Source: Tortispora ganteri
Taxonomy: Eukaryota
DNA: 64,000 nt
Assembly: GCA_003707115.1 (NCBI GenBank)
Contig: PPNB01000004.1
Location: forward strand, 372,001 to 436,000
Reading direction: 5' to 3'
Part shown: one piece after another, positions 1 to 64,000 of the stretch
Layout: each line of letters begins with the position of its first letter
How positions within the stretch are numbered: the first letter of the stretch is position 1
Translations under genes and position numbers: made by a program
The notes under the pieces: generated by a model
Databases searched by the model: none
The model's input: the letters and a program-made list of their open reading frames with translations, nothing else
What the model was told of the DNA's origin: nothing

Positions 1-1
1 C

Positions 2-850
2 CCTCTTCAAACTCTTTCCACAAGAGCGCAGATTGAATCTAAGCGCGCTGAAAACGCGGAGAACAAAAAAATATCTCCGTTGGAAGCCGCAAGACAAATT
101 ATCCAAAGAGAAGGCGCGTCAGGATTGTATTCTGGTATTGATTCCGCTCTTGTGGGAATCTCGGTTACAAACTTCATCTATTATTTCTTCTATGAAGGAA
201 CAAGAGCTCGTCTCGGCAAAGGTCGCCCCCTTTCTGCTCTCGAGTCTATGGCTGCAGGTGCTGTAGCTGGATCGGCAACTGTCGTACTCACCAACCCTAT
301 TTGGGTCATCAATACTCGCGCTACTACATCAAAGACCGAAAAAGGACTCCTTCAAGTGCTGAGAAAGGTCTTAAATGAAGGAGGCATCAAGGCTCTGTTT
401 GCTGGTCTCGGTCCGGCTCTTGTCCTCGTCATAAATCCGATTCTTCAATACACTGTCTTCGAACAACTGCGCAACTTGATTGAGCGCCGTCGCAGAATGA
501 CTCCTAGAGATGCCTTCCTCTTAGGTGCTCTTGGAAAGCTCATTGCTACTTTTGTTACCTACCCTATCGTCACCTTGAAGACCCGCATGCAGGTCGCAAA
601 GAAGGGCGAAAACTACAAAGGTCTCATTGGCAGCTTTAGCGACATTATCAAGAACGAAGGCTGGTCTGGTCTCTACAGTGGACTTGAAACCAGACTACTT
701 CAGTCTGTATTGACAGCCGCTTTTCTTTTTTACTTCAAAGAAGAGTTCTTCTCTATTACTCTTCAGATTTTGGCTTTCTTAGGCGCCAAGAAGGCATCTG
801 CCCGTGGCGCTCTTACCAAGAATAAGCTTACCGCACGTCTCGTGAGATAA
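2..850 (+). CDS. Peroxisomal membrane carrier of the mitochondrial carrier family (PMP47/PMP34-like), 5'-truncated by the window edge
   Basis: The frame is open from base 2 (PLQTLSTRAQIESK...). Carrier-repeat signatures are present: NPIWVINTR, YPIVTLKTRMQ, EGxxGLYSG. Confidence 0.88.
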   Translation, partial: PLQTLSTRAQIESKRAENAENKKISPLEAARQIIQREGASGLYSGIDSALVGISVTNFIYYFFYEGTRARLGKGRPLSALESMAAGAVAGSATVVLTNPIWVINTRATTSKTEKGLLQVLRKVLNEGGIKALFAGLGPALVLVINPILQYTVFEQLRNLIERRRRMTPRDAFLLGALGKLIATFVTYPIVTLKTRMQVAKKGENYKGLIGSFSDIIKNEGWSGLYSGLETRLLQSVLTAAFLFYFKEEFFSITLQILAFLGAKKASARGALTKNKLTARLVR

Positions 851-1271
851 AATACTGAGTTGAGCATAAATCAATACTTTGTCTATGCCTGTGCTGTGTG
901 CCCTTGTCGACGTTAGAAAAGTAGCTACGTAATATATACAGGATGTATTCTAATGCGGTAAGAAAGTATTAATGAAAAGGTTAGAAAAAAGACAAACATA
1001 TGCCGCATGAATAGCTAGAGTAGAACACAACTGTCAAAGGCAAGGTAAACAACAAAAATGAGGATTTGAATAGAAAAATGAACGAAAAATAAGACGCATC
1101 ATCTTGAGGTCTCCGTCTAGCCGACCATTTATCACCACTCACATATGCAAAAACGCAAATGAGAAAATAGGTAGGTAAACAAGAAGAGACTTAGTATACT
1201 ATATATGATTGATGTTATTCCTTCGTTTTATTCAAGTTCCTCTGTAAAGACTTACACAGTCGCTTCCCTCT

Positions 1272-2161
1272 TTAACAGCACCCATTACCAGAACCTTGTT
1301 GAACGTTCTGTCCACGTAGATTGACATTAGGCTTAGCAGATCCACCTCCAGAAACAGAGTCAGATCCTATAGCATCTTTGATTTGACGAGCCATAGTCAA
1401 AAATGCCTGCTCAACATTAGTTGCATCCTTAGCAGATGTCTCTAAGAATGGAATTCCTAGACTATCAGCGAACTCTTTGGCAACAGTATATTCAACAACT
1501 TTCTGGTCCTTCAAATCAGATTTGTTTCCAACAAGAAGCTTGACAACGCTTTCGGCTGCATAACGATCTATCTCTTGAAGCCATTGCTTGACGTTATTGA
1601 AGCTCTCTTGATCAGTAACATCGTACACTACAATAATGCCGTGCGCTCCGCGGTAGTAGCTCGACGTAATAGTGCGGAATCGCTCCTGACCTGCAGTGTC
1701 CCAAATTTGTAACTTCACAGTCTTGCCTTCGAGGTCGATAGTGCGAATCTTGAAGTCAACACCAATAGTCGATATATACGAGTCCGTGTAGGTGTCATCG
1801 GCAAATCGCAATAATAGGCAAGATTTACCGACACCTGAGTCTCCAATGAGCAGAAGCTTAAACAGAAAGTCGTAGCTATAGATTGAAATTTCGGTTAGTA
1901 TTCAGTACCATATAGGTTTGCATATATGCAATTTTACTCTGATTGTTGTTAGTATGCTGCAGTGTTGTGAGTGCTATCAGTGGACTATAGATGTATATAT
2001 AGTGACGAGGTTACATGGAAGAGGAAACTAGTTATGTAATTATATACAACCGGTTCCCCATAAAAAATTCTCATATATTGCAAAATCCTACTCATTCAAA
2101 CAGATTCAACGCAATATTTCTATACTCCATTAACAGGTTGTACTTACTACTCTGGATTCAT
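1272..2161 (-). CDS. YPT1: Rab1 GTPase Ypt1, spliced: exon1 2161-2151 plus exon2 1875-1272, giving 204 aa starting [22 protein letters not shown]
   Basis: [24 protein letters not shown] motifs and a C-terminal CC. The N-terminus is recovered only by splicing from the ATG at 2161. Confidence 0.97.
1876..2150 (-). other. Outer spliceosomal intron of YPT1 (66 nt after the inner intron is removed), with its donor split as GTA|AGT
   Basis: GTA (2150-2148) joined to AGT (1938-1936) rebuilds GTAAGT. Second TACTAAC at 1900-1894, acceptor TAG ending at 1876. Confidence 0.75.
1939..2147 (-). other. Inner spliceosomal intron (209 nt) of the nested YPT1 intron
   Basis: Donor GTAAGT at 2147-2142, branch point TACTAAC at 1954-1948, acceptor CAG ending at 1939. 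Confidence 0.8.
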
Positions 2162-2461
2162 TGTTTGATTATATGAAAGGTTGCCGTCGTGTCGCAAGGT
2201 AAAGGGAACTGTTGTGTTGTTAAGCCTCTAGGTCGTCGTCATCTACGACGCCATCTTTACCCTAGCAACCTAAACCACTCAGCGGCTTCTCTTTCTCCTA
2301 ATATTTAAAATGACAATCTACGTTACTACTTTCAGTTTATTTTATTGATAATATATATTCATATATAATATAACTTCGTGCACAATATTCATGTTGCGTG
2401 TATCAGATGATTAGCGTGAATCGTGTAAACCTTTTCGTTTTGTATCCCTCTTTCATGGCAT

Positions 2462-4408
2462 TTAGTCGACTTCTTCAACAGTGGGGCCATCGCTTCCACC
2501 AGGAGCGGCTCCACCATCAGCACCAGGGAATCCACCAGGAGCTCCACCAGGGAATCCACCAGGAGCACCTCCAGCACCACCATAAAGTTTGGAAATGATA
2601 GGATTGGCAACTCCTTCCAGTTCCTTTTGGCGAGACTCGTATTCGTCTTTAGAGGCAGCTTGAGAATCATCTAACCAGGCAATGGTCTCGTCAATAGCCT
2701 TGGTCAATTTCTCCTTGTCTTCGCCTTCAAGCTTATCCTTGACTTCATCTCCGTTAATTGTGTTACGGAGATTATAGGCATAGGATTCCAATCCGTTCTT
2801 GGCCTGAATGCGTTCAGCTTCACGGGCATCTTCTTCCTTGAATTTCTCGGCTTCGGAAACCATGCGCTCAATATCCTCCTTAGATAGACGTCCCTTGTCG
2901 TTGGTAATAGTGATCTTATTGGTCTTACCAGTGCCCTTCTCAACGGCGGAAACATTCAAGATACCATTAGCATCAATGTCAAAGGTAACTTCAATTTGAG
3001 GAACACCACGAGGAGCAGGAGGAATGCCTGAAAGTTCAAACTTACCAAGCAAGTTGTTGTCTTTCGTCTTGGCACGTTCACCTTCAAAGACTTGAATAAG
3101 TACACCAGGCTGGTTGTCAGCATATGTAGAGAAGGTCTCCGATTTCTTGGTAGGAATGGTGGTGTTACGGGGGATGAGTTTAGTCATGACACCACCAGCG
3201 GTCTCAATACCGAGAGAAAGAGGAGTAACATCGAGCAGCAACAAGTCTTGAGTCTTGGAGGAAGTATCGCCAGAAAGGATAGCAGCCTGTACAGCAGCAC
3301 CATATGCGACAGCCTCATCGGGGTTGATAGTCTTATTGGGCTCCTTTCCGTTGAAGTATTCTGAAACGAGCTTCTGAACCTTGGGAATACGTGTAGAACC
3401 ACCCACTAAGACAATTTCGTGAACCTGAGATTTGTCGATCTTGGAGTCACGTAGCACCTTCTCAACAGGATCCAAAGTAGAGCGGAAGAGGTCGTTGCAA
3501 AGTTCCTCGAACCGAGCACGAGTAATTGAAGTATAGAAGTCAATTCCTTCAAACAGAGAGTCAATTTCAATTGAAGTCTGAGTAGAAGAAGACAAAGTAC
3601 GCTTAGCACGCTCGCAAGCAGTTCTTAGACGTCGGAGTGCACGTTGGTTGGAAGAAAGGTCTTTCTTGTTCTTGCGCTTAAATTCAGCAACGAAATGATT
3701 AACGAGACGGTTATCGAAATCTTCACCACCCAAGTGAGTATCACCTGCAGTAGCTTTGACCTCGAAGATACCTTCTTCAATGGAAAGGAGGGACACATCG
3801 AAAGTACCTCCACCAAGATCGAAGATCAAGACATTGCGTTCGCCTGCAGCCTTTTTGTCAAGACCGTAAGCAATAGCAGCAGCAGTAGGCTCGTTAATAA
3901 TACGGAGGACATTAAGGCCTGCGATGAGACCGGCATCTTTAGTGGCTTGACGCTGAGAGTCGTTGAAGTAAGCGGGAACAGTGATGACTGCGTTCTCAAC
4001 TTTCTTTCCCAAGAAGTTCTCGGCAGTTTCCTTCATCTTTAAAAGAACCATAGAGGAGATTTCCTCAGGAGTGAAGACCTTGGTTTCACCTTTGAATTCG
4101 ACTTGAATCATAGGCTTTCCACCCTTGTCGATGACAGTGAAAGGGAAATGCTTGAGATCAGATTGAACTTCGTCGTCAGTGAACTTGCGACCTATGAGAC
4201 GTTTAGCATCAAAGACAGTGTTAGCAGGGTTCATGGCAGCCTGATTCTTAGCAGCATCACCGATTAAACGTTCAGTATCAGTGAAAGCGACGTAAGAAGG
4301 AGTAGTGCGATTACCCTGGTCATTGGCAATGATTTCGACACGGTCGTTGGCGAAATGAGCGACACATGAGTATGTCGTACCCAAATCAATTCCTACAGCA
4401 GCGGACAT
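2462..4408 (-). CDS. SSA1: Cytosolic Hsp70, SSA family
   Basis: [31 protein letters not shown] repeats and C-terminal GPTVEEVD. The paralog number cannot be resolved. Confidence 0.97.
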
Positions 4409-4490
4409 TTTTGATTATTGTTTCTTGTATTGAACTTTTCACAAAATAAGTTTGTGTGAAAGAATACCTCCGAAGTGGAATTAGCATATC

Positions 4491-4575
4491 CTTATATAAT
4501 TATCTATACGTATTCTATGACCTTCTTCTCTGTTCTTCCCTAACCCTTAATTTAGCGATCTCGAACCTTCCAGAG
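4491..4575 (-). promoter_or_regulatory. HSP70 promoter: TATA box and heat-shock element
   Basis: TATATAA on the minus strand within 4491-4500, and inverted nGAAn units (aTCtcGAAccTTCcaGAG) at about 4558-4575. Confidence 0.6.
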
Positions 4576-5047
4576 TATGCGTGTTGGTACTGGGAGCTGG
4601 TAGGCTGTACCAGGAGTGGGATTTCCCGATCGGGACGTGATTAGTTCTGTAGGCCTCGAGGATAGTTGAATGCGATCAAGTAGCTGAGCTCTATACAACT
4701 CCTGCACATAGGCAAGAATACAGATAGATACTAGTTTAACTGATCTGGTTGCCTTTAAGGATTTTAAATGGCGCAGAGCTTTACCGGAGAAGCCGTTTCA
4801 GGCAGTTCGAAAGTGGCACGATAATTTGGGCGGACGATGAGCCGCACGAAGGATAGGCGAGATTAAGGTTCTAGTTTCGCTCCACTAAACAAAGACTCAG
4901 GATACTGCTAATCACATAGCTAAGCTCGATTATTGTGACAAAAACGACTTTTTTTTGCGTTTAAAAGTGATAAAACAAATATATATATAACGTGGTGATT
5001 TATAACATTACAGGTGTTCACAATTGAAATCCTTCGAAAGAGAGAAT

Positions 5048-5821
5048 ATGAGTAAAGAGAAGCAGATTGAGAGTATCGAAGATGTTGCGGAGCATATTCG
5101 CAAGAGAATACGGAATTTAAACAAGAGAAAGCAGAAGTTAGAAAAGTATGAGGAAATCCTGAGTAATGGTGAAGCTAATTCGAAACTTGATGAGTCTCAG
5201 AGAGAAGCTCTTGTTCATAAGCAAGAGGTGCTGCTACCATTGAAAGAACTCGAGGATGTTCAGACTGCATTGCAAGAATTGCAAATCGCAGAAGAATCTC
5301 AACGAAAGGAAACAGAGAAAGCTGCTGCGGTGCTTGCAAAAGCAGAGTATGGAAGAGGTTACGATGCTGCTGTTGAAGATAACAAGAAAAAGATGCTACT
5401 GCTTTCTCAATTTCTGCGTGACGTATCTGTTCGTCGAGTTCTCTCTGCGGAGGAGACGCTAAGCCCCAAAGATATTAAAATGGACGCAGCTTTTGAGAAG
5501 GTGCTACACGCTATTTACCTCGGCAATTCGTCTGCTGTAGACACTATACTCAAGCTTGTCAACGAGGATTCAGAATGTGTGCCTGAGACTTCAGTGACAT
5601 ACAAGCAAATCGCAAAAGAGGTCAAGATGGACAACGAGCCTGTTGATTACCCCGAATTGGAGGGAGAATTAAAAGAGCAGGAGACTCAAAGATTCGGTTA
5701 TAAGAGCGTTAATGGTAAAGCCAAAAAGAATAATCAGCGACATAAACGCTATACTGCACGAAATGGACGTGGAAATGGACCTAAATCAAACGGCAATGGT
5801 AACGACACTAAAACTAACTGA
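5048..5821 (+). CDS. Coiled-coil protein resembling the fungal caprin/YAG7-like family
   Basis: First ATG at 5048. KRIRNLNKRKQKLEKYE motif, a helical core and a basic Gly/Asn-rich tail. Confidence 0.6.
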   Translation: MSKEKQIESIEDVAEHIRKRIRNLNKRKQKLEKYEEILSNGEANSKLDESQREALVHKQEVLLPLKELEDVQTALQELQIAEESQRKETEKAAAVLAKAEYGRGYDAAVEDNKKKMLLLSQFLRDVSVRRVLSAEETLSPKDIKMDAAFEKVLHAIYLGNSSAVDTILKLVNEDSECVPETSVTYKQIAKEVKMDNEPVDYPELEGELKEQETQRFGYKSVNGKAKKNNQRHKRYTARNGRGNGPKSNGNGNDTKTN

Positions 5822-6042
5822 AGTAAAAGTTGGAATAGATCAAGTCGGTGCAAACGCTGGACCTCTTTTTTGTTGGTACGATTCTCATTTATGACTACAA
5901 CTATACGAAAGAGATATGAGCAACCTAAGAATCAACAAGATTCCCCACAAAGAGAATCTTTTAGACAAAAGTAAACAATGCATTTATGTAGACCACGCAG
6001 AAGGCATAGAATTTTTACAAGTTAAAATAGCACACGCTATTT

Positions 6043-6984
6043 TCATAGAATGATTATAAAAATGCCAGGAACGATCAGTGCAAGAGTGGCTAAACCAGCG
6101 AAAGGACTGTTAGAAGAGGCAGATGATTTTTTTTGCCCGGAAGATGCTGTATTACTATCGCCCTCAACAGCGGCCGGATCAGTTGGCATAGCATGCGACG
6201 CAGACAAGGTATGTTCTGTCGGTAAATTTATCGATACGCCAGACGCGAAGGCTTCAATATCATCTATGATATCAGTAAAGTTCAATTTCAAATTCGAAAA
6301 AGCATCGAGGAACGTTACGTACAGACTGATGTTCTCAAATTTGTCGACGAGCTCAGTTCTATTCAAATCATTGATAAACAGCTCAGTTGCATTAAAAAGA
6401 TTCGCAATTGACTTGTTAAAGTCAGCAGAGTCAAAGTAGTTGATAATTTCATGGCTCACATTCTGGAAGTAGGATTCATTGAAAACGACTGCTTCCGTAG
6501 AATTTAGCAGATCATTTAGCACCGTGCTAGTCACGCTAATAAACAATCCAGCAGTTGTCTCGTTACCGTAAGAGTTCCACAGCTCACTGGCATTTCCATA
6601 AACGGCGTCAAAGTAATCCAAATCGCTCACGTAATCAACAAAGTTATTTATATCATCTTCAGCCTGCTCGATATCAATACTAGGAAGAGGAGTAGGCAGC
6701 TGAGTAGCGATATCGGAAGCAAGTGCATTCACATCAGATGCCAAATCGTCCACCAAATCAGGCAAACCAGTGAGAGCAGGAATGTAGGAAAGAACGACAT
6801 CACTGTTATCGACTATTTCCTCATAAATGCTAGCAATAGCCTGCTCATATTTTTTGAGATCTGCGGAGTAAGCAGTAGCATCCGCTAAATACGAAGAAGC
6901 CACAGCAGTCGGGATATCTAACGAGTATCCTTGCTCGTTGGCATAAGAGACTAAAGCAGCAGCGACCGATTGGAGAGCATCCAT
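6043..6984 (-). CDS. Uncharacterised acidic glycoprotein with a C-terminal hydrophobic (GPI-like) tail
   Basis: 313-aa ORF with 10 N-x-S/T sequons, a Ser-rich stretch, then FAGLATLALIVPGIFIIIL at the C-terminus. Confidence 0.75.
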   Translation of the reverse strand: MDALQSVAAALVSYANEQGYSLDIPTAVASSYLADATAYSADLKKYEQAIASIYEEIVDNSDVVLSYIPALTGLPDLVDDLASDVNALASDIATQLPTPLPSIDIEQAEDDINNFVDYVSDLDYFDAVYGNASELWNSYGNETTAGLFISVTSTVLNDLLNSTEAVVFNESYFQNVSHEIINYFDSADFNKSIANLFNATELFINDLNRTELVDKFENISLYVTFLDAFSNLKLNFTDIIDDIEAFASGVSINLPTEHTLSASHAMPTDPAAVEGDSNTASSGQKKSSASSNSPFAGLATLALIVPGIFIIIL

Positions 6985-7734
6985 TATTTATTGTTTTCGC
7001 TAATCGACAAAATGTAATAATTAGCTATTTATGGGGAAGGCGAAAAGTGTTCAAGAATTGTTGCTTATTTATAAGTATTAAGCTAAGCTATATTGAACAG
7101 TTAATTACCTATTTGGCGCAAAATGGAAAACTCTAAAATATGTGATGACATTTTTTATTGGTTCTCTAGCAATAACTTCGTTTCACACCTTGAGGCTGAG
7201 GTCCTGAATCTCTTCGTTTTTGCACCATTTTTGCTTCATCAGAATAGTAGTAAACAGCCGTACAAAGCCTAAAGGCTATTTTCAAACGCATAGGGTCCTT
7301 ACAACGGAGGCATTTACAGTGTTTACTTCCCTTGAAAGAGGCTTAAGACCCCTGCCAGGCTTCCGTTTACTGACTATTGGATGGGCCTATTACGTATACT
7401 TTACGCCGGGTAAATACCAAAAGAAATACACAGGACAATCAGATCGCTCATCCATGATCAGCATTATACTAGTAGCTTTTTGCATCATAATCTAACTACA
7501 GGCCTTTATGTGGCAATTGCTATAATAAACTATCAGTCTTTTTTTCCTTGCTATTTGTCCGGATCTTAAACGGCACTTTTTGTGATTACGGCGATATTTT
7601 GGACCACAGGTGATGCTGACCGAGTAAACGAACCCTAATCACATAAAGAGACCCACTCTACTGCGCTACACTTTGCTCTGCTTGATCCACAACGTGCCTA
7701 CAATTCCTTGTCGATACTGGTCAAACTGGTTTGA

Positions 7735-8649
7735 ATGCAAGCTAATGCAATGGTCGATGTGAAGAGGGCACATGATTCTGGCGATGAGTCAGAATCACCT
7801 ATTGACTATGGGTACACGCACCGAAAGCGTCGAAAGCTAGACCTTAACGGTTATGGGTCTGATTCGGACCCAGATCAGCTGAATGTGGACGACGAAGACA
7901 ATTATAATAATCGCAAAGCCTCTTTAGATGTTGAAGATCTCATTGGCGATTGTCAGAGCTCTTATCGGTCAGACGAAGAGACAGAGAGCGGACTGAATCC
8001 GGATGACCAAGAACCACAAGATCCAGTTGCTTCAGAGGTGCCTGTTGAGGCGTTCAACTTGAGACAAGAAGCTGAAGAAGGTGAGTTTGACGAGGATGGG
8101 AACTATGTGCGAAAGAACGACGACCCTGATGAACAATATGATAATTGGTTAGATGGTATTACGAACGATGATATTACCAAAGCTGCAAACGCACAAGCCA
8201 TACGCGAATCTGATAGACACTACAGCAAACCAATGCCGAAACTTGAAGCATACAAAATATTATTAGGTGAATTAATCAGTAAAGAGACACCCGTGCAACT
8301 GCTGGCCAGACTCAACGCCTCTAAGATGCGTGATGGACATGTTCAAACAACTATAGAAGCAGTCACATCAGCTCTCGATAGTCTGCTATTTAATGGAGTG
8401 ATTGACATTTACAGTTGGCAAAAAGAGATCATAATACGGGAATACAATCAACTGTCTGATAGACCTTACATCCCAAAACAAACAGAATACGAATTCATTT
8501 GGTCTACCGATCCGCAAAACGTATTAGGTCCATATACTTATCATCAACTGGACCAGTGGATAGATTCTGGGCAGCTCGATGAACGAGCAAAGATTAGGCG
8601 GAAAGGAACGCAAAAATTCTATGAAATAGACCGGCTTGATGACATATAA
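7735..8649 (+). CDS. LIN1: U5 snRNP-associated Lin1/CD2BP2 homolog
   Basis: VEAFNLRQEAEEGEFDEDGNYV, DNWLDGI and a C-terminal GYF-like domain (LGPYTYHQLDQW). Confidence 0.85.
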   Translation: MQANAMVDVKRAHDSGDESESPIDYGYTHRKRRKLDLNGYGSDSDPDQLNVDDEDNYNNRKASLDVEDLIGDCQSSYRSDEETESGLNPDDQEPQDPVASEVPVEAFNLRQEAEEGEFDEDGNYVRKNDDPDEQYDNWLDGITNDDITKAANAQAIRESDRHYSKPMPKLEAYKILLGELISKETPVQLLARLNASKMRDGHVQTTIEAVTSALDSLLFNGVIDIYSWQKEIIIREYNQLSDRPYIPKQTEYEFIWSTDPQNVLGPYTYHQLDQWIDSGQLDERAKIRRKGTQKFYEIDRLDDI

Positions 8650-8665
8650 ACCTAGCCAGCTTAGA

Positions 8666-10121
<1,456 letters not shown>

Positions 10122-10289
10122 TGTTATAGTTCCAGAAACAGGGATGCTTTCCTGTGATTGTCTAGGTCAAAATATGCTCAGTGTGGGTTCTTGTGCACAA
10201 AAATAATTAGGGTTAGGGTAAAGACCTGTAGCAAAAAAAAATAATATAATACAGAATTATTGGCTGTTCATGAGTAACATGCAGATTAA

Positions 10290-12569
10290 TTATTTTTTCA
10301 GGAGTGCATCTGAAGTACTTGAAGGTTCCATTACAACAGAAATCGCAGGCACAGGTTCCACAGGATTCACACTCGCGCCGTGTGCTGGTTCATGTGAATG
10401 CCCATATAGGGGAAATATTTCTGTTTGCATCTGAATTTGACTATTTAGAGGCATAAAATACTTGTCTTTGGCAAGGGTAGAGTCTAGGCCATCATATATC
10501 AGGAATTCATTTGACGCTTCAAAATAATCACGCGAACTTTCTTCTGGGTAAACCGAGTAGAGCTCGTGAATTAAAAAGTCACCAGTTTTATACTGTTTCA
10601 GTCTTGCATTCGATGCCATTATCAGCTTCGAATTAGGTCCTAAAAAGTCTTCTTTCACTTTGTCATCGTATTTGTTCATGCATTTGGTTTCGGCCTTGCT
10701 GCTATCATCGCTGCTTAGCATGGTCTTGAATATCTTGAGGTTATCGTCTCGAGGAACCGTCTTACGACGTGACGGGTGACGCGGCATCTTAAACATATCA
10801 AACGGGTATATTTTATCCCATGGAATTTCAAATGCTGGATACTTTCGTCCATCTTTATCTCGAACAGTAACCATAGCAGACCTTTCAGATATACTGCAGC
10901 TTTGTAAGCTGCCACACAGCCACGTATCCTCTGAAAAATGCACTTGCACAAGATCTGCAAGAACAAGCGCAGTAATCTGATTTTCAATCTCATCGGCTGT
11001 GCGCACAGAACTAGGTCTATGGAGCTTGCAATATAAGTTCATTTGAGTTTGTCCGTCTTTTGTTTCTTCCTTCATCAAGAGGGCACCAGCTTCAATCGCA
11101 CAGGTAGGGTGATATGCCCTGTTACATTTGGCATCACTGCATTGAAGGCAAGCCCCACACTGCTTTTCATGACATCCAAGACACTTTAGACTAAATCTTC
11201 CTTTGGGAATTTCTTGAAAGCCAGCCACGAATTCCTTGGAGTCTGCATCTTTGCATAAAGTTAATTCAGGAATCACTTGTGCACATCCACGATGCACACT
11301 TATCTTGGAGTTAACTGGAAGAGTTTCAAGTCGAATGTGGCTAGGGCACAATGCACAGGGGTTTGATATCTTTTTAGGCTTCGCAGTTTTAGTTTTCTTT
11401 TTGGGCCTTGCGGCTGTTACAAAATTGCTTCCCTCTTCAGAGTCAGGAGGTGTTGGTAGTGCACTGGCCCCGTCATCAGATGTATTTTCATTTTCATCTT
11501 CCGATTCGAGGCCATTGACGCGACGGTACAGTCTGGGAACATTGATTCCAACAGAATCCGAGATGCAGGTACATTTTTGAGAAACGAGACCTATATCTAA
11601 CCAGCTTTCAAGAGCAAAATTCACAGACTCTGCAACGTTGTAGCCGTAGTTGAACCCAGCATGATAGCCGTAAGGATACGTCAGCATAAACTCCCCAGCT
11701 CTATGGACAATTTTGTTGACTCGTATATTGTGACTTTCAATAATGGATGGCGACACTAAAAAAGTCTTATGACGCAGAAATTCACGACAGTGCTTATGCT
11801 CCTGAGGCCATATAGACTTCATCATATTGTAAAATTTCTTGTGGTCTGCTTGCGGAATAGAATACCATTGCTTTGGCGCACCAAAGTGTATATAATTGAT
11901 TGAGTAAAGATCCATATCTTCGAGATGCCAAGCAAAAGTACTTTTCCACATACCGCAATACAAATAGGCGGTATTCACACCTGGAAGGTCTTCATCCATT
12001 AAGTCCAATATATTGTCAAGGTGAGCAACGTTCCAAGACTTAACAGAATCATCAAACAGTGACCCAGGCATATCGGCACCATACAGAGGAACATTATACG
12101 TAAGACTTTTCCAGTATGTGCGTTCCAAGTCTTGGCAGTATTCATCCGTAAATTCTGAATCGTCAAATCTGTAGTCGAATTGTTCCGCAGAGTCGTGTTT
12201 GATTTGCTTTCTTTTCTCCCCGCGCTTTGCCGGCGGCTGATGGTCTAAGCTTTCACACGTTCGCCTCCACTGTTCCAATGTATAGTTGCGTGACTTCTCA
12301 ATATTTTGCTGGCGATACATTCCATTGGTGCCGTTAATATGTTGTTCGATAGGGCGATTAATATGAATAGAATCAATTCTGTCATCTAAGGGAGGCAACG
12401 ACTTTTTCCATTCTTCAGGAGGGATCACTTTAACTACTCCAGATTCCATTCCATACTTATCGATATTCTGTACGAAGTCATTAAAAGATTCAAATTGGGC
12501 CATTGTAGGCTGAAACACCGGGATGTTGCCTTCATAATGATGTGGTTCGATATTGTTGCGGATTGCCAT
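10290..12569 (-). CDS. RPH1: JmjN/JmjC histone demethylase, KDM4/Rph1 family, with a PHD-type zinc finger
   Basis: JmjN IPVFQPTMAQF; JmjC WHLEDMDLYSINY and GYHAGFN with the Fe ligands intact; Cys/His-rich PHD-like region. Confidence 0.85.
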   Translation of the reverse strand: MAIRNNIEPHHYEGNIPVFQPTMAQFESFNDFVQNIDKYGMESGVVKVIPPEEWKKSLPPLDDRIDSIHINRPIEQHINGTNGMYRQQNIEKSRNYTLEQWRRTCESLDHQPPAKRGEKRKQIKHDSAEQFDYRFDDSEFTDEYCQDLERTYWKSLTYNVPLYGADMPGSLFDDSVKSWNVAHLDNILDLMDEDLPGVNTAYLYCGMWKSTFAWHLEDMDLYSINYIHFGAPKQWYSIPQADHKKFYNMMKSIWPQEHKHCREFLRHKTFLVSPSIIESHNIRVNKIVHRAGEFMLTYPYGYHAGFNYGYNVAESVNFALESWLDIGLVSQKCTCISDSVGINVPRLYRRVNGLESEDENENTSDDGASALPTPPDSEEGSNFVTAARPKKKTKTAKPKKISNPCALCPSHIRLETLPVNSKISVHRGCAQVIPELTLCKDADSKEFVAGFQEIPKGRFSLKCLGCHEKQCGACLQCSDAKCNRAYHPTCAIEAGALLMKEETKDGQTQMNLYCKLHRPSSVRTADEIENQITALVLADLVQVHFSEDTWLCGSLQSCSISERSAMVTVRDKDGRKYPAFEIPWDKIYPFDMFKMPRHPSRRKTVPRDDNLKIFKTMLSSDDSSKAETKCMNKYDDKVKEDFLGPNSKLIMASNARLKQYKTGDFLIHELYSVYPEESSRDYFEASNEFLIYDGLDSTLAKDKYFMPLNSQIQMQTEIFPLYGHSHEPAHGASVNPVEPVPAISVVMEPSSTSDALLKK

Positions 12570-13081
12570 TATACTGTCAATCCTGGTGCACTGAATAGCA
12601 CTCTCACAGCTAAATCAGCAAATTTCAATCAACGTTCGCTAATAATATTAAATCGCTAGAATTGGCAAGTATCAATGTCGAGGAAACTTTGCTTATTACA
12701 ACTTGTCTTCAAAGGCAGTCTTATGTCAACGATTTCTGAAAATAATAGCCTCTAACTAGATCCGTGAACGTCCAAGAGTTCTAAGACGCAGTCAAACAAC
12801 GCTCAAATAAGCCAGAGGTTTGCGCTCAGTTGGTTCGAAAATGGCCAATGCTATATAGGCGTCAAATCAGGTGAGAAGACTAAAAGACCCCAAACCCGCT
12901 TAGCTGCTTTTTACCCCTAGATCGCCCCTACTGGATACCAGATGTAGTGTATTAAATCAGGGTAAAGGGTTTGATTATTGCTTTTGGTTTTTATTGAAAA
13001 TACTATATACGTATTCATCGACACGCGCTAATTACATTTACGAATACACGTTAATCCAATAATGTTGTATAGATTATACTT

Positions 13082-14734
13082 CTACTCCTTTAATGATTTG
13101 TTACCAGAGATCCAGCGATTCAACATGGCCAATGAGGCTTCAGGCTGGTTGAATGGAACCATATGACCGGCTTCATATATTCGAAGGAAAGTGAAAAGAT
13201 CAAAACTCTTGACTTTACCGGCGGCTTCTCCACTAACTTCAAAGTCCTTAACTGCAGCTTTCTTGAAGCCAGCTTGTCCGAACCATTCAAGTTGGTTAGT
13301 CCAGGCCTCATTTCCGAGCCAGTTGCAGATGAAGTCCTTATCACCAGCATAGATCAGAACTGGGGTACCGGTGTGCAATACATTGGTAACGTTGTCTTGG
13401 AAGGGTTCCATCCAATCACCAGCCATAAGGAAGTCACGGTTAATGTTCATGTTGCAACCTTCATAGCTGGACACTTCAGCACCTATCGCCTCAAGCACTT
13501 CAGGTTGATTGAGGTATTTCTCGACGTATTTGGTTTGCGGGTAACACAGGGCCTCTTGGTCAGTGCATTTCTCACGCACGTCGTAAATATTAAGTCCTGT
13601 CTTCTGGAATGGACCTAACTGGGCGTTGTTGCAGTAAACTGCTGCTGGGAAACAGGTCCAGGTACTGCGGAATTGATGACAAGTCTTGATGAGATTCATG
13701 CATGTAGGAAGTGAGCTTTGCATGCTTTCACACTCACTGTCTTCCAAAAGGACAGGAACACCAGATACCTTTTTACCGCCACATGCCATGGGTTGATAGT
13801 ATTGATACTGGACATCAGCATTCGTCAAACCATTACCAATAAGGACGGAATCCAGGTTGAAATTGCGCTTAGGATGGTTAAGAATTTCATTTGCAAAATC
13901 GGGAATGTAATGTCCTGCATATGATTCACCGGCAATGTGGAACGGCAAACTAGAATACTCACTGAATTGTTTGAAAAACAAGCTTAAGAATGCGTACACA
14001 TCTTTACCAGCGGCGCGAGTATTAGAGACAGTATTGGAAGAATAAGAAAACCCAACATTGACGGGCTGGTCAAGGAATATAACAGAAGCATTGCTATTCC
14101 AAGAGTACTTATTGGGCACAATATTCAAATCTTCATCAACTGAGGCGGGTCCTAGTTCGAAGAACATACCTGTGAGGGAAGAGCAGCCAGGTCCTCCATT
14201 GAGCCAAAGAACTACAGGGTCGTTCTTGGGATCATTTCGAGATTCGAAAAACCAAAAAAACAAATGCTTATCTTCCTCTTCGATATCGATGTAACCGGAA
14301 TACTGTTTAACTTCAGGATCAATGCCTAAACCGTTGGGTTTCTTCGCACGAATGCGATAACCGGGATGGTCTTCGGATTCGACCACAATGGGAAATTGGC
14401 GCTTGGTGGCAGATTTAGGAGGTGCCTGAGCCATTGATTTCAGTTTCTGTTCAACTCCAGGGACTGATTCGATAGCCTCCTTCCACATGGAAGTCACACT
14501 TTCAGCCACAGTCTCAGCAGTGTTAAGGAACATAGCATCCTCAGGTTTAGGGATGGCAGCTTTAATGAGCGAACCAATAATCTCATCATGATCGCCACTA
14601 TTAATTACCTCTTGGGGGCTGAACATATTCTTCAAAATGTTAGGTTTAGGCAAATCTTCGAAGAATCCTTTGCCTAATGAGATGGCGGAAACCTGACTAG
14701 CAGCCAGGACGCCACACACAATTCCAGCTTTCAT
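13082..14734 (-). CDS. PRC1: Vacuolar carboxypeptidase Y (S10)
   Basis: Signal peptide, propeptide, [30 protein letters not shown]. Confidence 0.95.
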
Positions 14735-15191
14735 TGTAGATCAAAAGTCCAAAAGAGGAGAAGTAAAAAGAAAAATTACTAAATGTAAATGAAAAAATCG
14801 TCTAAAACAGCTAATTTATATCGACTTATAAGTCAATTGAAGTGCACTTTTAAATCACAATTTACAATCGTTGGGGTGTGTAAGGTCCTTAGATAGCTTA
14901 AGGGGCTAAGTATAATATCGAAGGGTAAATGAATGACCTCGCCATTTGGGCACAATTGCCATAGTAACTGTGCCATTTCCGGATGTAATTGAACTTTAAT
15001 TCAATTTAGGTTTTCTGGTGTATTGCCGACCCGAAAGGGTACAAGCCTAAAAACGTTCTTATTGCTGAAGGAATAATAGATAGTAGGATAGTCAGAGGGA
15101 AAAAAGAGATAGTATAATGTAATTTCTTTTCGGCTCGAACCAGAATATAATGTGTGATACATAAACAATGATATCTCATAAATCATAGGTG

Positions 15192-17639
15192 CTATAGGTG
15201 CTTGGGTATTGAGACATAGATCTGTTTGATGGCTCTTTCCGACGATTCAATGCAATCTTGAGAAGACTTAATTTTGCCATTCAAGTAATTAACTCGAGCG
15301 CCAATTTCTCTAGCCCCGGTGTTGGCTACTTTCCCGAGGAGGCTGAGTTCATCTTCATATTTCGCGATGTTAGCTGTTTCCGCTTTAATGATAGCGCGCA
15401 GACTATCAGTTTCCATTCGACTCGAGACCCGGTCATCATTTACAATTCGTTTGAAAGCCTCATGATAAAGAGGTTTTCCAGGTCGAATAAGCACTGGAGA
15501 TCCATTCTCTACCTCAATACTGATCATGCGAGCATGAGCCAGACCAAACAACGCCCTATCACCATCTGCGCCTTTGAAAAATCGCGTAAGTAATAACTCT
15601 GGATAACATACGGTATCATGAACTGCAAGATATTTCACCAAAGTCCATACCTGTTCTGTATTCCAAGACACCTTATCTGTACTGCTGCTTGAATTGACCG
15701 ACTGACCGAAAAACAGGTACATTTTCAATACTTCCATTACTGCTTGAGTAGCCATTTCAGAAACAGCTGACTCAATATCTTCTCCACGAGTCATACGCCT
15801 AACAAGTTTCTGCAAATCTGTCACTCGTCCCCCAACCATTTCTAAGGCTTTGTCCGCACGTGCCACATCTATTTTGGTTCGATAAGACTCTGGAAGTAGA
15901 TCAAACAAATATTGCCTAGCTGAAGCTAGATCAGCATCACCAATAGCTACTGACTTGAGCATGCGGTCTGGTAAACATGGAGAGAGTACTTCTTCGTATC
16001 TTACATCGGAAGTAACAATGATGACGTGAGCACAGTTAGATATAGCCAAGGCTGAAGCAAATTCAGCAAGACTGTCATATAACATGGCGTTGCTCTTATC
16101 AGCGCTCTTGTGCAGAAAATTTTCGATAACAACGACAGGAAGCTCTTCCGGATTATTCTCTAAGTATTTTAGTTCAGATAGTCCTTCAGAGGGCTCGTAG
16201 TGTTTCAAAGCAACCGATTTTAGTACTCGAGCCGTTGTGTTCAGCATTGATATAGTGTAGTCCTGCACTGATTCAGCTAATCCCGTCTTCTGGCCAATAA
16301 GACTTTGAGCCGCTAAGTCGAAAAAACGAGCTATGCTATTCCACCATGGGAAAACGGGAAAGTAGCCAAGTTGAGATGACAGGGCATACAAAAATGCGGA
16401 ATTGTTGCGAGTATCTGCTAGCTTAGAACAGTTGATCCTTAAAACGTGCGGACGATCTTTTAAGACCATCTCATTCACCATGTAACTTTTGCCACTGCCC
16501 GATGGCCCGGCCACAACTATAAGCGAGTCTGCGCCATCTTCCATCCACTGATTTATTTGCTGAACTGCTTGTTTTCGGTCATCCCATTCTGACGCCCATG
16601 CTCTGGTCGTACTATCCGATGTGCTGCTCAGATGCGTTATGTCAAGAATAGAAGTATACAGTTGAGAAGTCCATTGAAACATTGGACTGAACCAAGAAGA
16701 GCGTAGTAATGTACTCATTGAATGGGAAATTTTTTGGCATACAAAAAATTCACGAATAGGTTCAAATATTGACACCGTGAGTGCGGCTAAGAGTGCAATG
16801 ATGATAGGAAAAGAGATACGGGGGTGATTAACAATAGAGTCGCGTATAATATTAGCGCTGTAACTCTTTTCAAACAATAGATTCACTCGGAAAGACTTAT
16901 CAGGATCATTGCGAATCTTTAAGCCATGTACGCAGTTTCGAGCAACAGCGGCACTGCGCAGTCTATCGAATGTAACTTTAGCCATATTTGGCGATTCTTT
17001 GGATGGAGGGGTTATATCACGAACATGACCATATCGTCGGAATAAAGCATATATGTCCTCTTCCGAAAGATAAGGTAAGTCCCCGGAGAATTTCATAAGA
17101 ATTGTTCTGGACGGAAGCCGTCGCATGTCTTCAACCCAGGGCGTTCCCATAACTTCAAAGCATCGTATCCGACCAAAGGGATTAAACCAAGGCCTAGTGT
17201 GCTCTTCGTCGAGCTGTTTAGTAACAGTTCTTGCTATTTCGCTTGTAGAAGTATTAACAGGATCTGTTAAGGCGAACTTAATGTACGCCCCGCCTTCGTT
17301 GAAGCGAGGATACACGGCGACGATCTTAACCGGCGAGTGACCATCCTTCAATTGTGTGTGCTTCTCAGCATAGAGGCTCAAGTATTTTTGAGAGGGAGAA
17401 GATAGAAAATCAAAAAGTTTCCCAAACGGGCCCAGTATTTTATAAGGAGGTACGACGTTATCGAGATAAATGAGCCCTTCATCCGGTCCTGTAGAGATCC
17501 TCCCAGAGTCAATAACCTTTTGCGAGACTGAATCAGACACGAGATCATCGCGCGATAATATAGTATAACTGCGTCTCAGCGAGTTGTAACGTGGAGTGAC
17601 ACGATATTTGTTAAAATTGCGCGAAAATGACCTTATCAT
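15192..17639 (-). CDS. YME2: Mitochondrial escape protein 2
   Basis: Mitochondrial presequence, RRM, transmembrane segment HPRISFPIIIALLAAL, P-loop GPSGSGKS and a C-terminal coiled coil. Confidence 0.92.
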   Translation of the reverse strand: MIRSFSRNFNKYRVTPRYNSLRRSYTILSRDDLVSDSVSQKVIDSGRISTGPDEGLIYLDNVVPPYKILGPFGKLFDFLSSPSQKYLSLYAEKHTQLKDGHSPVKIVAVYPRFNEGGAYIKFALTDPVNTSTSEIARTVTKQLDEEHTRPWFNPFGRIRCFEVMGTPWVEDMRRLPSRTILMKFSGDLPYLSEEDIYALFRRYGHVRDITPPSKESPNMAKVTFDRLRSAAVARNCVHGLKIRNDPDKSFRVNLLFEKSYSANIIRDSIVNHPRISFPIIIALLAALTVSIFEPIREFFVCQKISHSMSTLLRSSWFSPMFQWTSQLYTSILDITHLSSTSDSTTRAWASEWDDRKQAVQQINQWMEDGADSLIVVAGPSGSGKSYMVNEMVLKDRPHVLRINCSKLADTRNNSAFLYALSSQLGYFPVFPWWNSIARFFDLAAQSLIGQKTGLAESVQDYTISMLNTTARVLKSVALKHYEPSEGLSELKYLENNPEELPVVVIENFLHKSADKSNAMLYDSLAEFASALAISNCAHVIIVTSDVRYEEVLSPCLPDRMLKSVAIGDADLASARQYLFDLLPESYRTKIDVARADKALEMVGGRVTDLQKLVRRMTRGEDIESAVSEMATQAVMEVLKMYLFFGQSVNSSSSTDKVSWNTEQVWTLVKYLAVHDTVCYPELLLTRFFKGADGDRALFGLAHARMISIEVENGSPVLIRPGKPLYHEAFKRIVNDDRVSSRMETDSLRAIIKAETANIAKYEDELSLLGKVANTGAREIGARVNYLNGKIKSSQDCIESSERAIKQIYVSIPKHL

Positions 17640-17782
17640 TAGAGTAAAGCCAGGCTATGATGAGCGGAAGGAAGCTGAGGCGCGAGATGGTAAATTGGGA
17701 GGAGGTGAGAGGATCCCGATCCCTCCCAGGTTGGAGGAAAGAGCATGAGATGATGTCACACTAAGACGAAAAGGCCAGATAA

Positions 17783-18592
17783 TCAGCTGCTGACGTCCAT
17801 ATCGTCTTCCTGCGACGCAGAAGAATCTCCGATAGATGAAGTTTCAAACGCAATTTGAGAGCGAGCACGAAACAAGCTATTAGCAAAACCAGAATGACGA
17901 TGATGTCGATGGGGAGGTGGTGCCGAAGGCAACGCAGGATGTATAGGAGTAGTAGGAAGAGCTTGGATCGTTGTAGTCGGAGTACTGAGTGAAGGAAACG
18001 CAGGAACAGAAGCAGATGTGACATAGGGAGATAAATTAGTTTGATCCGCAGGGTCATTAGATGTGACTTCATAGTCGTCAATTTCGCGAGGAGAATCGAT
18101 ATCGTAGTCGTCAATGTTATCAAGGTATCCAGCAGCGTCAGCGTCGGGTATATCAGCATCGAGATCTACACCCATGTCACCATCTTCCAGATAGTTATTT
18201 AAGTCAGTTTGAGAATTCTCTGGGCCTATCATTGGGAGGTCGTTGATGGACGGTGTCGGTTCTTCATCATCCTGATCGGTGATATCAGGAAGTCTTTGAT
18301 CTACAAGGCCCAGCTCATTATCGTCTCCAATGTCTTCCAGATCGGTAGCTCTGAGGTCCTCTTCGAGTTCATCAATCATCTTCATGGTTTTTCCTATACC
18401 TGGGGGCCTCAGGTACGAATAACCAGTCTGGACCACGCTTTGATTGTATGCGTCATATTGTCGTTCCAGCTCCTCCAGCGTGGCATAGGAAGCCTGAGCA
18501 ACACACATACCATTGACGCGCGAGATAACAAAATGAGTTCGAGGCCTCTCATAGAGGCGGCCAACAGGTTTCAGCAATGGAAAGCTTTGCAT
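17783..18592 (-). CDS. APC/C subunit Apc15/Mnd2-like protein
   Basis: First ATG at 18592. YLRPPGIGKTM motif followed by an acidic region containing DLDADIPDAD. Confidence 0.7.
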   Translation of the reverse strand: MQSFPLLKPVGRLYERPRTHFVISRVNGMCVAQASYATLEELERQYDAYNQSVVQTGYSYLRPPGIGKTMKMIDELEEDLRATDLEDIGDDNELGLVDQRLPDITDQDDEEPTPSINDLPMIGPENSQTDLNNYLEDGDMGVDLDADIPDADAAGYLDNIDDYDIDSPREIDDYEVTSNDPADQTNLSPYVTSASVPAFPSLSTPTTTIQALPTTPIHPALPSAPPPHRHHRHSGFANSLFRARSQIAFETSSIGDSSASQEDDMDVSS

Positions 18593-18751
18593 AATATCGT
18601 TGTTTATATTCGAGTGTGTAAAAAGCGTCAAAGCGAAGACCGTAAATCATTTGGGGTTAGGGTAATATTGACTGTCGGTCCTATAAGGAGATTGCATTTG
18701 CTGTACACCATACTACTAGAGGCAGCGTATTAGTCGCGTATCAGACTGAAA

Positions 18752-19390
18752 ATGTCGTTTAGTATCGTTAGAAGCGAGTTAAGGCAGAATGAGACGCGAA
18801 CGGACGAGTTGTTGGCGCAGTTAGCCACGAGACAGTCGGTGGATGACGCGCTCTGCCGGGAGGTCGACGAGATTCTCAATGAGAGCAGCGCCCAAATATC
18901 ACAGCTAGAACGATTAGCGGCATCTGAGGCTCAGACTTCAAGAGAGCACGTTGTACAAAGGCATAAAGAGATTATGGAGGAGCACCAACTGCAGCTGCGC
19001 AATCTGGTGGCAAAACTCACACAGGATCAGCAACGACGACAGCTTCTCTCGTCTGTGAAAGCTGAAGCTGAAGCATATCGCAGTGGATCAGGGTCAGGAG
19101 GTCATACAGAGGCTACAGAAGCAGAGTATATGCTGCACGAACGTGGTCGGATCGATAATTCTCTCAACATGACCGACCGAATACTGGCACAAGCATATGA
19201 AACGCGTGACGAGTTTGATAGACAAACCTCTGTATTGGCCAATGTCCAGCGCCGCGTCTTTCAATCTGCATCGCAAGTTCCTGGCATAAATGTGTTAATA
19301 TCTAAAATTAATACAAGAAGAAAACGAGATAGTTTAATACTGTCCGCTATTATGACAGTTTGCTTTTTAATGTTATGGTTTTTCGCATGA
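18752..19390 (+). CDS. GOS1: Golgi SNARE Gos1
   Basis: RHKEI, SNARE coil QAYETR...PGINVLISKINTRRKRDSLIL and a C-terminal transmembrane segment. Confidence 0.93.
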   Translation: MSFSIVRSELRQNETRTDELLAQLATRQSVDDALCREVDEILNESSAQISQLERLAASEAQTSREHVVQRHKEIMEEHQLQLRNLVAKLTQDQQRRQLLSSVKAEAEAYRSGSGSGGHTEATEAEYMLHERGRIDNSLNMTDRILAQAYETRDEFDRQTSVLANVQRRVFQSASQVPGINVLISKINTRRKRDSLILSAIMTVCFLMLWFFA

Positions 19391-19429
19391 TTATCAAAGA
19401 AGTTAGACCCATCTTCCTCGAAATTTTTA

Positions 19430-20200
19430 TCACGCCTCTTTGCGACGTTCTTTGTTTACCGACCGGACAGATTTCCACATGGCTTTTATTTCTTCAGGTT
19501 CAGGATCTCCGCATGCAGCCCACCTGATACGACATTTTTCATCAACGACATACACGTATCCTGCATATAATGTCTCCTGTCGCATCGCTAGACGTTGAGG
19601 CTTGGACAGCCCATTTTTAGGCACGATAATGTACGTCCTGTGACGCGATTTATCGATGGTCTTCTTCAATTTCCTCAAACCAAACCAGTATAGCAGGAAC
19701 GCCTTGGAACTGTGGTCTGGGATATTAATATCTACTATCTGGACATCTTCAGCATTCACTTCATTGCCTTTTAGATACATATCTACTTGCATCTGGCCTG
19801 AAAGAGAAGTATATACACGGACAATGGAGGTCTTTCCGGTTAACAGTTTGGTGCTGCCGATTATATTTGACGGATCTTCTAGGGTGTATCCTCTATAGTT
19901 AGGCATATACAGTGATTTTTCCGCCTTTAACGGCCAAGGCGGGGCGATCCACGTTTTGCCTTTATGTTCCCTGAATGCGTATGTTTCATGAAAACTGCTC
20001 TTTTTCAATTCGTCCATCATCTGCTGCCTGGCTTGCTTGCGTGCTATTGGGTTTAGTAACTCCTCTTTTACTTGCGAGAACACTGAGTTTTCACTCCATT
20101 CTTCAGACGCCCGGGGAACTTCACCGACACCAACCGGCCTGTATGGCTTTATATGTGATACTGTCGATTTGAGCCTTCTAGTGATCAATGATCTGTGCAT
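19430..20200 (-). CDS. ATP10: Mitochondrial ATP synthase assembly factor
   Basis: GKTWIAPP...KSLYMPNYRG and GYVYVVDEKCRIRWAACG. Confidence 0.9.
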   Translation of the reverse strand: MHRSLITRRLKSTVSHIKPYRPVGVGEVPRASEEWSENSVFSQVKEELLNPIARKQARQQMMDELKKSSFHETYAFREHKGKTWIAPPWPLKAEKSLYMPNYRGYTLEDPSNIIGSTKLLTGKTSIVRVYTSLSGQMQVDMYLKGNEVNAEDVQIVDINIPDHSSKAFLLYWFGLRKLKKTIDKSRHRTYIIVPKNGLSKPQRLAMRQETLYAGYVYVVDEKCRIRWAACGDPEPEEIKAMWKSVRSVNKERRKEA

Positions 20201-20416
20201 CGTGGTTTAGTGGTCTTAGAAGTCTCGGTTTGCAGATTTTGGATAGTTTGTGGTAATAGGTTCCAAGGGCCGGGTAACGTTTTCTCGAGAAGATGAAGGA
20301 GTAATGATCAAGGATGGGCTTCTGAAAGACGAGAACTAACCGCTAAAGAGACGTACAGGAGTCGAAAATAAATTAATCTGGTATGATAAAAGCATGCAAA
20401 AAAAAAAAGAAAATTG

Positions 20417-21436
20417 TCACAGTTGTGTGATAACCCAGTTATGTAGTTCTGAGTGCTGTGAAGGGGGTGGATCTGTAATCTTGGTGATCAGATAAGCTGC
20501 AGATGCCTGTGCAAAGCCGTATGCGAAAGCTCCAAAATAAGGCACACGCAATAACCAAAAGAAAGTTACTCCAAAGCCAAGTAGGATACCTTCACGTCTT
20601 GCATACCATTGCTTTCTTTCTTGGGTTGTGAAAGTGGTTCTAGGCAGTCTAGCGAAGTAGGGTTGTAAGAGCTGTCTGCTACAAGCACGAGCGCCGAAAA
20701 AAGAGGTGAGGAGAGCAGCGTTGAGTTGCCTGGATATAAGGAGGGTGCTTGCACCTAGTGCAAGTGCAGGATAAAGTCCTGCTATTTGATATATATTAGA
20801 GAATGTTATTGCTGGCATTACATAGCGGCCGATCAACGGCATCGAACTAGCCATGTAGACAGTCAGGGATAACAATATGCGTCGGACATGCCGGTAAGCG
20901 TATGTAGACACATGAGGCATGCGTAGACGTTTCTTTAGGTTGAAGTTAGGGGAAGGTACGATCAAATCTGGTGCTTTCCAGCCATTTGAAAGCTGTGGAT
21001 AGTACAGTTTCTGAAGGTCAGGGTGATTTGCTTTATTTTGTGCATCTATAGCATGCAAAGAGGACATAAATATTTCATCGAGAAGTTCTGGAGCCAAGAG
21101 CCTTATGAGGATGATGATGAGGCCCGGGAGATCGAGAATTGCGTTTTCAATGAAAACTAACAAGTCGAAGATCGAGCTTCTCCTTTGTGAGCCGACGAAT
21201 ACCCATGTTCCTATTGTTAGAAATAACCTGAATATATATATAGGTATAAGTACAAGACCATGTAAAAATAGACATATTGCAGCAATGCAGAGGGCAGCTT
21301 TGTAGAATTTTGAGTCAAGAAGGTCAGGGTTTAGTAGTGCCCTGTAGGCGCCAACGAAGGTAAGTTGAGCCCCTCTGATGACAGCCCATATGTTCATTCC
21401 GCTTCTAGGCCGTGAAAGGAACACTGGAGAAGGCAT
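20417..21436 (-). CDS. Fungal multi-pass membrane protein, UsgS-like (start at 21436 or 21397)
   Basis: AVIRGAQLTFVGAYRALLNP, REGILLGFG and QASAAYLITKITDPPP resemble UsgS-type proteins; several hydrophobic segments. Confidence 0.7.
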   Translation of the reverse strand: MPSPVFLSRPRSGMNIWAVIRGAQLTFVGAYRALLNPDLLDSKFYKAALCIAAICLFLHGLVLIPIYIFRLFLTIGTWVFVGSQRRSSIFDLLVFIENAILDLPGLIIILIRLLAPELLDEIFMSSLHAIDAQNKANHPDLQKLYYPQLSNGWKAPDLIVPSPNFNLKKRLRMPHVSTYAYRHVRRILLSLTVYMASSMPLIGRYVMPAITFSNIYQIAGLYPALALGASTLLISRQLNAALLTSFFGARACSRQLLQPYFARLPRTTFTTQERKQWYARREGILLGFGVTFFWLLRVPYFGAFAYGFAQASAAYLITKITDPPPSQHSELHNWVITQL

Positions 21437-21538
21437 TCTGTTCAATAGAAAAAGAGCCAGGTGTAAGTTTGGCTTATCAAGTTTGAGTTACAGTGTCTAT
21501 GGTAGGGGAGTCTGGGAAAGGTTTAGATTTCGACGACT

Positions 21539-22273
21539 ATGAGAAAGCGTATAATATTGCTAAAGAGTAAACCAAATGGCGAATTAGACCCTTATGCATT
21601 ACTCGAACCTCATTATATTAGTGTTTTGAAAACATATAATCTGAATGCGGACCGATTACATGAAGTACTAGACTACAATTCATTCATTTTCACTTCAGCC
21701 AGAGCCGTAGAAGCACTGAAAGGATCAAATGTTATTAATCACCTTATTTCAAAACCCGTATACGTTGTAGGCCAGCATACTGCTAGTGCGTTACGCAAAA
21801 TTGGCCATAATGATATTCGCGGTGAGGAGTCGGGCCGAGGTGAGGCGTTGGCATCTATAATAACAGATCACTATAAGGAGGGGAAAGTGCATGGACCAAT
21901 GATGTTCCTTAGTGCAGAGACCACTGCATACGATTTAGCTGGGCGATTGTGCAGTGAAGGAATAGAAACAATGAAACTCATAGTATATAAGACTGAGCCG
22001 GATCCACAATCGGCAAGTATGCTCTCTGAACATCTAAATCTGTACCCGGACGAAAAAATGATTTTGATAGTATTCTCACCTTCTGGAGTTTCTAATTGTA
22101 TTCCTGTAATAAAAGCTCATAGCGACAGACTGCATATTGCATGCATTGGTCCATCAACCGAGAAGGCATTACTAGCACACGGTCTTTCCGTCGAAGCGAC
22201 CGCAGAGTCTCCAGATCCTGAAGGAATGACCGCAGCGCTGCGACAGAAAAGTCTTCTTACGGAAATAGATTAA
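21539..22273 (+). CDS. HEM4: Uroporphyrinogen-III synthase
   Basis: IFTSARAVEA, YVVGQHTA, VFSPSG, CIGPST. Confidence 0.9.
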   Translation: MRKRIILLKSKPNGELDPYALLEPHYISVLKTYNLNADRLHEVLDYNSFIFTSARAVEALKGSNVINHLISKPVYVVGQHTASALRKIGHNDIRGEESGRGEALASIITDHYKEGKVHGPMMFLSAETTAYDLAGRLCSEGIETMKLIVYKTEPDPQSASMLSEHLNLYPDEKMILIVFSPSGVSNCIPVIKAHSDRLHIACIGPSTEKALLAHGLSVEATAESPDPEGMTAALRQKSLLTEID

Positions 22274-22317
22274 TTTAGATGAGTAAATATTAATAATATA
22301 CTATGTGTTCATGAATG

Positions 22318-22345
22318 CGTATGCAAAAATACGCTTTTGCATACG
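22318..22345. repeat. Perfect 11-bp inverted repeat between the convergent HEM4 and PHO84 3' ends
   Basis: CGTATGCAAAA-atacgc-TTTTGCATACG. Confidence 0.6.
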
Positions 22346-22450
22346 TTATTGTGTAATATATAAATTTGTTACAGTCGGGTAGGAAAACCTCAGCAACAAA
22401 GCATTGTCCGGAATTCATTGTTATCTTTTTCGTCAAAACTAAACTGTTAA

Positions 22451-24169
22451 TTATTCTTCATCAGAGACTTTATCCTGTACTGCTGTTCGACGCGTAGGAT
22501 CTACTTCGCCATGTACTGTTTCGCAGATCTCTTCAAGTGTTCGGCGCTTCGTTTCGACAATACAAAGAGAAGTAAATACACCAAGCAACATAAAGAGAGC
22601 GAAAATTTCCATAACATGATCGAGCCAACATGAATTGTTACTAGCAGGACATCCATGACCTTTGAGAGGGCCAATAAGGACTTGAGCGATAATGGCACCG
22701 ATCTTACCGGAAGCAGCAGAAATTCCATGGGCAGTAGATCTGTAGCGAGTAGGATAAGTTTCACCAGGAACAATGAATGTAGTGGAGTTTGGTCCCCAAT
22801 TGAAGAAAAGTTGACAAAGTACGTAGAGTGCAAGAAGACCTCCGTCGTTCAACTTGTGATACGCAAAACCGATAATGCAGAATAGAATAGTGAGAATCAA
22901 GAAACCAATAGTTTGTAGAGGCTTACGGCCAACTGTATCAATAGTAGCCACAGAAAGCCAGTAGCCAGGAATAGCGCCAGCACATACCAAGATAATGTTA
23001 CCCACACAAACATTATGCAAGTTTGTGTAGACATTAGGTTGACCAGCATATCCAATAGCAGCAAGAATAGTAGAGTTGTTCAAACCGAGACCATAGAAGG
23101 CGACATCCAAGAGGAACCAGGAACCAGCAGTACCAATAAGAAGTCTGCCGTGCTTCCATTGTTTAAAGTGGCTATAGAAGTCTCTCAAAGAGGCCTTAGG
23201 AGCAACCACTTCAAGTTCATCACCGGTAGAAGACTTGATACGGACGATAGCGTCCTCACCAGTGCCAACAGAAGCTTCAATTTGAGCGGCAATTTCCTGA
23301 GCAGTAGCATCACCGTATTTGTTAGCAAGGTATTTCTTAATATCAGCATCAGCCTTTTCGACATCGTGAGAAACATCGAATGTATATCGAGGAGTTTCAG
23401 GCATAGTAAGACGATAGTAGAGACCGACACAAGCAGGGACAGCACCCATACCGATAACGATACGCCACATCTGATCTGTGGCTTTAGCACATTCACCGAC
23501 ACATTCAGCAGCGGAATCATATTTCTCAAGAACACTTTTCCAGCCGGCAGTACAAACGACACCAATTATAGCAGCGGCTAATTGGCCCCAACCCTGGTTG
23601 GCAAACACAGCACCCATCATCGCACCTCTGAACTTAGTAGTAGCAAACTCGGAGGTAATAATAGAAGAGAGCGGATAGTCACCACCGATACCAATACCCA
23701 TAATCACACGCCAGAAAATAATGACACCGACGAATGAGAGGCCATCGGCCTTGCCCGCGATAGCTTGGCCAAGGGTGCCGGCAATGATGATCATTAATTC
23801 GATACCGTAAACACGTTTACGACCGAGAACATCAGCGATCCATCCAAAGAATAATTGTCCAATAACAGTTCCACCTGAGGTAGAAACCTTGATAGCGGTA
23901 TCAGTGCTGCTGGGCAAGGAGGAAGATTGATAGAAGGAGTAGGCCATCATGACCACAGCGATATTGATAGCGAAGATATCGTAAGCATCCGTAAAGAAAC
24001 CAACACCTGCAACAGCTATAGCGCGAACATGGTACCATCCGAATTTAGCATTGTCGATCTTCTCAAGAGCTAAACGGCGACGCTCAATGGGATCAGATAT
24101 GTGAGCGAAATCGTTGACAGTGTTATGAAACGCAGCGTTACCGCCGGTAGTGCGATTTATACCACCCAT
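22451..24169 (-). CDS. PHO84: High-affinity phosphate:H+ symporter (MFS)
   Basis: GVGFFTDAYDIF, GGDYPLSS, WFLLDVAFYGLGLN, GPNSTTFIVPGE. Confidence 0.96.
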   Translation of the reverse strand: MGGINRTTGGNAAFHNTVNDFAHISDPIERRRLALEKIDNAKFGWYHVRAIAVAGVGFFTDAYDIFAINIAVVMMAYSFYQSSSLPSSTDTAIKVSTSGGTVIGQLFFGWIADVLGRKRVYGIELMIIIAGTLGQAIAGKADGLSFVGVIIFWRVIMGIGIGGDYPLSSIITSEFATTKFRGAMMGAVFANQGWGQLAAAIIGVVCTAGWKSVLEKYDSAAECVGECAKATDQMWRIVIGMGAVPACVGLYYRLTMPETPRYTFDVSHDVEKADADIKKYLANKYGDATAQEIAAQIEASVGTGEDAIVRIKSSTGDELEVVAPKASLRDFYSHFKQWKHGRLLIGTAGSWFLLDVAFYGLGLNNSTILAAIGYAGQPNVYTNLHNVCVGNIILVCAGAIPGYWLSVATIDTVGRKPLQTIGFLILTILFCIIGFAYHKLNDGGLLALYVLCQLFFNWGPNSTTFIVPGETYPTRYRSTAHGISAASGKIGAIIAQVLIGPLKGHGCPASNNSCWLDHVMEIFALFMLLGVFTSLCIVETKRRTLEEICETVHGEVDPTRRTAVQDKVSDEE

Positions 24170-24402
24170 GCGTTTTATACAGAGTGATCTAGAGAAATAT
24201 TAAACCGTTAAAAGTTCTCAGTAGGTAAGAAGAAATTGAAACGGGCGAAAATACTCTATCTTATATAAGAGGAGAATATTTAATGAGTTTACGAAAGTAA
24301 TACCTAAGGACTACGGTGCCTTCATTTTTTTGGGTCTTTTTTTAAAATAAAGTTTTCGTATAAGGTTATTTAGGAGCGACCAGTTATAAATTTGGCCAAT
24401 GC

Positions 24403-25244
24403 AACGTGCTTATACAACACCTCCAAACTCTAAAAATTGTTCGATTTGCTTACTGATACCGCCAAGAAGGAGATGAAAGGGATAGGAAAGTATGTACGAG
24501 AAATACCTAAAAACTTACTGATATCAGTATCAAAAATCTTTAAAAATATACCAATTTTCGGCACATGTTGACGCCTGTATTGCGAAAAAAAAAAGTGATA
24601 AAGATCTCGGCTTGTCGCATTATCGCGGATAAGAAATATAGTTATTAATTACGGCAAAGGGTATATGGCATTAGTACAGCCGACTTGATGCACGTTGTGC
24701 GATTCTGGCCTTCCTATTGGCTTAAAAACTTGTCTCACAAAAAAGTGTTTCCCAAGTTCGCGTAAGTGGATTAAGGTTTAATTTATACCTGTAAGATTTC
24801 TACAGTAGAGTTGCAAATGACATTGATTAGCATTAGATGTATTCGTTATTAGCCGTACCAACTTCAGAGAAGATGTCAGTGTATTAAAGCAGCTAGAATG
24901 TCTTGGCAGTGTATAGACTATAATTCTGTTTCAGCTATAGATATGAACGCAGTGAAGAGCAGAAGGCTGTATGTTACGGTTCGAGAGTGAATCATCGGCT
25001 GCTTCATCCTATACTCACCTCAAGTCATTCCCGAAGATTGCGATAACTCGCAGTGTGATGAATACGCATGCGTTTTGCAAAAAATAACTGGAGTATTAAA
25101 CTTTGAAATAGGCTTATTCCGCGTTCGAGAACTCTAGGCATGCCTTGGCATGATGTCGCTATTGGCTATATTAACGCCTGATTTTGACTGACACCTAGTG
25201 TTGTAGACTGCAACCCACTCTTCAGCACTTGCACAGCACACGTG
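24403..25244. promoter_or_regulatory. Candidate Pho4-type E-boxes upstream of PHO84
   Basis: CACGTT at 24403-24408 (minus) and 24691-24696, both in a GCACGTTG context; CACGTG at 25239-25244. Confidence 0.55.
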
Positions 25245-25361
25245 TGAAGTCGGGCAGTATTCACTAGGTAACTGTTAATGAATGGATATCTTTTAAAATG
25301 CTAAATGAGGGGAGGTACGGATGTATGGAAGTCAGCTTGCAATCTTCTAACATAGTTTCCG

Positions 25362-26474
<1,113 letters not shown>

Positions 26475-26984
26475 CTATAGCTGCTTCTTGCGTTAAGGAA
26501 GAAGGAACAGATGCAACACTACCGTAGACTCTCTATTCTTCGTTCTTTATATAAAAGAATGAAGGGATAGAAAATGCCCGTTTGAAACGAAATTAAAGTT
26601 TACAAGATATTTAAGGTTTTGAATCAAGAACATCAAAAGAGCCGGCCATCGTTTGTTTTGCTATATGTTTTTTATACTAATAATACTCGTAATTGTAGCC
26701 TTAATCGACTATCAGCACAGTTTCTAACACAGAAAGCATTATAATCTGTATATTAGCATCAATACGAGATCAGATCTGAAAGTATTCATTAGCTATTACC
26801 GGAAACTTTAATTTCGTCAAAGAGAAAGAGAGTAAGCGTAAAAGGAAAACGCATATGAGCGAATGTCTTTTCCTTCCTTATTACTCCGGTTTCAAGTAAC
26901 TGAATTCGACCAAAAACCAAAAATAAAAAAAAGATACCGCTAAAATCGCGCCCAACCTAACATTCTTGAACAACACTGTCGAGT

Positions 26985-29873
26985 TCAAGCAGAAATGTTG
27001 GAACGGATGCCATTCAAAAATTGAACATAGGACTTAGAGTAATTATCCATTTGATCTTCCACCAGCATACTAGCAAACCACTGTCGCAACGACGGTTCAC
27101 TAGTCTCAGGAATAATGTATAAATTAGGGTATGTAATAGATCCAGGTCTGTCGCGCAGCTTGTCCATGATAGCATGAATGCGAGGGTTTAGTCCATTCTC
27201 AATCCTCTGGAGCGTGGCTTTACCTGCAGGTACCTCTTCTATAGTGGAGACGCCAAAAGTATGCTCTAATAGCATGGAAATCGCACCCCGGCAAACGTAA
27301 AGCAAAAAGGTTTCTCCGTTATAAAGCAAATACAATCCATGTGCAACCAGGGACTGTCCAGACAAATTTAAACGTGGAGGCAATACGATATGCCCCGTTT
27401 CTCCATCAGGAAGGCCAGCATCATCAGGCATGTCATGTAATCCATATAGCTCTGGATATATGTACTGCATCAGGTAAGGCGGGGGAAGCGTAGTGAGTAA
27501 TGCAATAGCATGCGATCGAATATCACTGCGTATTTTAGTCCCTTTCCGGAGTGCAGGATGTTTCTGCAACGCGAGAATTAAAGCAGGTAGAATTCTTAGA
27601 TTGGCAGAAATATGCAGGGGGTTTCCCATACCCACGTTGGAAGCAGACACTTCTTTTTTATAAACTTGCAACATCTCTGTAAGGCTCTTCAGCAGATATT
27701 GACGACCGTCATCGATATTGCCATACAGAGCCTTTTCACATGCTTTATGTGAAAAGTAGGCGGCACATGCGACTGGATCAGCACTAGCAAAAAGATCACT
27801 GGCTTTACTGCTAATTGGCAGGCACACAGTAATAGTACGAATTCGTCGTTCGCCAAAGCAGGACGTGCCTAAGATTGCAACCTGGAATGCCATAGATTTG
27901 CGCCCAATAGTGTCGTCAATCTTGACTTCCACCATGTATGATTGGTCTCGGGGAAGCGCGGGTAATGCCATAAGATCACTGCTGCGATTGAAAAAATTTC
28001 CGTAAAAGACATTGGCTTGTACACCAGATGTCGCACGAACACGCATGACAGTTTCGAAGCCGATTTCGGTACCAAGGTACTTGCTCAGTTCGTATCCAAG
28101 TTTCATAGAGTCCTCATGTCTAGTGCTCTTCCAGGAAGGATAGAAATAAGTTTGTCCGGCAGTAAATCTTGGCAAATCGGATAAGGAAGCGACGTCTTGA
28201 TAGTCACCAGAGAATAAGAACATGTCAACAGAAACCTGATCCTTTGCACATTCCATAGCCATAGTGCGGTAAAACTTGTTATTTGATTGAAGCAGAGTAC
28301 CTTCTCTAGGAGTATTAAGTAAACTTTGTTCATCTCTTTTTGGAAGTGCACCTACACCACTATCAGGACGGCTAGCCATGAAGCAAGTGATTTTTCCTCC
28401 AACTGAATGGATGAGATTATGTGCAGCTTTTATTCCTAAACCCATTGTGTTTTTCATCTCTTTAGGGTTTTGGAACATATTTCCTAAATTCGATAATAGG
28501 TTATCAATGGATTGACGGTGATCTTTCAGAGTCACAAGCAAGCCATCGGCGGATGGTACAAACACATCATCCGTATCGCCAACTACAAACATTTCCAGTT
28601 GGTCGGAGGAAAGTTCTTCGGTGTCCCCTTGATCAGAATCGGCAATAGAAGAATCTGAAGGTAGCTTGAAATAATGAAGGTTGCTGTCAACACACAGAAA
28701 GGCCACTCGAGTTCTACCGTCACGGTTAGGGATGCGGTCCAAGTTCTCACGAATAATATGGGCTACAGCAGCAACCATACCAGATTCGACAGCAGGAAAC
28801 GAGACATCAATAACAAAAGCATAAACAACAGGCATGGGAGGACGCGCCATGTATTCTGGAGAAGCTAAGAAATCCACCACACCGTAATTCAGTTCGGCAC
28901 GATCGTATCTATTAGCAGATACATTTTTGATAGTATCAAAATCTAAGCCTTGAGGTACATCGTTAGCTAAATGACACATTGCACATCGATAGCGGGAGCC
29001 ATTATCAATGAATGTAACAAAAGGGTTTATGTACGTGCGGCATCGGCGGCATCGAGCTACGACGCCGTCGGAAACCAACGGAATTCGTTCGTCTTCATCA
29101 TGGAGATGAGTGAAGGGGCGAATGATAAGAGCAAACGGAAGCTTGGAGCGTTTCAGCAGCGAAGGGTTGCTCGGCGCGACATTCATAGTAGAGCGAATAT
29201 AGTCTGGCGACGCGTTTGCAAACTCTGCAGATTCTATGACCTTAGTATCAGGAGGAAGGATTATAGGAGGAGGAGGGTTAGTGATATCATTAGGGTCCAC
29301 TTTTGATGTTTTGTCAAGCAGGTCGACGTTTTGGAGATGATTGTAGGCAGTCGCAGGTTGACTGTTATACCCGTGGTATGCTGAGTTCTGATAGCCTTGG
29401 CTGGGGTCCACGGCAGGCTGTCCGGGCAATTGAGGCATCTGCGGAGTCAGAGGGATTTTTGGGACAGGCGGACCCGGCTGGACCTGTGGTGGGAGACTGT
29501 TATCAACTGAAGGATACATATTAGGCTGTTGTGGATAAGCCTGAGCTTGGGGAGGAACAGGGATTCCAACCGAGGGAATACGAGTATCATGTTGCGGATA
29601 CTGTTGCGGATACTGTTGCGGGTAGCCTTGGTACTGTTGCTGATTGTTTATGTTCATTTGAGCAAACTGGTTGTTCATTGTATCCATGGGCGCAGACGGG
29701 ATGGAAGCATTGAAGGGTTGTTGGTTGTATGTTTGATCAGGTTGCAGTGCAGACGGAGCCTGATTAGTGGAGAAATCGTGAGCAATATATTGACGACGAG
29801 GTTTCCTGTACGAAGCAGTCTGCTGCTGCGTTTGCGTCGGCATTTGCTGATCGGGGGGAGGGTACTGCGACAT
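26985..29873 (-). CDS. SEC24: COPII cargo adaptor Sec24
   Basis: Pro/Gln-rich N-terminus, zinc finger RCRRCRTYINPF...CAMC, vWA trunk, GERRIR, gelsolin-like C-terminus. Confidence 0.95.
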   Translation of the reverse strand: MSQYPPPDQQMPTQTQQQTASYRKPRRQYIAHDFSTNQAPSALQPDQTYNQQPFNASIPSAPMDTMNNQFAQMNINNQQQYQGYPQQYPQQYPQHDTRIPSVGIPVPPQAQAYPQQPNMYPSVDNSLPPQVQPGPPVPKIPLTPQMPQLPGQPAVDPSQGYQNSAYHGYNSQPATAYNHLQNVDLLDKTSKVDPNDITNPPPPIILPPDTKVIESAEFANASPDYIRSTMNVAPSNPSLLKRSKLPFALIIRPFTHLHDEDERIPLVSDGVVARCRRCRTYINPFVTFIDNGSRYRCAMCHLANDVPQGLDFDTIKNVSANRYDRAELNYGVVDFLASPEYMARPPMPVVYAFVIDVSFPAVESGMVAAVAHIIRENLDRIPNRDGRTRVAFLCVDSNLHYFKLPSDSSIADSDQGDTEELSSDQLEMFVVGDTDDVFVPSADGLLVTLKDHRQSIDNLLSNLGNMFQNPKEMKNTMGLGIKAAHNLIHSVGGKITCFMASRPDSGVGALPKRDEQSLLNTPREGTLLQSNNKFYRTMAMECAKDQVSVDMFLFSGDYQDVASLSDLPRFTAGQTYFYPSWKSTRHEDSMKLGYELSKYLGTEIGFETVMRVRATSGVQANVFYGNFFNRSSDLMALPALPRDQSYMVEVKIDDTIGRKSMAFQVAILGTSCFGERRIRTITVCLPISSKASDLFASADPVACAAYFSHKACEKALYGNIDDGRQYLLKSLTEMLQVYKKEVSASNVGMGNPLHISANLRILPALILALQKHPALRKGTKIRSDIRSHAIALLTTLPPPYLMQYIYPELYGLHDMPDDAGLPDGETGHIVLPPRLNLSGQSLVAHGLYLLYNGETFLLYVCRGAISMLLEHTFGVSTIEEVPAGKATLQRIENGLNPRIHAIMDKLRDRPGSITYPNLYIIPETSEPSLRQWFASMLVEDQMDNYSKSYVQFLNGIRSNISA

Positions 29874-30676
29874 AATGTTTCTGAGAGAATAGACTCGAAG
29901 AAAACGAAGAAAAAACGCGAGGTTACACGGAGACTTTCAGGAGACAGAACGGAGAGAGTTCAATTGAAAATTGCGTGTATATATACACAAGTAAATAAAG
30001 CACAATGAGCTATACAGAACTAGCAAAAGGAAATACTTCTTATGCTATTTATGTCTTTTGTTAATTATTTAACCCCCTTGGTGTGTGAGTGTTGTGTGTA
30101 TTTGTTGCAAAGTGGTGAGCTGGCTGCAAAGCAAGGTGGTTACGAACCCCAACCCTTAAAGATGTTCTTTAACTATGGTCGGTTGCTATGCAGTTTGGTT
30201 TGGTTCTTCGAATAGGAGAATCTGCGACTACCAATTATTCATTGTATATTATCAAAGAGTTTACTTTATTTTTATTATACATACCGAGACTAGTTTTTGG
30301 AAATCAATTGCAAGGCGTTACAGAGAAAGAGGCAATGTGGTGGGGACTGCTGTTGATGTTTGTCCATGAAAATCCGTTGAACTGGGCTATTTAAGTGAAT
30401 AGTCTTAGCACAAGCCAAACTTCAAGACTGATTAGATTCTAAAAGACTAAAAAGAAACAGATATGGAATTTATTGTTTGATTTTTTACTTGTTTAAGCAA
30501 TATCGAGCCTACATTAGTCTATAAGATACCGTGTCATAGTAGTTAACTCAATGTTCGCGATGCTTTATTGGGCAGCTCTCAAAATAGAGTTGCAGTTATA
30601 TTCGAAAACTAGTATATATTGTGCTCACTGGCGGGGATTATGTAATAAGATTGTACATAGCTATTTATAATTAACA

Positions 30677-31243
30677 ATGACTGATCTATTATTCACTGAC
30701 GCTGAACAAGAAGATCATGTTATAAAACAGGACAGTTCTAACTCTACTGCTGGCAATTCTGGTACTATATCAACTAAAGATAAACCGAAGAATATAATTC
30801 TTGGTAAAGATGGCAAACCATGTCGTGCCTGTAATACGCTACAGGATTTCCTGGGGACTCAGCCTGAGAGAAAGAACAATATTTCTCCGAAAAATGAGAA
30901 GGTCCAATCCCAGTGTCCACCTGATGTGGAAGAGCTAGGAAGGTCGACATGGACATTTCTGCACTCGATGGCGGCCTATTACCCGGATAGACCTACTGCT
31001 GTGGAGCAGATCGAAACTGCACAGTTTATCAGAACTTTTGCTAAACTGTATCCTTGTTGGTCATGCGCAGAAGATTTTAGAAAATACATAGCGAAACCGG
31101 AAAACACTCCTAGAGTTTCTTCACGGGAGGCGCTTTCGCGATGGGTTTGTAGCGCACACAACGAGGTCAACAGAAAGCTCGGCAAGAAGGAGTTTAACTG
31201 CGACCTTTGGAAGAAGCGATGGCTTGAGAATGATGACTGCTAG
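30677..31243 (+). CDS. ERV1: Mitochondrial FAD-linked sulfhydryl oxidase
   Basis: KPCRAC shuttle motif, PPDVEELGRSTW, YPCWSCA, CSAHNEVN. Confidence 0.94.
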   Translation: MTDLLFTDAEQEDHVIKQDSSNSTAGNSGTISTKDKPKNIILGKDGKPCRACNTLQDFLGTQPERKNNISPKNEKVQSQCPPDVEELGRSTWTFLHSMAAYYPDRPTAVEQIETAQFIRTFAKLYPCWSCAEDFRKYIAKPENTPRVSSREALSRWVCSAHNEVNRKLGKKEFNCDLWKKRWLENDDC

Positions 31244-31482
31244 ACAACACATATACCTATTGAATGGTGATACAACTGCCCGTCTTCGTCCCTCTTCTCC
31301 GCGTCTAAATCCGCCCCTACTGTATATACTGCATCTCGCGACCACACACCGGCCCGTGCTACCCTAGTAATAATGAGCGCACCTCCTCTATATATTACAC
31401 GCGTCACGCATCTGATTATTACTCAAATTTCCCATTTAGCCAAATACCTTTGGTCCAAGTTGATTGGTTTCAATTCTTATAT

Positions 31483-31492
31483 GTCACGTGAC
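31483..31492. promoter_or_regulatory. Palindromic GTCACGTGAC (Cbf1-type bHLH site) upstream of COQ1
   Basis: Perfect 10-bp palindrome about 200 bp upstream of the ATG, with a reverse CCAAT box about 20 bp away. Confidence 0.5.
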
Positions 31493-31687
31493 TTTGGAGC
31501 TCGGGCACTCGGCCCTCGACTTGCACGAACCGAAATTGGACATCACCTATTTTTTTTCTATTACTACTGCCTTAGCTGATTGGCTAGGCACCCCCAAAAC
31601 ACTAGAGTCTCAATAAATATAGGATCTGAGCACACTTATAATAGTGTAGTTTACTTTATTTATTTATTTTTTGACATAACTAGCGGC

Positions 31688-33019
31688 ATGTGGTCTACCT
31701 TACGGCGCACAGCACTATGTTCATTTCATTCATTTCACTCATCCAGTGCACGCCGTGGCCAGTCATGGACGCAGACAATTAACCAGGCCCAAAAACTGAC
31801 ATCTCCAGCTGCGACACACGAATCATCTTCCACATCGCCATTTGTCGCAATGGATCCGCTAGGTATCGTTGCAGATGAAATGGGAAATTTAATGAGTAAC
31901 ATCCGCACTCTTTTAGGCAGTTCGCATCCTTCGCTGCAGACCATCGCTAAATATTACGTCGAAGACGAAGGCAAACATATTAGACCTCTTATCGTGCTGC
32001 TTATGTCTAAGGCTCTCACTGATGCACCCAAACGCAACCACAATGATCAACCTTCAGGAGCCTGGCTGCATGTGGACTTCAATCTGTCCCCCCTTGGGGT
32101 ACTCAAAGACTGGAATCCTCTCACTATGATGAGATCCGCTGATAAAGCAGACCCTGTACCAAGCGATGGTGTTTTGCCGTCTCAGAGACGACTCGCTGAA
32201 ATTACAGAAATGATTCATGCTGCCTCACTACTGCATGACGATGTTATAGATCATGCCGATTCTCGACGGGGGAAACCATCAGGCAATTCCGCTTTTGGTA
32301 ACAAACTGGCCATTTTGGCCGGTGATTTCATGCTCGGTAGAGCTTCGGTATCTCTGGCGCGCCTTCGAAACGCAGAAGTGATCGAGTTAATGGCATCTGT
32401 CATCGCCAATCTAGTGGAAGGTGAAATAATGCAACTCCGCAACACATCTAGTACATACGAGCCAGTCTCTAATGACGACTCTGCACTGAGCATAAACTCG
32501 AAGACCGGTAGTACCCCGGAAATCCAGGCAGCCTTTGAGTATTACATGCATAAAACTTATTTGAAAACCGCATCACTTATATCTAAGTCTTGCAGATCCG
32601 CTGCCGTTCTTGCAGACGTCAGTCAGAATCTCATAGATGACGCCTATACTTATGGACAGAGTATCGGGCTGGCTTTTCAACTTGTCGACGACATGCTCGA
32701 TTTTGTCGGCTCGGAAAAGGATCTCGGAAAACCCGCAGACGGTGCAGATCTTAAACTTGGTCTCGCAACAGCGCCCGTCCTTTTTGCATGGGAAGCAAAC
32801 CCTGAGCTTGGATCTTTAATACAAAGAAAGTTCTCTCAACCTGGTGACGTTGCACTTGCCAGGAGACTGGTTATTGAATCTGGAAGTATTGATAAAACTC
32901 GAGATCTAGCACAACAATATTCAGATCGTGCAAGGGCAGCTCTTGATTCTTTTCCAGAATCTGCTGCTAAAGACACTCTTGCTTCTCTCACCACAACGGT
33001 ACTAAATCGCAAACGATAG
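31688..33019 (+). CDS. COQ1: Trans-polyprenyl diphosphate synthase for ubiquinone
   Basis: ATG at 31688 with a mitochondrial presequence. GKHIRP, LHDDVID, FQLVDDMLD. Confidence 0.94.
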   Translation: MWSTLRRTALCSFHSFHSSSARRGQSWTQTINQAQKLTSPAATHESSSTSPFVAMDPLGIVADEMGNLMSNIRTLLGSSHPSLQTIAKYYVEDEGKHIRPLIVLLMSKALTDAPKRNHNDQPSGAWLHVDFNLSPLGVLKDWNPLTMMRSADKADPVPSDGVLPSQRRLAEITEMIHAASLLHDDVIDHADSRRGKPSGNSAFGNKLAILAGDFMLGRASVSLARLRNAEVIELMASVIANLVEGEIMQLRNTSSTYEPVSNDDSALSINSKTGSTPEIQAAFEYYMHKTYLKTASLISKSCRSAAVLADVSQNLIDDAYTYGQSIGLAFQLVDDMLDFVGSEKDLGKPADGADLKLGLATAPVLFAWEANPELGSLIQRKFSQPGDVALARRLVIESGSIDKTRDLAQQYSDRARAALDSFPESAAKDTLASLTTTVLNRKR

Positions 33020-33116
33020 GCACTTTATTACTTTCGTTTAATTGTGTAAATATACGAATCACATCCTTTTTTACTCGTTTATTATCGTAAAATTTTCATA
33101 AAGGATTCTAAAAAGA

Positions 33117-35330
33117 TTACTCATCATCTCTAGTTGCGCAAATGTCTTGCCACAGTGATAGCAGTCCGAATCGGATCAAATCCGCGTTCTTAGAGTTCGC
33201 AATAGTCTGCATTTTTTGGTTGAACTTATCCAACGTTCCTTTCTTTTCAAGAATAATCCTGGTATTCAAATACTTGCCAAATCTTTCAGTCACTTTTTGT
33301 TTTAGAGACTCAGCCAATTCATCAGCGCCTTGACAATTGGATGCAAATTCAAGACAACGTTTCATAAAAGCCTTAGTCTGCCTCACAGTGCCGTTAACCA
33401 ACACTACTGCAAAAGCAGAGTTCAAGGCTCTGTCGGATATTTTTTCAATTTTTTTAAATTCATTAGGTCTTTCTATCAGCAATTGCCTAAACACTTCCAA
33501 CATACGGAACATCAAATCTGGAGAATAATTCACATCGATCCAGTTAGAAGAGTCCCAAGTGTCGACAAAATCTCGAAGATTAGCATGTGCGGATTCTATT
33601 AATGAAGATGTCACAGACACTGAATCACTTGCTCTTTTTAATCTTTGTACCATTTCTGTCTCAGAAGATACTATATCAATTGGCGCAGTATCCTTTAGTT
33701 CATCTATAGTATGCGAACCCAATTGCTCATAGCGGATGTTTTGCGACAAAGGTGAGTGCTGGTTTTGTGTTCTAAAAGGTTGCGAGTCAGCAAGTTGAAT
33801 CTCTGATGTGGCAGGCTCTTTCAATTCCTTATTAGTTCTAATACTTGACAAACGTGATGCATCTTTTTCGTGAACAAAGCCGGCTGGTCCATCATGAGGT
33901 ACCAATTGTGTTTCAGAAGGAGATTCAGTATTAATTTCAGGATTAGTTATCCGCGGTTTTTCGCTATCACAAGCTGATTCAAATATTAATTGCTCAGATT
34001 CATTGCTAAGAGGCTTAGACTGACCAGGCTCAATGTCCATGACACATTTAGGCGAAGCATTAGCGAATGGAGACTTCAGAAGTTTTGCGGGTTCAGGAGA
34101 CTCGGGAATTCGGAATGGTAAGATATGGCTTTGTATGTTTAAAGATCCACTGGAAAGTTGGATGCGGCTGACATTATTAATAGGGTAAGGTGACGTCTGC
34201 AGTTTTTCTTCGCCAGGATTTGAGCGCTGTTTCTTTATAGGGTGAGCTGAAGAAGACTGAGAAAATGTGTATAAGCTTCCTGTACTTTTTGCAGATTTAG
34301 CAGAAGCGAAAAGTAGGTCAGTCTGCTCCGTAGCATCGCAGAGTTCTGCATTTAAAATCAAGTCAGTTTTATTATCGATCAGTGCAAGTGAGGTTCCGGA
34401 AGCGTTCAAACTGGCGAACCCAACAGCGGAAGATATATCTGGATACTTGAAAACATAATATTTCTTCTTAACGGCACCGATCTTTGGCAGAAAATATTCC
34501 AGTATTCCATAAAACTCTGATTTATAAGCAAACGTCCATTGACCAGATTCCTTGCGAAAAACTACTACCAGGAATGAGTCAGTATCCGAGTCGAAGCAGA
34601 TATACCAAGGGTGTGAATCGTCAAGTGTGCTCTGTGGAAGGTTTGAAGATAAGTCCACTTGTTGGACAAGAGGGCTTTTTGAAGGGGTTAGTGTTTCATC
34701 AAGCAATTTCTTAGATAAGTGAGAGTTTCTTGTGGGCGACAAACTAAGCGTGATAGCGTCTTTTTGTGTTGACGATGAGCTGTCGTTGAACAATGCTTTA
34801 TTTTCATGTGAGGGTGTAGGAGTTGAACTAAGGATCTGTTTGGCAGGTTCATCAGACTGACTTACAATATTATTTAAAGGCAAGTCAATGGTATTTGTAG
34901 TATCTGCAATGTTGTTGCTGAGTTCAGGGTGTTGTTCGAGAGTAGCAATGTCAGAGGTGTGCGTAGAACAAGGAGTTCTAGTCAATCTGACATTGTTGAT
35001 GGCGGTTAATGGCTGCGCCGAAGGTGTTGGCACATCTTGTTGTGAGGTGTTATGGAGTATTTTGTTTGTCTCTGGACTAGATATTTTCCTCTTTTGAGAT
35101 TTTTTAAGGACTGGTTCAGGTTTCAAATGTTGATCGGCTGGACGCGCACTATAGAAGTCCCAGAGTTGTGATCGGTACTGAGTGTCAGCGACGAATGAAG
35201 GTAAGTATTGATGTGCTAGCTCTTTATCAAGTTGTAATTCCAATAAGCGTAACGCCTGGTTATAATGATTTAGTATTTTTCCTGACAATACTGTATCTGC
35301 TTGAAGCACGTCCAGCAAGTTTGAAGCCAT
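33117..35330 (-). CDS. Uncharacterised 737-aa protein, rich in S/T-P and S/T-Q sites
   Basis: Long uninterrupted ORF with low-complexity linkers, an aromatic beta-like central block and a helical C-terminus. No family recognised. Confidence 0.75.
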   Translation of the reverse strand: MASNLLDVLQADTVLSGKILNHYNQALRLLELQLDKELAHQYLPSFVADTQYRSQLWDFYSARPADQHLKPEPVLKKSQKRKISSPETNKILHNTSQQDVPTPSAQPLTAINNVRLTRTPCSTHTSDIATLEQHPELSNNIADTTNTIDLPLNNIVSQSDEPAKQILSSTPTPSHENKALFNDSSSSTQKDAITLSLSPTRNSHLSKKLLDETLTPSKSPLVQQVDLSSNLPQSTLDDSHPWYICFDSDTDSFLVVVFRKESGQWTFAYKSEFYGILEYFLPKIGAVKKKYYVFKYPDISSAVGFASLNASGTSLALIDNKTDLILNAELCDATEQTDLLFASAKSAKSTGSLYTFSQSSSAHPIKKQRSNPGEEKLQTSPYPINNVSRIQLSSGSLNIQSHILPFRIPESPEPAKLLKSPFANASPKCVMDIEPGQSKPLSNESEQLIFESACDSEKPRITNPEINTESPSETQLVPHDGPAGFVHEKDASRLSSIRTNKELKEPATSEIQLADSQPFRTQNQHSPLSQNIRYEQLGSHTIDELKDTAPIDIVSSETEMVQRLKRASDSVSVTSSLIESAHANLRDFVDTWDSSNWIDVNYSPDLMFRMLEVFRQLLIERPNEFKKIEKISDRALNSAFAVVLVNGTVRQTKAFMKRCLEFASNCQGADELAESLKQKVTERFGKYLNTRIILEKKGTLDKFNQKMQTIANSKNADLIRFGLLSLWQDICATRDDE

Positions 35331-35416
35331 TAAGTAGCTGTTCTTCGTGATACTTGGTGTGAACTGTAACTAGGAGAAAGAGAGTAATTAAGCTTATTTC
35401 ACCATCGGTGAAAAAA

Positions 35417-35422
35417 ACGCGT
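35417..35422. promoter_or_regulatory. MCB element (ACGCGT) in a 129-bp divergent promoter
   Basis: AAAACGCGTAAA lies between the ATGs at 35330 (-) and 35460 (+). Confidence 0.55.
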
Positions 35423-35459
35423 AAACTGATCTTACAAGTGCGTGTTTGCGCTAGTATAA

Positions 35460-37790
35460 ATGGATAAAGAATTATTTGTGGGAACCATAGCATGGTTTGC
35501 ACCATCTATACCTATTGATACAAAGCAGTCAATATCTGATACAATAATTGACCATGGTGGCAAATGTAGCGACACCTTTGACCCGGCTCGCGTAACACAC
35601 GTCGTAGCACAGGACCCTAATTTCACCGAATACAAGATAGCTCTTAAAAATCTGCTTTCAGTGATCACACCAGAATGGTTTGAATCTTGTCTTGCTCGTG
35701 GTAGACTTCTGCCTACTCGTCCTTTCTCGCCGGACCCCTCACACCTATTCGCCAACGTATGCGTTTGCGTAGCTGATCTGCCTCCCGGAGACGCTGAAAT
35801 CATATACGGCGCTGTCCTTGGACTTGGCGGTCAATGGACGCATTCACTCACCAGATTTGTTACACATGTCATTGCAAATGATCCAAACCACCCAAAGTGT
35901 ATTCTGGCTCGTAATAAACCGTCTATACGCATAGTTACCCCACTATGGGTAGAAGATTGTCTGCGTATTGGCCGTCGTGTACCTGATGATCCTTACTTAC
36001 ACGATCAGTCACAGAAAACTGAGTCTGAAGCTGCTAAGATACCCTCTTCTTTGCCGCATATTGATGCAGACCCAGAAGTAACTATCCCAGAGTTTTCAAA
36101 TCCTCCTGCTACACTCTTCACAGGCCACACTTTCTACATTGACCCTGACCTTTCTCTCTCAGCCCCCTATGCAGAGTCATTTACACAACTAGTTCAGAAA
36201 TGCGGCGGTAAAGTCTCTAATTCTCTGTCAGCTGCCACTATAGCTGTTTGTCTCGACCGTTCTACCTCTACTTATACAACTTCCTTCCTTAAAGGTATCA
36301 TCGTGGGTAACATACAATGGGTATTCGACATGGTGTTTAAAGGTCAGTTTTTGGATCCTTTGAAGCAATTGTTGCACTACCCAATACCGAGCAAAACCCA
36401 GTTTATACCTAAAATGCAAGACTTAGCTATCTGCGTAAGCTTGTATTCCGGCGATGCACGCGCTTACATTGAGCAGCTGATCAGACTCGTTGGCGCTAAG
36501 TACACTAAGACGCTAACACCGACAAATACCCACCTCATAGTACCTAAAGCAGAAGGTAAAAAGTACGCTGCAGCGCGATACTGGTCTCTGCACATAGTAA
36601 ATCACTTGTGGATAGAAGAGTCATATGCCAAATGGCAAATGCAAAGTGTCTCAGACCCTAAATACACGCAATTCCTTGCTGATGGTACCTTAAAGCAAGT
36701 TGTCGGCCAAACTCCGCTTAAAGTTGTTGATTTGGCGGAGTTAATTTCTAAATCAGAAGAATCACTAATAGTTGAGGTTGACTCAGATCAAGAAGAGGAA
36801 TCGGCAAAAGAGAACCTGCAAGCAACAGTTATTTCTAACGAAACAGAAGTACAATCACCAAATAAACTGTTCGAGAAGCCTCAAGAGTTATCAATAGTCC
36901 CTTCGACACCAAGGAATCCGCTTGAAGTAGTCAGAGACACTGTCGAGCAAAGATCTCGCTCAAGCAGAAAATCTGCACAAGCTGCGACAGAGAAACTTCA
37001 TACTGCGATTGAAGATCTCAACGAATTTCAAAGGCACCACAGCAAACTTCCCAAGCTCCCAGGCGAAGATACACGCAAAAGAAAAGAACGAGCAGGAACG
37101 CCATCCTCAAAGCGATCCAAAAACTCACCTGGTGCTGATAATAAGGCAATAAAGATTCTTCCTACCGGTTTCGCACTTGATCACCTGAAAGAAGATGACA
37201 TAGAGAAGCTTAGCAAGCTTGGAGTTACTTTAGTGGATGATCCGAGCGAGACAACACATGTCGCCCTGGAAAAGATCAAACGTACAGAAAAATTTTTAGT
37301 GGCTTTGGCATATGGACCAAAAATTGTGGACCGCTCTTATTTAGAAGCGCTGCTGACCCAAGACACCACATTAGATCCAGATGACTTTTTATTGAAAGAT
37401 AAAGAAGGGGAACGCCAGTTGCTTGCGGGAAAAACATTGGTAGATGTTGTTAAGAGCGCCAAGGAATGCTATGCGAAAGGCGGCCTATTTCACGGAATGG
37501 GGTTCAACATAACGCCGAATACGAAAGCACAAGGAGATGTACTAAAAAGGATCATTGAGGCGCACGGTGGGAAATGCAAATTTATTAAATCAGCAAGAAG
37601 CAAAGAGTATTTAGTGGATCAGGACCAATTGGTACTTATCGCCGGCTCATCAGATGGACAATTTGTGGAGGGAGCTAATGCATATGGTAAAAAGCATGGA
37701 TATTCTGTCAAGGCGTATACTTCAGAATGGGTATTATCATCGATTGTCAGAATGGATGTTACATTTGATAGTGAATTTCGAGCTGATTAA
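35460..37790 (+). CDS. RTT107: Multi-BRCT DNA-damage scaffold, Rtt107/Brc1 family
   Basis: Repeated BRCT signatures (VTHVV...ITPEW, VTPLW, NTHLI...VNHLW), a disordered linker and a C-terminal BRCT pair (RTEKFL, TSEWVL). Confidence 0.85.
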   Translation: MDKELFVGTIAWFAPSIPIDTKQSISDTIIDHGGKCSDTFDPARVTHVVAQDPNFTEYKIALKNLLSVITPEWFESCLARGRLLPTRPFSPDPSHLFANVCVCVADLPPGDAEIIYGAVLGLGGQWTHSLTRFVTHVIANDPNHPKCILARNKPSIRIVTPLWVEDCLRIGRRVPDDPYLHDQSQKTESEAAKIPSSLPHIDADPEVTIPEFSNPPATLFTGHTFYIDPDLSLSAPYAESFTQLVQKCGGKVSNSLSAATIAVCLDRSTSTYTTSFLKGIIVGNIQWVFDMVFKGQFLDPLKQLLHYPIPSKTQFIPKMQDLAICVSLYSGDARAYIEQLIRLVGAKYTKTLTPTNTHLIVPKAEGKKYAAARYWSLHIVNHLWIEESYAKWQMQSVSDPKYTQFLADGTLKQVVGQTPLKVVDLAELISKSEESLIVEVDSDQEEESAKENLQATVISNETEVQSPNKLFEKPQELSIVPSTPRNPLEVVRDTVEQRSRSSRKSAQAATEKLHTAIEDLNEFQRHHSKLPKLPGEDTRKRKERAGTPSSKRSKNSPGADNKAIKILPTGFALDHLKEDDIEKLSKLGVTLVDDPSETTHVALEKIKRTEKFLVALAYGPKIVDRSYLEALLTQDTTLDPDDFLLKDKEGERQLLAGKTLVDVVKSAKECYAKGGLFHGMGFNITPNTKAQGDVLKRIIEAHGGKCKFIKSARSKEYLVDQDQLVLIAGSSDGQFVEGANAYGKKHGYSVKAYTSEWVLSSIVRMDVTFDSEFRAD

Positions 37791-38284
37791 AAGAACTTTA
37801 CACCGGCCTCGATATTGTCTACTTTCATGATTTGCGCTTTCCCGCGTTTTGAAAGAACTTGAATAGCTTTTCTTAAAACGAATTGATCTATATCATTGAA
37901 ATCTGGAGCGTTCTTGAGTTCCTTGAATGTAAGTACTCTTGATATTTGACCAGTGGATTCAATCCATTTATAGAGTGATTCAGCCCATTCTTCAGGGGAT
38001 TTCCAATAAACAACAAAATCCTTTGAGTCAAATTCACCTGAACCATTATCTGTCATGTATTTTAATATTTCATCTATAACTTGCGGACTTAGTCGTCTAT
38101 CGATCGTTTGGTTATGAAATAGGTCTATGTCAGAGGCAGAATTCAGTCTATATGCTCTGTGAAACTTCGACCAATCAATGATAAAGTCTTTCCATAATTG
38201 TAATTGTGATTGCCAAGTTTGTGGATTAGGCTGTTTCGTAAAAAATGGTGGATATGAATATGCTTTAGGATATTGATATGACAT
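37787..38284 (-). CDS. VPS25: ESCRT-II subunit
   Basis: YSYPPFFTKQP, WKSPEEWA, GVKFF C-terminus. Confidence 0.93.
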   Translation of the reverse strand: MSYQYPKAYSYPPFFTKQPNPQTWQSQLQLWKDFIIDWSKFHRAYRLNSASDIDLFHNQTIDRRLSPQVIDEILKYMTDNGSGEFDSKDFVVYWKSPEEWAESLYKWIESTGQISRVLTFKELKNAPDFNDIDQFVLRKAIQVLSKRGKAQIMKVDNIEAGVKFF

Positions 38285-38374
38285 AGTAGTTCTATCGAAA
38301 GTTTAGTTAGATTTACAGTTTGGAAAGTTTATATTATTATATGCTATATTCGTTAAGTAATTATTAGCTAGTCA

Positions 38375-39280
38375 TCATTTGCTGGCATCTGCAAGTGACA
38401 GATATGCATTCCAGAATATTCCTACTGTCGAGGAAAATGGTATTTGAAACTTCAAAGGCACTAGGCAAAAGTTGATCAGCTGCGCCAACGGCCATACCAT
38501 ATACAGTACTTTCATAGTGGGAACAAACATCAGGTTCATCTTTCTGCAAACGGCATCGTATCCTCCACCTGTGGATATAGTAGAGTATGCGAAAAAGGCC
38601 GCTAGTGACACCGGAGAGTAAAGTAGTTGATCAGCCGCTACTCTTTTCAGAGCAGGCACAAATACCCGCTCCGTCATGGGGAACATCCATTCAAGAAAAT
38701 TAAACCAATTGTACTGAAAAGGAGAAAGAATAAAACCCCACACTGTAAATCTGACAAGCCTTTGAAACGAAAATACCGGAATTTTCACCATAGACATCGG
38801 TAATACTCTAGGTTCTGCTGTGGCAGTTTCCGGTAAATGTAAATCTCTAAGTGTGAATTCACCATCGCCATTTTTTTCAAAAAGCATTGAAAATACTGTT
38901 CGACCACGACTAGTAGATAACCTCACACTTGTTAGAGTCTGTGCGAGTGTATCTGACAATCCATACAGTAGAACATTCGTAGCCATCATCGTTAAAAGCG
39001 GTTGCCTCATATAACTGTCGTTAAATTTATACATTAATCGACCCAAGACTAACGCATAAAAAATGATGCAAATTAAATTAATAGCTGGTATTAAACCAAT
39101 TCTGACACGCTTCCAACTTGAGTCGGCATCATTGTCTGAGATTATTGACCCCGTAGTGTCATCTTGAGAGACAGACTCAGTAACGGGTAGATCCGAGGAT
39201 TGAGAACTGTCAGACTTGCCTGTTTTGAAACTCCAGGTTAAAACATTATCCTTTATATTTTCTAAATTTGTTAACTTCAT
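38375..39280 (-). CDS. Mpv17/PMP22 family membrane protein (YOR292C-like), start uncertain
   Basis: SDTLAQ, RLVRF, KRVAADQLLYSP, VWPLAQLINF, WNAYLS. First in-frame ATG at 39280. Confidence 0.85.
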   Translation of the reverse strand: MKLTNLENIKDNVLTWSFKTGKSDSSQSSDLPVTESVSQDDTTGSIISDNDADSSWKRVRIGLIPAINLICIIFYALVLGRLMYKFNDSYMRQPLLTMMATNVLLYGLSDTLAQTLTSVRLSTSRGRTVFSMLFEKNGDGEFTLRDLHLPETATAEPRVLPMSMVKIPVFSFQRLVRFTVWGFILSPFQYNWFNFLEWMFPMTERVFVPALKRVAADQLLYSPVSLAAFFAYSTISTGGGYDAVCRKMNLMFVPTMKVLYMVWPLAQLINFCLVPLKFQIPFSSTVGIFWNAYLSLADASK

Positions 39281-39641
39281 CAGTATATTCGCCTTTTCGT
39301 ACTCCCTTTTATCTGGATTTCTATTTCGGAGCGCCACCTAATATCTAAGGATTCACTTGATCTGATAAAATGTTCAAAAGTTAACAGCCGAAAACTTGAT
39401 TCTACTCCTAAATAACCCGCACAAACGAAATATAAGTTATTCAAGTGTTAAATTAACTATTGAATACAAAAATATTCAAGTGATTAATACAAGCGGTATA
39501 GTAAAAAGCGGGTGGCTAAAGTGCTAATATATTATGCAGGGATGTGTAGGTAGAAACATGATCGAAGGAATTTTGACTCTTTTGGGATGCTGAAAACCAA
39601 AAGCGGTAACTGCATGAATATATTACCATGACAACCAAAAT

Positions 39642-41225
39642 CTATTCAGCCATCACCATAGCAGTTCTACCGCAACGCAAAGCAGTTCCTGAAGATAAAT
39701 CTGTGACTATGATTCCTTCTATGTAACAGGGACCCGGTTTTAAAGCCATGAATCTAATATGAGTTTGATGGCTCATTCCCGCACTCAATATGGGTAACCT
39801 TATTGCATTGTCAACGGCAATGACAGAAGGATGAGTAGGTACAATAGCTTCATGGAGGTATTGTAAAGTAGCATGATCGACATGCGGCCTTATATCGGGG
39901 GTCTGAGGAAGGAGTTTATCTAAAGTGCGATGTGGAGCAATAGATATATTAAGTCGTTTTGTGGCGTTAGTGCGATTCAATATGAGTACCTTCCATGAAA
40001 CAGGAACGCCTACTTTCATCTTTAATGGACCCCAACACTTCACGAACAGATCTTTAGACTGCAGATCAGGTGTACCGTCAATTATTGAGGTAATCGGTCT
40101 CGCGACTGAGCCACGCTTTAAAGATTGGCGTACTGGAGAGCAACTTGAATTTCTATTCTGCAATGTCGATTTCTGCGGAGGGTTTGCGACGTTCATAGAA
40201 CGAGGGCGTTGAAATTGGTTTAGTTTCGTTTGATGTGGATTAGTAACAGAACTAAAGTCAACGCTAATTTCCCACCTTGAATGTATTAATGGCTCAGGTA
40301 AGTTGCTGAAATCGTCAATATATGATTCGAGAGGAATAGCCGAAACTTGGATTAAAGTGGGTATTGGATCAAGATGTATATCAGTAGATGAAAATTCGAA
40401 GAGTAAAGAGAGTACATCCCTGCTTCTCAGGACGATAGGGAATTGCTGCGAAGGAGCAGATAACGATATTCCGGGTTTTTTTGTTGATATGTTTATATTT
40501 TTGATTAGTACAAACTTGTGGGGAACGCCTAGAGCTTCGACTGTGACCACGCCGTAGTTGAGCTGCCGCAGAAGTCCATCAGGTGACTTTGTTGGTAGCG
40601 ATTGCGGCCTAAATTGTAGAAAAGAAGTGGCATATACTGGATGTTCAATTGAGAGAATGGGACATTGCATCCTCATAAGGCGGGGTATGGCGGATGATGA
40701 GACAGACGAGACGGCAGAATCATTAATCCCTAGAGAGGTGTCAACAAGACGGGATGCAGGTATATAAGGATGGATTTCAGTAATATTTGACAAAGGTTCG
40801 AGAAGATTAGCAGACTGGGCAAGTACAGGTGGTACAAGTAGACCATTGTTTGTAGTGCCAGAAACAGCTGAGCCGGTATCAGACCTGACAGCGGCAGTTC
40901 CATTAAATACGAACCATGGCGATCGTAGTTGACCAGAAGAGGGAGGTATGGATATAGGAAAGGTATAGACCAAATGGTAGGTGTTTTCAGTTTCCAAAGA
41001 TTCTTTCAAATTCGATGAATCAAGCTGTGTAAAAAGAACTGATTCAGCGTCCTGATTTGGGTTAGATTTGTCTATTATTTGACAATCAATAGCGATGCAA
41101 ACATTGTTCGAAAGTTCGTTTAATATCTGATCGTTTACTGGACATTTCAACACAAGGGTTGCTTGTATATTCTGATCAAAAAATATAGGAGAAGGTAAAG
41201 GAGGGTCAAATGACAATGAAGTCAT
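39642..41225 (-). CDS. TRS65: TRAPPII subunit Trs65-like protein
   Basis: C-terminal Ig-like block GPLKMKVG...WKVLILN...IRFMALKPG...IIVTD. Confidence 0.7.
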   Translation of the reverse strand: MTSLSFDPPLPSPIFFDQNIQATLVLKCPVNDQILNELSNNVCIAIDCQIIDKSNPNQDAESVLFTQLDSSNLKESLETENTYHLVYTFPISIPPSSGQLRSPWFVFNGTAAVRSDTGSAVSGTTNNGLLVPPVLAQSANLLEPLSNITEIHPYIPASRLVDTSLGINDSAVSSVSSSAIPRLMRMQCPILSIEHPVYATSFLQFRPQSLPTKSPDGLLRQLNYGVVTVEALGVPHKFVLIKNINISTKKPGISLSAPSQQFPIVLRSRDVLSLLFEFSSTDIHLDPIPTLIQVSAIPLESYIDDFSNLPEPLIHSRWEISVDFSSVTNPHQTKLNQFQRPRSMNVANPPQKSTLQNRNSSCSPVRQSLKRGSVARPITSIIDGTPDLQSKDLFVKCWGPLKMKVGVPVSWKVLILNRTNATKRLNISIAPHRTLDKLLPQTPDIRPHVDHATLQYLHEAIVPTHPSVIAVDNAIRLPILSAGMSHQTHIRFMALKPGPCYIEGIIVTDLSSGTALRCGRTAMVMAE

Positions 41226-41592
41226 TGTTATTTGTTTTATTTTAAAAAGGGAATAGCTATCAAGTTAGTTAGGTCCCTTGAAAATGCCCTCGACCCGCGA
41301 AAGTACTAAAAAGGAGAGGTAGGACGTGCGTAGGGCCGGGTTGGTGGGGGAGGAACAAAAGTCCAAGGGGATTCAAAAGATACTACCTCTTGCTTATACT
41401 TTGCACCCCCAAAAAATCAAGGCTATTTCGGATCTGTCCTTTTTTCCTTTTTATTACTGCATTATTTGCATAAAACACTTACATATATTTATTTATAAGC
41501 ACATTGCTTGATTTTGGGTCTGCTTGATACTTATTTTGCTTTGCTTTTTTTTTTTAGGGTCACATATTGCCTAGGCCTTATTTCTCTACACC

Positions 41593-43530
41593 ATGTTCAG
41601 ACTGCTAAGACGATCATCCTCAAGCGCCAAATCCGAACTGTCTAAAGTGACAACCGGAAAGTCAGCTAAAAGCATTGATGTAGATCATGAAATACACGGC
41701 CTCGAGGAGGCGTTTGAAGCTATGGATGCCTTCTTAGACGATAATATGGTCCATGCAACAGAAGTTCTCGAGAGAGATAACGGTGTGGTATACTACCAGC
41801 TGGCTCGAACCGTTATTGTCTTTCTACAAGCTATTCTCGGTTTTCAGCACGAAGACATAAAGAAAGCTTCTGAAGTTGCCTCTTTGGCTGAGAAAACAGC
41901 AAACAAGCAGTATTCCTCAGCCCATAAAGGCAAACTTGCCACTTCTGTTCACTTCGATCCAGGCACTGAATACAACTTAGCTTTCTGTGAAGCTCACCTT
42001 ATGAATGCCGTACTTTTGCTTCTTTCGGAAAGTGTATTGGGCTCAATGAAAGCACTGTACAAGCTTCAACACTCGTTCCGAATCCTTCATGACATGTACC
42101 AGTCGAACCCGCGAATTCAGGTGGACTATATACCCACCGAAGATGATGAACCTGGGAACTTGATCGATGAGTACACTATCTCTGGAGTTAGGGTGTGTTT
42201 TGGTATTTTGCATATCATTCTTTCCTCAATACCACCTAATGTCAGCAGAGTCCTTCAGTTAATTGGTCTCTACGGCGATCGCCAAACCGGCCTAAACCTT
42301 CTATGGAAAGCCTCAGAGAGCCCTAATATTCATGGAACTCTGGCCGTATTTGCGTTGCTACAATACTTTTGTGGTCCTGCTCAAGTTTGTGATATTGATT
42401 CCAAGATAATGAAGGATCCATTGGCTCACTGTGAAGAGATTTTGGAGCAAACTAAGAAACGCTTTAATAATGGCGCTTTGTGGGACCTGCAAACAGCCCG
42501 TCTGCACTCTGTTCACGGTAGAATTCAAGAAGCTATTGATATTTTGCAACAGCCGCGCACTGTACAACTTACGCAGATAGAATATCTTCTTATATTCGAG
42601 CAATCATTAGATTGCTTGTACCTTCATAAATATGAGCTATCAGCCGAATCGTTTCTTTCCCTGATAAAAATCAACTCCTGGTCGCACGCTCTTTATGCAT
42701 ACGCAGCTGCCATTTGTATGATAGAACTCTATCGCGAAGCTTGTGCAATTTTAACTATGTCTGATGATCCCGAAGCGGTTACAGAGGCCAAGTTAAATGC
42801 GGCTAAGTACAAAAAGCTGGCATTGAGTCATTTGGAAAAGACTGATAATTTAATTCATCAGAAAAAGAGCTTCATGCAAAGAGGTATACCATTTGAAGGT
42901 TATATCTCTAGAAAACTTACTAAATGGAGACAGAGAGCTCAATTAATGAGCAAAGAAAGAGGAGGCATGAATATTGATTTAGTGGATGCTGTTGGAGTTA
43001 GCCCTGTGAATGAAATTGTCTATGTCTGGAATGGATATAAGAGAATGTCTAAATCTGACCTAAATAGGACTTTGAGCAATCTGAACCGAGAAATAGAGGT
43101 TGTGAATTCACAAAACGGAGTTTACCAGTATCCCAGGTACAGCACGGAAGTGAAACTTAATACGAAGAAGAAAGCTAGCGATATCGAGTTTAAGGAAATT
43201 GACGAAACCCTTGTGTTGAACGTTCTCCGAGCAGCGGTTTTGCGCAATTTAGGGAACTTGGACGAATGTAAAAAGCTCTTGGATGAAGCTTTAGTCTTGG
43301 AAAAGATTCAATACAAAGATAAGTTGCGTGACGAATGGGCATACCCTGCTACATTGTACGAAATGGGTATATACAAATGGATAGAAGGAAATAAGACTTA
43401 CGAAGCAGCTGTTGCGGCCAAAAAATATATAGAACAGGCAGCTGAGTATAAGCATGACTATCATCTGAGTTCACGAGTTGGATTGAGAATACAGACAGCG
43501 TTGGAGTCTTTGAAAGAATTCACCGGTTAG
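41593..43530 (+). CDS. IML2: Iml2/TTC39 family TPR protein
   Basis: GLYGDRQTGLNLLW, NIHG, NSWSHALY, EIVYVWNG, WAYP. Confidence 0.88.
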   Translation: MFRLLRRSSSSAKSELSKVTTGKSAKSIDVDHEIHGLEEAFEAMDAFLDDNMVHATEVLERDNGVVYYQLARTVIVFLQAILGFQHEDIKKASEVASLAEKTANKQYSSAHKGKLATSVHFDPGTEYNLAFCEAHLMNAVLLLLSESVLGSMKALYKLQHSFRILHDMYQSNPRIQVDYIPTEDDEPGNLIDEYTISGVRVCFGILHIILSSIPPNVSRVLQLIGLYGDRQTGLNLLWKASESPNIHGTLAVFALLQYFCGPAQVCDIDSKIMKDPLAHCEEILEQTKKRFNNGALWDLQTARLHSVHGRIQEAIDILQQPRTVQLTQIEYLLIFEQSLDCLYLHKYELSAESFLSLIKINSWSHALYAYAAAICMIELYREACAILTMSDDPEAVTEAKLNAAKYKKLALSHLEKTDNLIHQKKSFMQRGIPFEGYISRKLTKWRQRAQLMSKERGGMNIDLVDAVGVSPVNEIVYVWNGYKRMSKSDLNRTLSNLNREIEVVNSQNGVYQYPRYSTEVKLNTKKKASDIEFKEIDETLVLNVLRAAVLRNLGNLDECKKLLDEALVLEKIQYKDKLRDEWAYPATLYEMGIYKWIEGNKTYEAAVAAKKYIEQAAEYKHDYHLSSRVGLRIQTALESLKEFTG

Positions 43531-43614
43531 ATAAGGCAAAAAAAAAAAGAAAAGTATCACAACATTGCTATGCATAAATCGATAATAAAATGTAACTTTG
43601 ATGACCATATTGTT

Positions 43615-44538
43615 CTATGTTGAAGCCTGAGGTTCTGGTGATTTGTTGAGTGCTGCACGCTGCCAGGCCGGGATGCTTGCCTTACGAGAATCAGATGTTC
43701 CGTTCGGAGGAGAAATAGGTTGTGGACTAGAATTAGAGGAAGAAGAAACAGCTGAAACGGGGACAGAATACGTTTCTGCGGGTTTAGTTTCTGTTGGAAT
43801 AGAGGATGTGGAAGTAGTGGCAAGAGCATGCTTGCCTGAACGTGTTGATAAGAGTTGTCTCAACGATTTTAGTTCAGATTGGACTTCCTCAAGTGCCAAT
43901 TTTTGAGCTTCCTTGTTAGAATTTAAAGCAGAAGGCAAGGAGTCTCTAATTTCCTCTACCTCAGACTTGATCTTATTAATTTCAGTGTTATGCTTATCAG
44001 CTTGTAGACGTATGTTCGCAACGACCTCTTCGATTGAAGAGACTAGTGTGTCTATGCGGGCATTACGTTCAGATTCAGCAGCTTTGAGTGATTCTGTTTC
44101 AGACTTAAGTTCCTCAAGAAGTGATCTTGTATTAGTGAACTCAGATTCAATAGCAGCTTTGTCGGCTTCGAGAGCTGGAGGCGTTGGCGGTAGAATCGCA
44201 GGTAAGACGTAACGTTTGGCAAGTATATACAGGCCATAAGCGGCACCGGCAGAAACAGTCGACATCACAAATATATCACGCCAGTCGCGTGAAGGTAGTG
44301 GAGGCGGAGAAGTAGGGGTATAGTTAGCGTATGAGACATTAGAAGGAATAGGAGGGGCGGCAGACTGCGGTGATGAAGGAGTAGTAGATGCGGCCTGCTT
44401 TAAAGCTTCCTCTATCTCTTCCTGAGTAAGTTCTTTGGTTTCTAAGAACTGTATCCTTTTAGCAAGGGGAGCAGAAGCCACCTGAGGATCATGTAAAAAC
44501 TTTACTGCCGATTCAACGTGGTCTTTACGAATAGCCAT
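43615..44538 (-). CDS. PEX14: Peroxisomal docking peroxin 14
   Basis: SAVKFLHDP...KRIQFLETKELTQEEI, DWRDIFVM, coiled coil, IPAWQ. Confidence 0.94.
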   Translation of the reverse strand: MAIRKDHVESAVKFLHDPQVASAPLAKRIQFLETKELTQEEIEEALKQAASTTPSSPQSAAPPIPSNVSYANYTPTSPPPLPSRDWRDIFVMSTVSAGAAYGLYILAKRYVLPAILPPTPPALEADKAAIESEFTNTRSLLEELKSETESLKAAESERNARIDTLVSSIEEVVANIRLQADKHNTEINKIKSEVEEIRDSLPSALNSNKEAQKLALEEVQSELKSLRQLLSTRSGKHALATTSTSSIPTETKPAETYSVPVSAVSSSSNSSPQPISPPNGTSDSRKASIPAWQRAALNKSPEPQAST

Positions 44539-44740
44539 TATCTTAGCAGGATATAATATCTACTGATTATAAAAGGGAGGTCCGTATGGGTAAGGGAATA
44601 ATTGCGGGGGGCGTAGAAAAGCTTAATGGCCAGGTGACCCGAGGTTTACACATGATTAACTACGTAAGACAGGTATGGATGAAGCTGATTTTCCGAAAAA
44701 AAAGATAAATGTAATAGCATAAATTATATGAAGATATGAG

Positions 44741-45319
44741 TTATTTTATAGTCTGTTTCAGTTTCAGTTTGAGACGTTTGGGTGAAGGCTGATCTGAAGG
44801 AGTTGTCATTTGAGTAGAGTGTGATTTAGAGGGAATGTCAGGGTAGTTGGCTAGAGGGTCTTCTTGAGCGATCTCTTCGTCAATTTTATTGTGTTCTGGA
44901 TCAGTTATAAGATTCTTAGGTATATTATCAGTAGTGATACTAGGTATTTGTACCCGGAGGCCATCATTACCATCATTTCTGTCTTGGTACCTAGCGTGAT
45001 CTACTGTGAGTGTTCGACCCAAGATTTGAGCCCCGCATAAATTGTCTACTGCCAGTATAGTAGATCTCTGATCCTCATATTTAAGGAATCCAAAGCCACG
45101 CGATTCATGAGTGTGTTTATCGCGTATTAATTTTACATGTACGGGTGATCCAAACTGTGAAAAGATAGTCAAAATGTCTGATTCTGTGAGATCACGATCC
45201 AGTCCGCCAAATGCCACGTAAGCTGAATCACTGTAATCTGCATGCCATGATGCGCTGGGTTGTATTAAATGTTTCAACTCCTGCTCATTTAGTTTTTGAA
45301 TCGAACGGACTTTGTTCAT
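44741..45319 (-). CDS. IST3: RES complex RRM protein Ist3/Snu17
   Basis: SWHADYSDSAY, RGFGFLKYEDQRSTILAVDN, VDH. Confidence 0.92.
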   Translation of the reverse strand: MNKVRSIQKLNEQELKHLIQPSASWHADYSDSAYVAFGGLDRDLTESDILTIFSQFGSPVHVKLIRDKHTHESRGFGFLKYEDQRSTILAVDNLCGAQILGRTLTVDHARYQDRNDGNDGLRVQIPSITTDNIPKNLITDPEHNKIDEEIAQEDPLANYPDIPSKSHSTQMTTPSDQPSPKRLKLKLKQTIK

Positions 45320-48281
45320 TTACAGAGAGAACAATCTGTGCAAGACTGCACAGCACAGCGTTATCGAAAAATAGGCAAAATGTGTAAGGTTAGGGTATAA
45401 TTGTCGTGCTCAGATGGTCGGTCGCCAAATTGGTTGAACGGCTGTAGAAATATCTATATGGACCAAGTACAGACAAGTTAAAGGTATATAACTATTTAGC
45501 TAATTGTACCTGCAAAGAGAATGAGTTAATATCATAAAGAGCATTATGCTATATAGATGCACACGGATAAATACAGCGATGCCAACATTAAGTTAGGTAA
45601 GCGTCGACATAGGTATCCAAAATCCCACTACAATTGTCGAACGTCGCCAGTAGCGCCCCAGATGCGAATAAGATTTAGATTAGAACTAAAATCAGAATAA
45701 ACATCATTCCTAACGTTCGAGAGAGTGAAAAAATCTAGCAGGTGAGAGCTGTGTTCGATTATCATAGAAGGTTAAATCCAGGCTGGCTGGTTTCTCTTAA
45801 ACAACCACTCTCTGAAGGAGCAGCTGTTGCATGCTGAGCCACAATTGGCGGTAACGAGAAAAATACCCGGTTAGCGCAGGTCCGATTGTAATTATGTCTT
45901 GCGATTAGCCGCGCCAGAAACTAAACTTCTTGTTTAGACATTTAAGTAACAGGAATGTATAAGAGTGGTCAGTGATGGTCGGAAAGTTAAGTGATCAGTT
46001 CAAGATGCGATCATTTGGAGGTTAGATATTATCAGAACAAAAACCGTAAAAGAAAGTTCTTAATTGTGATCCAAGTTTACGTTGCGGCGAGTAGCCTCAA
46101 TGAAGTGCTGTGAGCGATCATGCGAAGAATGGAGAGTTAATAAGGAGAGTTAGGATAAGTATGAGATCACAAAACTCAATTAAGCACGCCTATCGAAACA
46201 AGTTCATAGTGGACGAATAGTAGTGTACAGCAAATATATGAGAGATTCAAATTATAACAGCGATAGACAAATGCTTCCTCGAATGACCTGCTAGTTTTTT
46301 TTTTCGATATCATATTGACGGTACTAAGCTTAGTTAGACGCTAATGGAATAAACATTTTGTGATAAAGTTTAAAGCATATTGTCTTTATCTAGAATGTCC
46401 ATTTGAGCCATGAGGCTATAATGGTATTTTAAATGAGATCGTCAAAGATTTCGTTTTACAAAGGCGATCGATTATGTGTCGATCGAAATCTAGTACCAAA
46501 ACAGTTGCAACCAAATCCACATTCAAGCTTGAAACTGCTAAGACAATTTTACAAGCTCGATTTCCAATGGGACGGACATTAAGGAAACATTTTCCTCATT
46601 TACACAAGTCAAACGCCGAGGAATGGAACTACAAGGGGGAAAGCCTATGTGAAAAAGTTAATAGTGGGCCAGAAGGTACCAATCCGGTTATATATGCCGG
46701 AGTTCCCACTGGCAAGAGTCAAATGTTAAATGAAGCAGAATCAAAACCGAATACCAATTTTATTAACGATATAATAATTGCATTTATATTCTATGGTCTA
46801 TTTGCGCAAGAAAAGCAGATATAGTAGCGTTCAGTAGTATGGGCGGAATGTTCATTCGATCTGTTACAACGACTAAGGCATTCGTTGATTACCAATTGAT
46901 CGGGCATTGCCGGAATGTGGCTAGCATCTAATATGCTTACGAATTAGTCTAATTAGCTAATTAACTGCCACTCACATGAATGAAGAAAAGGAATGTTTGC
47001 ATCGGCAAAATGCCCAAATGGAAGCCATGATTAACTTCTGTATGTGTCGGTACACAAATCATTTGTAAGCATGACAGAAATAGACACATTTCTTCGTTTT
47101 AAGGTTTGGGATCTTATACGTAAATTTCAAAAGCTTTTACTTGAGAAGCAAAGCAACTTAAATCGTTGATAAAGCCCCTTATTCGATCATTGGCGCAAGG
47201 CTATGAATCGCATGCCAGGAACAGAAAATGGCGAACTGTTTTAAACACCCGTGTATTGATCTAATGGCCACATTACAGTATAGGTCTAAAGTATACCTGT
47301 TGTATTCGCCGCTGCAACCGATAGAGATGATCGACTCGAGGTAGAAGGTGCAAGCTACAGGGGGTATAACGGCGTAGTTTGGCACTAACTCAGTAGAAAC
47401 TTTAAGCGTATTTCTAGCTTCTTCAGCTTAAAATGAGCGATCGCAAATACATAGAAGTATACTGGTTTACATTTGAATGTTTGCACCAAAAGAAAGCTTT
47501 AGCATATTTCTGGTAGCTTTAGTGGCAATAGAAGATAGTCATTATTAGCTTGGAAATAAGTAACTAATCACTGTTGTATAAATGTATCATTGCAAACGAG
47601 GAACATGAAAAAATGAGAGAAAGTTATTTCAAGGCAATAAGAGTTTAACCAGTTTCCATCTACTATTAAGGTTTAAGTTTTTCCAAACTACATTTTAATC
47701 CAATAGCGTTCCTGAACTCCAACGTGTACGTTACTCTAGACCTATAATATCCCAAACCCCTTCCGGAAAGGGCCCATTTTCCCCTCTCCATCGAGCTCCT
47801 AATAATAAAAAGGCACACTTATTAGCCTTAATTCTCCTTTTCCCGCTTTCTTCCGTCGCCTTATATCCAAAGAGGAGGAAACCTGACACTTCTTGTGCTT
47901 CAAGTGCATTTAGTACCTTTTCTGTTGCCCCTCTGGCCTGCTCCGTCCATCTCTCATCAATAGGTGACGAACTTGTTTTCTATTCGAAGTAACCCTTTCC
48001 AGATCAGCTATCTTTCCTATCTGATCAGAACACTTCGTTAAGACTTTCATATCGTTTCATTTAGTACATAAGTTTACGACAACTCACTTCTAATCTCGTC
48101 TTCGGCGAATACTCTCTTGCCTTTATGCTATTTGGCATTTCTGTCGTATAATAATTCTTCGGATTCGCGCACTTTACCTGACTCATTTACTTTTGTTTGC
48201 TTCTGCATACGAACTTTCTTCCTCTATTTATTTCCCTACTAGTTTATATTGTTAATAGAAACTCCGATCTCTTTCTTGATA

Positions 48282-49898
48282 ATGTCTACAGATTCACAAC
48301 CAACACCTGGTCGAAAACGCGGTCGGTCTCCTAAGGTATTCCGCTGCTCAGGCTATGGCGACTGCAATATGAGCTTTACACGCTCTGAACACTTGGCTCG
48401 TCATGTTCGAAAGCATACGGGTGAACGTCCCTTCAAGTGTTCTTTTTGTGCGAGAATGTTTTCGCGCATGGACAATCTTCGTCAACATCGTCATGCTGTT
48501 CATGGTGCATCCACTGTGGAATCTGATGAAATAATCGCCCCGGAATCAACTATGACAAACCCTTCTGAGGAGCATTCACAACCACAGCAACAACTGGCAT
48601 CGTCTTCGTCCTCTTTGTCTCCTCTTGTTTCAATTGACAATGCTGCACATTACACTCTTCGGCCAAATTCACCGCATTTATCTTCTTTACCTAATACATC
48701 TGCAGACCAAGGGCCAGTTCATACTCTAGGCTCTCCGTTTCCTAATGGTAGTAGACTAGGGCCACCTACAGTTACTATTCGCAGCGGGTTCCCTAACCAG
48801 CCTGACCAGCTTCCACCTATAAAGACCGCCATTCGTTCCTTATCGATTGCTCAATCTAGAAGATCTCCACTGCCTTCGCCTATATATTCTATACCAGGAC
48901 GCGATGATATACCCTCTGCGTCTTTTCCTAATAGAATGAGCCAGGTGTCGGACTCCGGTGCCAATATGCCTATACAGACACAACCACAACACGCGTTAAA
49001 TAATCAGGCCGACTCACATAGTTTCAGATTAGTTCGGGACCCCCCTTCTTTCCGGCCTCATGCACGCAAGCCTAAGCCTTTAAATATAGCGCCCGGTGAT
49101 AGTAATTATACTGTTAAGACCGGGCTGCCCACATCTACTGCTGCAAGGGCTGGTCCCAACTCTGCAGTCGTGCTCACCGCTCCTCCGTTGGCGTCGTACC
49201 CGTTTAGTCCGCCTCTAAAGTCTTCTTCATCGGTCGGCCCGCATATGGACGGAAATCTTGGTCATAGACAATGTTCTTATTCTGCAACTCCGCAGATGAG
49301 TGCTGCATATGGCGCTGCCTTTTCTACACCTTTAACTTCTCCTGCGTTTGCCCATCAGATGGGCAAAAATAGCCCCGGAATGCCCCCTATCCCTGGTATA
49401 CTGCCGCCACCTACCGCCGACTTACGTTATAGACCATATCCAAGCGTTCCTCCTTTATCAGCAAGTCCTGCAAGTGTTGCATCACTGCATCAACAGCACC
49501 TGATGGCCACTCCGTCAGACAGCACAAAGTCACCAGTGGATAGTTTCCACTCTAGCCCGAATTACGATGCATCTTTGGATAAACACCGAGATGTTGTTTC
49601 ACCCCATCTTAGTATCTCGCCTGAGAATCGCAACATCAATGGCACGAACACATCCGATATACGCCTTCCTTCGATTAAGGCACTCACTTCTCAGGTTTCT
49701 GCCTCCGAGATCGACACTTACAAACAGCAAACTACATTTTACGGTTCATCAGACAGCCAAACCAGCAGCTCGCTTTCGTCCTACGGAACTGACACCCCTG
49801 TTCCAGAATGCAATAATACTAATAATCAGAGCCGCCCGGGTAATTTGGTTCGATCTGAGATACAGGCCCTATCTCACCCTGCTGTATTGACCAGTTAA
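48282..49898 (+). CDS. C2H2 zinc-finger transcription factor, Usv1/Nsf1/Rgm1-like
   Basis: ATG at 48282. [34 protein letters not shown]...C...H...H followed by a Ser/Pro-rich tail. Confidence 0.85.
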
Positions 49899-50181
49899 CG
49901 TATCTTTTACTTGTGCATATATTTTATACATTATTTATTTTTTCTTTTTATATTAGGATGTTAATTGTAGTGCTTTTTAACGTATTTGGTCCATTTAATA
50001 AGGTTTCTAATTTTGACTTCATTATTAGCTATCTAAGGTAACTTCGGTGATCTTCTTCCTTTAGTTAACCAGAGTTCCTTCCCCTTCTTCTTCCACAGCA
50101 TTGTGAACTTGATTGATTTTGCTGCATTTCATTTAGAACTAGTTATTTTGCATGCGATTTTGATTTCTAACTTTGTCACTG

Positions 50182-52755
50182 ATGGGAATCGAATCACATA
50201 TCGCACTGGATTCCCCCGCGGGACAGTCTACGCCCAAACAGCGCATCATTACATGCCTGGCCATGCTACCATATGTCGTCATGAAGCACTCCGACGGTGT
50301 TTTCTCTCTTCGCGAACGTCGAGGACAATCGATTCTTTTTGGGCTTCAACGTTTGTTGGATTTGAATAAAAATTACTCCACAGTGCTCGTTGGCTGGACT
50401 GGCGAGGTAAGACCGGCTAATCGCGATGGTCTTGTGCACAAAGATATCCTTTCCAATACCAAAGAACCTCAAAGCAAGGACGAGGACAAATATTATGCCG
50501 AGAGATTTATATATTTAGACGAGCATGAAGACGTTGAAGTATTGGAAAATGAGGTAGAGTCTTTGCTTACAGCGCTTGACAACTATGCACGTGCTCAAGG
50601 TAAAGCTATTGAACCTGTATGGATAGGCGCCGGTCAGCAAGGAAGGTGGCGTACTTATGCTGAAAGCATTATATGGCCATGCTTGCATTATATAAGTGGA
50701 GAAGCCACAGACGGATTAGAAGAACGTGCTTGGTGGGCAGATTATGTAAGATACAATGAGGCGTACGCGGAGAAGGTCGCAGAAGTTTACCAACAAGGAG
50801 ATATCATTTGGATCCACGATTACCATCTTTTGCTATTACCACAATTACTACGTCAAAAGCTTGGTGACGTTCCAGTAGGGTTCTTCATGCATGCTCCGTT
50901 TCCGTCTTCTGAGTATTTCCGAGCCTTATCTCATAGGAAACAATTGCTAGATGGAATGTTAGGTTCCAATGTTATTGGATTTCACAATGTCGCATATGGT
51001 AGACATTTTGTCTCTTCATGCGCCAGAATCTTAGGGTTCGATGTTGACGAGTTTGGAGTAGATGCATTCGGGTCGCGTGTTGCCATTGTACCCCTTACTA
51101 TCGGTATTGATGTACCTAGAATAGAGTCTCAAATGCGAGCACCTGGTGTTGAAGAGAAAATTTCAGCCATTCGTGCCTTATATCCAGGAAAAAAGATACT
51201 TGTCGGTAGGGATAGACTCGATTCTGTGCATGGATTGGTGCAGAAACTTAGAGGCATTGAAATGTTTCTTACAATGTATCCTGAGTGGTCGGAAAAACTC
51301 GTTTTTATTCAAGTTACTACTCCTGCATACTTTAGCTCTCACAAGATAGAGAAGAAGGTATCAGAACTCATTACACATATTAATGGCGAATTCAGCACTC
51401 TTGGAAATCCTGTTATAGTCCATTATCATCAGCATATAACTAATGAGGAGTACTATTCTTTGCTGCGCGTTGCAGATCTTGGACTTTTCACTACTCTTCG
51501 CGATGGAGTAAATACTACATCGCTAGAGTATGTTGTTTGTCAACAATATACCTGCTCACCAGCCATATTTTCTGAATTTACAGGTACAGTCGCTTCTTTA
51601 CCGGATGCTATTCAGATAAACCCTTGGGACGCCTCGAGGTTTGCCCAAACAATTCACCACTGTCTCACTATGCCCTCCCCCGAAAGGAAGAAACTAGAGT
51701 CACGTTTGCTCTCCGTTATCAAGTCGAATTCCCTTGAACATTGGGTTAATCGTTTTTTGGACATTATAAAGTCGAATATCAAGGAAAAGAACAACCCAAT
51801 CACGCCCGCATTGAACAAGCAACTTGTTTATGAGAAGTACAAGAGTTCTAAAAAGCGGCTATTTTTGTTCGATTATGACGGAACTCTAACACCGATTGTG
51901 AAGGACCCGAGTGCTGCTATCCCTGCTGGAAAAGTGTTACGAAATATACAGGCATTGAGTTTAGTTCCTGAAAACAATGTATGGATTATTTCTGGAAGAG
52001 ATCAAGCATTTTTGGAGACCTATTTAGGTGAAATCAAATCATTAGGGTTATCTGCAGAGCATGGATCATTTTTACGGCCCCCAGAGTCCGATAAATGGAT
52101 TAATCTTGGCGAAAGCATTGATATGTCTTGGCAGGACAAAGTGATATCTGTCTTTCAATATTTTACCGAAAGAACTCCTGGTTCTTTTATTGAAAGAAAA
52201 AGGATAGCACTGACTTGGCATTATCGTCGTGCGGATCCTGATTTTGGTGCATATCAGGCACGTAAATGCAGGGAACGTCTGGAAGAGGAGCTACAGAATG
52301 AGTACGAAAATGGCCATGAAACAGATAAGCCGAAAGTTGAACTCGAAGTCATGCGTGGTAAAGCGAACCTGGAAGTTAGACCTCGCTTTTTGAATAAAGG
52401 AGAGATCTGCAAACGTTTAGTGGAGGAGTATCCGTCTGGAGAACCACCGGAATTTGTGCTTTGCATGGGTGATGATCATACCGACGAAGATATGTTCCGC
52501 CAGTTACAAGCAAATCCCAAATTGGAAAGATGCAGAGATGAATCTGGTGTTTTTACAGCAACTGTGGGCCCTAGCTCTAAACCTACGGCTGCAAAATGGC
52601 ACTTATTGGATCCATACGAAGTTATTGATACATTGAGTGTTTTAAATGGCTTTGTCAAACTGCCCTCAGACCTTTCTAATAAACATAATAGGCCAAGAAG
52701 TGTGACACTCGCATCTCCTATGTTTCCTCATCTTAAACCCACGCCTGACCAATAA
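50182..52755 (+). CDS. TPS2: Trehalose-6-phosphate phosphatase
   Basis: GT20-like domain (WIHDYHL, HAPFPSSE) plus a HAD domain (LFDYDGTLTPI, SGRD, GDDHTDEDMF). Confidence 0.93.
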   Translation: MGIESHIALDSPAGQSTPKQRIITCLAMLPYVVMKHSDGVFSLRERRGQSILFGLQRLLDLNKNYSTVLVGWTGEVRPANRDGLVHKDILSNTKEPQSKDEDKYYAERFIYLDEHEDVEVLENEVESLLTALDNYARAQGKAIEPVWIGAGQQGRWRTYAESIIWPCLHYISGEATDGLEERAWWADYVRYNEAYAEKVAEVYQQGDIIWIHDYHLLLLPQLLRQKLGDVPVGFFMHAPFPSSEYFRALSHRKQLLDGMLGSNVIGFHNVAYGRHFVSSCARILGFDVDEFGVDAFGSRVAIVPLTIGIDVPRIESQMRAPGVEEKISAIRALYPGKKILVGRDRLDSVHGLVQKLRGIEMFLTMYPEWSEKLVFIQVTTPAYFSSHKIEKKVSELITHINGEFSTLGNPVIVHYHQHITNEEYYSLLRVADLGLFTTLRDGVNTTSLEYVVCQQYTCSPAIFSEFTGTVASLPDAIQINPWDASRFAQTIHHCLTMPSPERKKLESRLLSVIKSNSLEHWVNRFLDIIKSNIKEKNNPITPALNKQLVYEKYKSSKKRLFLFDYDGTLTPIVKDPSAAIPAGKVLRNIQALSLVPENNVWIISGRDQAFLETYLGEIKSLGLSAEHGSFLRPPESDKWINLGESIDMSWQDKVISVFQYFTERTPGSFIERKRIALTWHYRRADPDFGAYQARKCRERLEEELQNEYENGHETDKPKVELEVMRGKANLEVRPRFLNKGEICKRLVEEYPSGEPPEFVLCMGDDHTDEDMFRQLQANPKLERCRDESGVFTATVGPSSKPTAAKWHLLDPYEVIDTLSVLNGFVKLPSDLSNKHNRPRSVTLASPMFPHLKPTPDQ

Positions 52756-52790
52756 TAGTTAAAGCAGACATGTATTCTCATAAATTATTA

Positions 52791-55136
52791 CTATTTTTTA
52801 TGCATTTCGTAGAACATCTTAGCCTCTTCTATTACATTTTCAATATATGTAGGCTTTTGTATACTGTCGCGAACCCATTTGGACATTTTTGTCTGTAATT
52901 TCGCCTTTGAGTATCTTTCGTCTAAAAAGAACAAAGCTGCATAGTCGTTGACATGCCTTATAGCTCTGCCCATGGCCTGATTTACGGCTCTAATGCAGGT
53001 TCCTTCAATATATGCAGTTGCCTTTGATTTCGCTTCCGACTCAGATAAGCCGTTAGATATAGCTTTATCTTTTATGTATTGAGACCGCGCAATTGTTTCC
53101 ACTGATTTAATATTAGGGAACGGGACGCCGACCATTATGACCCCACGAGCCAGATTATCTGCAAAGTTAATACCTTCAGACATTTTCCCACCTGTAACGC
53201 AAAAAAGAACAGCACCTTTCGTATTAGCGGCTTCCTGAAACTCAAGCAATGTCTGTTCAACCAAAGCCGAACTCGTGGGTTCATACATCACTTTCTTTTG
53301 GACCTCGATATCTTGAAATACGCCTGATTCGGACCAATAAGACAGCAGTTCCTTAAGATAAATATATGATGGGAAAAAAACCACTGCTCCAAAAGGAATG
53401 ACTGAACATAGTTTAAGTATTGCAACACCTATATCGTTCGCTGTGCTCTTGTTGGATCTGTTAGCAAACGTGACATTTATAGGATTCTCGCCCACCTTAG
53501 TGATAGTATATGCGCGTACATTGTTTTCAGGTATGACATGCCCACAAGAAAATTTATTAATAAGTGATGGATCCATTTTAGGCAATAGGTATGTCACGAA
53601 ATCATCCATTGGCTCCATAGTTCCTCCAGCTAGTATGACACATTTTGCTTGCTCGACTATTGTTTCAAAGACATGGCTAACGTCTAATTGTAAGTAAAGC
53701 AAGCTGGGGTTTGAAGAGTTATTTTCAACAACGAGCTGACCATCTTGAGAAGGAAAATTAAGGGTTATCAAGAAAGAGATGATAGTGGATAGCAATGGTA
53801 CTTCAAAAGACGTCTTCTTATCGCCGGGTATTTTTTCAGATAGTTTGTAATCCATATATGCATTGATTTTGAACGCAAGTTTAGATTTTGAAACAAAATC
53901 TGAAAGTGTATAAATGTTAATCAATTCTGCTGCTGAATCACTAAATATACTCGAAGTATCAAGTATGCATCCTGGTGGGAATTTTGTAGGGGTAGTTTTG
54001 ATTTGAATCAAAAACTTCTGTAAATCTTGCAGGAGCATTTGAATATGAAGTACATGGACACGATTGTGAGGGTTCAGGCGGTTTTGAAATTTGTCTATGT
54101 ATATCTGTAGACAATGAAGTGCTTGGTCTACTCGTGACAAAGAAACAGATTTTGAAAGAATACTTGAAAGTGTTTCCAGCAAATTGTGCGCTTCGTCAAT
54201 TATAATGATGCTATCTCGCAGAGGCAGGGAAATGGATCTTCGTGCAGTGTCATCCAAAAGAAGATTGTAAGGCAAAGAAATGATTTCTGCCATGGGGATA
54301 TCATGTTTTACCGCATAATATGGACAAGTAGAAAGAGATTCACCAATAGAAACAATATCTTCAATGTCATGAATACCTGTGAATAAAGCGTCGTTGAGGT
54401 CTGAAGCTCTCGCCTGAGAGAGTGGATCAGCAGGTTTGGCAACATAAGGGCATAATTTGATGCCTTTGCCCTTACGAGCATCCTGACATCTATCATTGAT
54501 AAATGCTGCTGGTGAACTCATTACTGGTTCATATATGCACATGCGTGACCGCGAAGCCAGTGGTATATATCTGATGGGTAGTGCTGAATCATCTGTGTAA
54601 GGTAAGGGTGATACCAAGCGCAATTGAGAAGCCAGTTGAGAGAGCTGTGAATGTGTGCGAGAAGTGAAGATAATTCTAGGTTCTGTGTTTTCTATTGCAT
54701 TCAATTGCACTCTAGAATATTCACGTAACAGAGAAGATGCTGTTTCGGATAAATTAGTAGTCTCTTCATCGGGTAGGAAGGAATCCAATGAAACGGCCGA
54801 GGGCTTGTACCGTTTTCTAGACGTTTGGCGCGGCTGGTGTTTGATTTCCGGCTTCTGAAGTTGCTGAAAGAATTTCTTCCATTTCTCTTGTCGTGCCTGC
54901 TGAGCAATATTAGTAGCGCTCTGCACCCAATGAGGAGCGTCTGGAGTTTCTTGATCGTCTGGGGTTGGAGGAGGTTGACGTTCCCAGGCCAGAGTGGCAC
55001 AAAGGAGAGACAGTGTTTTTCCAGTACCTGTAGGAGATTCAAAAATCCCTACTTTTTTACCAGAAGCAATAGTATCGTATATAGCATTCATGAGATCCAC
55101 CTGTATAGGATATGGATCATACGGATGACCGAACAT
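52791..55136 (-). CDS. CHL1: Fe-S DEAH DNA helicase Chl1/DDX11
   Basis: HPYDPYPIQ, ESPTGTGKT, SRTHSQL, four Fe-S Cys, DEAHN, GRAIRH. First ATG at 55136. Confidence 0.93.
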   Translation of the reverse strand: MFGHPYDPYPIQVDLMNAIYDTIASGKKVGIFESPTGTGKTLSLLCATLAWERQPPPTPDDQETPDAPHWVQSATNIAQQARQEKWKKFFQQLQKPEIKHQPRQTSRKRYKPSAVSLDSFLPDEETTNLSETASSLLREYSRVQLNAIENTEPRIIFTSRTHSQLSQLASQLRLVSPLPYTDDSALPIRYIPLASRSRMCIYEPVMSSPAAFINDRCQDARKGKGIKLCPYVAKPADPLSQARASDLNDALFTGIHDIEDIVSIGESLSTCPYYAVKHDIPMAEIISLPYNLLLDDTARRSISLPLRDSIIIIDEAHNLLETLSSILSKSVSLSRVDQALHCLQIYIDKFQNRLNPHNRVHVLHIQMLLQDLQKFLIQIKTTPTKFPPGCILDTSSIFSDSAAELINIYTLSDFVSKSKLAFKINAYMDYKLSEKIPGDKKTSFEVPLLSTIISFLITLNFPSQDGQLVVENNSSNPSLLYLQLDVSHVFETIVEQAKCVILAGGTMEPMDDFVTYLLPKMDPSLINKFSCGHVIPENNVRAYTITKVGENPINVTFANRSNKSTANDIGVAILKLCSVIPFGAVVFFPSYIYLKELLSYWSESGVFQDIEVQKKVMYEPTSSALVEQTLLEFQEAANTKGAVLFCVTGGKMSEGINFADNLARGVIMVGVPFPNIKSVETIARSQYIKDKAISNGLSESEAKSKATAYIEGTCIRAVNQAMGRAIRHVNDYAALFFLDERYSKAKLQTKMSKWVRDSIQKPTYIENVIEEAKMFYEMHKK

Positions 55137-55226
55137 TTCTTCATTCTTAGTTGGACGGTGGTCAAAGTTGGACAAGCAGAACGAACTTTATTATGGTGTT
55201 GTAGTTTCTTTTCGTCAATATCAACA

Positions 55227-56729
55227 ATGACTGTAGCAGTGTATCCTAGTGCTAATATACGCGATCAGATACCTGAATATATATGGACTGAAGCTATATC
55301 ATTATGGAAACGTTTATTGTCATTTGCAGTTGAATCAGGGCTTTCTGATATTACTGAAATTGTTGGTTTCTCAGGGTTCGTACGCTCTTATTTACAGAAT
55401 GGAGCTGACGATAAGGAGTTGCGATGGCTTATATACGCGCTCATGACAAATCTTTATACCTCAAAACTTGACAAGTATTCTCCTTGGCGTGAAGCTGATA
55501 CTGATGCATTATGGTGGTTTCTAAAGTTGTATTTGAGCGATAATTTCACGGCAGTCAAGCGACTCATTTTACATTTAGCTACTACTAGAGCTAAGGCATA
55601 CACACGATTGTGCGATATCATTGTAGATATGTGCAGCCGTAATATTTTTGACGATTCTGATGAAAGGCTCTTGAAAGTTACAGCTTCCTCAGACACGCTA
55701 ATACTACCTCTAATTCCTTGCAAACCGTGGGTCGATTCGTTGATGTCACTATACGCCAACAATCCCACTACATCAGCTATTATTGTTTGTTACTATTGGT
55801 TTATTAGCCTTTTACATTCGGGAAAACTAAATGAGCTGGAAGACACTATAAAATACTGCATATCGCAGATGCCGCGTAATGCCTCTTTGCGAGAAAACTT
55901 AACGGCTGCGTTATTAGTGAAAACAAGTTTGTTTGAAGTTTTTGAAAAAAATGGCAAACTGTCTGCCTCATGCATGAAATCTCTGACTACAGTAAGACAG
56001 AAGTATAAACTCGCAAACAGCGAAGAAAACACCTACATACCCACAGATTCCGATATCAGCAGTCTGAGGGAAATATATCAGAACATGACAATAGACGATG
56101 CGAGAACTGTACTCATTGAACATGGTAGTCTCGAACAGGCTTTATCTGATTATAAAAGTGATTTCTCTATGGATGAAGATCTACCAACGGCTAATACTGC
56201 TTCTCATTTGACGAAGAACAAGATATTCGATATCCTCGAGCAGATGTATGAGGACGACGAGGACGACGAATATATAGAGGGAGATTCACACATAGCAGTT
56301 TTAGAGGGTGACCCTGAATTAGAACCAGACGCATTTTTAACTACGAGAGTATCGGTACCACCTCATGAAACCTACCTATACGAAGTATACAAAAACCGAC
56401 CTGAACTCTTTCTGTCAACTAGTAGGAAGACCAAAGAAAGGCAGCAAATTGCAGATGACCTCAAGTCGATGAATCTTCAATGGTCACATGAACAAATAGA
56501 AGGCTGGAGTCGTATGCTGGAAAAAGATTCAAAATTACGCCGGAGACTTGAAGACAATTATCTAATTGAATTAGGTAGAAACTCGGTAGGTGCAGTACAA
56601 AACACTAACGCGAGCGCTAAACCAAAAACAAAGTCAAAGTCGAAATCGAAATTCCCGAAAAAGAATACGACTCAAAATAAGCAGAAAGGTCGCGATCGCA
56701 AATTACAACGTGCCGCACCGCGTGATTAG
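55227..56729 (+). CDS. CUE3: Cue3/Rqt3/ASCC2-like ribosome quality-control factor
   Basis: Likely ATG at 55227. Degenerate CUE-like segment, YEDDEDD, WSHEQIEGWSRML and a basic tail ending KGRDRK. Confidence 0.72.
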   Translation: MTVAVYPSANIRDQIPEYIWTEAISLWKRLLSFAVESGLSDITEIVGFSGFVRSYLQNGADDKELRWLIYALMTNLYTSKLDKYSPWREADTDALWWFLKLYLSDNFTAVKRLILHLATTRAKAYTRLCDIIVDMCSRNIFDDSDERLLKVTASSDTLILPLIPCKPWVDSLMSLYANNPTTSAIIVCYYWFISLLHSGKLNELEDTIKYCISQMPRNASLRENLTAALLVKTSLFEVFEKNGKLSASCMKSLTTVRQKYKLANSEENTYIPTDSDISSLREIYQNMTIDDARTVLIEHGSLEQALSDYKSDFSMDEDLPTANTASHLTKNKIFDILEQMYEDDEDDEYIEGDSHIAVLEGDPELEPDAFLTTRVSVPPHETYLYEVYKNRPELFLSTSRKTKERQQIADDLKSMNLQWSHEQIEGWSRMLEKDSKLRRRLEDNYLIELGRNSVGAVQNTNASAKPKTKSKSKSKFPKKNTTQNKQKGRDRKLQRAAPRD

Positions 56730-57318
56730 TGGTTGAGATTCGTCATTCATGAGCATTTTACTTCTTTACCTGAGTCTGGAATTAAAGTTCTACGTTTAAC
56801 CGTATAGACACCTTATTAGCCAATCATGGTTGCTGTATCGATAGCGTTTCCCTCATGTGCGGATCGCTCCCAAATCCCAGGAACGGTGACCTCCAAGGAA
56901 TTAGCATACCTATCGGTCAACTGTTCAGCGAATTTCAAGGCCTAAACTGGCATTTAGAGCAACTTTATTGAACGTATCACTTGCATATAGGTATGCTTAA
57001 ATTACTATATGTAGCGTCTTCTTTATATAACGAATAGAAGAGTATTTTCGGTACAGAGAACACAAAGCGCGATCCTTATCTTTGGGACTAATTTACCCTA
57101 ATACACACCCCAGTGCATTACTATCTAAAGCTACCTTGCCTTAAGTTTGACTTCTCGCCAACCCTTGCAATTCGTGACTAACGTTCAAATACCACACTGA
57201 CCAATCATCTAGCTGCCTGGTCTTACAACTGATCTAATATTTAAAGCAGCTGCTTATTTATTCTGCGAAAACGGTATCTTGTTCATTGGGAACCCCATTC
57301 TTATAGAACATAATTCCA

Positions 57319-58920
57319 ATGCCTCCGAAAATCGTATTATCTCCCGAAAAGACTGGTGCCGCGGGCCCCACCAACTCGACCACTTCAGTCGCCAACGCGT
57401 CAAAAAAGAAATCCTCTTCTCCATCTAATGGAGAATCCGGATCTTCGTCAGATTCTAGCGTGCAGCATGTTGCTTCAAGTAAAAACCTTTCTCACGTACC
57501 TTGTAAATTCTTTAAGCAAGGAGTGTGTCAGGCCGGTAAATCATGCCCATTCTCTCATGAAATCGACCAGAGTGGCGACGGAGCTTTATGCAAATACTTT
57601 CAAAAAGGTAACTGTAAATTTGGATCTAAATGTGCTCTTGCTCATATTCTTCCTGACGGAAGAAGAGTTAATTCTAAATATTCATCTAGTAATTCAAAAC
57701 ACTCACGGCACGCTGCGACGAACGCTCATTCGTCGGAATCATCAAGTCGTCAAAAACAGCATCCTAACACTCTTTCTTCTTTGCGAACCGCTGCCCCTGC
57801 AAATAGTAGTTATCCCCTGGATGGAATCCCAGGTGAATCTGCATTATCGCAATCATTAGCCTCAATGGACTCTGCGAATATTGACCGAATACTCTCACGC
57901 AATTCCCCACGGACCTACACACCTGCTTCCGGTTCCTCAACTGCCGATCGCTCCTTTTTAGATACACAATCATATGATATGCTCTCGGCAACCAGTGCTC
58001 CAAGAAATGTTCCAATTGCTGCTTCCTTGCCCGTCAGATTTGTCCATCCAATTGATTTCCCTTCCGGATCTGCGTTCAACGGTATCTCTCTAGGATCTCC
58101 GACCAGTCCCATTAACTCTTGGAGAAGCCATTCGGGGCGTATAAACACACCACCTTTGAATTCTGGATCAGTTGTGGAAAAACATTTTGAATCTACTATG
58201 TCTGCGCTGTCACCTCCTACGAAGTCTGTGTTTGCCTCGTTTAGTTCAGGTTCGCCAAACGGCTTATGGGGTTCAATGGGTCAATCGGGTAATTTTAACA
58301 ATGTTTCTCCTGATGTATCACCAGCAATTCCGCGCAAGAATTTTGGTTTCTACAATGAAAACACAGACTTTGATGATCACGATGAGAGCGCTATTGACGA
58401 CGATACATTTGCTTTTGAAGAAGATCTTGTTCCATCTTCACTAAGTGACCTATTAACACCCGCAGAGCGGCAAAGAAGAGATTCAAGGAATACAGAGGAC
58501 CGATCGCAGGTAGACGCAACTTTACCAAAATCTTCCAGCTTTAATATATCGTCATACACCCAGCGCGCATCATCGAGCAGGTTTAGCTCTTCATTAGCGC
58601 AATCAGCAGAAGGAATCGCATCTATTCCGCGATCTGGTCAATCGTTTCAAAAGTATGAAATATCTGGAGTTAGCAGGAGTCAAGTTTCAATTTCAAAGTC
58701 GTCATCACCTCAGACCAGTAAAATCAGTGGCTCTCCATGGGCACCCACACCTACTCCGAACCCTCTTACTTACGCCAGCCTCGTAGGCGAAGGAATGACT
58801 ACTAACGGAGGGGCGATGAAGCAGGACAACTTTGGTGACACTGAGTATGATAGATCCATGCCGATGCATTTCAGAATGGATGAAGAGGTATCAGAATCAG
58901 GCACACTATATAATATCTGA
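57319..58920 (+). CDS. LEE1: Tandem CCCH zinc-finger protein, Lee1/Cps3-like
   Basis: HVPCKFFKQGVCQAGKSCPFSH, CKYFQKGNCKFGSKCALAH, EEDLVPSSLSDLLTP. Confidence 0.85.
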   Translation: MPPKIVLSPEKTGAAGPTNSTTSVANASKKKSSSPSNGESGSSSDSSVQHVASSKNLSHVPCKFFKQGVCQAGKSCPFSHEIDQSGDGALCKYFQKGNCKFGSKCALAHILPDGRRVNSKYSSSNSKHSRHAATNAHSSESSSRQKQHPNTLSSLRTAAPANSSYPLDGIPGESALSQSLASMDSANIDRILSRNSPRTYTPASGSSTADRSFLDTQSYDMLSATSAPRNVPIAASLPVRFVHPIDFPSGSAFNGISLGSPTSPINSWRSHSGRINTPPLNSGSVVEKHFESTMSALSPPTKSVFASFSSGSPNGLWGSMGQSGNFNNVSPDVSPAIPRKNFGFYNENTDFDDHDESAIDDDTFAFEEDLVPSSLSDLLTPAERQRRDSRNTEDRSQVDATLPKSSSFNISSYTQRASSSRFSSSLAQSAEGIASIPRSGQSFQKYEISGVSRSQVSISKSSSPQTSKISGSPWAPTPTPNPLTYASLVGEGMTTNGGAMKQDNFGDTEYDRSMPMHFRMDEEVSESGTLYNI

Positions 58921-59376
58921 TATTGTCTTGAAGTCTAATCTGCTCATTACATTACAAAGCATAAAGCATCGAAATGATCCCTGTTAAAAGGCAACCACTG
59001 AATACGGAAAGCTTCATTCTGAGTCATTAGATGCCATTAGCGTCTATAGTCTAAAATCAAGCTGAAAACGGTATAATGAACTCAATGAAATACTGGAAAA
59101 TTATAAATTTTGACATATATTAATACACAATAGTATACACGCAATAATAACCTTTGTTGCTATGTGGACAGAGCTTAAAACCTTCGAACTGCGAACCATC
59201 AACACATCGATAACCCTTTTTTCCAGTTTTCGGGTTTAGTAATTCATCAGTGAATCCAGCAATAACGCTGATAATCGGACTAGAATTATTATTGGTTAGC
59301 TGTATTATATCTTGCGAAGCTAGAATTGCTAAAAATACGAGTGATTAAGTTGTTGTTGTTAAAATAAAGTGGAATA

Positions 59377-60870
59377 ATGAATGCTCAGCCTTCACAAGGT
59401 CAAGGGCAGAGAATCTCCGCTCAGAACCTCACACCCGAGCAAGCTCAGCTCTTAAATAATCAGTACAATTCCATGGTTCGACATATTGCGGAATCTAGGA
59501 ACAACAATCAAGATGCAACGAATTCTCCTGAACTGCAGCAAATGATTGCGCGTGCACATCAACTTCGTGTTTTGCTCACTCAATACCAGCAGCTTAGAAT
59601 GGAACAGAGAAACCAGGCCCGACCTGACCAGCAAGGGGTGCGACAGGTTCCAGTACCGATGCAGGCAAGACCAAGTGCCATACCTCAGCAGGTGGCTATG
59701 CGACCTGGTACAGTCGCAACCGGCTCGCCTGCACCCGTTTCTACACAACAACCTGCTAACGCCGCTGCACGAGACGAAGCGGTTTTGGCGCAAATGAATG
59801 TACAACAGAAGCAAACACAGTTGCAACGGCTCCAGCAAGTTCTTAGATCTTGCGAAAGTCAGATTGCACAAATCAATACAAAGTTACAGAGCCCTGGATT
59901 AAGCGAAGTAGAGCGCCAGCAGCTAAGGGGTAAAGAGATTAATATTCGCAGTAATGTTGAGAATTATCGACGGCTTGCCACTCAGATTATTGAATCACTG
60001 CGAAATACACCTACTACATCTGTAGATGCGTCTGATCCACAGGTACTGCAGCCGCTGCAGCCGCTGCAGCAACAAGTGCAGCAACAACGCATGCTTGCTC
60101 ATCAACATACGCAGCATCAAGCACAACAGCAACGCATACCCTCTGAGACACCTGGACCGGCTTCCCCGCTGAATGCTGGTACTCCAGGAGCTGTACCAGT
60201 TTCTGCTGGGTCTGGTGCATTTACCGCAGCAAGAACTGGTGCCGCCGAAGGCAACGCGCAACCTGTGCATGCTTCTGCAGATGGCCCGTCGGCAAGACCC
60301 AATCCGCCTATTTCAAAAATGAATACTATACCTGCGATGAACTCTTCGAACCGTGCACACATCACACCTCTACCTATTCCACCTACTTTGAACGTGAAGG
60401 CTCCTAATCCAGCAACTATCCGGACTTCGCGGCCTACATTAACGCAAGGGACCGCGAGTAACATGATATCCACAAACACTCCTGCTTTGATGAAAATACC
60501 ACCGTATGAAGCACAAGGAGATAGGATATTAAACAAACGCAAGCTGAGTGAGCTTGTGCGCAACGTTATTGGTGAAGAAGGGGACGTGAATATAGACGGA
60601 GATGTTGAGGAACTGCTATTAGATTTAGCAGATGATTTTGTGACAACTGTTACTTCATTTGCTTGCCGACTGGCGAAGCATAGAAAATCTTCATCGCTAG
60701 ACGTGAAAGATGTGCAGCTACATTTAGAGAGGAATTACAATATCCGTATACCTGGTTACTCAGCAGACGAGATTCGATCGGTACGAAGAACTACAGCGAC
60801 GGCTGGGTTCAACCAGAAGTTGTCGGCAGTGAATAACGCCAAAGCTTCTGCGGATGGTAAATCTAACTAA
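59377..60870 (+). CDS. TAF12: TFIID/SAGA subunit 12
   Basis: Gln-rich N-terminus and histone fold KRKLSELV...ADDFV...CRLAKHRKS...HLERNYNIRIPG. Confidence 0.95.
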   Translation: MNAQPSQGQGQRISAQNLTPEQAQLLNNQYNSMVRHIAESRNNNQDATNSPELQQMIARAHQLRVLLTQYQQLRMEQRNQARPDQQGVRQVPVPMQARPSAIPQQVAMRPGTVATGSPAPVSTQQPANAAARDEAVLAQMNVQQKQTQLQRLQQVLRSCESQIAQINTKLQSPGLSEVERQQLRGKEINIRSNVENYRRLATQIIESLRNTPTTSVDASDPQVLQPLQPLQQQVQQQRMLAHQHTQHQAQQQRIPSETPGPASPLNAGTPGAVPVSAGSGAFTAARTGAAEGNAQPVHASADGPSARPNPPISKMNTIPAMNSSNRAHITPLPIPPTLNVKAPNPATIRTSRPTLTQGTASNMISTNTPALMKIPPYEAQGDRILNKRKLSELVRNVIGEEGDVNIDGDVEELLLDLADDFVTTVTSFACRLAKHRKSSSLDVKDVQLHLERNYNIRIPGYSADEIRSVRRTTATAGFNQKLSAVNNAKASADGKSN

Positions 60871-61002
60871 AGGCAGCTAATTACCTGTTTTTTTTTTTGT
60901 TATTATTTTGGGTGCTCAATAGGTGGTGCCTTGAAGAGGAAAAGTGAATGAAATTGTATTTCAGTATGGAGCGTTGCCAGTAAATAACCCTTCCCACCGA
61001 CA

Positions 61003-61691
61003 ATGTCTAAATCACTATTAATCGCCTGGCAAACTGCGGATAAATTGGTGCTGGTTATTGGAGGAGGAAGTGTAGGTAGTAAAAGACTAATAATTATAGA
61101 TTATACTAACAATAGGTTGCATATTCGAGGGTCCGGAAACTGCTGGATGCGGGGGCGCGAGTTCGTGTTGTTTCGCCTAGCCTCGAGAAAGAATTGTCAG
61201 ACTTGGAAAATGAGATTGAATATATTGCAAGGAAGTTTGAGGATTCAGACCTCGATTATGACATTTCAATGATACTAGTGGCAATTGATGACCATGAGGA
61301 AAGCACCCGTATCTATAACTTATGTAAAAAGAAAGGCGTGCCGGTGAATGTGGCAGATGTGCCTGAAGAATGCGATTTCTATTTTGGGGCAAACTACGAC
61401 GATGGACCTTTACAAGTATTAGTATCTACGAACGGTGAAAGTCCAGGTATGGCCTCGTATTTAGGCAAATATATTGCTTCACATTTGCCACCTCATATAC
61501 GCGAAACAATCGAGATGTTTGGTGAAATGCGAAGACGACTACGATCAAGGTTCCCTGGCCCTGAACACTCAAAGTTCAGAATGAGACTTATGAAAAAATT
61601 AACGCAGGAATACCGTGAATCTGATCCGTCTACCATTGACATTGATGCTGTGCTGGACAAGCACACTATTGAGCCTCTAAAAAACCAATAG
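61003..61691 (+). CDS. MET8: Precorrin-2 dehydrogenase/sirohydrochlorin ferrochelatase, spliced: 61003-61071 plus 61116-61691 (214 aa)
   Basis: SLLIAW, VLVIGGGS|VAYSR, VNVADVPEECDFYFG, VSTNG. The 44-nt intron GTAGGT...TACTAAC-AATAG joins two ORFs in frame. Confidence 0.92.
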
Positions 61692-62884
61692 CCTATACGA
61701 CCTTAACATAGCAATCTAATGCTCAAGGCAGCCTTGTTGTTAGTTTATAAGTTATTCTTATAAACTTTATCTTCATTAGCCACACAGATAGTGCCGACAA
61801 TGATGTACTCATGCATAGGATAATAGCCTTCAGGACTTTCATATCAATTTCTTCCTAGTCCAATAGGTCCTGCAAGAGCGTAATCTAGGTTTTCAGTGCT
61901 ACCATTGCCCGATAAGCCAGAACCTGCGCAGAGGTTTATCTGGAAAGCTGACCAGTGAGTATTTATCCGATTGAGTAGTGCGGAAAGTACTACAAAAGCT
62001 ACGAAGTTGATGAGAATACAATACTAAACTCATTCTATCTCAAAGCCACCGACTTTTCTCACTTTTATTCATGATGAAACGAGAAGAAAGCCGGCACAAC
62101 AGCTGATACATTTGATCAACACTTAATGCATATAGATAAGTATTATTAGTACTATATTATTTTCTTTTCTTTACTTACGCAGAGGGTTATCCTTTTCGAC
62201 ATGTCACATAATGCGCAATCAACACCCCCTATATCGTGCACAGAAAGTTATAAAAACAATAGGGTAAAAATTACAGATTTTTACGCGAATATATTTTTTT
62301 TCATATCATCCTAATGTGTACTTTTATCAAGGAATAGACAATGAAATACGTCTACATAAGTATTAGAGTATAGCTAAATTACTGTAGGCCAATCAGAACT
62401 AATCGCTTACCCAACAGAGAGACCTTCCTTGATTCGCCGCTACATTGTGTCCGTCTACCCAATACAGGAACCATTCAAACTAACCAATCAAAATTATTCG
62501 CTTAAATATAAGGTTTCAAAAAATTTGAGTAATCATTGACTTATAAAATCAGGTTAGGGATGTCTATGTACTTGTTAGGGTCAGGGTTCAGTCAATGTTG
62601 ACTAATAATAGGTATTGATATTAGGGAAATGGGTATTTCTTGTTTTACTTACAACCAATAGAAGGCGCTGATGGGAAGTTTTACTAGACTGCATTCAATT
62701 GGTATGAGTTAGTGCAGCGTATAGCGATAAGGTTATAAGATGTCCGAGAACAGTTCAATTCAAATAGGTTCGCTAAACGCGCCTTTGAGGAATTGCTATA
62801 CGCGCAATTTCTCAATTATTATAAATAGATCGTGCGAACATTTCAAATGTACCGTTACCTGCCCTTTTCTGTCTTTAGCTCAAA

Positions 62885-63952
62885 ATGATTCCCGAAATCC
62901 AAAAAGCCCTAACTTGCGATAAACCTTGTGCTGACTATGTATTAAAGCTTGATGACAAATATCCGGTACCTAAACCAGGTTCCAACCAGGTTCTAGTAAG
63001 GCTGACGCATACAGGTGTATGTCACACTGATCTATCGCATTTGACTGATCATTGGGCGCCTGTAATAACTACTGAATGCAAAGTCGTTGGTCACGAAGGT
63101 GTTGGCTGCATCGTCGCTCATGGTCCTGATATCAGGTCGCCAGAGAGTGTACCAATCGGTATGCGTGTCGGACTGACGCTTCTCAAAAGACCCTGTAATC
63201 TATGCGATGAATGCGTTGAGCCTGACCACGAGGCTTATTGTTATCACGGAGACTTACGTACCGGTAATACTGACGGAACGTTTTGCCAATATCAGATAAT
63301 GGATGTCGACTACCTCATACCTATTCCTGATGGGGTACCAGATGAGTTAGCTGGACCTATTTTATGTGGTGGAGTTACTGTGTACAAAGCTATTAAGAAG
63401 AGTGGTCTTTATGCGGGGCAGTGGATCGCTATTATGGGTGCAGGCGGTGGCCTTGGAACAATGGCCATCCAGATAGCGCGATCTCGTGGAATACGCACCA
63501 TTGCTATTGATTCAGGAGATAAACGGGATATTTGCCAATCGGAATCTGTTGAGGCTTTTGTAGACTTCACGAAAGTCGCAGATGTACCTGCAGAAGTTCG
63601 CAAAATCACAGGAGGTCTAGGAGTTCATGTCGCTCTGGTTCTAGTGCCTGCACCAACGGCATATAAACAGGCTGTAGACATGTTGCGCATGCACGGAACA
63701 CTTTTATCAGTTGGAATTACTACACCAGATGCTAGTTTTCCTGTAAAACCATTTGATCTGGTCTTGAAGGATATAAAACTTATCGGCACTCTGATCGGCA
63801 CTCGATGGGACGTTAAAGAGGCCCTCGATTTAGCTGCGCGAGGTCTATTCAAACCTCATATTCAGGTTTATCCAATGGAAGAATGTCGCAAAGTCCTAGA
63901 CGCAATGCACGAAGGAAAGCTGCTTGGACGAGCCGTACTTAAGTTGGACTGA
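62885..63952 (+). CDS. Zinc-dependent medium-chain alcohol dehydrogenase
   Basis: GVCHTD, GHEGVG, four structural Cys (CNLCDEC...YC), ILCGGVT, GAGGGLG, GRAVL. Confidence 0.93.
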   Translation: MIPEIQKALTCDKPCADYVLKLDDKYPVPKPGSNQVLVRLTHTGVCHTDLSHLTDHWAPVITTECKVVGHEGVGCIVAHGPDIRSPESVPIGMRVGLTLLKRPCNLCDECVEPDHEAYCYHGDLRTGNTDGTFCQYQIMDVDYLIPIPDGVPDELAGPILCGGVTVYKAIKKSGLYAGQWIAIMGAGGGLGTMAIQIARSRGIRTIAIDSGDKRDICQSESVEAFVDFTKVADVPAEVRKITGGLGVHVALVLVPAPTAYKQAVDMLRMHGTLLSVGITTPDASFPVKPFDLVLKDIKLIGTLIGTRWDVKEALDLAARGLFKPHIQVYPMEECRKVLDAMHEGKLLGRAVLKLD

Positions 63953-64000
63953 TATCCTGGCACGGTTATGTGTCTCGCAACTAGTCGTGTGCGCAAGGCT

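What the first reader, a model, noticed from the sequence alone, without database searches (positions are those of the whole stretch)
1876..2150. Intron nested inside the 5' splice site of another intron in YPT1 (candidate [D3,4] stwintron)
Seen, minus strand: ATG AAT CCA GA / GTA [GTAAGT ... TACTAAC aacaat CAG] AGT aaaat ... TACTAAC ... TAG / C TAC GAC TTT CTG. The region has two perfect branch points and two acceptors but only one intact donor. Removing the inner 209 nt joins GTA and AGT into a new perfect GTAAGT donor. Removing the resulting 66-nt intron gives [13 protein letters not shown], which aligns without gaps to the Rab1 consensus MNPEYDYLFKLLL. Established: donor-disrupted spliceosomal twin introns are known in fungi, mostly [D1,2], [D2,3] and [D5,6] types. 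Inference: ordered two-step splicing of an essential GTPase mRNA, with a split between donor positions 3 and 4 that I do not recall being described for YPT1.
Basis: partly seen in the sequence, partly recalled or inferred. Interest (0 to 1): 0.88.

Follow-up and report, generated by a model that had tools for sequence, protein, structure and literature searches.

The report
Candidate nested intron in yeast YPT1
The first intron of the essential Rab GTPase gene YPT1 in this Tortispora-like yeast carries a complete second intron wedged into its own start signal, so it is probably cut out in two steps, but no RNA data could be found to prove it.

Summary
On the minus strand, exon 1 is ATG…GA (2161-2151). 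It is followed by GTA (2150-2148) and a perfect GTAAGT (2147-2142). Then come TACTAAC (1954-1948), CAG (1941-1939), AGT (1938-1936), a second TACTAAC (1900-1894) and TAG (1878-1876). Exon 2 encodes a 200-aa Ypt1/Rab1 body.

Removing the inner 209 nt rebuilds GTA|AGT and leaves a 66-nt intron. That size is typical of the two other introns in the window (44 and 67 nt). The final product starts MNPDYDF. It keeps the intron position seen in other ascomycetes and the usual Rab1 N-terminal length.

The main rival is one-step removal of 272 nt from GTAAGT to the distal TAG. It is also in frame but gives MNPEYYDF. No YY-D N-terminus occurs among 118 Rab1 homologues.

The inner signals arise in only 50 of 200,000 shuffles. 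In this genus an AG only 6 nt after the branch A is used.

The organism is a close relative of Tortispora caseinolytica. No RNA run, genome or close relative's locus was reachable, so the two-step order is inferred, not shown.

Verdict: a credible candidate [D3,4] stwintron, confidence about 0.6, probably used alongside the one-step isoform.

The parts
2151..2161 (-). YPT1 exon 1 under the two-step reading (ATG AAT CCA GA)
   Evidence: spliced model gives MNPD|YDF...
2148..2150 (-). GTA. It is the 5' half of the split outer donor. In the one-step reading it is instead the last three exon bases (GAG TA|C).
1939..2147 (-). Candidate inner intron, 209 nt: donor GTAAGT 2147-2142, branch element TACTAAC 1954-1948 (branch A at 1949), acceptor CAG 1941-1939, 10 nt after the branch A
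   Evidence: The CAG is the first AG after the branch element.
1936..1938 (-). AGT, the 3' half of the split outer donor. It joins GTA to give GTAAGT once the inner intron is removed.
1876..1935 (-). Rest of the outer intron: branch element TACTAAC 1900-1894 (branch A at 1895), acceptor TAG 1878-1876, 19 nt after the branch A. The rebuilt outer intron is 66 nt, with the branch A at nt 47. Contains a 14-nt palindrome at 1918-1931.
1272..1875 (-). YPT1 exon 2 with stop codon. Its first base C completes GA|C (Asp) or TA|C (Tyr). The following 200 aa are a Ypt1/Rab1 GTPase ending in GCC.
   Evidence: P0001; 84% identity to Yarrowia and Sugiyamaella Ypt1

Best explanation
The 275 nt between codon 4 and the rest of YPT1 are a complex intervening sequence of the donor-disrupted 'stwintron' kind, split between donor positions 3 and 4.

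Proposed mechanism (all steps inferred):
1. U1 can only recognise the perfect GTAAGT at 2147.
2. That donor pairs with the first branch element to be transcribed (TACTAAC, 1954-1948) and with the first AG after it (CAG, 1941-1939). The inner 209 nt are removed.
3. The ligation product joins ...GA-GTA to AGT-AAAAT... and so creates a new perfect GTAAGT, 11 nt after the ATG.
4. This intermediate has a stop at codon 5 and cannot be translated into Ypt1.
5. A second standard splicing reaction uses the new donor, the second TACTAAC (1900-1894) and TAG (1878-1876). It removes the remaining 66 nt.
6. The mRNA then encodes a Ypt1 of the usual length, starting MNPDYDFLFK.

Transcripts in which the GTAAGT donor pairs directly with the distal branch element lose only 272 nt. 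They keep GTA in frame and start MNPEYYDF. I expect both routes to be used, with the two-step route giving a substantial or major share.

What is shown: the sequence elements, the frames and the comparative fit. What is inferred: use of the inner branch point, the order of the reactions and the ratio of the two products.
For: 1. All signals are present and perfect.

2. The inner signal set is unlikely by chance: 50 of 200,000 shuffles. Two of the window's four TACTAAC lie in this intron.

3. Local splicing rules fit. The MET8-like gene has a 44-nt intron (61072-61115, GTAGGT...TACTAAC...TAG) whose AG lies 6 nt after the branch A. Its junction GGGS|VAYS is matched residue for residue by the annotated T. 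caseinolytica protein P0220. The RVB2 gene has a 67-nt intron (10052-10118) that uses the first AG, 16 nt after the branch A. So a CAG 10 nt after a perfect branch element is a usable acceptor here. The 66-nt outer intron, with its branch A at nt 47, has the normal geometry, while 272-275 nt is atypically long.

4. The two-step product keeps the intron in phase 2 of codon 4 (GA|N). Models from Yarrowia, Sugiyamaella, Saitoella and one Logan contig read ...R|YD[YF]LFK through the acceptor. In total 17 of 118 Rab1 hits do so.

5. Protein fit. Among 118 of 120 Rab1 hits that carry the D[YF]LFK motif, the two preceding residues are EY in 86, DY in 2 and YY in 0. MNPDY-D and ...PDY-D N-termini also occur in loci L037 and L002.

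6. The inner branch element and CAG are predicted to be mostly unpaired (0.69 and 0.79).

7. Precedents. Two-step excision of [D4,5], [D6,7] and [D7,8] forms was verified by RT-PCR in Lipomyces, and partial donor duplication has been proposed as their origin (PMC7138796). In S. cerevisiae LSM2, an upstream branch point drives use of a 3' splice site lying between two branch points (PMC5029451, passages).
Against: - No RNA evidence of any kind, and no orthologous locus from another Tortispora species, so conservation of the inner signals is untested.
- The same GTAAGT donor, the distal TACTAAC and the TAG form a complete ordinary intron. Its product is in frame.
- Exon 2 opens with C, whereas relatives have A or G there (the R in the 17 read-through models). 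A pyrimidine is exactly what the one-step route needs, because TA|A and TA|G would be stops. This suggests that the one-step route is, or once was, in real use.
- An extra Tyr in the flexible N-terminal tail may be harmless.
- No significant RNA structure favours either branch point: whole-region z-score -0.17; stem bringing the donor close to the inner branch element, p = 0.11.
- Only three introns could be studied in the window, so the local splicing rules rest on few cases.
Confidence: 0.6

Rival explanations
1. This is an ordinary single intron of 272 nt: GTAAGT at 2147, branch element at 1900-1894, TAG at 1878-1876. Ypt1 in this species simply has one extra tyrosine (MNPEYYDF). The inner TACTAAC-CAG is unused or a minor decoy, and the AGT after it is a coincidence.
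For: All three signals are perfect and the product is in frame. The C at the start of exon 2 avoids the stop that A or G would give in this reading. Relatives have A or G there. One reaction is simpler than two. An intron inside the Tyr codon (TA|Y) occurs in other eukaryotic Rab1 genes, for example L037, and in 15 of 80 metagenomic loci by a regex classing that was not checked one by one.
Against: A perfect, accessible branch element followed by the first AG at a usable distance lies upstream of the distal one. If it were used without rescue it would give an mRNA that stops at codon 5 in an essential gene. The rescue-competent arrangement appears in only 0.025% of shuffles. No YY-D N-terminus occurs in 118 homologues. 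A 272-nt intron is four to six times longer than the other two introns in the window.
Confidence: 0.28
2. The inner 3' splice site is used but the product is not re-spliced. It is an unproductive isoform with a premature stop, removed by nonsense-mediated decay, which tunes YPT1 output. Functional mRNA comes only from the one-step route.
For: S. cerevisiae LSM2 works this way: an upstream branch point, a 3' splice site between the two branch points, and an isoform with a premature stop that goes up in a upf1 null strain (PMC5029451). The intermediate here stops at codon 5.
Against: The junction recreates a perfect GTAAGT, 46 nt upstream of a perfect branch A, in a 66-nt unit of normal size. 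Nothing visible would stop the spliceosome from using it.
Confidence: 0.05
3. All 275 nt are removed in one reaction that cleaves at the upstream GTAGTA.
For: It would give the conserved protein and intron position directly. A donor with G at position 4 (GTAGGT) is used in the MET8-like gene.
Against: GTAGTA lacks the G at position 5 and the T at position 6 that all three donors in the window share. A perfect donor overlaps it 3 nt downstream and should capture U1.
Confidence: 0.03
4. The extra GTA is a 3-nt assembly or sequencing error, and the gene has a plain GA|GTAAGT intron.
For: GTAGTA is a short tandem repeat. No second copy of the genome could be consulted.
Against: Three-base insertions are not a usual assembly error. 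The AGT after the inner CAG only makes sense together with the extra GTA.
Confidence: 0.02

Closest known systems
Lipomyces lipofer [D4,5] stwintron in the reticulon-like protein gene (PMC7138796)
   Same: A budding-yeast (Saccharomycotina) intron whose donor is split by a complete inner GUAAGU...branch...YAG intron. Removal of the inner intron rebuilds the outer donor. It occupies the first intron position of the gene. The two units are of similar sizes (158 + 162 nt there, 209 + 66 nt here).
   Different: The split is between donor positions 4 and 5 there and 3 and 4 here. The Lipomyces case was verified by RT-PCR of the intermediate; this one is not. Different gene and yeast order.
Lipomyces starkeyi [D6,7] complex intervening sequence, alternatively spliced (PMC7138796)
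   Same: One-step use of the proximal perfect donor with the distal acceptor leaves a few extra in-frame bases in exon 1 (6 nt there, 3 nt here). The two-step route removes everything. Both mRNAs code for a protein.
   Different: In L. starkeyi the two donors abut and each is intact (a stwintron 'sensu lato'). Here the outer donor does not exist until the inner intron is removed (sensu stricto).
[D1,2] stwintrons of Pezizomycotina and their 'missplicing' (PMC12403724)
   Same: Nested U2 introns removed by two standard reactions. A competing one-step excision runs from the inner donor to the outer acceptor.
   Different: In [D1,2], the one-step event leaves a single G and breaks the frame. Here it leaves three bases and keeps the frame. 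Many [D1,2] stwintrons are repeated, sequence-similar elements; no other copy of this intron is present in the window.
S. cerevisiae LSM2 intron with two branch points (PMC5029451)
   Same: An upstream branch element directs splicing to a 3' splice site that lies between the two branch elements and yields an RNA with a premature stop.
   Different: In LSM2 that RNA is a dead end degraded by nonsense-mediated decay. Here the junction recreates a donor, so the RNA can be spliced again.
Recursive splicing at ratchet points in Drosophila and vertebrates; engineered recursive splicing in S. cerevisiae (Lopez and Seraphin 2000, seen only as a citation)
   Same: An intron is removed in successive reactions, with a 5' splice site regenerated at the first junction.
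   Different: At a ratchet point the whole donor lies downstream of the AG and the upstream exon end is unchanged. Here the first reaction uses a donor 3 nt inside what is finally intron, and the regenerated donor is half upstream and half downstream sequence.

Membership tests
[D] stwintron sensu stricto (Flipphi, Fekete and co-workers) | A complete inner U2 intron (donor, branch element, acceptor) nested in the 5' donor element of an outer intron | tested here: met
   GTAAGT 2147-2142, TACTAAC 1954-1948 and CAG 1941-1939 lie between GTA 2150-2148 and AGT 1938-1936.
[D] stwintron sensu stricto (Flipphi, Fekete and co-workers) | The outer donor is not functional before the inner intron is removed | tested here: met
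   By sequence only. GTAGTA departs from GURWGY (consensus quoted in PMC7138796) at positions 4-6, and from the three donors used in this window. Its lack of function was not tested on RNA.
[D] stwintron sensu stricto (Flipphi, Fekete and co-workers) | Removing the inner intron creates a canonical outer intron with its own branch element and acceptor | tested here: met
   The rebuilt unit is 66 nt, with GTAAGT, TACTAAC (branch A at nt 47) and TAG 19 nt after the branch A.
[D] stwintron sensu stricto (Flipphi, Fekete and co-workers) | The splicing intermediate lacking only the inner intron is detectable as RNA | not testable with these tools
   No sequencing run could be laid on the locus, and no genome or transcriptome of the organism is held.
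[D] stwintron sensu stricto (Flipphi, Fekete and co-workers) | The mature mRNA lacks the whole intervening sequence | tested here: inconclusive
   Indirect evidence only. The 275-nt removal gives the conserved intron phase and N-terminal length. The 272-nt removal is also in frame.
[D] stwintron sensu stricto (Flipphi, Fekete and co-workers) | Excision of the inner intron is indispensable for a functional mRNA | tested here: inconclusive
   The one-step alternative yields an intact reading frame with one extra codon, so the inner intron may not be indispensable.
Zero-length-exon recursive splice site (ratchet point) | An AG immediately followed by a complete GTAAGT-like donor, so that the upstream exon end is the same in both reactions | tested here: not met
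   After the CAG comes AGTAAA, not a complete donor. The first reaction cuts 3 nt downstream of the final exon end.
Ypt1/Rab1 GTPase | Ras-family GTPase domain, close similarity to fungal Ypt1, C-terminal double cysteine | tested here: met
   P0001 is 84% identical over its full length to Yarrowia and Sugiyamaella Ypt1 and ends in GCC.

The most novel reading that the evidence does not exclude
The locus is a natural in-frame stwintron in which branch-point choice alone decides between two functional Ypt1 N-termini: MNPD-YDF by two steps, MNPEY-YDF by one step. It may also be a living intermediate of a one-codon intron slide. Its one-step donor sits where many eukaryotic Rab1 genes have their intron (inside the Tyr codon), while its acceptor sits where ascomycete genes have theirs (inside the Glu/Asp codon). 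A 3-nt partial duplication of the donor (GTA-GTAAGT) plus an inner 3' splice site would then be a concrete mechanism for 3-nt intron sliding without loss of function in an essential gene.
Probability: 0.25. Interest if true: 0.72.

Novelty: new variant of a known kind. Interest (0 to 1): 0.55.

Why it matters
Stwintrons are rare. Almost all described ones are of the [D1,2] type and occur in filamentous fungi (PMC12403724, introduction read). In what I read, the only budding-yeast cases are in one Lipomyces gene (PMC7138796).

A verified [D3,4] case would matter for several reasons:
- It would be a new split position.
- It would be a second, independent budding-yeast example.
- It lies in an essential, universally conserved GTPase gene.
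- The organism uses strict TACTAAC-type splicing signals.

Because both the one-step and the two-step routes stay in frame, the locus would be a clean natural system for two questions. One is how a yeast spliceosome chooses between two perfect branch points. The other is whether partial donor duplication can move an intron by one codon.

If RNA data show only the one-step junction, the locus is an ordinary intron with a decoy branch site and is of little interest.

Tried and rejected
- RNA evidence: the look-up of sequencing runs on window:1150-2350, kind rna. No RNA holder was listed.
- Whole genome: none is held for this window.
- Relatives' loci: a scan of metagenome contigs with the exon-2 protein confirmed 581 relatives and kept 80. 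None is closer than 85% (best segment), and none is from Tortispora.
- Relatives' proteins: the search with P0001 listed the best 120 of 8,000 scored. The top fungal hits are 84-87% identical and no Tortispora Ypt1 is among them. T. caseinolytica proteins were nonetheless found for two other genes of the window. Its Ypt1 N-terminus therefore could not be consulted.
- Earlier findings of this scan: nothing on this genome, and nothing relevant by sequence. The word 'stwintron' is met in no finding.
- RNA structure: the fold of the 296-nt region is no better than shuffles, z = -0.17. The stem 2136-2114 / 1996-1974, which would bring the donor near the inner branch element, is not significant (p = 0.11 against 1,000 mononucleotide shuffles).
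- A snoRNA or other RNA gene to explain the long inner intron: no Rfam match in the intron at E up to 10. The single hit in the 1700-2400 stretch (SCARNA7, 8.6 bits, E = 8.4) lies upstream of the intron. No gathering-level match and no tRNA anywhere in the window.
- A mobile or repeated intron: no other copy of any part of 1876-2200 in the window beyond chance words of 10-11 nt.
- Origin by insertion with a target-site duplication: CAGAGTA stands both at 2154-2148 and at 1941-1935, with looser similarity further upstream. Most of the shared bases are already required by the codons, the branch element or the splice signals. A second pair of short repeats is not collinear with it. I rejected this as evidence.
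- Further introns in the window, to widen the statistics: only three convincing ones were found, in YPT1, RVB2 and MET8.
- Searching the papers for the token [D3,4] failed, because the tool does not accept commas or two-character terms. The statement that this type is not described rests on the sections I read, the abstracts listed and the abstract and outline seen. Supplements were not consulted.

Full report
**What is there.**
The minus strand of window 1272-2161 holds a YPT1/Rab1 gene. Exon 2 (1875-1272) translates to 200 residues that are 84% identical, over their whole length, to Ypt1 of Yarrowia lipolytica and Sugiyamaella lignohabitans, and it ends in GCC.

- ATG at 2161-2159, with exon 1 running to 2151;
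- GTA at 2150-2148;
- GTAAGT at 2147-2142;
- TACTAAC at 1954-1948, followed after six bases by CAG at 1941-1939 and then AGT at 1938-1936;
- a second TACTAAC at 1900-1894;
- TAG at 1878-1876, with exon 2 starting at C1875.

A script working from window coordinates gives the lengths: 209 nt for the inner unit, 66 nt for the rebuilt outer unit, 275 nt for the whole and 272 nt for the one-step alternative. It also gives four translations. Removing 275 nt yields a 204-aa protein starting MNPDYDF. Removing 272 nt yields 205 aa starting MNPEYYDF. The unspliced RNA and the intermediate without the inner 209 nt both stop at codon 5.

**Which organism.**
The YME2-like protein of the window is 93% identical (653 of 702 residues, substitutions scattered) to the Tortispora caseinolytica protein. 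All other hits are near 36%. The MET8-like protein is 89% identical to its T. caseinolytica counterpart. The window therefore comes from a close relative of T. caseinolytica but not from that strain. No genome is held for it.

**Is it more than chance?**
TACTAAC occurs four times on both strands of the 64 kb, against 6.97 expected (sd 2.6). Two of the four lie in this one intron.

I shuffled the interior of the intron (2141-1901) 200,000 times, preserving dinucleotides. A TACTAAC whose first downstream AG is a YAG 5-40 nt away and is followed by AGT came up 50 times. It came up 140 times with ACTAAC and 1,597 times with the loose CTRAY. The test is conservative, because the shuffled material contains the real TACTAAC. 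It takes the GTA before the donor as given.

**How this yeast splices.**
I found only two other convincing introns in the window.
- The MET8-like gene has exon 1 at 61003-61071 and a 44-nt intron at 61072-61115 (GTAGGT...TACTAAC...TAG), with the AG 6 nt after the branch A. The junction GGGS|VAYS is supported by Pfam coverage: exon 2 starts at profile position 18 of NAD_binding_7, and the read-through of exon 1 covers positions 1-23. It is also matched residue for residue by the annotated T. caseinolytica protein P0220.
- RVB2 has ATG at 10121-10119, followed directly by a 67-nt intron (GTAAGT...AACTAAC...AAG). This intron uses the first AG, 16 nt after the branch A. The model is my inference from the reading frame and the TIP49 match.

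Three things follow. Introns here are short. All three donors have G at position 5 and T at position 6. The first AG after the branch element is used, even at 6 nt. The inner CAG, 10 nt after a perfect branch element, is therefore a competent acceptor. The rebuilt 66-nt outer intron, with its branch A at nt 47, looks like a normal intron of this organism. A 272-275-nt intron does not.

**Comparative fit of the two possible mRNAs.**
Among the 120 best Rab1 hits, 118 carry the D[YF]LFK-type motif my regular expression looked for. The two it missed read EYDYVFK and RYDYLFKTLL. The two residues before the Asp are EY in 86, RY in 17, DY in 2, assorted others in 13, and YY in none.

The RY cases include second models of Yarrowia, Sugiyamaella and Saitoella, in which the gene caller read through the acceptor (AG plus a purine). 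They mark an intron in phase 2 of the Glu codon, which is exactly where the 275-nt removal puts it (GA|C).

The two-step product thus keeps both the ancestral intron position and the usual length, with Asp for Glu. Asp at this position also occurs in P0096, L037 and L002. The one-step product inserts a Tyr not seen in any of the 118.

Against this, exon 2 opens with C where relatives have a purine, and a pyrimidine is exactly what the one-step route needs to avoid a stop. That points to the one-step route being, or having been, in real use.

**Mechanism proposed.**
Only the GTAAGT at 2147 can recruit U1. The overlapping GTAGTA departs from the donor consensus at positions 4-6. The first branch element to emerge from the polymerase is the inner one, and it and its CAG are predicted to be mostly unpaired (0.69 and 0.79). 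Pairing of the nearest competent sites removes the inner 209 nt. The junction recreates GTAAGT, and a second ordinary reaction removes the 66-nt remainder. Donor molecules that instead pair with the distal branch element give the 272-nt excision.

All of this is inference from sequence and from precedents:
- Two-step excision of [D4,5], [D6,7] and [D7,8] forms was verified by RT-PCR in Lipomyces. The L. starkeyi form is spliced either in one step, leaving six extra in-frame bases, or in two steps. Partial donor duplication was proposed as the origin (PMC7138796, introduction and results read).
- Competing one-step 'missplicing' of [D1,2] stwintrons is described in PMC12403724 (abstract and introduction).
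- In S. cerevisiae LSM2, an upstream branch point drives use of a 3' splice site lying between two branch points and gives a decay-prone isoform (PMC5029451, passages).
- That budding-yeast spliceosomes can carry out engineered recursive splicing is the subject of Lopez and Seraphin 2000. I saw it only as a citation, because the paper is not held.

**What I could not do.**
No Tortispora YPT1 locus or protein was reachable. The order of reactions, the use of the inner branch point and the ratio of isoforms therefore remain untested. Structure gave no help either way. No RNA gene or repeat explains the long inner unit.

**Known or new.**
The kind is known: a donor-disrupted spliceosomal twin intron. 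The 2020 paper lists [D1,2], [D2,3], [D5,6] and [A2,3] as demonstrated and adds [D4,5], [D6,7] and [D7,8]. The 2025 paper says almost all known stwintrons are [D1,2].

I saw no [D3,4] in the sections and abstracts I read, but I could not search for the token, and I did not see supplements. No paper in the library holds both 'stwintron' and 'ypt1'.

If verified, this would be a new split position and a second budding-yeast lineage with a stwintron. It has the unusual property that the competing one-step route stays in frame.

**A side observation.**
A regex classing of the 80 metagenomic Rab1 loci put an acceptor directly before Y-GAY in 15 (intron inside the Tyr codon) and before N-TAY-GAY in 4 (intron inside the Glu codon). 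A further 35 are continuous, 10 are 'other' and 16 lack the motif. Only L037 and L002 were read by eye, and some of the 15 and 4 may be coding AGs.

If the classing is right, Rab1 genes carry introns at two positions 3 nt apart. The Tortispora locus combines the donor of one with the acceptor of the other. That makes it a candidate intermediate of a one-codon intron slide.

**Verdict.**
- Observation: confirmed.
- Interpretation: partly supported. It is the best-fitting reading, at about 0.6, most likely alongside the one-step isoform.
- Main rival: a plain 272-nt intron, about 0.28.
- Interest: moderate (0.55) until RNA data exist.

Noticed in passing
window 61003-61691 (+): A MET8-like siroheme synthase gene is split by a 44-nt intron (61072-61115) with donor GTAGGT, TACTAAC, and TAG only 6 nt after the branch A. 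The junction GGGS|VAYS matches the annotated T. caseinolytica protein P0220.
   Followed up: yes
window 8666-10121 (-): In the RVB2 (TIP49) gene the ATG is followed at once by a 67-nt intron (10118-10052) with GTAAGT and AACTAAC. Its acceptor is the unusual AAG, the first AG after the branch element.
   Followed up: partly
loci L001-L080; L037 1916-2000; L002 1981-2020: Rab1 genes in metagenomic contigs seem to carry an intron at either of two positions 3 nt apart. By regex classing, 15 loci have it inside the Tyr codon and 4 have it inside the preceding Glu codon. L037 reads MNPDY|DYLFK with GATTA|GTAAGT. L002 is intronless with ...PDYDYLFK.
   Followed up: partly
window 2148-2165 and 1935-1950 (-): CAGAGTA stands both at the exon 1/intron boundary and across the inner acceptor. 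Looser similarity extends upstream of it (AACAA..AAT). It could be a trace of a duplication, but most shared bases are already forced by codons and splice signals.
   Followed up: partly
protein searches: T. caseinolytica proteins turn up for YME2 and MET8 but not for YPT1, although Ypt1 should be more than 90% identical. The gene may be missing from that annotation, conceivably because of this intron.
   Followed up: no
window 1918-1931: A perfect 14-nt palindrome (TTGCATATATGCAA) lies in the outer intron between the rebuilt donor and the distal branch element.
   Followed up: no
window 2231-2256 (-): Two tiny upstream ORFs (ATG GCG TCG TAG and ATG ACG ACG ACC TAG) lie about 80-95 nt before the YPT1 start codon. 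Whether they are in the 5' UTR is unknown.
   Followed up: no
window 54792-56729 (+) and 52791-55187 (-): A 645-codon open frame with no Pfam match overlaps, on the opposite strand, the 5' end of the DEAD_2 helicase gene by about 400 nt.
   Followed up: partly
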